From: Anaeromyces robustus
Taxonomy: Eukaryota
Length of the DNA: 39,389 bases
Reading direction: 5' to 3'
Assembly (NCBI GenBank): GCA_002104895.1
Contig: MCFG01000056.1
Span: 186,001-225,389 of the forward strand
Part shown: positions 1-39,389 of the stretch, one piece after another
How the letters are laid out: the number at the start of each line of letters is the position of its first letter
How positions within the stretch are numbered: position 1 is the stretch's first letter
Notes under the pieces: model-generated
Told to the model about the DNA's origin: nothing
The model's input: the letters and a program-made list of their open reading frames with translations, nothing else
Databases searched by the model: none
Position numbers and translations under genes: made by a program

Positions 1-4898
<4,898 letters not shown>

Positions 4899-7800
4899 CT
4901 TTAAATTAAAAATTGTATTAAAATAAAAATAATGTATGAAGTTATATGATATTTGTAATCAAAATAAGTTTATATAATTATTATAAAATTTGTATTTTTC
5001 TTTTCTTCTTTTCTCTTTATTATTATATTATTATTGTTATTTGATATTTTGTTTGTTTTTAATTTAATAATTTATTAAATATTTAATAATTATTTCAAAT
5101 AATAATAATAAAGTATAATATGTAATTAATTATAATAAATTTAAATTTTGTAATTATTATTACTTTAAACATTTAGTATTAATTATATTATGTTATTTAA
5201 AATAATAATATACTTACTTTACATGTTATAAAATTTTTATACTTCAAAATATATTAAATATATATATATATGCTTATCTTCACTAGTTAAAAAATATTTA
5301 TTAAATTATTAAATAATGATATATTATGGAAAAAAAAAAAAAAGATTTAAAATTTAAATAAAGAATATATGATAATATGAAATAATATTATAAGATAATA
5401 TATTATATGGAATAAAGATATTTTTAAATTTTGAATTTAAATTATTAAATTTGTATTAGTTTTTTCCCGAATTTATGTTGATGTATAAATAAAATTTTAA
5501 AATATTTCTCTTTTCATGGTATTAAAAATAATTGAAATTGCAATTTTTAAATTATGATAATAGTGTAGTTATAAAAGTAGAATTTTTCAATATTAATCTT
5601 ATCAAAATTTTTGAATTATTATTATATTAATTTATTCATAAAACATTTCTTTGATTGTTATTAACAATTAATTATTTATGGATAATTGACAATTAATAAT
5701 TAATAATTAATAATTGGATTATTGGTATTTGGTATTATTATTTATAATAATAATTTTAATATAGAATCTTTTAAAATATATACAATCTTTAATAAATTAT
5801 AAATATAGAAAAAAAGAAAAATAAAAGTAAAAATTTTAAAATTTGAAAGTGAAAAAAAAAAAAAAAAAAAAAAAAGTAAAAATTATGATTATTATATATA
5901 AATTTAATTAATCATTATAAGGCATAAAAAAAAACTTTTTTAGTATAACCGTCAACTATAATTATTAATTTTATTATTTTTAAAAAAAAAAATAATTATT
6001 TTTTATTCATCAATATATATTATATATAGAGTAATATATTATTAAATATATTAAATAATATATATTTATAAATTTTTACTATTCTAATAATATTAAACAT
6101 AAAGAAATATAAAAAAAGTATTTGTTATTAATTATTAATATAAATTATTGATTATAATATATTTTCAATTATTTATACGATTTAGATTATCATATATTTT
6201 TTAATATTTTATAATATATTTGTATATATATCTATATTATTAATCAAATTAAATAATGGCGATTTTTTGTTATAATTATTATAATATATTTATACAATAT
6301 ATTTATAATATATTATATTCAATTAAAAAACACTGGTAAAAATTTTAAAAAAATTTTTTTTTATTTCTCTTTATTTATTACTTTGTACAATTATAAATTT
6401 ATCTAATGGGGTGAAAATATATTAAACGATATATTATACAATATATAGAATATACATAGAATATATATTATTAAATATATATGATATATTTAATCTGTAT
6501 TATTAAATTTAAAAAGTAAATAAAATAAAAAAAAAAAAACTCTATAAATTTTAATTAATAAAAAAGAAAAAACTAAGTATAAATTAATTAATATATGTTA
6601 GACATATATTAACAATTCATTAATTTTTTATTATCATTTTTTTAAAATGAAAAAAAAAATTGAAGATTTACAAAATCTTAATTAATAATTATTATAACTA
6701 AATAAATAAATAAATAAATAAATATAAATATTAATAAATATTAATAAATGTTAATAAATAATTAATAAATAATTAATAAATAATTAATAACTAATAAATA
6801 AAAATAAAAATAATAAATATAATAAATAATATTAATTAAAAAAAAAAAATATTAATTAATAATTATAATAACTAATAAAAAAATCTTTATAACAATGTTG
6901 ATATTTAATAATATTTATATATTAATTTAATTATAATAAACACAATTTAAACTTTTATAGTATTATAAAATTTAAAGAAAAAAATAAAATAAAAATTAAA
7001 AAAAAAAAAAAAACAATTTATAAAAGCTTTAATAATACCATATAAGAAAAGTATAAAATAAAATAATAACTTTTACAATAAAATGAAATTACTTAATATT
7101 ATTTTTCTATTAATTATTTTTTAATATATTTATGTTAAAATACTACATAAATTATTACTATAAAATTTTTGATTAAATTACTATGAAATAAACATAATTT
7201 TTTATATATAATTTAAATATTAAAAAACATTTCTTTTTCATAAATGGCATGAAAGGGAACAGAAATTGGTAGAAATTATAAATTCAAATTCATAAATTCC
7301 AGTTATTTATTATTAATACCTTAAATTAAAGTTAATATCAAATATATATTTTTTTTAAATATATATATTTAATATATTAAAAATGTAGTTTAATTCTTGA
7401 AATTATTAACAACTTGATTATCCATATTAAATATATTATCTTTATCGAAATTGAACAAAAAAATTTAATCAATATTAATAATTTTAAATATTAATATTTA
7501 TTCTTTTTTTAACTATAATAGCATTTTAAATAATAATTTTCTTTTCAATTATCGAATAAACATTATTATTTATTATTTATTATTATACATACTAATTATC
7601 AGTTATTTATCATTAATAATTATTTTATTATATACTATTTTCATCAATTATTTATTATGTTATTATTATATTAATTATATCATTATTTATTATTTAACAT
7701 AAAATATATTCATTATTACTCAATTACCATTATTATTCTTAATAAATTACCATAATTATTCATTATTAATAAATTAATCAATTACCATTATTTATTATTT

Positions 7801-8690
7801 AATGATTCAATTACCGTTATTCATAATTCATCAATATAAAAATTTGTCATTAATATTGGCATTATTTTATATTTTAATATTTGACATATTAATGGTTTTA
7901 CATTTACTATTATTATTAAAACATAGAAACAAATAATTAAAACATTAATAATATTAATAATAAAAATTAATATATTTATTAGTACAGCCTTCGTTTAAAA
8001 AAAATTTTTTTTTTATTTGTATAACGTATTTTTTTTATTTATTTACAATTATTGATTTAATTTTTATGTATGACAAAAAAAATAAGGCAATTTTTCTCTT
8101 TAAATCTTTTTAAAATTTATATTAATTCATTAATATAACTTTTAAATTCTGAAAATGAACAAAGATCATACTAAAAAAAAAATATGCAATTTATTAATCA
8201 TTGATTATGTAAAATTAAAGATTAATATAAAAATAAACAAAAGAAGGAAAAAATAATGTTAAAAATAGTTACATCTTTCAGTTCTATTTTATAATAATAA
8301 AATATAATAAAATATTAAAAAAAAATTATACATAAATATTTTTATCATTTTTTTTTTTTTTTAAAATAAAAAAAAACATGTTTTTTTATATATAAGGAAA
8401 CATTTAATAATTTTTAATTTATTTCATATATTAATATTTATTTTTTATTTTTTAATTTTAAAATTTTACATAATATATTACAATGTATTATAATATATTA
8501 TTACGAAATGACCATCTTTAATAATTTATAATTATTATTTTAATTAATATATATATGTAATATATTAATGTATATTATAATAATTAAATTAAAAATGTTA
8601 AGAATTATTAAAAATGAAACACAAAATATAAACTTAATATACTAAGTTTAAAATATTTTATAATTATTTATTTATATATTTATTTATATA

Positions 8691-8845
<155 letters not shown>

Positions 8846-10824
8846 TATTTTATTTATTTATTTTTATTCATTATTGCTCATCATTATAATTAATTTTATT
8901 TAAAACTTTATTTAAAATAAAATTTTTCTTTTGAAAAAAAAATTTCATAGCCAATAAAAAAAATTGATTTTAATTAAATTTTTTTTTTAAAATAAATTTT
9001 ATATTATTATTATAAAATAAAATTTAAAATATAATAATTATTAATAATTTATCAGAGGAAAAAAATAATAGCAAAATTCGTAAACTTTAAAAATATATAT
9101 ATATATAATGATTATAATTATTTAACATATAATAAAATATAATTATTAAAGTTATTTAATATATAATAATAATGATATATAAATGATAAAGAAAAAACTA
9201 TTAATCAATTTGATATAAACTGTGGCGATATCAATACTTCTACTAAAGAAAGAAATAAATTATATAATATTTCTTTAAAATAAAAATAAAAAACCAATTA
9301 TTAATATTAACTATCATAAATTCAATAAAAAGAAAATTACGGCGTTTAATATAATATGTATAATGTGTATAATTAAAATGTGTTGTATAGAATAACTTTT
9401 TATTTCCATAATCTTTATTAATAATTAATAATGTATAATATTAACTATATAAAAGCATATTTGAATATATTTCTTTTTTTATACTAATTAGTATCAAATA
9501 ATTGAATTATTTAACAAAAAAAAATCATTAATCAAAAAAAAATCAATTTATATATTAATGTATATATTGATTTAAATATATTCACTTGATATATAAAACA
9601 ATAAAACAATAAATATTAATATTTAAAAAAAAAAAAAAAAAAAGACTTTTTTTTATTAATTTTTCAATGTAATATGCATAAATATTTTATTATTATTAGA
9701 ATTTTTACTATGTACAATATCTATATTTTTAATAGATATATGTAAAATAGGAACAATCATAATCTTTTAATTAATTTCTGAAAAAAGTTAATATGATATA
9801 CCTTTTGTTTAAATTAATAATTATTTGATTCTCACTAAAAATAAAATACAAATATTAATAATATAGTAATCACGATGTCTTTATCATTTTTATTATTTAT
9901 TATTATCATTAATAATTATAAATAAAATTATTGTTATTATTATTTATAATTATAATCACTTTGTAACTTTAAATGATATTAATTACATCTCGTTAAATTA
10001 AACTAATTTGTAATATCAAAAAATAATTTTTGATAAATACACTTACCATAAAAAAATTTTTAATTATACTATATTTAGTTAAATAAAATATATTTTAATA
10101 TTATTTTGCAATAATTACATAAGAAAAATCAATTAATATAATAAAAAATTATTTAACAATTCTTTTTTTTTTTTTAAAAAAAAAAAAATCATAATAAAAG
10201 TTAATTAATATACATTAATTGTTATTTAATTATTGAGGATTGGATTAATTTTCCTATAGACTTTTTTAACATTTTCGAAAATGTAAAAAATATTTTATCA
10301 TACCATTAAAAAAATTATATAAATTTTATTTCAATAACAATTTATATTTTTTAACTAGTATAGATATTATAATAATAATAGTATTAATAGTAATAATAAT
10401 AAATTAAATTTCATTTTTTTTTTTTTTTTTTACTTTTTTTGGTACTATCTGATATATTATTGTAATAAAAAATTTTTATTAAGGATAATAATAAAATTTT
10501 TATATATTTTAACACCAACATTCTTATTAATCAGAAAAATGACGATATTATGATATAATATTAAATATATAATGTAAGGTAAAATTCATTAATTGACTTA
10601 TAGAACGAAAAATAATTAATATGTAATATAATAATCATTAACAATAATCATTAAAAAAAATTATATGTATTAAAAAAGATGTTTAATCTTTATTATTCAA
10701 TAGAATAAGGTTTTATATGTATAAATAAATATATATATATGTTATATATACATTTTTACATTTTTATACTTATTTTTCGAGAATAAATATATAAAAATAA
10801 AATTATATTATATATTTATAACTA

Positions 10825-11170
10825 TTTTTATTATTATTATTATATATTTATAATTATTATTATTAATTATTATTATTAATTAATTAATAAATTATTATTA
10901 TTATTATTATTAATTATTAATTATTATTATTATTATTATTTTTTATTATTTTTATTATTATTTATTATTATTAATTATTATTATTATTATTTATTATTAT
11001 TTATTATTATTATTATTTATTATTATTAATTATTATTTATTATTATTAATTATTATTATTATTTATTATTATTAATTATTATTATTATTATTTATTATTA
11101 TCATTATTATTATTATTATTTATTTATTATTATTATTATTTTTATTATTATTATTATTATTATTATATAT

Positions 11171-11237
<67 letters not shown>

Positions 11238-11240
11238 TTA
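10825..11240. repeat. Degenerate (ATT)n tract followed by (TTTA)n
   Basis: Seen directly. Confidence 0.9.
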
Positions 11241-12051
11241 TCATTATCATTATAATATTATTAATTATTATTATATATTATTATTATTAATTAATTATAC
11301 TTATTAATTATTATTATATTAATTATTATTTCTTAATTATTATTATTATTATTATTTTAATTATATTATTATTATTTATATTAACAATCATTAAATATAA
11401 TTATCAATATTTATTTATTTATTTACTTACCATAATTAATAAATGTTTTTTTTTTTTTTTTGTTTTTTGTTTTTTGTTTTTCATTAATAAATCTTTAATT
11501 TATCTATATTTATTTAAATGAAAATGTTTCTTTTTTTTTTTTTAATAAAAATAAAAAAAAATTTTATGAAACTCTATGTATGTTTTATTAATTAATTAAT
11601 TAATTTAATTTTTAAATATGATATGGATACATGAAATATTATTATTTTTTTTTTTTTTTAATTAAATAAATTTATGAGATGTAATAATTAATAAAGAAAG
11701 TTAAAAAGTCAAAATGTCAAAATATATTTTCAAGTAACTAAAAGATTAACAAAAAAGGTAATAATGAAAAACAAAAACAAAAAAAATATAGATATATAAA
11801 TGTTATATGTAATATATTTATTTTCATTAAATAAATAAATAAATAATATGACTTATTTCCAAATAAGTTAAAAATATATATAAAGTGTATAAATCAATGT
11901 TAAATAATCTATAAATGCAATATTTCATTTAAAAAAGTTTAACTAAAAAAACAGAAATATATATAATAAAAGTTTTTCATCTTAAAAATACTCTTTATTT
12001 ATTTACTTATTTATTTATACCAATATTTAAATATAATTGCTTAGCAAATTT

Positions 12052-12598
12052 CACGTGATATCTGAGAATTTAATGGATGGTAAAAATTTTAAAATCAAAT
12101 TATTCCCATAATTTTTTAAATTTTTAAATTTTTAAACTATGGTAATTTTTTAATAAATGGTAATTTCAAAATGGTACCTCTAAATATGGTAATGGTAATT
12201 TTTTTTTTTATTTTATTTTATTTTATTTTATTTTATTTTATTTTATTTTATTTTATTTTATTTTATTTTATTTTATTTTATTTTATTTTATTTTATTTTA
12301 TTTTATTTTATTTTATTTTATTTTATTTTATTTTATTTTATTTTATTTTATTTTATTATTAAACACAAGCGAGTATATTAATGATATAATAAGACATATC
12401 TAAAAACTTTTTTTAGTTTTATTTCACTATTCCCTCTACAAAAATAAAAACATATTAACATTGAATTCTAAATTTCTTACCAATTAATGGAAAATTTTAA
12501 TAATAAATGAATAATAAATAAATAATAAATAAATAAAAATTTTTTTTAAGGACCTCAAAAAATTTTTTTAATTATTTAATTTTCCAGTTTATCATGTG
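12052..12598. mobile_element. Possible decayed non-autonomous TIR DNA transposon with CAC...GTG termini
   Basis: Left end CACGTGATATCTGAGAATTTAA versus reverse complement of right end CACATGATAAACTGGAAAATTAA. Flanks AATTT/AATTA match 4/5 as a possible 5-bp TSD. Internal ATGGTA repeats at 12070-12198. Confidence 0.3.
12206..12355. repeat. (TTTTA)30 microsatellite
   Basis: Seen directly. Confidence 0.95.
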
Positions 12599-12921
12599 AA
12601 TTATTAAATAAAATTCTATTATTCTATTATTATTTCTACCGATTATTGCCACATAATATTATTACTATTATATTACTATTTCCTAATGAAAAAACTTATA
12701 TATATTAAATTAATGCATACAAGCTAATATAAATAAAAAAAGTAATGGTCACAATTATTAATTAAGTGTCATTAAATTTAATTTTGTCCCTATGTCTATA
12801 TCAATATATTTTATAATAGAGTTACAAATATTATATTATATTTTTATAAATTACATACTAATATATTTTAATAGTAATAACAAAAAATAACAATATTATT
12901 CACTATTATCATTATTACTTA

Positions 12922-13066
<145 letters not shown>

Positions 13067-13204
13067 TACTAATTAATTATTTACTATTATTACTATTAAT
13101 AATTTTTTTTATTTGAAAAAAAAAAAATAATACATCGACAATTCAATTATTTATTATTAGATTATAAAATAATATTATTATAATTTTATAGTGGTATCTA
13201 TTGG

Positions 13205-13592
13205 ATGAAAAATGGAAATGAAAATATATTCATATATTTAGAAGAACATAGAGCAGATATAAATATAGAAGATAGATATTAGTAATACAGAAGTATGTTT
13301 ATGTATAGTAATACTCCATTATTTGATTAATGTAAAAGTGGAAATGAAAATATTTAATTAGATAATAAATACAAATAAAAAAAATGGTATTTATTGTATG
13401 TTTAAGTAGGAATAAAAAATATAGTAGAATATTTAATTGAACATAGAATAGATATACATAAAAAAAATAATTATGAAGTACCAATATTAAAAAGGTGGAA
13501 GTAGAATGAAATGAAAATATGGTAAAACGTTTAGTTGAACATGGAGCTGATATAAATAAAATAAATTAGTGTGATGAAACACCATTACATTG
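13205..13592 (+). pseudogene. Ankyrin-repeat pseudogene fragment (about 4 repeats)
   Basis: Manual translation: KNGNENIFIYLEEHRADINIEDRY*, SNTPLFD*CKSGNENI*, IVEYLIEHRIDI, NENMVKRLVEHGADINKIN*CDETPLH. Matches the ankyrin consensus (TPLH..AC..GN..IVKYLVEHGADIN) with stops and frameshifts. Confidence 0.85.
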
Positions 13593-13644
13593 TAACTAAT
13601 AACAAATAATATTAAAATTATATAAAAAAAATTATATTTATTCA

Positions 13645-13878
<234 letters not shown>

Positions 13879-16800
13879 TATATTATTACATAATTATCCT
13901 ATTTTTATTATTATTATTATATCTAATCATAAGATCATATGATTATCCTTGTATTTTATTTTTTATAACTTTAAATAATAATAATTGATAAATAATAAAT
14001 AAATAATAATATACTTACATTATAATTTATAATTAATAATAAATAAATAATAATTATACTTACATTATAATTAATAATATTAATAATAATAATATTTATT
14101 TATTATAATTATTTATTATTTCTATTATTTATCAATTATTATTATGATTTTACTAACTATATATCCTATTTTTATTTCTATTATTTTTTTTTTGTTATTT
14201 TGATAATATTAATAGAATACAAAGGCTATATGATGATTATATTTTATTTTAAAAAAAAATAAGAAAGAAAAGAAAAGAAAAGAAAAAGAAAAAAACACTA
14301 ATTAATGAAAAATAATATATATGATCTAAATTTTGGCTATATAGTAATTTAGTAATTATTCATAACAAATCAAATTTATTATAATAACTTAAATAAAAAA
14401 TGAAATAATAATAATTATAATATTATATATATTTAATAGAAATGTTGTATTAATTAATTAATTAAAGAAATATATGTTTTACTAAATAAAAAAATAATAT
14501 AAATTTATATATTAATATTACTATCTTTTTTATGGAATTTTATAATAACAAATTATTGCATATAATTATTTATAACAATAATAACAAATCATAATTAAAC
14601 TCTTTATTTATTCTTTTCATTTTCATTTTTATTTTTGTATTTTTCATTATGAAAATTATCCTTTTTTTAATATATATATATATATATATACGAAAATCAA
14701 TTTTAATTTAATATGAATAGTATTTCACATAAAAAAAAACCAAACATTTTGTATTGTTTTTGTTTATATTATCACTTTTTTTTTCTTTTTTTAGATTTCA
14801 TATAGAAAAAATAAATAAAAAAATGCTTCATCCATTGTCTCCTATTATTTAATAATAACAAATAATATGATTCATATTATGATGGATAGGATGATCAATC
14901 CTATTTAATTATCATAATAATAATAATTAAAAAATAGTTATTTATTTTTTTTTTTCCTTTTTTGTTCTTTTTTTTTTTTAATCTTTATCTATAAATGAAA
15001 AAAAAAATAAAAGTTAAAATATAATTCATTTATTTTTTTTTTTGTTTCATCATTTTTATTATATAAAAATATTATATTAGAAATTATACAATTATACTTT
15101 TTTAATATTAAAGTACCAATAATAATTTATAAAAAAAAAAATAATAAATGTTTACAAACATATAAATAAAAAAAATGATAGACGGAAAAACAATGATAAG
15201 AAAAGAATTACTTTTAATACAATTTCAAGATCAAATCAAAAATGTCCTCTCATTAAAGAATCCATCACATATATATATATTATATATATGTTTTTTTTTC
15301 TATAAGTATTATCATGAAAAATAATTTCAAATTTACTAATTAGTAATATAATATTAAATAATGTTAATCATTCTATTATGCTTTATTAAACTTTATATTA
15401 TATAATATGATAAATTAGTATCATTTATTATTATAAATATTATATAATATAAAGTTAAAAATATAAGTTTATATTTTTAATTATATTTTCATAAAATTTA
15501 TAAAATTATTTTATTCTAAATAAATCATAAATAACAAATAATTTTATATATATATCATTATATTAAGCATTATATTTCATTATGATTTCTTGTTATTTTT
15601 TTTATTTTATTATATTTTATTATATTTTATTTTATTTTATTATTATTTTATTGGTATTTTCTGTTTTAGATTTTTGTATCTACATTTTATTATATTTTTA
15701 AATTCATTTAATAAATATAATTAAAAATAAGACTTTTTTTTTCATTTTTATTTTTTTAAAAAAATTCACATGAATGGTTAAAAATTAATAATAATATGAC
15801 TTTGAATTTTAAAAAAAAAAAAAAAAAAATTTTTTTTAATTTTTAATATAAAAAATACCAAATTTAATAATAATTAAAATTTTGTTCATCTGAAACTTTT
15901 TTTAATATATTTTTTATGGAATTGACGATAATATAAAAAAAAAAATTTATGACTTAATTGATGACTCTTTTAACAATAGGATGATTTAACAAATTAATTA
16001 AAAAAAAAAATTCTTGTACACAATCATAAATTAATAGGATAACCAAGGATTTGGAATCAATTATTTTTTAAAATTTTAAATTTTAAATTTTAAAATTTTA
16101 ACAAAAAATAATAATTAATATATTAAATATAATAATTATAATAATAATAATTATAATTATTATTATATATTATTAATTTCATAGTTATTATTATATTATT
16201 ATTATTATAAGTAATTATAATAATTATAATAATTATAATAAAATATTAAATATTAACAAAATGTATAACATAAAATATATTTTTATATAATTATAATATA
16301 TATTTAATAGTAATATCAAAAAAATTAATAATAATAATAATAATATATATAATATAATCATATTAAAAAAACATGTGTTATCTAAATAATAATAAAAAAA
16401 TTTTGAATTTATGAACTGCTTTATATTAAATCGAAAATATATATAATATATGTTATAATATAATTATACTTTGGTCTAATATGACACATAAAATAATTAT
16501 AATATTATCTATGATATATCACATCCTTTCTTAATTTATTAACATATTTTTGAAACATATAATAAATTTATCTACCATTAATTGTTTTTTTTTTTTTTTT
16601 TCTTTTTTTTATAATTAAATATATATTATTATATTAATATTATATATTATTATTCAAAAATTAAATATTTTATCATTTTTAAAAATAATTATAATCTCAA
16701 AAAAATATTTTATATACAATATGATAATATATATAGATAAACATATATAAAAAAATTTTTTTAATAATAAAACTTTTTTTAATATAAAAATTGATTAATA

Positions 16801-18069
16801 GGAAAGAAAAAAAAAAATTTTTCATTTGTTATGTTTCCTTCATGAACGGCACAAATTAAAAACATTCAAAATGACTAAAATAATAAAAGGAATAATTTTT
16901 AATTTATATTAATGTTTATATTAAAAAAAAAGGAAATTTATTTATTATTAATAAGAAGAAAAAAAATCTTTTTTTTGAAACATTTTTCTATATAAAAAGA
17001 AAATATTTTCTTTTCTTTTCTTTTTTTTTTCTTTTATATATATATATATTCAATTTTTTTTATTTATTAAAATAAATAAAATAAGAAAAATATATTTTAA
17101 TTCAAAAATAGAAAAAAAGAATAATGATAATAAAATAAAATATAAAATATAAGATATAATAAAAGTATATATATATAAAAAAAGAAAATTTTAAAAAACT
17201 CTTTACTATTAACAAAAAAAAAAAAAAGTTTTATCAATAGTATTAAAAATTGGAAGTCTAAACAAATATCTAATCTACTAATATCTACTAATGAAAAAAA
17301 CATTAAAACAAAAACATTAAAAATAATAACACCATATTTAGAGGAAAAAAATGCTAAAAACATAAAAAAATAATAATAATAATAATAATATTTAATAATT
17401 ATATTAATATTTTGAAATTGAACAATCGCTGAACTTAACTCACTCTGAAATCTATGTTTTAATAACGAGCCTACCTCTTTTTTCTTTCTGGATATAATAA
17501 AATAAAAGAAAAATATATGTATATATTATAAAGTCAATTATCTTTCTTTTTTTTTTTGTCTTCTTTTAAATGTATATATATATTTTATACCGCGTTTCTC
17601 TATACCAATCAATTATATATTAACAAAAAAAGAAAATAAATAAATTTTTTATATTAAATGCAATACTAATATATATTATAAAAAAAAAGAGAAAAAAAGT
17701 TTTTAAAGTTATTAATATCAATTTTTTTTTCTCATATAAACCTAATATATCAAAATAATTATTAATAAATTAAAAATAAAAAAAAGAAATAATTAAAAAG
17801 TAAAAAAAAAAAAAAAAGAGATTTAAAAATAAGAAATTTTTTTAGATCCTTTTTAAAAAATAAATAAAAACAAAATAAAAATAAAAATAAAAAAAAGGAA
17901 AAAATAAAATAAAATAAAATAAAACAAAACAAATTAAAAATAAAATTAAAATTAAACAAAACAATATTAAAATTAAAATATAAAATATAACGTAAAATAA
18001 AAATAAAAATAAAATAATAATAATAAAAAAAAAAAAAAGAAAAAAAATTAAATAAAAATAAATTTCAAA

Positions 18070-18342
18070 ATGAGAAACTCAACTAAGCTTATAGTATTTG
18101 TTGTTTTCATTTGTTTCTTTTCAGGCTTTATGTTTAAAATACATAAAGAACAAGGAAGTTATCATTTAATGGAAAGAGATATAAATGAAGATCAAAAAGA
18201 ATATTTAAGAGAAATATTTAAATATAATGATGTAGAAGAAGTAGAAGTTAAAATAAATGAACAACAAAAAGAACATGAAGAAAGATTTGAAAAATTTATT
18301 GACCAATATCATACTAGACATGAAGAAATATTTTATGAATAA
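18070..18342 (+). CDS. Small 90-aa protein with N-terminal signal/type II anchor and acidic helical tail
   Basis: ATG in an A-rich context (ttcaaaATG). MRNSTK is followed by a hydrophobic stretch and then an E/K/Q-rich region. The composition is coding-like (GAA-rich), unlike the flanks. Confidence 0.6.
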   Translation: MRNSTKLIVFVVFICFFSGFMFKIHKEQGSYHLMERDINEDQKEYLREIFKYNDVEEVEVKINEQQKEHEERFEKFIDQYHTRHEEIFYE

Positions 18343-19000
18343 ATAAAATATTAACCATAATACTTTTTTTATCTCTTTTCAAAAAAAAAAAAAATATTTC
18401 AAAAAAAAATATTTCATTTATTTCTCTTAAAAATACTCCTTCAAAAATAAATAAATAAATAAATGAAAAAAAAATCACCTATAAAAATTTGTTAAAAAAA
18501 TGACAAAAAATTAAAAAAAAAAAAATCGCCTAAAATATTTATTAAAAAATTACAACAAAAAAAATTTTTTTTTTTTTTGATACTATTTAGATACCTCTCA
18601 AATTTATATATATATATCAATATATTTAAAATATATTTAAAATATATATATATAAATCGTTTCCTTTTTTTTTACGTTTTTCTACCATTATCATGTATGA
18701 TAAGCATTTGTTTTATATTGTTATTTATATATATAAGTTATTATCGTTATTGCCAATTTATTAATAAATAAAAAAAAAAAATTCATTTTTCGTTAAAATA
18801 GAATATAACATGTATTACAACTATTACTTTTATGTATTTTTATGTATTTAAAAAAAAAAAAAAGATTCGTTAACTCAAAAAAAAAATAAAAAATAAAAAA
18901 ATAAATAAAAAAAAGAAAATAAAAAAAAAAGATTAAAAAAGATAAAATTAATAATATGTAGTATTTGTATATATGTTTATGATATTTGTTGTAAAACATA

Positions 19001-19380
19001 TTTTATTTTATTTTATTTTATTTTATTTTATTTTATTTTATTTTATTTTATTTTATTTTATTTTATTTTATTTTATTTTATTTTATTTTATTTTATTTTA
19101 TTTTATTTTATTTTATTTTATTTTATTTTATTTTATTTTATTTTATTTTATTTTATTTTATTTTATTTTATTTTATTTTATTTTATTTTATTTTATTTTA
19201 TTTTATTTTATTTTATTTTATTTTATTTTATTTTATTTTATTTTATTTTATTTTATTTTATTTTATTTTATTTTATTTTATTTTATTTTATTTTATTTTA
19301 TTTTATTTTATTTTATTTTATTTTATTTTATTTTATTTTATTTTATTTTATTTTATTTTATTTTATTTTATTTTATTTTA
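19001..19380. repeat. (TTTTA)76 perfect microsatellite
   Basis: Seen directly, 380 bp. Confidence 0.97.
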
Positions 19381-19575
19381 TTTTTTTAAAAAAAAAAAAA
19401 GTACAAAACTTCATAATTAATAAATAAAAAAAATAATAAAATACTGAAGATATAGATATAGACATAAAATATAAATAAACTAAAATATATAGAATAGAAT
19501 ATTGTAAATAATTGAATTTTAAAAATAATAATAATAATAATAATCATAATATTAAATAATAAATAATAAATAATA

Positions 19576-19608
<33 letters not shown>

Positions 19609-20183
19609 TCTATCAAATTATTATTAAATATTTATTTTATCATTTTTATAAGATAATATATATTTAATATTTTTTTTTTTTATTTTTTATTTTTTATTTT
19701 ATTTTTTATTTTATTTTTTATTTATTTATTTATTTAGTTAGTTATTTTTTTCTTGATATACATAATATATATAATTAATTAATATATAATTAATTTTCTA
19801 AATCTATTTTTTATTTTATTTTATTTTTTTATTTTTTTTTTTTTTACTTCTTTTGTATGATGTTACTATATATTTATTTAATTATTAATCAATTTTATTT
19901 ATTTATTTATTTAATTATTTATTTACTAATTTATTTCTATTTTCTATTTTCTAATAATAATAATAAAAATGTCAATGATTATTATTTAAATATTATATTA
20001 TTCTTTTCTAATATTTTTTTTTTGGTTTCGGTTTTGGTTTTGGTATAAGTTTTTCTATTTCTATAAAATTTATATAAAATCATTATAAGAAGTTTATATA
20101 ATTTTTTTTTTTTTTTTTAGTTTTATACATATATATTGTTTTTATATATATATTGTTTTTGTTTTTGTTTTTGTTTTTTTTTC

Positions 20184-20224
<41 letters not shown>

Positions 20225-21119
20225 TAAATATTATATTATTTATATTATTTATATTCATATTTCTTCTTTCTTTTTTTTTTTTTTTTTCTTTTTTCTTTTA
20301 CTTTTGCCTTTCTTTCTTCTATTTAATGTCTAAATTGATATTATTTAATATTATAAATATTATAATAAAAAATATTGATATTTATTTTTATATTATAATA
20401 ATTAGATTCTATTATTATAATTAAAAGTAAAATAAAATTAAAAAAGTAAAATAATTCAAAGATAAAAAAATAATAATAATAACAATATATAAACATTAAA
20501 AAAAAATCATAATAATATAAAGAAAGAAAGAAAGAAAGAAAGAAAGAAAAGAAAAATAATGAAAATAAAAATAAAAAAAAAATAAAAAAAAGTTCTATTT
20601 CTATTTCTAATTTCTAAAATAAATAAATATTAAATATAAAATATTATTTTATATAAATATAAGAAAATTATTCATTAAATAATTTTTTTTTTCTTTTTTT
20701 CTTTTTTTCTTTTTTTCTTTTTTTTTTTTTTTTTTTTTTTTTTCTCCTTTCAACTATATAAATAAAAAAAGAATAATAAATCTAAAATTAAATATAATTA
20801 TTTTATCTTTATCCTTTTTTTTTTTTTTTCTTTTTTCTTTTTTATTATTATTGTTATTATTATTATTGTCTCTTTTTTTTTTTTTTATTTTTTTTTAAAT
20901 ATATATATATATATTGATTTAATTATATATAATTAAAAAAAAAAAAAAAAAAAAAATATTTATTTAATTATTTTGTTTAGAAAATATTTGAAATATTTTT
21001 AAATATATATATATTTATTGAATAATAATTTTTAATAGTTGCTGAGTATAATTAAAAAATATAGAATGACTTTAAAAAGAATATATATAAATAATAATAT
21101 ATAAAAGAAAAGAAAAGAA

Positions 21120-21215
21120 AAAAAGATAAAAAGATAAAAAGATAAAAAAGATAAAAAGATAAAAAAGATAAAAAGATAAAAAAGATAAAAAAGATAAAAA
21201 GATAAAAAGATAAAA
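21120..21215. repeat. (AAAAAGAT/AAAAAAGAT)n short tandem repeat
   Basis: About 11 GAT-A(5-6) units. Confidence 0.85.
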
Positions 21216-21333
21216 AAATAATTATAAAATGAAAAAAAGAAAAAAAAAAAAAAGAAAAGATAAAGAAAAAAGATAAAAAAACATATAAATATAAATAAAT
21301 TCTTTTTTTTAATTATTATTATTTTTACTTTTT

Positions 21334-21370
<37 letters not shown>

Positions 21371-22347
21371 CTTGTTTTCTTTTTTTTTTTTTTTTTACTT
21401 TTTCTTTTTACTTTTTTCTTTACTAAAATATTAATATAATAGATACATTTTATATATATATATTAAATATAAATAAATAAACTTGGTTATTGAAAGAATA
21501 TTAAAAAATAATTATTAATAATATAACAAAATATGGTCTGATAATAAACAAAAATAATAATCTTTATCATTATTATTTTTATTATCAAAAATTATTGATT
21601 TATCATTTTCTTCTTTTATATATATATATATATATATATTTAATTTGTTGTTTTATATATATATATATATTTAATTGATGGTATCATGATTATTTATAAT
21701 TATTATTATTGTTGATATATAATTTATATATAATGTATTTATAATTTAAATGAAAATTAATTATGTTTCGTTAAATATGTTTTTGTTTTTGTTTTTGTTT
21801 TTGTTTTTTTTTTGGTAATTATAATATTAAAATATTAATCTTTTTTTTTCTCTCTCTTTTTTTTTTTTTCTGGTCAAACTTATTAATCTGTATTATTCCA
21901 TTATTCATTATGTCTTCCCTTAAGAAAAGAAAAGAAAAAAAAAAGTACTAAAAAAAAAAAGTTTTTACGATAATATATAAGGTAAACTATTATATAATAA
22001 TTTTAACATTGATAAAAATAAATACGGTACTTATGAAATAATTATATATATATAAATAAAAATACAAATAATAAATGATTAATGAATAAATAAATATATA
22101 TTAAATATTTTTTTTTATTATTTTACTAGTTTTGTTTTGCTTTGTTTTGCTTTGTGTATGCTTTTATGTATGTTATTTGTGTATGTTTATTTGCTTTGGT
22201 CTTTGATATTTTTTTTTATAATTATGTATTATCATTATTATATATGTTTATATAATAAATATTTAATTTAATTTTTTTTTTTTTTTTTTTTTTATTTTAT
22301 TTTATATATATATAAATTATTTTGTCAATTTTTGTTTTTTAATGGCT

Positions 22348-22394
<47 letters not shown>

Positions 22395-22468
22395 CAACGT
22401 GTGTATATATATAAATAGTATAATGCGTTTTTAACGTTTTTAATTTTTTTTTATTTTTTTTTTTTTTT

Positions 22469-25400
22469 CTAATTTTCAAAATGAGATTTCTCTGGATATA
22501 AATTATTCATAAATTCATATATATCATTATAATAATATTTTTCATCAACTTGAAGTTTAATTGAATAAAATAATACAGATGAATCTTCAATACTCTTTAA
22601 ATTATTAAGATTCTTTTTAGTTCCTTTATTTAATGATATAGATTTAATAGTATTACTACGAACACTTGGAGATACAATATCATAAGAATAAAAATCAATA
22701 GTACGATTAGTATTTAATTTAACATTATTATAATTCCAAGCTGTACCATCACCACTTAATATTTCTGGGAAGAATGGATTAGCAGCACCATAAATATTAA
22801 AGAACATTAAAGCATAATTTGGTATAATATCTAAAGCATTAATAAATTTATGTTTAATGGTTTCTTCAACATATTCTCTATAAATCATACGAGCAGGTTC
22901 AAATAAATCTCTATACCATGTTAATGGAGCTCTTTCAATATAACGAATTCCAACGGATTCACCAAATACTTCCTTTATAATACCATTAGTATAATAAAGT
23001 GAACTTTGGAATTTTTGATAATTCTTTAATTTTTTCTTTTCAGAAATACTTAATGCTTTATCTTTATCATGAGGAACTTTACGATTATTAACAAAATATT
23101 TTGGTCCAAAATCTTTACTAAAGAAGAAACGTGGATGAGTATATTCTTTAAAGTAATGATTATTATTAAAATAGACAAATCGTTCAGAAATTCCAGGTAT
23201 TTTATCTAAATACATTTCTAAAACAAATATATTAAAAGTAGGTACAGCTTCAGATGGAATTATATCTTTTTCATTAATAATTTTTATACGTTTATTAGAA
23301 GTATTTAACCAATTTGGTACTTGACCTGGTGTAACAATATAAATATTTCCTTGATGCCATGGAAGATATTTTTCTATAGAACGTAAAGAATATTGTAATT
23401 CATCATACTTTTTAATATTTTTATTTTTATTTAACTTTTCATCAATATAATCCTTTCTTAAATTAATATAATCTGGATCAGTATCATTAACCCAAATATA
23501 AACAAATGAAATATCTTTAGCCCATTGCCATTCTTTATCTAATTCTTCACCTTTATAATTTAAAAGGAAATCAATTTCTTCCTTTTCACGATCACTATAT
23601 TGATCAATTGATTTTAAATTTGAACCAGATTTAGAATCTGAAGAAGAAATAATCGTTGAATTTGAATTTAAATAATTTTCAATAATTTTAGAATTATCAT
23701 CATTGTTATCCTTAGTATCATTAGTATTATTATTATTATTATTATTATTAATATCATCATTATTATTATTATCATTTACAATTTCACCATTTTCATTTGT
23801 ATTTTGTAAAGCACTATCTCCAACAATTTTAGCATCAACATCAATATTTTGACTAGCTGCTAAAGCTTCTTCTTGTTCAAGATATTCCTTTTTTTCAAAA
23901 CTAGAAGGTTTTGGATATTGATTTTTCATAAAGTTTACAAGTTGATAAAGAGCTTCTTTCTTTTGATAATCATCATTTAAATTAAACATAATTATATCAG
24001 AATTTAAAATTCTGTCAAATAATTTTTGATTTCTTTCAATATTATTAAGAATAGATCCAAATTTAAGTACTTTACGACGAATTTCTTGTGGAACAATTTG
24101 ATAAGAATAATCAGTAATAGTACGATTACTATTAAGTTCTAAAGGTGCCATATTTTTAGCTTTACCTAAACCACCAACATTCTTTGGGAAATCTTTTGCT
24201 TCAGTAGCATATCGAATAAAAGCTTGTATAGCATAAGTTGGAATTAAATCTAATGGATGTCTAAATTTATGTAATAAAGTTTCTTGAACTTGTTTTTCAT
24301 ATACTTTACGAGCAGGTTCATATAAATCTCTATACCAACTATAAGGAGAATGATCTAACCAACTAATACTAGCTTTTCTACCAAAAGCTTGTTTTACAGC
24401 ATCATTTGTATTATAAACTGATCCACGGAATTTACGAATCATATGAGCTTTTTTCATTTTAGCAATGGCTTCAGCTGATTCACGAGTAGAACGTACTTTA
24501 TTATTAGATTGATAGAATCTTGGATAGAATGTTTTTGGAGTAAAGAAGAAAGAAGGATGTACATAATTATTAAAGAAATAATCATCATTTAAATGAACAA
24601 AACGTTCACTAAGACCTGGAATCTTATCTAAATAAAGTTCAATAACAAAAGAATTAAATGTTGGTGCTACATGTGGTGGTAAAAGATCATCTTGATTAAT
24701 AACTTTAATTCTTGGATTATTCGTATCAATAAAATCTGGAATTTGATTTGGAGATACAATAAAAATCATACCTCGATGCCATGGAAGATATTTTTCAAGA
24801 GAACGAAGTGAATAACGTAATTCACCTACTGAACGATCTCTATTATTAACTTTACGATTACCACCATTATATTTAGCTTTTAAATCTAAATGATTATAAT
24901 CAGATCCATTAATCCAAGTATAAACAAAAGACATATCTTTAGCCCATTCCCATTCTGGTTCTAATTCACCACCATTATAATTTAATAAAACATCTAAATC
25001 ATGATTTATTTCTGTATTTATTTTTGTATCTTTATTATTATTTTTATTATTATCTTGTTTATTGTCTTGTTTATTATCTTTATTCTTATTCTTATCCATA
25101 TCATTTTCCTTATTCTTATCCTTATCCATATTCTTATCCATACCCTTATCCATATCATTATCTTTATCTTTATCCTTTTGTTGTTCTTTACCATCTTTTT
25201 CATCATTTCCAATATCATTTAATTCAACAATATTTTCAACAATATTTTTATCTTGTTCTATTTCTCCATTAACAAGTCCATCTTGTTCTCCATTCATTAA
25301 ATTCATGGAATCAATAACATCCATAACATCATTTGCATTATCAAGTGTATCATCATCTACATTATTCTTTTTATTTTCAGCTTTTTGATTTTCCTCAAGT

Positions 25401-28400
25401 TCAATTTTTAATACTTCATCACCATCATCTATATTTTGTGGATTTTCGTCATTGTCATCATCATTATCCTTATCATTACCATTACCATTAGTATTAGTAT
25501 TAGCATTATTATCATCATTAGTTAAATTTTCATTTGTACTTCTTGTAATTTTCCCATTAAAACCATTACTTAATCGTTGTTTAATATCATCTTCAGAAGT
25601 TCAAAAGTACTTGGGAATGGATACATGAAAACCATAAAATTAACTAAATTTTGTCCTGCTTTTTTCAGATTTTAATCATCATTAAGATTATAAAAGAACT
25701 GTTGAATTACGAATATCATTATATAATTTTTCATTTCTTTCCAAATTTTCAAATACTGAACCAAATTTAATAGTTTTTTGAACGAACATTTGGTGATACA
25801 ATATAAGAAAAATAATTTTGAATGGTACGATCTTTATTTAATTGAACTGGTGCAAGTTCTCTACCAGTTACCATCACCACCAACAAATATTCTGGATAAT
25901 TTGGAACAGCAGCACCATACATGACATAAGCTTGGAAACCATAGGTTGGTATAAGATCTAAAGGATCTCTAAAACGATGTGTTAAACTATCTTTAATATA
26001 TTTACTGAAAAGTTGACGTGCAGGTTCAAAAAGATCACGATACCATGAATAAGGGGAATGATCTAACCAACGAAGATTAATTGAATTACCAAAAGCTTCT
26101 TTAATAATACCATTGGTATAAAATACAGCACTTTGGAATTTCTTAATCATAGAAAGTTGATCCTTAGTTTCATTCATTTCTAAAGCTTTTTTCATACTAA
26201 ATGGTACTTTTTTACCTAAATAAAATTTTGGAGCAAATGTCTTATCCGCAAAGAAGAAACGTGGGTGAGTATAAGTTCTAAAGAAAATAAATCATCATTT
26301 AAATAAACAAATCGTTCCGTAAATACCAGGTATTTTATCTAAATACATTTCATTAAAAAATGAATTAAAAGTAGGAAGAGCTTCTTTGGGAATAATATCA
26401 TCTTGATCAATAACTTTAATTCTTGGATTATCTGTATCTAACCATAAAGGAACTTGATTTGGAGTAACAATATAAATAGTTCCTTTATGCCATGGAAGAT
26501 AATTTTCAAATGAACGAAGAGAATAACGTAATTCATCCATAGAACGATCTCTATTATCTGCCTTCTTTTGACCACCATTATATTTAGATTTTAAGTCTAA
26601 ATGATAAGGATCAGAACCATTAACCCATGAATAAACAAAAGACATTTCTTCTGCCCATTTCCATTCTGGTTCTAAAGGTTCACCTTTATAACTTAATAAA
26701 AAGTCAATTTCAGCTTGTTCTCTTGGACTTGTATCATCTGGTTCATCCTTTTTATCCTCTTTTTTACCATCTTTTTTACCATCCTTTTTATCCTCTTTTA
26801 TCCTCCTTTTTTGGTGGTTTTACATCAATAACAGCATCTGAAATTTCAAAAAGATGATACTTCTGGATATTGTTTTCTCATGAAATTTAAAAGTTGACGA
26901 CCAGCTTCTTTCAGATCTATAATCATCATTTTAAATTATACATTAAAATTTTTGGAATTGTAATTTCATTGAAAAACTTTTCATTTCTAGTAATATTATT
27001 AATATACTGATCCAAAACGAATAACTTCTTTACGCACTTCTTGTGGTACAATTTCACAAGAAAAATCGGTAATAGTACTATTTTGGAAAGTTTAATAGGA
27101 GCAGTAAAACGAGCTAAACCATTACCACCAACTTCTTTTGGATATTTAACATCTTTTGTTGCATAATAAGTATAAAAATTCAAGAGCATATGAGGTACTA
27201 AATCTAAAGGATGTCTAAACTTATGAGAAATGGTATCTTGAACTTGAGTTTTAAAAAGTTGACGAGCTGGTTCGAAAAGATCACGATAACCAATATAGGG
27301 TGAATGATCTAACCATTTTAATTTATTTTTATCACCAAAACCATCACGAATAGCTTGATTTGTACTAAAAACAGCACCTTGGAACTTTTTAATCATACCA
27401 GCATTATCCATTTTTAGAAATTTCAATAGCACGATTACGACCTCCACAATACTTTTATTAGTTTGATAAAAATTTTGGATAAAATGTTTTTGAAGTAAAA
27501 AAGAAAGATGGGTGAGTATAAGATTTAAAGAAATAATCATCATTTAATTGAATAAAACGTTCAGTAAGACCAGGAATTTTATCTAAAAAAAGTTCAATAG
27601 TAAAAGTATTAAATGTTGGTGCAACATTTGGTGGTAAAAGATCATCTTGATTAATAATCTTTACTCTTGTATTTGGTTTTAACCATGATGGTACTTGATT
27701 TGGACTAACAATAAAAATATTACCTTTATGCCATGGTAAATATTTTTCTAATGAACGAAGTGAATAACGTAATTCATCCACTGAACGGTCTCTATTATCA
27801 ATATTTCTATTACCACCATTATATTTTGATTTAAGATCTAAATGATTCAAATCTGAACCATTAACCCAAGTATATACAATAGAAATATCTTCAATCCATT
27901 TCCATTCTGGTTCTAATGGACCACCACGATATTTTTTCATTTCTCTAATTTCTTTTACAAATTTTTCATCTAATTTCTTTCCATCTTGAATAATTTCTAA
28001 ATATTCATCTTCATCTTCAATCTTTGGTTCCGGCTCTTTTGCTTTCATTATTGGTATTTCCTTAAATTCATTTTCATCTTTTACATTATTTTCATCTTTT
28101 ACATCATTTTCATTATTTTCATTATTTTCATTATTATTATCATTTTCATTTTCAACTAAATTTTCATTATTATCGTCATTTTTCTTTGCATCATCAACTA
28201 TGATTGGTGCTTCTTTTTCTTCATCATTTTTATTTTCAATAAAATCAAGATTATTTTCATTATTGTTCAAATTGGAATCTTCAATATTCTTTTCTTTTGT
28301 CGAATCAGAGAAATTATGTTCTTTTTCCAATTCCATTTGTTTTACACCACGCCTTAGATCATACATAAGGAATATGAAAAACGATATTCCTACAAATAAA

Positions 28401-28426
28401 AATATAAGTCTAACCTTAAATCTCAT
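22469..28426 (-). CDS. Four-module Stealth-family (CpsY/GNPTAB/Xpt1-like) hexose-1-phosphate transferase, type II membrane protein, about 1,985 aa; frameshifted as assembled between ~25590 and ~27480
   Basis: N-terminal anchor MRFKVRLIFLFVGISFFIFLM. Four copies of CR1 (VYTWVNGSD), CR2 (ELRYSLRS..KYLPW...PTFN...IPGLSERF..LNDDYFF), CR3 (WLDHSPY...HKFRHP) and CR4 (NLNDD). ORF-track pieces 27458-28426, 26926-27543, 26295-26645, 25767-26195 and 22469-25324 join through 1-nt shifts with coding-like linkers (EDKKDGKKDG..., SEDDIKQRLSNG...DNANDV-MDVID). No intergenic DNA or intron is visible between pieces. Confidence 0.85.
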
Positions 28427-28923
28427 TTTGTAAATAACATATAAAACAAAAAAGATTTATTGAATTATTGAATTATTTTTTATTTAAATTATATATTTGA
28501 TTGATAAGTATAAATAATAAATTATTATGTTTTTATTAATATAATAATTGATTTTATTATTATTATTATTATTATTTATATTCCCTTTCTTATAAAAGTA
28601 TTAATAATATTATAATAAAAATTTATTAAATGTTATTATTAATTTTAATACTGATAATATAATCCAAACAATAAATCTAAACCCCAAACAGCATTTAATT
28701 CTTATTTCTTAGTTTCTAAAATTTATTATCATCAAAAGAAAAGAAAAAAAAAGAAAGAAAGCAAAAATCTTTAAAACATAAATATTTGCTTTTTATTTTT
28801 TCCTTTTTTTTACTTATTTACTTATTTAAATATTATTATTGATTATTCTAAAATATAAAAATTTAAAAAAATAAAATAAAATTAGTTTAATATTTGTACA
28901 TTTTTTTATATTTATTTTAAAAC

Positions 28924-28954
<31 letters not shown>

Positions 28955-29716
28955 CATTTTAATGATCTATTACAATCATTATCATTATTAAATAAAAATA
29001 ATTCTCAATAACAAAAAATATTAAAATATTAAATATTAAATAAAAAACATATTTTACCTTAAATAATATAATTAAAATAATAAAATATTTCTTTTTTAAA
29101 AAAAAAAAAAAAAATCAATAATTAATAATTGAGAAACATAAATTAATATTAAATATAGTTCAATAATAAAATCTTAATTGTTAAAGTATTGATATTAAAA
29201 GATTTTTGATTTAAATTTTATATGATGTTTTTTTTTTTCTTCAATTTTTATAATTCGATTAAAATTTTTGATTTTATAAAAAATTATATTACTTTTTTAA
29301 AATTATCAATTTGCTTTTATTTATTTTAAATAATTCCATTAATTATATATTATATATATCTTTTTTTTTAACTTTTTACTTTTGTTTAATTTTAATTTCA
29401 ACTTTTTGATTTTTTAAAAATAAATATTTTCATTTATATTTAATCGATATATATATATAGATATATATATAATGATCTAGTTATTATTATTATTAAAAAG
29501 GAAGAAAATAAAAAAATTGGTATTTTATTTTGTTAAAAGTTTAAAAGTAATAAAAAAAAAAAAAAAAAAAAAAAAAGTTAATATATGGGAAATGATACAA
29601 TATTATATATAATCATAATTAAATATATAAATAAACAAGAATATATTGGAATATACTTTATTGATAAAAAACTTTTATTATTACATTTAATAATATTGAC
29701 ATATCCAAGAAATGAA

Positions 29717-29752
<36 letters not shown>

Positions 29753-29946
29753 AAAAAAAAATTTAATTAAATAATATATTAATAATTTAATGATAATATA
29801 TAATGATTTAAATGATATTATATAATTCTTTATAATGTATTATACAATTTTATTTATAACTTTATTATTTATTAAACAGTATTAGATATAAAATTAAATT
29901 ATAATAAAAAAACTATTGATTTAATAATATTAAATAAGTTACATCA

Positions 29947-30104
<158 letters not shown>

Positions 30105-31387
30105 GAATTGAAATTTAAATATTATTCAAATTAGTTTTATATAATTTTACACAATATATATTAATAATATATTGTGTATATTTATAATATATACTAATAA
30201 TATATAAATATATTGAATATTAATTAATAAATAAATACAGAATATTAAAACATATAATTAAAAAAAAAAAAAAAAAAAAAAAACTAATTTTATTTTGTAT
30301 ATTAATAATTAAATATGTATTAATAGATATTAATATATATAAAGCTATATTAATATTAATATTAATATAAAATATTATCAATTTAACATTTATTATTAAT
30401 AATTATAAATATTTACTTAATGATAAATATATAATGATGAGACATGAAACCTTTTTTTTTGTTTGTTTGTTATGTAAAGAGTTTTTTTTTTTATTTTTTT
30501 TTTATGTGTAGTTTTTATTATTATTTATATTTATTATTTTTATATTATTCATTCATTATTATTTTTTTATATTTATTCTTTGTATTGTATTTATTTAAAG
30601 ATAGTTTAAAGCAATTTTTCAAAATTTTATTAAATAATAAGTTAAGTTTATTAATACAATTAATCCTATTAATGGTAAAAACTTAAATATTTAATAAATT
30701 AATAAAAGTTTTTCTTAAATATAATTAACTTCATACTTTTTAAATAAATAAAGTTCTTTATTTCGATTTTAAAAATAAAAAAAAAAAATATTCATTTTGA
30801 TTTAAATGAATAATTGACTTCATACTTTTTAGATAAATAAATATTAGATGATTAACTAACAAATAATTATATATAATTATTATAATTATTATACTTAAAA
30901 TAAAAAATATTTTAATCATCAATAAAGATTTATTAATCATTGTAAATATATTTTTATAAATATTTTTATAAATATATTATTATTAATCTTTATGTTTAAA
31001 ATAATATTTAAATAATAATGAAATAATAATTAATAATATTTAATTATAATTAAAATCAATTTTAAAACTTTAAAATTGTTTAATGAGAGAGGCAATGTAT
31101 ATAAAATAATAATCAAATCAACTAATAATAAAAAAAAAAAATTTTTTTCTGTTTTTTATTCATTTATTTACTTATTTATTTATTTACTTGTTTATTTACT
31201 TGTTTATTTATTTATTCATTTATTTAGATAAAAAAGAAGATTTTTAGCCACAAATTTATACATAAATTATTTTAAAATTAAAATTTATAAAATTTATAAA
31301 ATTTAAAATTTATATTAAAATTTAATTTATAATCTATAAATATTGTTTTATTTATCCATTTATATCATTTACTTATTAATTTATCCA

Positions 31388-31388
31388 T

Positions 31389-31419
<31 letters not shown>

Positions 31420-31524
31420 TTAATTTATTTATTTATTTATTTATTAATTTATTTATTTATTTATTTATTAATTTATTTATTCATTTATTTATTTATTTAT
31501 TTATTAATTTATTTATTTATTAAT

Positions 31525-31563
<39 letters not shown>

Positions 31564-31565
31564 TT
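31388..31565. repeat. Interrupted (TTTA)n microsatellite
   Basis: Seen directly. Confidence 0.9.
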
Positions 31566-32113
31566 AATTAAATAATTAATTAATTAATTAAATTTAATCT
31601 TTTTTTTTTTTTTAGATTTGATTTAATAAATGATTAAATTTCATTGTTCAATCGTTAATTAAAAAGTTTAAATAAGTAAATAAATAAAAAGAAAAAAGAT
31701 TATAAATTAAATGTAGCAAATGTAGCAGTAAATAGTATTACAAACCATAAATATTCTATTCAACCTAAAATAAACCAATATAAACCAATATAAACCAAAT
31801 AAACCAAATAAATCATAATAATTATCATGGTTGCACAAAAGACTTAAAAATATTTTATTATTTTTATTTCGATTTATTATTATAAAAAAAATTTTTTTTT
31901 AAAAAAAAAAAAAACTTTTTCAAATTATAATTAATATATTATATTTATTTAAAAAATTCTTTAAAAGTCTAATATATCATGAATCAAGAATATTTTGTAG
32001 TTTTGTAGTTCTTCAATAGAACTTCCCAATAAATATAAATTCAAGGGGAAAAAATCTTCAATATTTTAAAAGTTATGGTTATTTTTCTTCGTATTTATTT
32101 TTTTAATTTATTA

Positions 32114-32355
32114 AGGGTTAGATTTTTAAGTTGATCTATATTTATTTGGGGGTTTCCCATTTTCACCAGGTCACGTTTTTTTTGTGGCTAAACAAAATAT
32201 GTATACATTATTTATTATTTATTATTTATTATTTATTATTATATATTATTTATTATTTACATTTTTAATATGGCGTATTTTTTAAGAAGTGTAAATTTTT
32301 GTATATTAAGTTGGTGAAATGAGTCACCTCCATTTATTTTAATAGTCCAAACCCT
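32114..32355. mobile_element. Possible Tourist/PIF-Harbinger-like MITE (242 bp)
   Basis: TTA|AGGGTT...AACCCT|TTA (3-bp TTA on both sides). Degenerate subterminal inverted match TGGGGGTTTCCCATTTTCACCA versus TGGTGAAATGAGTCACCTCCA. Confidence 0.45.
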
Positions 32356-32569
32356 TTAAATTTTTATGATTTAAATAAATTATTCTTTAATAATCAATAA
32401 TCTTTTTTTTTTTAAATTTTAAATGATTTTATCAATAATAAAATATTTAATTTTAATTTGAAATTCACTAATATTCCTAATAATATTCTTTATTATTCTT
32501 AATATTTGCCAAAAAAAAAAACAGGCAATATAATTAAAAATAATTTAAAATTTTCATTTCCTCATTTCA

Positions 32570-33090
32570 TGATACAAGATAAACTTATATCTAATTATTT
32601 TATTTAAAGACAAGACAGCAGGGAAATATTAACAAAACAATATATTCTAATATAACACAATTTATAATAATTATTTCATGTTTAATATAATAGTTTATTT
32701 ATTTATTATTATTTATTATTACATTTTATTATAATTATAATTGAATTTATCTAACTAATATTAATATCTAAACTAAACTTTATTATATAAACACTATTCC
32801 TTATTAATCTATATATTAACCTAGGAAATTCTCAAATAAAATATTAGATTATTAAACTAAATATTAATTAAACCATTATAAAAATCTCTAAACTATATTA
32901 TAAAAACTCACTTGGGATTAACTTTCTCTCCATAGAAAGATCAAATATTAAAAATATAATAATAATAATTTCTTTTATATGTATTATTTAGTTATTTAGC
33001 CAATCAGAATTATTTATTTTTTCTTCTTAATACATGTTCAATCACCTGGTAGTAATAATATAAATCTCTATTTATATTGAGTCTGTATCA
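32570..33090 (-). repeat. LTR A (521 bp, TGATACA...TGTATCA), 3' LTR of copy 1
   Basis: Direct repeat of 34698-35218 and 35689-36209. I see two substitutions relative to those copies (atatatt/atgtatt; attagatt/attaaatt). Confidence 0.92.
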
Positions 33091-33410
33091 AGATGCCGCC
33101 GCTTAAGATATGACTTCGTCCCTTGAAGTCATCAATAAAAGTAGAAGTTTTTATTCCATAATAATTATTTATTATAATTATTTTGTATATATTTTTATAA
33201 TAATTATTTTCAATAGATATTATTATTAGATTAATATATATATATATATATATTTTTATTTCTTCATCTTTTGTTCTTTTTGTAGCATCATCCAGTCTCT
33301 TGATTTTTATTCCTTTTTCTTATTTATAAATCTTCAGCACCTCCGGGATCTTATTTCTTCTTTTATACGTTATAATTCTGATTATTATTATAATTTATTA
33401 TTATTATTAT

Positions 33411-34011
33411 TGTAATGATAGAGTGAAGTTTATTAGCAATAGGCCCGCAAGCTTGAGTAACTCGAAATAATGGACAACACGAGGGATCTAAGAAAGATAA
33501 AAGACACAGTTAATTAAAAATATGTTTTATAATAAAATGTTTTATTAATTTTTATTAAATTTAAAATATAATAATTTATTAATTAGTTAGTGTAATATTT
33601 CGAATTACTTATTTAACTAGTTAATAAAAACGCGAAGAAAAAATATTTCTTTTGTCGAAATTTTACACGTATTTATACTTTTTACGGAAAAATAGTTTTC
33701 GTTTGTAAAAAGTATTAAAAGTTCTAGAAACTTAGATTTTTTGATTTAAAATGAATCTCGGATAAATAAAATTTAAAATAAAAAGAAAAACTAGAATCTT
33801 TTAGAATTTAATCGATAAGATTTTATCGATTAAATTCGAGTAATTTCTACAACAAGGAAAAGTGTAGAAAATTTTGATAATAAATTTTTAAAATAAAATT
33901 TTTCCAAAATTGGAAAGAGTGAGAGTCGAACCCGAGAGGTTCGGCCTGATGGCTCTAGTGTCTGACCACTAGACCATGATTACTATTTTACTAATTCTGA
34001 GTTTCGTTACA
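33411..34011. mobile_element. Solo LTR X (601 bp) nested in copy 1
   Basis: TGTAATGA...TCGTTACA termini. ATTAT on both sides (inside an ATT tract, so a weak TSD). Absent from the same position in copy 2. Confidence 0.8.
33911..33983 (-). promoter_or_regulatory. tRNA-derived type-2 Pol III promoter (A box and B box) inside LTR X
   Basis: A box TGGTCTAGTGG (33976-33966) with intact D-stem GTCT/AGAC. B box GGTTCGACTC starts at 33932, 44 nt later, which is tRNA spacing. TTTT follows at 33909-33906. Confidence 0.7.
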
Positions 34012-34049
34012 ATTATTATTATTATTATTATTATTATTATAAATATATA

Positions 34050-34642
34050 TGTAATGATATGGATCCATTATGGCTACTAATTAGGCTCAGTTCTACCTGC
34101 TTCTATTATTATGTTGGTTGTCTCTGGTTCGAACCTTACTCTTTACCTTTCGGAATAATATTATTTATTTAATTAATAATAAATATATTCACTCAATTAT
34201 TAGATAATAATTTACTTAAATTAATAATATGTATTCATTGAAATAAATTTATTTAAATATTAATTTATTATTCACTTAATTAATATAATAATTTATCTAG
34301 TTCTTAATATTATATTTATTTAATTAAAATAATAATTAAATAATTATATAATTCTTATTTTAAATAATTTGCCCAATCATGTAATAATTTAGAATAGATT
34401 TTTGAATATATAAATTCATGTATTTTATTTTATTTGACTCTTTGAGTCGATATTAACAATCAATTAATAATAAATAAAATATAAATATCAACCATAAATA
34501 AATGAACAAATATATATTATATAAATGAATCTACTAATTAATTAAGTGAATAATCAATAGTGTTATAAATAATTTAATATATTATATTATTATTTATTAT
34601 TAATTTCCTACAATAACCTAGTGGTCACTCCAAATCTTTACA
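34050..34642. mobile_element. Solo LTR Y (593 bp) nested in copy 1, at a deletion junction
   Basis: TGTAATGA...TCTTTACA termini. Left flank is copy-1 internal sequence, right flank is the LTR tail, and there is no matching TSD. Confidence 0.75.
34083..34145 (+). promoter_or_regulatory. Pol III B box with partial A box inside LTR Y
   Basis: GGTTCGAACC at 34126-34135. A-box-like AGGCTCAGTT starts 43 nt upstream but lacks the GG. Confidence 0.55.
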
Positions 34643-35218
34643 AATCACCTGGTAGTAATAATATAAATCTCTATTTATATTGAGTCTGTATCATTCATGA
34701 TACAAGATAAACTTATATCTAATTATTTTATTTAAAGACAAGACAGCAGGGAAATATTAACAAAACAATATATTCTAATATAACACAATTTATAATAATT
34801 ATTTCATGTTTAATATAATAGTTTATTTATTTATTATTATTTATTATTACATTTTATTATAATTATAATTGAATTTATCTAACTAATATTAATATCTAAA
34901 CTAAACTTTATTATATAAACACTATTCCTTATTAATCTATGTATTAACCTAGGAAATTCTCAAATAAAATATTAAATTATTAAACTAAATATTAATTAAA
35001 CCATTATAAAAATCTCTAAACTATATTATAAAAACTCACTTGGGATTAACTTTCTCTCCATAGAAAGATCAAATATTAAAAATATAATAATAATAATTTC
35101 TTTTATATGTATTATTTAGTTATTTAGCCAATCAGAATTATTTATTTTTTCTTCTTAATACATGTTCAATCACCTGGTAGTAATAATATAAATCTCTATT
35201 TATATTGAGTCTGTATCA

Positions 35219-35250
35219 AGATGCCGCCGCTTAAGATATGACTTCGTCCC
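35219..35250 (-). other. Atypical polypurine-tract region
   Basis: Minus strand GGGACGAAGTCATATCTTAAGCGGCGGCATCT directly precedes the 3' LTR. Identical in copy 1 (33091-33122). Confidence 0.5.
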
Positions 35251-35520
35251 TTGAAGTCATCAATAAAAGTAGAAGTTTTTATTCCATAATAATTATTTAT
35301 TATAATTATTTTGTATATATTTTTATAATAATTATTTTCAATAGATATTATTATTAGATTAATATATATATATATATATATTTTTATTTCTTCATCTTTT
35401 GTTCTTTTTGTAGCATCATCCAGTCTCTTGATTTTTATTCCTTTTTCTTATTTATAAATCTTCAGCACCTCCGGGATCTTATTTCTTCTTTTATACGTTA
35501 TAATTCTGATTATTATTATA

Positions 35521-35563
<43 letters not shown>

Positions 35564-35667
35564 AATATATATATATTTTCTTTTATGTATATATATGTAT
35601 ATTTTTTTATATATATAATTATTATTATTGTTGTTTTATTATTTTCATATTGTTTTGTCGCTGTCTC

Positions 35668-35684
35668 GCCCGGATTCTCCACCA
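35668..35684 (-). other. Primer-binding site complementary to a tRNA-Ala 3' end
   Basis: Minus strand TGGTGGAGAATCCGGGC, 4 nt from the LTR. Its complement GCCCGGATTCTCCA-CCA fits a GGGGAAT/ATTCTCC acceptor stem with the G3:U70 Ala determinant. Confidence 0.8.
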
Positions 35685-36225
35685 AATTTGATACAAGATA
35701 AACTTATATCTAATTATTTTATTTAAAGACAAGACAGCAGGGAAATATTAACAAAACAATATATTCTAATATAACACAATTTATAATAATTATTTCATGT
35801 TTAATATAATAGTTTATTTATTTATTATTATTTATTATTACATTTTATTATAATTATAATTGAATTTATCTAACTAATATTAATATCTAAACTAAACTTT
35901 ATTATATAAACACTATTCCTTATTAATCTATGTATTAACCTAGGAAATTCTCAAATAAAATATTAAATTATTAAACTAAATATTAATTAAACCATTATAA
36001 AAATCTCTAAACTATATTATAAAAACTCACTTGGGATTAACTTTCTCTCCATAGAAAGATCAAATATTAAAAATATAATAATAATAATTTCTTTTATATG
36101 TATTATTTAGTTATTTAGCCAATCAGAATTATTTATTTTTTCTTCTTAATACATGTTCAATCACCTGGTAGTAATAATATAAATCTCTATTTATATTGAG
36201 TCTGTATCATTCAAAGGAACAAGAA

Positions 36226-36307
36226 GCCGGGATGGCCGAGCGGTCTAAGGCGGCGCACTCAAGATGCGTTTTCGTAAGAAGCGCGAGTTCGAATCTCGCT
36301 TCCGGCA
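36226..36307 (+). tRNA. trnL-CAA: tRNA-Leu(CAA), intronless
   Basis: Acceptor GCCGGGA/TTCCGGC-A; D arm GCC..GGC; anticodon arm GCGCA-CTCAAGA-TGCGT; long variable arm TTTC-GTAA-GAAG; T arm GCGAG-TTCGAAT-CTCGC; no encoded CCA. Confidence 0.97.
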
Positions 36308-36312
36308 TTGTC

Positions 36313-36323
36313 TTTTTTGTTTT
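36313..36323 (+). terminator. Pol III oligo(T) terminator of tRNA-Leu
   Basis: TTTTTTGTTTT 5 nt after the discriminator base. Confidence 0.8.
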
Positions 36324-36658
36324 AGTTCTTTTTTTTTAATATATATATATTTATTTATTTAATTATTTATTTATAAATAATATATATATATATTTTTTTC
36401 TTACTTTTTTTTTTTTTTTTTTATTTTTTAAGACTAAGGTTAAATCTTTAATTTAAAAAATTAATTTTTATTAAATTAAAAGATTTAAATCTACAACAAC
36501 ATATATGTAATCTATAGTTATAGGTATTACTAACTTAAAAACAAGAAAATAATAAATTTTTATTTACAGAGATTAATCAAAAATAATCAAAAATTAAAAG
36601 AGAAAAAATAATAATAATAATAAAAAAAAAAAATAAATTAAATTAAATAAATAAATTA

Positions 36659-36722
<64 letters not shown>

Positions 36723-36888
36723 CTTTTAATCTCTTTCTTCCTATTTAATGAACAAAATTATTCTATCCTTCGAATCCGAATCAGAATAAATTCCATGTTT
36801 TTATCTTCTCGACATCGACACCTTTGAAGCCGCCCGGAATGTTCTTATTGTTATTATATAGTTGTTATTATACTAATTGAAGAAAATC

Positions 36889-37021
36889 CTAAAGGATAAA
36901 ATCTTTTATAATTGACATAATAACAATAAAAAAAAAAATACTATAGAATAATAATAGTCGGAATAGGAAACTCTAATAAACTTTTTTATTATGTTAATTA
37001 TATAAAGATTTTATCCTTTAG
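36889..37021. repeat. Inverted repeat, ~35-bp arms, 62-nt spacer
   Basis: CTAAAGGATAAAATCTTTTATAATTGACATAATAA versus reverse complement of 36986-37021 CTAAAGGATAAAATCTTTATATAATTAACATAATAA. Confidence 0.8.
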
Positions 37022-37320
37022 TTAGAATAAAGATCCTATATATCTTTGGATAGTCCATAATTTATATTCAATGTATATGTATATAGTAGGAACCAATATT
37101 TCAAAAAATTATTTCATATAGAAATCTCATACTTTCTTTAAATGGATGATTTTTTCGTTAGTATATCTTTCATTATATATATTATATATATAAATACTTG
37201 CCTTTAATTTCCTTTTTTTTTTTTCTTTTGAAAGACCTTTTTAATACCTTTTTAATTTCTTTTTTAAGGTACAATATTTTTTAGTCCATAAATAATAATA
37301 AGGCATGTAATAAGAATAAT

Positions 37321-37323
<3 letters not shown>

Positions 37324-37363
<40 letters not shown>

Positions 37364-39389
37364 GCAATAAAATAATGAAAATTTTATTTAAATTTAATTT
37401 AAAAAGTACATGTTATAAAGTAATTGTACATATTAAAACTTAATCTAATAAAGAATAATAATTTATTATTTAATAGATAGTAATAATTAATAATTACTTC
37501 ATATGGTATAGTGTATATTATTAAATTAAATCAAGTTGGAAAGTTATTATCATTATTAGATGCGTGTGACCTACTGTCTTGTCCTACTGAATTGTCAGCT
37601 TCGACGCTCTTGGTTAGATTGTTGGGATACCTATTGAATAATGACCAGATCTGGCCACTAACAGTAGGCATAATTCTAAGTAAAAGTGCGGATGTACGTA
37701 CCAAAAGTGGAACATCCGAAAAGGTGCTAGGTTTAAGTTGCGCCTTACAAAGACTGTTCCACTCCTCTTTCCCCAAGTTATAATGATTAACTCTTCCACC
37801 AAGAAGGAAATAATATACCCTACTCCATTCCAACGAGTTGGAATGAAAATTTACCCCACTTGAAGCATTACTAACTAAATTATTATAATTAATACTATTA
37901 TTTAAACTATTATTATTGTTGTTGATACTATAACTGAAAGTATTATTTAAGTTGTAAGTTAAACTAACATAATGAATAAAACTATTAGAAACTAAGAAAG
38001 TATTATTTCGTGAAGAATTCTCCAAGGAGGAGAAATTGTTGAAGTAATTAAAACCAAAAAAAATGTTGTTGATAGTTAAATTATTAATGAATTGAGAGTA
38101 GTTGTATAGAAAATATGTAGATAAGCTAGTACTATTACTATTACTAACATTATTAATATTACTATTATCATTGCTATTACCATTATTATTACTATTAATA
38201 TTAATATTACTATTACTACTGCTATTATTATTATAGATATTATCATAAATATTATTATTGTAGTTATTATTAAAATTATTAGAAAAGTTGATATTATCAG
38301 AACTAACTAAAGGTTTTCGATTAACATACAAATAAATGGTTTCAAGATTGCCAAATAACTTAGAACGCCAATGATCGAATGTTGGGCATTCTAGAATCCA
38401 ATGTTCGAAGGTTTGACTACCGCCTTTACAACAAGGACAGTAATCAGGGCAAGAGTCAGATACAAGTTTAGCGGCTTTAGCAATTTCACTATTGAATTTA
38501 TAACCACTACGTATTTTGAGGAGCCAATTAAAGCCATAAGCCAAGTTAGGGTATTCAAGTTCAAGATGTAAATAATCACGAGATAATTCAAGGTGATTAT
38601 CACAATAGGTAACAGCTTTAACGGAGTCTTTTTTGACATCTCTATTCCAATAAAAAGTCAAGATATCTTCTCTAGAGCCAATTTTAGAAAGTTTCTTTGA
38701 TAAAGTTCTGCTTTCTTTAGCCCATGTGTATTTTCTCATCTTCGGAATAATAGTAACTAACTTGGAAATAATACAATTAGAGTCTGCCCATCTCTTAAAA
38801 CATTTATCTTGAGCAATGGCACATTTGGCAGAAAGAGGAGGAATATTAAGATCTTTAGATACATTATATAAAGATATGAAGGAAGAGCGCTTCCTAAGAC
38901 CTGCAATCCAAGAGAGTCCTTTATTAATTAGCCTTTGAGCACCGTTTGTTCTAGTTTTATTAGATCCAAGTAAAGGTGCAACGTATGATACTTGACTGAC
39001 AACAACCGAATTAAAAACTGATTTCTTGAAGGATATAGGCATATAAGGATTAATTAAAAATCCTCTAACAGAAAAAAGCGCTTTCCTAACTTTATTATTC
39101 GTCGATTTAATTATCGGTTTAAGAGATAAATCACTATCAAAAGGAATTCCCAAATACGTATAACAATTAGTTTTTGGAATAATTTGACCAGCAAGGTAAA
39201 AGGTAGGGTCACCTTTAACTTTAGAATTTTCTGCTTTTACAACCGTAGTTCCACATTTACCAATTCCGAATTCCATAAGGTTAAATTTAGCCCAATCATT
39301 AACTTTTTTCAAAAGCTTATTTAGTTTACTTCTAGTAGGTGCACAAAGGACAATATCATCGGCAAAGAGGCCCCCACAACAGTTTTTTA
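37324..39389 (-). mobile_element. Non-LTR retrotransposon (LINE), 3' portion with 3' UTR and poly(A)39
   Basis: RT ORF, ~170-bp AT-rich 3' UTR, pure T39 at 37324-37362, and higher GC than the host DNA. Confidence 0.92.
37531..39387 (-). CDS. LINE ORF2 C-terminal part: RT active site/thumb plus CCHC zinc finger (5'-partial)
   Basis: The frame is open to the window edge: KNCCGGLFADDIVLCAP (FADD at 39366-39355), FGIGKCG, YTYLGIPFD, and CPCC..SQTFEHWILECP. Confidence 0.93.
   Translation of the reverse strand, partial: KNCCGGLFADDIVLCAPTRSKLNKLLKKVNDWAKFNLMEFGIGKCGTTVVKAENSKVKGDPTFYLAGQIIPKTNCYTYLGIPFDSDLSLKPIIKSTNNKVRKALFSVRGFLINPYMPISFKKSVFNSVVVSQVSYVAPLLGSNKTRTNGAQRLINKGLSWIAGLRKRSSFISLYNVSKDLNIPPLSAKCAIAQDKCFKRWADSNCIISKLVTIIPKMRKYTWAKESRTLSKKLSKIGSREDILTFYWNRDVKKDSVKAVTYCDNHLELSRDYLHLELEYPNLAYGFNWLLKIRSGYKFNSEIAKAAKLVSDSCPDYCPCCKGGSQTFEHWILECPTFDHWRSKLFGNLETIYLYVNRKPLVSSDNINFSNNFNNNYNNNIYDNIYNNNSSSNSNININSNNNGNSNDNSNINNVSNSNSTSLSTYFLYNYSQFINNLTINNIFFGFNYFNNFSSLENSSRNNTFLVSNSFIHYVSLTYNLNNTFSYSINNNNNSLNNSINYNNLVSNASSGVNFHSNSLEWSRVYYFLLGGRVNHYNLGKEEWNSLCKAQLKPSTFSDVPLLVRTSALLLRIMPTVSGQIWSLFNRYPNNLTKSVEADNSVGQDSRSHASNNDNNFPT

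Follow-up and report, generated by a model that had tools for sequence, protein, structure and literature searches.

Known systems of integration beside tRNA genes

Integration beside tRNA genes is the textbook case of a transposon picking a safe site. For LTR elements it is documented, according to two reviews (PMC5006619, PMC5911963), only in ascomycete yeasts and dictyostelid amoebae. As they describe it, Ty3/sigma of Saccharomyces cerevisiae (Metaviridae) has a fixed insertion site that precedes the Pol III start by 1 to 4 bp and the mature tRNA by about 15 bp, and the Ty3/gypsy element DGLT-A of Dictyostelium inserts 13-33 bp upstream of tRNA genes, with a mean of 15 bp. Tethering is through TFIIIB for Ty3 and through the TFIIIC subunit Tfc4 for DGLT-A. 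The elements described here come from a 39,389-nt stretch of contig MCFG01000056.1 of Anaeromyces robustus (the window), in which two LTR elements lie in tandem upstream of a tRNA-Leu(CAA) gene, their shared target site occupying positions -16 to -13 as counted from the start of the mature tRNA. This position falls within both published windows and so upholds the likeness to Ty3 and DGLT-A that an earlier note on this DNA had proposed.

The window element also resembles Ty3 in leaving the tRNA gene intact, in its TG..CA LTR termini, and in that the gag profile of a metagenome relative, L012, matches Ty3 Gag. It differs in having a 4-bp target-site duplication, compared with the 5 bp of Ty3 (bioRxiv 10.1101/2021.07.27.453949), and in its 521-nt LTRs, its primer-binding site (PBS), the lack of gag and pol in the window copies, and its host, a very AT-rich fungus and not a budding yeast. 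DGLT-A likewise inhabits an AT-rich genome, where solo LTRs and defective elements make up many of its copies, but its host is an amoebozoan, its gag and pol share one ORF, and its PBS, which lies 2 bp after the LTR, is not the same (PMC5006619); its likeness to the window element is one of position and genome features. Further examples are the fungal Ty3/gypsy elements Tj1 of Schizosaccharomyces japonicus, Tca8/beta of Candida albicans and Tyl3/Ylt1/Tyl6 of Yarrowia, which PMC5911963 places 1-30 bp upstream of tRNA starts or coding regions; these, compared by description, differ in belonging to Ascomycota and in being autonomous.

Layout of the locus and its target-site duplications

When the window was re-checked, the layout first given, TTCA-copy 1-TTCA-copy 2-TTCA-spacer-tRNA-Leu(CAA), was recovered with all its coordinates. 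The first TTCA (32566-32569) is the outer target-site duplication of copy 1, the second (34694-34697) is common to both copies as the inner duplication of copy 1 and the outer duplication of copy 2, and the third (36210-36213), lying at -16 to -13 relative to the mature tRNA, is the one on the inner side of copy 2. The three occurrences and the 4-bp length of the duplication, both claimed earlier, are thus borne out, as TTCA stands at both edges of each copy. TTCA occurs 270 times in the 39,389 nt (0.0069 per position), and the chance of two further TTCA matches at exact element edges is about 5e-5. A 5-bp duplication does not fit, since the next flanking bases differ (left T vs A, right T vs A). 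Between the duplications lie three 521-nt LTR copies (32570-33090, 34698-35218 and 35689-36209), which start with TGATACA and end with TGTATCA, together with a 51-nt LTR stub, and these resolve into two elements. A direct LTR pair with TG..CA ends and short inverted termini, and a short duplication on both sides of each copy, are features of LTR retrotransposons. The intergenic bins have a GC content of 9-13%, and labels of the sequencing runs read 'fungus metagenome'.

The tRNA-Leu(CAA) gene (36226-36307, plus strand) was called by ARAGORN and by Rfam at 56.7 bits, confirming the tRNA-Leu that the earlier note had placed 16 nt from the last LTR end, and it is the sole tRNA and the sole Rfam match within the window; a T6 terminator follows at 36313-36318. 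Between the last TTCA and the gene there is a 12-nt spacer on the plus strand, AAGGAACAAGAA (36214-36225), which, to judge from the published Ty3 geometry, probably includes the point where Pol III initiates. The Ty3 study (bioRxiv 10.1101/2021.07.27.453949) puts the two cuts at -6 and -2 relative to the transcription start, and with this geometry applied here the start would be at 36215, giving an 11-nt leader. Within the 39 kb, every LTR of the family sits directly upstream of this gene; both insertions found in the window (2/2) lie at a short fixed distance upstream of a tRNA, at one and the same site.

Anatomy of the elements

In both copies the 5' LTR lies on the tRNA side, and the element is read in the direction leading away from that gene. 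Copy 2, which is 1512 nt long and non-coding, is read on the minus strand from the 5' LTR adjoining the tRNA upstream region (35689-36209), through a 470-nt internal region (35219-35688), to the 3' LTR (34698-35218), with 0 differences in 521 nt between the two LTRs. The internal region has no credible ORF, and a search for coding capacity within it returned low-complexity open frames only, of at most 83 codons. A TGG-type PBS, TGGTGGAGAATCCGGG (35669-35684, minus strand), is found just inside the 5' LTR, separated from it by 4 nt (AATT), as is usual for LTR retrotransposons. The PBS would be compatible with priming by a tRNA having U70 and A73, for example tRNA-Ala. At the other end, on the PPT side, is a 3' junction (35219-35259, minus strand) that reads TGACTTCAAGGGACGAAGTCA...GGCATCT and passes directly into the LTR; the tract before the LTR, AAGCGGCGGCATCT, is moderately purine-rich only, and the junction is conserved with positions 1868-1913 of L012 (85% over 47 nt, E 2.7e-9). 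A plus-strand reading was rejected, as it has no TGG after the LTR and pyrimidine-rich sequence before the other LTR, and the element was accordingly assigned to the minus strand: the TGG PBS adjoins the tRNA-side LTR, and L012 has the same order. Judged by sequence, the elements are real LTR retroelements on the minus strand.

The window copies encode nothing and are therefore non-autonomous. Of the earlier description of copy 2 as intact with apparently identical LTRs, the identity stands (0/521), and 'intact' applies to an element without coding capacity that cannot move on its own. Typical TRIM LTRs are shorter than 521 nt; those of the window element look large by comparison, and it differs from TRIMs also in that gag-only relatives exist. 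The resemblance is that nothing but a PBS and a junction on the PPT side lies between the LTRs, as in the TRIMs and other non-autonomous LTR elements, such as Helenus and Cassandra, that are moved by partner proteins (PMC10886601).

Copy 1 retains a complete 521-nt LTR (32570-33090, minus strand), which is its 3' LTR in the element sense and differs from both LTRs of copy 2 at two positions, 244 and 278. It is followed by the 3', PPT-side part of the internal region (33091-33410, minus strand), matching 35219-35538 of copy 2, and overall 32566-33419 and 34694-35547 are 99.4% identical along their 854 nt. The (ATT)n tract of the element is then interrupted by a 601-nt foreign repeat, Y (33411-34011), which reads TGTAATG...CGTTACA and has ATTAT flanking both ends. 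Repeat Y contains a tRNA-like stretch (minus strand, 33911-33998) that ARAGORN reports only at -ps75; a 550-nt RNA contig maps to it at 33441-33990, and DNA contigs matching it have depths of 3806-4654. Next comes a short remnant of the internal region (34012-34039, minus strand), consisting of (ATT)n and then ATAAATATATA; the match of 34012-34053 to 35534-35575 of copy 2 (42 nt, 97.6%) reaches into the start of the following repeat and is weak because the sequence is of low complexity.

The second foreign repeat, X (34040-34642, plus strand), shares its opening TGTAATGATA with Y and is cut off at 34642. Within 34062-34147 it carries GGTTCGAACC, a motif resembling a tRNA T-arm. Very abundant RNA matches this repeat, with a depth of about 1000-1400 in two raw RNA runs, in which 1210 and 1508 reads depart from the window sequence at 34643, and a 1233-nt RNA contig equals 34056-34643 with 0 differences. 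The tRNA-like stretches of Y and X were not accepted by default-threshold ARAGORN or by Rfam. The idea that X is a diverged LTR of the same family was found unconvincing (local score 85, against a mononucleotide-shuffle maximum of 72). Copy 1 closes with a 51-nt stub of its tRNA-side 5' LTR (34643-34693, minus strand), 51/51 identical to the LTR end. Together, Y and X place 1.2 kb of two multi-copy repeats inside copy 1 (33411-34642), and later insertions are found in copy 1 only. The earlier view of the distal copy as slightly different and disrupted holds for the two LTR differences and is refined as to the disruption, which comprises two other repeats and a deletion. Besides Y and X, the 28.5-39.4 kb part of the window contains a LINE.

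Two probable integrations at one site

In our judgment there were probably two integrations of a non-autonomous LTR family, at different times, at the same staggered TTCA cut, which precedes the mature tRNA-Leu(CAA) by 13-16 bp, and two separate integrations at one site are the best reading, over a tandem made by recombination. They fit better because TTCA is present three times, the middle occurrence being bordered on either side by a full LTR edge. Evidence on the LTR differences comes from a read and contig comparison of the window with four runs, including the DNA run X2 and the two raw RNA runs. The only DNA contig of run X2 has the base of copy 1 at LTR position 244 and that of copy 2 at 278, so each copy has one private LTR change, that of copy 2 being present in both its LTRs. 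These private changes, together with the three TTCA and the restriction of the inserts to copy 1, favour the serial integration first suggested in the earlier note. Its further suggestion, that the newer copy displaced the older, agrees with the 0 differences between the LTRs of copy 2 and with the two differences, the inserts and the deletion of copy 1.

A single integration could also have been followed by tandem duplication of the element with one TTCA, through unequal exchange or replication slippage between the 4-bp duplications, which would yield the same TTCA-E-TTCA-E-TTCA layout and would account for two co-oriented copies that are 99.4% alike over 854 nt. We regard this as quite unlikely, because four bases offer very little homology for exchange, and because the base of the copy 2 LTRs at position 244 is absent from copy 1 and from the commonest X2 form, so that a back-change in copy 1 would be needed. 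The uneven burden of change, with none between the LTRs of copy 2 and two differences, two insertions and a deletion in copy 1, also speaks against duplication, though in small counts. The middle junction might instead be that of a two-LTR circle, with a dimeric cDNA integrated once. Ty3 cDNA has two extra terminal bases, and 2+2 such bases, left unprocessed, would make up a 4-nt spacer; the neighbours on the PBS and PPT sides, however, predict AA + CT, whereas the element strand has TGAA, and the spacer equals both outer duplications. The predicted bases do not fit, and with the sequence contradicting it we give this origin next to no credence.

LTRs are a classic source of assembly misjoins, and none of the listed reads or contigs spans the junction between copy 1 and copy 2 (34643-34698), so the tandem rests on the assembly alone. 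That the assembly joined elements of different loci nevertheless appears very improbable. A repeat-driven misjoin would be expected inside an LTR, whereas the join here runs from LTR end through TTCA to LTR start, outside shared sequence, and both outer edges carry the same TTCA; because the copies differ, they do not represent a single locus that entered the assembly two times. Nothing can be read from the zero depth that all four runs show at 35548-35688.

Serial integration leaves the question of what guided the first insertion. Its place close to the tRNA may be a matter of chance, the region being a gene-poor, AT-rich dump for transposons, and the second may then have been drawn to the LTR edge or to a longer TTCA-containing motif. 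Several other repeats (Y, X and the LINE) in the 28.5-39.4 kb region are compatible with such a dump, a single locus was examined, and the window was selected from many, so some room is left for a lucky coincidence in the first insertion. LTR integrases are not known to us to prefer the outer edge of an LTR already in place, and with 270 occurrences in the window TTCA alone is no explanation for the reuse of one site. The first insertion, moreover, lies exactly within the published Ty3 and DGLT-A window, and on these grounds a chance landing seems unlikely.

A gag-bearing relative and wider searches

The metagenome relative L012 has the order LTR end, PBS, gag, conserved 3' junction and then TGATAC. 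Its LTR sequence scores 95 against that of the window element, compared with a mean of 40 and a maximum of 74 for dinucleotide shuffles (z 8.6). L012 ends inside its LTRs and is therefore silent on target sites. Its open frame of 480 codons contains a 473-aa gag from the first ATG, with a CCHC knuckle. A profile of 33 gag relatives matches Ty3 Gag (6r22) with E 5.3e-7; the Pfam Ty3_capsid domain is detected in 3/33 and zf-CCHC in 15/33, and the best fold matches are the dArc1, PNMA2 and Ty3 capsids, at weak E-values of 0.04-0.3. By these profile matches the gag of L012 is Ty3-type, and a Ty3-type capsid with a CCHC nucleocapsid was found for L012 only, the window copies being without gag.

A scan of metagenome contigs with the 22-nt LTR end gave 0 matches, and one with LTR end plus PBS gave 35 loci, among which L012 was the 1 relative by composition and context. 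About 6 of the 35 are LTR-like elements of other organisms with unrelated gag (tblastn E > 0.7), and the remaining loci were dismissed as GC-rich chance matches. The same PBS follows the LTR ends in L012 and in several other LTR-like metagenome loci. No tRNA was found in the 6 scanned LTR-like loci or in L012, L005, L010 and L014; in L015 there is a tRNA-Val, at a distance of about 900 bases from the match. No gag relatives were found among viral contigs, in which there was one PBS-pattern match, or among prokaryote genome contigs. When 1.84 billion representatives were searched with the gag, no gag-pol fusion was present among the matches, and hence there was no route to the integrase of a partner; each of the 78 relatives with E <= 0.001 either is no longer than 520 aa or owes its match solely to the zinc knuckle or to a short segment. 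Neither pol, integrase nor an autonomous partner was found in the window, in L012 or in the gag-relative search, and Rfam found no small-RNA-like sequence inside the LTR. The element family is multi-copy, the word depth in DNA run X2 being 2585-2801 for LTR contigs and 542 for the contig at the LTR-to-internal junction.

Proposed mechanism and implications

By analogy with the described systems, we infer an autonomous Ty3/gypsy-type partner whose integrase would be anchored at the tRNA gene by the Pol III initiation complex, with strand transfer then occurring just upstream of the transcription start, and a tRNA targeting that would be family-wide. On this reading copy 1 integrated first at TTCA, and copy 2 later at the same cut, displacing copy 1 from the tRNA; with the position set from within the tRNA gene, the site would survive the first insertion. 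Copy 1 afterwards received two insertions of other repeats and underwent one deletion, which took most of its tRNA-side LTR and the PBS.

A search of the full-text literature on anaerobic gut and early-diverging fungi, covering few subscription journals, found no description of such elements, in agreement with the earlier note, which knew of none in Neocallimastigomycota. It is possible, and we put this forward tentatively, that an early-diverging, very AT-rich fungus has its own Ty3/gypsy-type lineage that targets Pol III start sites with a 4-bp cut, consists mostly of gag-only or ORF-less copies, and reuses its target with stacking, either by independent origin or as an ancient fungal trait. 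If true, another fungal phylum would become a data point on how often tRNA-side integration evolves, and the positioning of integration complexes could be compared with that in another natural system whose cut spacing differs, being 4 bp. The finding would also aid in annotating the tRNA-flanking repeats of poorly annotated genomes.

Layout at the tRNA-Leu gene

A 521-nt repeat that starts TGATACA and ends TGTATCA forms the LTR of copy 1, the tRNA-distal element (32570-33090), and both LTRs of copy 2, the tRNA-proximal one (34698-35218 and 35689-36209), and TTCA stands directly outside each complete repeat edge, at 32566-32569, 34694-34697 and 36210-36213. The window of 39,389 nt holds 270 TTCA; the chance of two extra ones at the exact edges is about 5e-5, and this is not a chance feature. 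A 5-bp duplication does not agree with the neighbouring bases. The gap between the last LTR and tRNA-Leu(CAA) (36226-36307; ARAGORN and Rfam, 56.7 bits) is 16 nt, consisting of TTCA and a 12-nt spacer; this is the sole tRNA gene found across the whole window by ARAGORN and Rfam, and a T6 run lies 3' of it at 36313-36318. The repeat, TTCA and tRNA coordinates and the tRNA call thus confirm the earlier note, which had described LTR copies, three TTCA and 16 nt to the tRNA. Its further points, that the proximal copy has identical LTRs and that the distal one is slightly different and disrupted, hold as well: the copy 2 pair shows 0 differences in 521, and copy 1 departs from both at LTR positions 244 and 278, contains two inserted repeats (X and Y) and has lost part of an LTR.

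One integration or two

It is highly probable that the window records two separate integrations, as the earlier note had claimed in preference to an LTR-sharing tandem. A tandem made by recombination is expected to share an LTR, whereas the two copies here meet LTR edge to LTR edge with TTCA in between, and the junction of a two-LTR circle would carry AA and CT from the element's own neighbours where TGAA is observed. A tandem duplication arising through exchange between the two flanking 4-bp repeats predicts an identical layout, but it fits the LTR variants less well and we consider it unlikely. In X2, a public DNA sequencing run, the only contig at LTR position 244 carries copy 1's base and the only one at position 278 carries copy 2's, so that each copy has one private change, that of copy 2 being present in both its LTRs; this is the expected product of reverse transcribing one template, in an argument from small counts and from contigs, which lose rare variants. 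Among the matches listed from four public runs no read or contig spans 34643-34698, which would suit a repeat-driven misassembly of the two copies, but such a join is expected inside the LTR, and the actual one runs from LTR end through TTCA to LTR start, making this explanation very improbable beside two integrations.

History of copy 1

The two copies are 99.4% identical between 32566-33419 and 34694-35547, and after 33419 copy 1 holds 1.2 kb that is absent from copy 2 and consists of two other repeats, followed by a remnant of the tRNA-side LTR at 34643-34693 (51/51 identical to its last 51 nt). The first of these, Y (33411-34011, 601 nt, TGTAATG...CGTTACA), is flanked on either side by ATTAT within the element's (ATT)n tract, is matched by a 550-nt RNA contig, and carries on its minus strand a degenerate stretch resembling a tRNA, with motifs like an A box and a B box, that ARAGORN detects only at a 75% threshold; Y may be a SINE, or else a solo LTR left by a TRIM whose head is of Pol III type. 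The second, X (34040-34642), shares its first ten bases with Y, has a T-arm-like motif close to its start, and found no match in Rfam. When four public runs were mapped on 33420-35688, X matched a very abundant RNA, with depths in two raw RNA-seq runs of about 1000-1400 over 34028-34179 and 34484-34635 and about 130-310 between them. A 1233-nt transcript contig is identical to the window across 34056-34643, the RNA diverges from the window at exactly 34643, where the LTR stub starts (1210 and 1508 reads), and around 34444-34643 the abundant form contains an inverted repeat of 20 nt. DNA word depth in X2 is 3806-6288 for X and Y (single contigs), above that of the LTR.

Since X and Y are foreign and the LTR is reduced to a 51-nt stub, copy 1 underwent two insertions and one deletion, the latter removing LTR bases 1-470 (plus coordinates) and the element's PBS side. 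Copy 1 is clearly older than copy 2 by these three events, in keeping with the proposal that the newer copy pushed the older one away.

Identity of the element

Copy 2 (34698-36209, 1512 nt, minus strand) comprises two LTRs and a 470-nt internal region in which no credible open frame was found. A plus-strand sense was rejected, the left LTR having no TGG after it and the right LTR having pyrimidine-rich sequence ahead of it. On the minus strand TGGTGGAGAATCCGGG starts 4 nt past the tRNA-adjacent LTR, and is a primer-binding site of the standard tRNA-3'-end kind. A scan of metagenome contigs (JGI and other) for LTR end plus PBS gave 35 loci, most of them GC-rich chance matches and one, L012 (1990 nt, 25% GC), a relative. 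It opens with the terminal 286 nt of an LTR, whose end reads CGTATCA, and continues through AAAT and the window element's PBS lengthened by CGAG into an open frame of 480 codons (473-aa protein from the first ATG) with a CX2CX4HX4C knuckle; then come 47 nt at 85% identity (E 2.7e-9) to the opposite internal end of the window element, and TGATAC, the next LTR's start. Alignment of the LTR parts of the two scores 95, where dinucleotide shuffles average 40 and reach at most 74 (z 8.6).

The order of parts in L012 establishes the minus strand as the window element's sense; its 5' LTR thereby adjoins the tRNA gene and the element is directed away from it. L012 also shows the window copies to be gag-less derivatives of a family with gag-only members. 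The LTR is multi-copy in X2 (contig word depth 2585-2801), and about one fifth of LTR ends run on into a copy 2-type internal region (542 vs 2585-2801, a rough depth ratio); it was absent from the metagenome collection when its 22-nt end was the query. Six other scan loci (L007, L009, L011, L022, L025 and L028), on contigs with 35-47% GC that come from other metagenomes, have this 16-nt PBS after LTR-like ends, together with an unrelated gag, so distant LTR elements seem to use the same primer tRNA.

The gag of L012 and its relatives is of Ty3 type. The profile built on 33 relatives matches Ty3 Gag (PDB 6r22, E 5.3e-7), with 3 of the 33 reaching Pfam Ty3_capsid and 15 reaching zf-CCHC, and the confident structure model of residues 1-180 has dArc1, PNMA2 and Ty3 capsids as top Foldseek matches, at weak E-values of 0.04-0.3. 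Searching 1.84 billion representative proteins yielded 78 representative clusters at E <= 0.001 (P0020-P0097). They measure at most 520 aa, save a few long proteins whose match is confined to the zinc knuckle or to a short stretch; no gag-pol fusion is among them, and this gag search tied no pol or integrase to the family. In viral and prokaryote collections no gag relative turned up. The gag frame ends within the 3' LTR junction in two family members, and the sources of gag-only members are all N-rich and AT-rich.

Surroundings

Window GC is 9-13% in intergenic bins and 20-28% in coding bins, and N runs abound in the proteins. Sequencing runs that contain 67-76% of the region's sampled words bear the label 'fungus metagenome' or a coded organism, and an anaerobic gut fungus is a plausible host. 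Downstream of the tRNA gene, 36690-37320 comprises a long plus-strand A-run ending at 36722 and roughly 600 nt in which AT content is lower, followed by a minus-strand non-LTR retrotransposon (LINE, 37324-39389) truncated by the window end, with a 618-codon open frame containing the end of an RT domain; its full-length relatives have 1240-1518 aa with endonuclease (PF03372) and RT, and its poly(A) (plus-strand poly-T, about 37324-37363) faces the tRNA gene from about 1 kb. Elsewhere on the minus strand, 22469-28456 holds tandem Stealth-domain (CR1, CR2, CR3) open frames in which that set of domains is repeated at least four times, the nearest atlas clusters to the part searched being mostly bacterial, and 3-4958 a 1652-codon open frame running off the window and made up largely of N, Q and QN runs.

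Why this site

The TTCA duplication lies at -16 to -13 relative to the mature tRNA 5' end. According to PMC5006619 and PMC5911963, Ty3 insertions lie 1-4 bp ahead of the Pol III start site, some 15 bp short of the mature tRNA, and those of DGLT-A 13-33 bp upstream (mean 15 bp). The window locus behaves like either. In bioRxiv 10.1101/2021.07.27.453949, Ty3 strand transfer is placed at positions -6 and -2 relative to the start site, with a 5-bp duplication as the result, and TFIIIB at -15 to -32; Ty3 relies on TFIIIB and DGLT-A on the TFIIIC subunit Tfc4, according to PMC6101501. Were the Ty3 geometry transferred here, the start site would be 36215, with an ordinary 11-nt leader. The window element differs from Ty3 in its 4-bp duplication, and from both elements in PBS, non-coding structure and host.

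With 270 TTCA sites in the window, TTCA alone is insufficient as the reason for reuse of the site. A second element would be expected to enter at these four bases again if insertion position were measured from factors bound at the internal promoter of the tRNA gene, and once the first element was in place TFIIIB could have used the TATA-like runs present in the last 40 nt of the LTR. We lean toward a family that targets Pol III genes. The table in PMC5911963 lists such LTR elements from Ascomycota (Ty3, Ty3p, Tj1, Tca8, Tyl3, Ylt1 and Tyl6) and Dictyostelium (DGLT-A and Skipper-2), and the full-text literature searched, which mostly excludes subscription journals, contained no description of any in anaerobic or early-diverging fungi. 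The window element probably joins the known Pol III-site-targeting LTR elements as an additional case.

What the first reader, a model, noticed from the sequence alone, without database searches (positions are those of the whole stretch)
33911..34145. Two different solo LTRs each carry a tRNA-like Pol III promoter about 77-80 bp from one end
Seen: LTR X has A box TGGTCTAGTGG, an intact D-stem and a B box at canonical 44-nt spacing, starting at LTR position 80 on the minus strand. LTR Y, otherwise dissimilar and in the opposite orientation, has a B box at position 77. Their B-box regions match 16/19 (GGTTCGACTCTCACTCTTT vs GGTTCGAACCTTACTCTTT). Anticodon and acceptor stems do not pair, so the promoter is retained rather than a tRNA. 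Known: Cassandra TRIMs use a 5S-derived Pol III promoter in their LTRs; LTRs are normally Pol II. Inference: an LTR lineage that captured a tRNA promoter for Pol III transcription, as a TFIIIC chromatin barrier, or to make its own small primer RNA (X would give ~75 nt ending CUCUUUCCA-AUUUU).
Basis: partly seen in the sequence, partly recalled or inferred. Interest (0 to 1): 0.8.

Follow-up and report, generated by a model that had tools for sequence, protein, structure and literature searches.

The report
tRNA-derived module inside two solo LTRs
Two unrelated-looking solo LTRs, nested in a retrotransposon pile-up next to a tRNA gene of a very AT-rich amoeba-like genome, share a piece derived from a tRNA gene at the same place near one end; this kind of LTR is already known from fungi, animals and a plant.

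Summary
X (33411-34011, minus) and Y (34050-34642, plus) are discrete LTR-type units. Both end TGTAA..TTACA. Removing X restores the uninterrupted sister element except for a 5-bp duplication. Y joins an internal sequence in 1211 RNA reads.

X carries a tRNA-gene-shaped module: +1 G, A box at +8, B box at +52, end at 73, then TTTT. An A+B pattern hits only X in the window and 0 of 20,000 local shuffles. It is not a tRNA. Y keeps only the B box and about 25 nt after it. X and Y are alike only in their first 120 nt.

The module sits at the outer edge of U3, about 290-370 nt upstream of a TATA-type RNA start, so it does not drive the element's RNA. The self-made primer idea fails for Y, whose primer site matches the start of its own RNA (Tf1-like self-priming). 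Pol III or TFIIIC use is untested.

LTRs with tRNA-derived sequence are in print (Helenus, 2024). This is an amoebozoan-type variant in long, Pol II-driven LTRs. Interest is moderate.

The parts
33411..34011 (-). Solo LTR X, 601 bp. Termini are TGTAACGAAAC... and ...CTATCATTACA as read on the minus strand. It is flanked by a 5-bp duplication, ATTAT.
   Evidence: joining its flanks reproduces element 1 (35440-35575) with exactly 5 extra bases; the terminal motifs TGTAANGA and TCNTTACA lie at its two ends; no internal direct repeats, so it is not a two-LTR miniature element.
33906..33983 (-). tRNA-gene-derived module of X. +1 G is at 33983, the A box at 33976-33966, the B box at 33932-33923, position 73 at 33911 and TTTT at 33909-33906.
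   Evidence: for the sequence; 1 hit in the window, 0 of 20,000 shuffles; not a foldable tRNA; it folds as two hairpins, z -2.99.
34012..34049 (.). Spacer between X and Y. It is the (ATT)n ATAAATATATA stretch of the host element's internal region.
   Evidence: continuous with element 1 at 35519-35575.
34050..34642 (+). Solo LTR Y, 593 bp, TGTAATGATATGG...CTTTACA. Its flanks do not match each other (ATATA on the left, AATCA on the right). On the right it abuts position 52 of the host element's 5' LTR.
   Evidence: termini and flanks; 1211 RNA reads and contigs of two other runs continue from 34643 into one common sequence. A 1233-nt contig covers 34056-34643 without a difference and runs on for 546 nt.
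34121..34162 (+). The only block of Y that resembles X. It holds the B box GGTTCGAACC (34126-34135) and about 25 nt downstream. There is no A box.
   Evidence: blastn gives 43 nt at 76.7%, E 0.001; first 120 nt z 5.56, the rest z -1.27 and -0.32.
34407..34453 (+). TATA-like TATATAAA (34407-34414), followed by GAGTCGATAT (34444-34453). The second is the likely start of the Y-family RNA and a likely self-primer.
   Evidence: table 6: molecule ends pile up at 34446 (42) and 34454 (86); the 10-mer is unique in the window (0.01 expected). It is the reverse complement of the 10 bases that follow the LTR in other copies (loose end).
32570..34693 (-). Host element 2, older and rearranged. Its parts are the 3' LTR (32570-33090), internal remainder (33091-33410 and 34012-34049), and the first 51 nt of the 5' LTR (34643-34693). 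TTCA stands on both sides.
   Evidence: 850 bp, 99.6% identical to 34691-35539; 51-55 bp LTR tail..
34698..36209 (-). Host element 1. It has two identical 521-bp LTRs, TGATACA..TGTATCA (34698-35218 and 35689-36209), a 470-bp internal part without an ORF, and a PBS TGGTGGAGAATCCGGGCGAGA (35684->35664) 4 nt after the 5' LTR. TTCA stands at 34694-34697 and 36210-36213.
   Evidence: 521 bp, 100% identical. for the sequence; no ORF of 120 aa or more.
36226..36307 (+). tRNA-Leu(CAA), 16 bp from the end of element 1. It is the target of the pile-up.
   Evidence: 56.7 bits.

Best explanation
X and Y are solo LTRs of two related LTR-retrotransposon families. The families share TGTAAnGA..TTACA ends, LTRs of about 600 bp and a 5-bp target duplication. 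Both landed inside an older, non-autonomous DGLT-A-like element, which sits with a younger twin 16 bp upstream of tRNA-Leu(CAA).

The common ancestor of the two LTR families took up a tRNA gene, or its primary transcript with the T-run trailer, about 28 nt inside the outer (U3) edge of the LTR, in sense orientation. X still has the full geometry of a type-2 Pol III promoter plus terminator. Y has kept only the B box and the stretch after it.

The module is not the promoter of the element's own RNA. That RNA starts about 395-405 nt into the LTR, downstream of a TATA-like box. The module is also not the source of the reverse-transcription primer, because Y-family elements appear to prime themselves with the first 10 nt of their RNA.

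What the intact form in X most likely does is inferred, not shown. It probably loads TFIIIC/TFIIIB, as A/B-box loci without tRNA context are proposed to do on the Dictyostelium rDNA palindrome, and gives at most a non-tRNA transcript of about 75-78 nt.
For: Shown:
- X is a clean 601-bp insertion with a 5-bp duplication.
- X and Y share terminal motifs, found at these four ends plus two stray TGTAANGA sites elsewhere in the window.
- The Y LTR continues into one common internal sequence in 1211 RNA reads, in contigs of two other runs, and in a 1233-nt contig.
- The A box, B box, 44-nt spacing, end at 73 and TTTT in X give 1 hit in the window and 0 of 20,000 shuffles.
- X meets the motifs used for D. 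discoideum: A box TRRYNNARYNG, B box GTTCRANNC, spacing 30-60 (PMC5391098 passages; regex at LTR position 36).
- The module lies at the same LTR position in both, 80 versus 77.
- It is the only alignable part of the two LTRs (z 5.56 against -1.27 and -0.32; E 0.001).
- An abundant relative about 15% diverged exists (110-nt contig, depth 930, 9 differences in 33939-33996). None of its 8 listed differences falls in the A box. Its left-hand loose end carries the identical GAGTCGAACCC, while 7 of the 8 listed differences lie between the boxes.
- RNA ends lie at Y positions 397 and 405 and X position 395 (table 6). A TATA-like box sits 30-37 nt upstream in Y.

Inferred: the U3/R assignment, the capture route, and TFIIIC loading.
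Against: - No cloverleaf and no Rfam tRNA score. The tRNA origin rests on promoter geometry and the D stem alone.
- In X both boxes lie inside arms of two strong hairpins, which could be the real constrained feature.
- Conservation between X and Y covers the B box plus the downstream 25 nt and not the A box. That is not the pattern expected of a type-2 promoter.
- A near-identical copy in run X6, and 2 of 2 RNA reads in X23, carry G>A at 33928. This is C56 of the B box, a position whose C56G mutation abolishes TRE5-A targeting in D. discoideum.
- Among Y copies the first 103 nt are no less variable than the rest. There are 5 listed DNA variant sites plus 1 in RNA, against 11 listed in the other 489 nt, with 7 rows not shown.
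- RNA over X's module is 1-5 reads deep, in a library not suited to small RNAs.
- Only one X copy and one Y copy could be read in full. No genome was available.
Confidence: 0.55

Rival explanations
1. Inert relic. The piece is tRNA-derived but binds nothing today. It persists because it lies in a part of U3 that tolerates it, and its GC richness merely makes it the only alignable stretch in otherwise AT-rich, fast-drifting LTRs.
For: Y has lost the A box (by eye). A near-identical X copy has C56->T in the B box. Y copies vary in the module as much as elsewhere. The module is a GC island of 34-56% in LTRs of mostly 4-26% GC, so alignability is biased.
Against: The A and B boxes are unchanged between X and a relative about 15% diverged, while the 31 nt between them carry 7 of the 8 listed changes. 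The module has survived the split into at least three LTR lineages (X, the relative, Y), at least two of which were active recently. The host element is only 0.4% diverged from its twin.
Confidence: 0.3
2. Not tRNA-derived. It is a GC-rich, hairpin-forming cis element of this LTR lineage, for example a protein-binding or nucleic-acid structure next to the polypurine tract, that resembles A and B boxes by accident.
For: X's module folds into an 11-bp and a 7-bp hairpin that contain the two boxes (-23.5 kcal/mol, z -2.99, 1 of 200 shuffles as good). There is no tRNA model hit. The X-Y conserved block runs past the B box into sequence that a promoter does not need.
Against: Five independent tRNA-gene features coincide in register: +1 G, A box at +8, D stem, B box at +52, and end at 73 followed by TTTT. 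The pattern gives 0 of 20,000 shuffles. Y's equivalent stretch has no significant fold (z +1.04 and +1.11), so the hairpins are not conserved.
Confidence: 0.1
3. The LTR-encoded RNA of about 75 nt ending ...CUCUUUCCA primes reverse transcription of its own element.
For: In D. discoideum the DGLT-A PBS has no matching tRNA in the genome (PMC5006619, section 7). So an unconventional primer is not absurd in this group.
Against: In Y-family copies the bases after the LTR (A + TATCGACTCC...) are not complementary to the module's 3' end. They are complementary to 34444-34453 within Y itself. The PBS of the 521-bp-LTR element in the window is TGGTGGAGAATCC. No TGGAAAGAGTGAG-type site lies next to any LTR end in the window.
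Confidence: 0.03
4. A Helenus/Cassandra-type element whose whole RNA template is made by Pol III from the LTR-borne promoter.
For: This is the published model for TRIMs with small-RNA-derived LTR sequences (PMC10886601, Discussion).
Against: X has 19 sense-strand runs of T>=4, the first right after the module at position 103. Y has four before position 383. The LTRs are 593-601 bp, against at most 323 bp in Helenus. RNA ends map about 400 nt into the LTR. There is no two-LTR miniature structure.
Confidence: 0.02

Closest known systems
Helenus (TRIMp3), Kojima 2024, PMC10886601
   Same: The LTR contains a tRNA-derived sequence with A and B boxes kept and no functional tRNA. Target duplications are 4-5 bp. 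Solo LTRs are common. Several families coexist in one genome.
   Different: Helenus are miniature elements of 311-1263 bp in all, with LTRs up to 323 bp, thought to be transcribed by Pol III. They are listed from fungi, animals and Selaginella only (Table 1; 0 occurrences of 'Amoebozoa' or 'Dictyostelium'). Here the LTRs are about 600 bp. The module is far upstream of a TATA-type start. T-runs block Pol III. Y has at least 546 nt of internal sequence, and Y keeps only half of the module.
Cassandra TRIMs (5S-derived LTR promoter)
   Same: A small-RNA gene piece with an internal Pol III promoter sits inside an LTR.
   Different: The piece is 5S-derived, not tRNA-derived. Cassandra occurs in plants. 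Its RNA starts and ends in the 5S part (PMC10886601 introduction passage).
A/B-box loci without tRNA context on the Dictyostelium rDNA palindrome (PMC5391098)
   Same: They have an A box TRRYNNARYNG and a B box GTTCRANNC at tRNA-like spacing, with no tRNA. They are proposed to assemble Pol III complexes.
   Different: Those loci are fixed host sequences defined by TRE5-A integrations about 47 bp upstream. Here the module rides on a mobile LTR, and no such integration is seen. The nearest element end (Y) lies 67 bp upstream of X's +1.
DGLT-A family of dictyostelid Ty3/gypsy elements (PMC5006619, PMC6101501). This applies to the host 521-bp-LTR elements, not to X or Y.
   Same: Insertion is 16 bp upstream of a tRNA gene (published range 10-34 bp in most species). 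The PBS is of the TGG type, close to the LTR. LTR length lies within the published 163-601 bp.
   Different: No ORF, so a non-autonomous or deleted form. The PBS differs from the D. discoideum one. Family identity by protein could not be tested.
Tf1/Tj1-type self-primed LTR retrotransposons (PMC4600332 passages). This applies to the Y family.
   Same: The PBS is complementary to the 5' end of the element's own RNA. A second RNA end lies exactly after the complementary stretch, as expected from RNase H cleavage.
   Different: The complementarity is only 10 nt. It was inferred from one 30-nt read consensus and from read-end piles. No protein of the Y family was seen.

Membership tests
Solo LTR of an LTR retrotransposon | TG..CA ends with short inverted termini | tested here: met
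   X: TGTAATGATAG / reverse complement TGTAACGAAAC. Y: TGTAATGATAT / reverse complement TGTAAAGATTT.
Solo LTR of an LTR retrotransposon | Target-site duplication of 4-6 bp around a discrete insertion | tested here: met
   X: one search shows exactly 5 extra bases (ATTAT) compared with the uninterrupted twin element. The duplication lies in an (ATT)n run, so its sequence alone is weak evidence. Y: not met, flanks are ATATA and AATCA and about 590 bp of the host is missing.
Solo LTR of an LTR retrotransposon | The same unit occurs joined to an internal region in other copies | tested here: inconclusive
   Y: met, with 1211 RNA reads and a 1233-nt contig. X: not seen. Its left end fell in a stretch that the lay skipped as repeat.
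Helenus / TRIMp3 | tRNA-derived sequence with A and B boxes inside the LTR | tested here: met
   X: both boxes. Y: B box only.
Helenus / TRIMp3 | Miniature two-LTR element (under about 1.3 kb) with PBS and PPT and no ORF | tested here: not met
   No internal direct repeats in X or Y. The LTRs are 593-601 bp, against at most 323 bp. The Y internal part is at least 546 nt. Full-length copies could not be read.
Helenus / TRIMp3 | Template RNA made by Pol III | not testable with these tools
   The sequence argues against it: T>=4 runs from position 103 in X and 309 in Y, and RNA ends about 400 nt into the LTRs.
tRNA gene | Cloverleaf recognised by tRNA models | tested here: not met
tRNA-derived SINE | Pol III promoter at the very 5' end, A-rich or LINE-derived tail | tested here: not met
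   28 nt precede +1 inside the unit. The other end is ...CTATCATTACA without a tail.
Dictyostelium-type A/B-box locus (Pol III complex site) | TRRYNNARYNG and GTTCRANNC 30-60 bp apart | tested here: met
   X only (the A-box regex hits at LTR position 36; the B box is at position 80). Motifs are from PMC5391098.
Dictyostelium-type A/B-box locus (Pol III complex site) | Used as a target by tRNA-gene-targeting retrotransposons at tRNA-like distance | tested here: not met
   Nothing ends about 47 bp or 13-33 bp upstream of X's +1. Y's edge is 67 bp upstream (coordinates). This is a single locus only.
Tf1-type self-primed element (Y family) | PBS complementary to the first bases of the element's RNA | tested here: met
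   The match is 10 of 10 nt. GAGTCGATAT is unique in the window, with 0.01 expected. RNA ends lie at 34446 and 34454. The meaning of 'end' in that table and the library's strandedness are my reading.

The most novel reading that the evidence does not exclude
In a genome where tRNA genes are the landing pads for several retrotransposon lineages, an LTR lineage carries its own portable landing pad. Each new LTR with an intact A/B-box module would load TFIIIC/TFIIIB. It would then become a target, or a protected niche, for further insertions, seeding nests away from real tRNA genes. The head-to-head X-Y pair, with each LTR edge 64-67 bp upstream of the other's module, would be one such event.
Probability: 0.1. 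Interest if true: 0.75.

Novelty: new variant of a known kind. Interest (0 to 1): 0.45.

Why it matters
If the module is active, mobile LTRs would scatter Pol III-complex sites through a compact genome whose retrotransposons choose their targets by exactly such sites. That would affect where elements nest and how Pol III sites and tRNA pseudogenes are annotated.

It would also show that a tRNA-derived piece in an LTR need not be the element's promoter, unlike the published Helenus/Cassandra model. And it would extend such LTRs to an amoebozoan-type genome.

If the module is inert, it is a tidy example of tRNA-gene capture by an LTR and little more.

Tried and rejected
**Searches that gave nothing**
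- Whole genome: none is held, so the proposed family-wide conservation test could not be run.
- Two scans of metagenome contigs found 0 loci: Y's 3' end 22-mer and a degenerate 30-mer of the module.
- One scan of viral contigs with the same 30-mer found 0 loci.
- The supplement of PMC5006619 (1 file, 10,985 characters) held none of five strings from the LTR ends and PBSs. The elements therefore could not be named.

**Ideas rejected**
- tRNA models: no hit.
- Coding explanation for the GC-rich module. Y's frame 1 is open for 40 codons from the first LTR base. X has stops at codons 7, 8 and 19 in the same frame, and the X-Y alignment needs gaps.
- TRIM structure: rejected.
- Primer idea: rejected for Y.
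- A discrete small RNA over Y's module. RNA depth is 1219-1613 at 34052-34145 and 204-425 over 34146-34239. However, U3 is part of the 3' end of any LTR-element RNA, and the low stretch is almost pure A+T. I draw no conclusion from it.

**Limits on what could be measured**
- Copy numbers were not derived, because the kind of library of runs X6 and X16 is not on record.
'Dictyostelid-like' rests on three things: base composition, poly-Asn/Gln-type repeats, and retroelements placed 16 bp upstream and about 100 bp downstream of a tRNA gene as described for dictyostelids.
- Print searches for the same thing in dictyostelids (passages 49) found no LTR-borne A/B boxes described. Subscription papers and Repbase were not searchable.
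Full report
**Setting**

The window is extremely AT-rich: 4-30% GC per kb. It has long Asn/Gln-type triplet repeats. No whole genome is held for it. ARAGORN and Rfam find one tRNA gene, tRNA-Leu(CAA) at 36226-36307 on the plus strand. I call the organism dictyostelid-like. That is an inference from composition and from the arrangement of retroelements around the tRNA gene. It was not tested.

**What surrounds the finding**

A self-comparison and the sequence itself show a 521-bp unit, TGATACA...TGTATCA, three times:
- 32570-33090
- 34698-35218
- 35689-36209

The copies are 99.6-100% identical. There is also a 51-nt tail of the same unit at 34643-34693.

The first two copies are each followed by the same 321 bp. 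TTCA stands at 32566-32569, 34694-34697 and 36210-36213. Read on the minus strand, copy 35689-36209 is followed after 4 nt by TGGTGGAGAATCCGGGCGAGA, a tRNA-type primer binding site.

So two minus-strand LTR elements lie in tandem, each flanked by the same 4-bp duplication. The outer LTR ends 16 bp from the tRNA gene. This is the position described for dictyostelid DGLT-A elements: 10-34 bp upstream in most species, with LTRs of 163-601 bp (PMC5006619 Table 1 and passages; PMC6101501 passages).

Neither element has an ORF of 120 aa or more. The younger one (34698-36209) has identical LTRs. The older one (32570-34693) has lost most of its 5' LTR and about 120 bp of its internal part. In their place it contains the 1232 bp that hold the finding.

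**X and Y are discrete LTR-type units**

Joining the sequences on either side of 33411-34011 reproduces the uninterrupted twin element with exactly five extra bases. X is therefore a 601-bp insertion with a 5-bp duplication, ATTAT, inside an (ATT)n run.

Y (34050-34642, 593 bp) has non-matching flanks. On the right it abuts position 52 of the host's 5' LTR, so host sequence was lost there.

All four ends share one motif. TGTAANGA starts both units. Its complement TCNTTACA occurs only at their two other ends in the window. TGTAANGA itself has two further stray sites. Neither unit contains internal direct repeats, so neither is a two-LTR miniature element.

Laid reads and contigs of four public runs show that Y is an LTR of an expressed family:
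- 1211 RNA reads of run X23 run on from 34643 into one common sequence, TATCGACTCCACGTTG..., with agreement 0.98. Contigs of runs X6 and X3 show the same loose end.
- A 1233-nt contig of run X3 covers 34056-34643 without a difference and continues for 546 nt.

For X no such junction was seen, because its far end lay in a stretch that the lay skipped as repeat.

**The tRNA-like module**

On the minus strand X reads 28 nt and then:
- G at 33983, taken as +1
- TGGTCTAGTGG at +8
- a pairing D stem GTCT/AGAC
- GGTTCGACTC at +52
- position 73 at 33911
- one A, then TTTT

A pattern for A box, spacing and B box hits only here in the window. It hits in 0 of 20,000 shuffles that keep local composition.

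It is not a tRNA. There is no Rfam hit at E<=10 on 351 bases. ARAGORN reports only poor structures at thresholds of 70% or lower. Instead it folds into two hairpins that include both boxes (z -2.99).

Y has GGTTCGAACC at LTR position 77, against 80 in X, but no A box.

X read on the minus strand and Y read on the plus strand are alike only in their first 120 nt: z 5.56, against -1.27 for positions 120-400 and -0.32 for the last 200. The core is a 43-nt block of 76.7% identity (E 0.001). It runs from just before the B box to about 25 nt past it.

The same position in both LTRs, together with the shared termini, argues for one capture in a common ancestor rather than two captures.

**Relatives and RNA**

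A 110-nt contig of run X6 (depth 930) matches 33939-33996 with 9 differences. Contigs through X's middle have depth 11.7-23.2 in the same run.
- None of the 8 listed differences lies in the A box (33966-33976).
- Seven of the 8 listed differences lie between the boxes.
- The contig's loose end to the left carries the identical GAGTCGAACCC.

That is one comparison in favour of constraint on the boxes.

Three results go against constraint:
- A near-identical copy in X6, and 2 of 2 reads in X23, have G>A at 33928. This is C56 of the B box, a position whose C56G mutation abolishes TRE5-A targeting in D. discoideum (PMC5391098 passage).
- Y copies show 5 listed DNA variant sites plus 1 in RNA in the first 103 nt, against 11 listed in the remaining 489 nt, with 7 rows not shown.
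- RNA over X's module is only 1-5 reads deep.

The RNA library is an ordinary paired RNA-seq, so it cannot test for a Pol III product of about 75 nt.

**Where the LTR's own RNA starts**

RNA pairs on Y are almost all of one direction: 1613 against 1.8 in the first bin.

Molecule ends pile up at 34446 (42 molecules) and 34454 (86). Depth rises from 29 to 831-1158 across them. A TATA-like TATATAAA lies at 34407-34414. On X the only flagged end is at 33617 (5 molecules), which is LTR position 395. The Y ends are at positions 397 and 405.

I read these as Pol II-type starts. They put the module 290-370 nt upstream, at the outer edge of U3, in sense orientation. The reading of 'end' in table 6, and of the library's strandedness, is mine.

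1. *Pol III transcription.* It cannot supply the element's template RNA. X has 19 sense-strand runs of T>=4, beginning at position 103, directly after the module. Y has four before position 383. A short transcript from X-type copies remains possible and untested.
2. *Own primer.* In Y-family copies the ten bases after the LTR (A at 34643 plus TATCGACTC) are the exact complement of GAGTCGATAT at 34444-34453. That 10-mer is unique in the window, with 0.01 expected. It lies at the RNA start, and the second pile of ends (34454) falls exactly after it. This is the pattern of Tf1/Tj1-type self-priming (PMC4600332 passages). It is not priming by the module's RNA. The host element's PBS does not fit the module either.
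3. *TFIIIC site or barrier.* This is not testable here. The nearest precedent is in D. discoideum, where A/B-box loci without tRNA context on the rDNA palindrome are targets of TRE5-A and are proposed to assemble Pol III complexes. A lone B box is a poor target, and one occurs about every 7.5 kb (PMC5391098 passages). By those motifs X qualifies and Y does not.

**Comparison with what is known**

LTRs holding a tRNA-derived sequence with conserved A and B boxes and no functional tRNA were described in 2024 as Helenus (PMC10886601; Results, Discussion, figure legends and Table 1 read). They belong, with Ajax and Cassandra, to 'TRIMp3'. The same paper notes that 'not a few' Repbase LTRs contain tRNA-like parts.

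The present case differs in several ways:
- Helenus elements are miniature (LTRs up to 323 bp, 311-1263 bp in all) and are presumed to be Pol III-driven.
- They are listed from fungi, animals and Selaginella only.
- Here the LTRs are about 600 bp, the module is not the promoter, one family is self-primed and strongly expressed, and the genome is amoebozoan-like.

I therefore do not file X or Y as Helenus. I rate the finding a new variant of a known kind.

Searches of the held literature for such LTRs in dictyostelids found none. Repbase and subscription journals could not be searched.

**Verdict**

The solo-LTR and tRNA-derivation parts of the interpretation are supported. The primer idea is contradicted for Y. 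Pol III or TFIIIC function is open.

Committed reading: a captured tRNA-gene module at the U3 edge that, where intact, probably loads TFIIIC/TFIIIB. Confidence in the whole statement is 0.55. I put in-vivo binding alone at about one in three.

Noticed in passing
32566-36213: Two non-autonomous 521-bp-LTR elements lie in tandem, each flanked by TTCA. This looks as if the second integrated at exactly the same site, 16 bp upstream of tRNA-Leu(CAA), as the first. The younger element has 100% identical LTRs and only 470 bp between them.
   Followed up: partly
34407-34453 and the read consensus beyond 34643: Y-family elements look self-primed. The 10 bases after the LTR are complementary to the RNA start within the LTR, and RNA ends pile up at 34446 and exactly after the complementary stretch at 34454. 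The dictyostelid survey I read (PMC5006619, section 7) describes only TGG-type sites or polypyrimidine tracts.
   Followed up: partly
36393-36429 and 37531-39387 (minus): A long T-run about 90-120 bp downstream of the tRNA gene is followed by a minus-strand ORF with weak reverse-transcriptase similarity (Pfam RVT_1, E 6.4e-4; RT-like clusters). This looks like a non-LTR element with its poly(A) end facing the tRNA gene, as described for TRE3-type elements.
   Followed up: partly
22469-28456 (minus): A cluster of Stealth-family genes (Pfam CR1, CR2, CR3). One ORF is 1043 aa long, and four shorter consecutive ORFs look like a second and third paralogue split by introns or stops.
   Followed up: no
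33483, 33484, 33953, 33979: All four laid runs read other letters than the window at these places: G>A, G>A, C>T and A>G. The window's copy differs from every sampled strain, or the assembly is in error there.
   Followed up: no
33958-34004: In run X16 the stretch holding the A box has by far the highest summed contig depth (42,192), and 15 contigs cover it. Real tRNA genes with a similar 5' part may be laid here, so this depth says nothing about LTR copy number.
   Followed up: no
3-4958 (minus): An open frame of 1652 aa runs off the window's start. It is rich in Asn/Gln-type triplet repeats and has no Pfam family.
   Followed up: no
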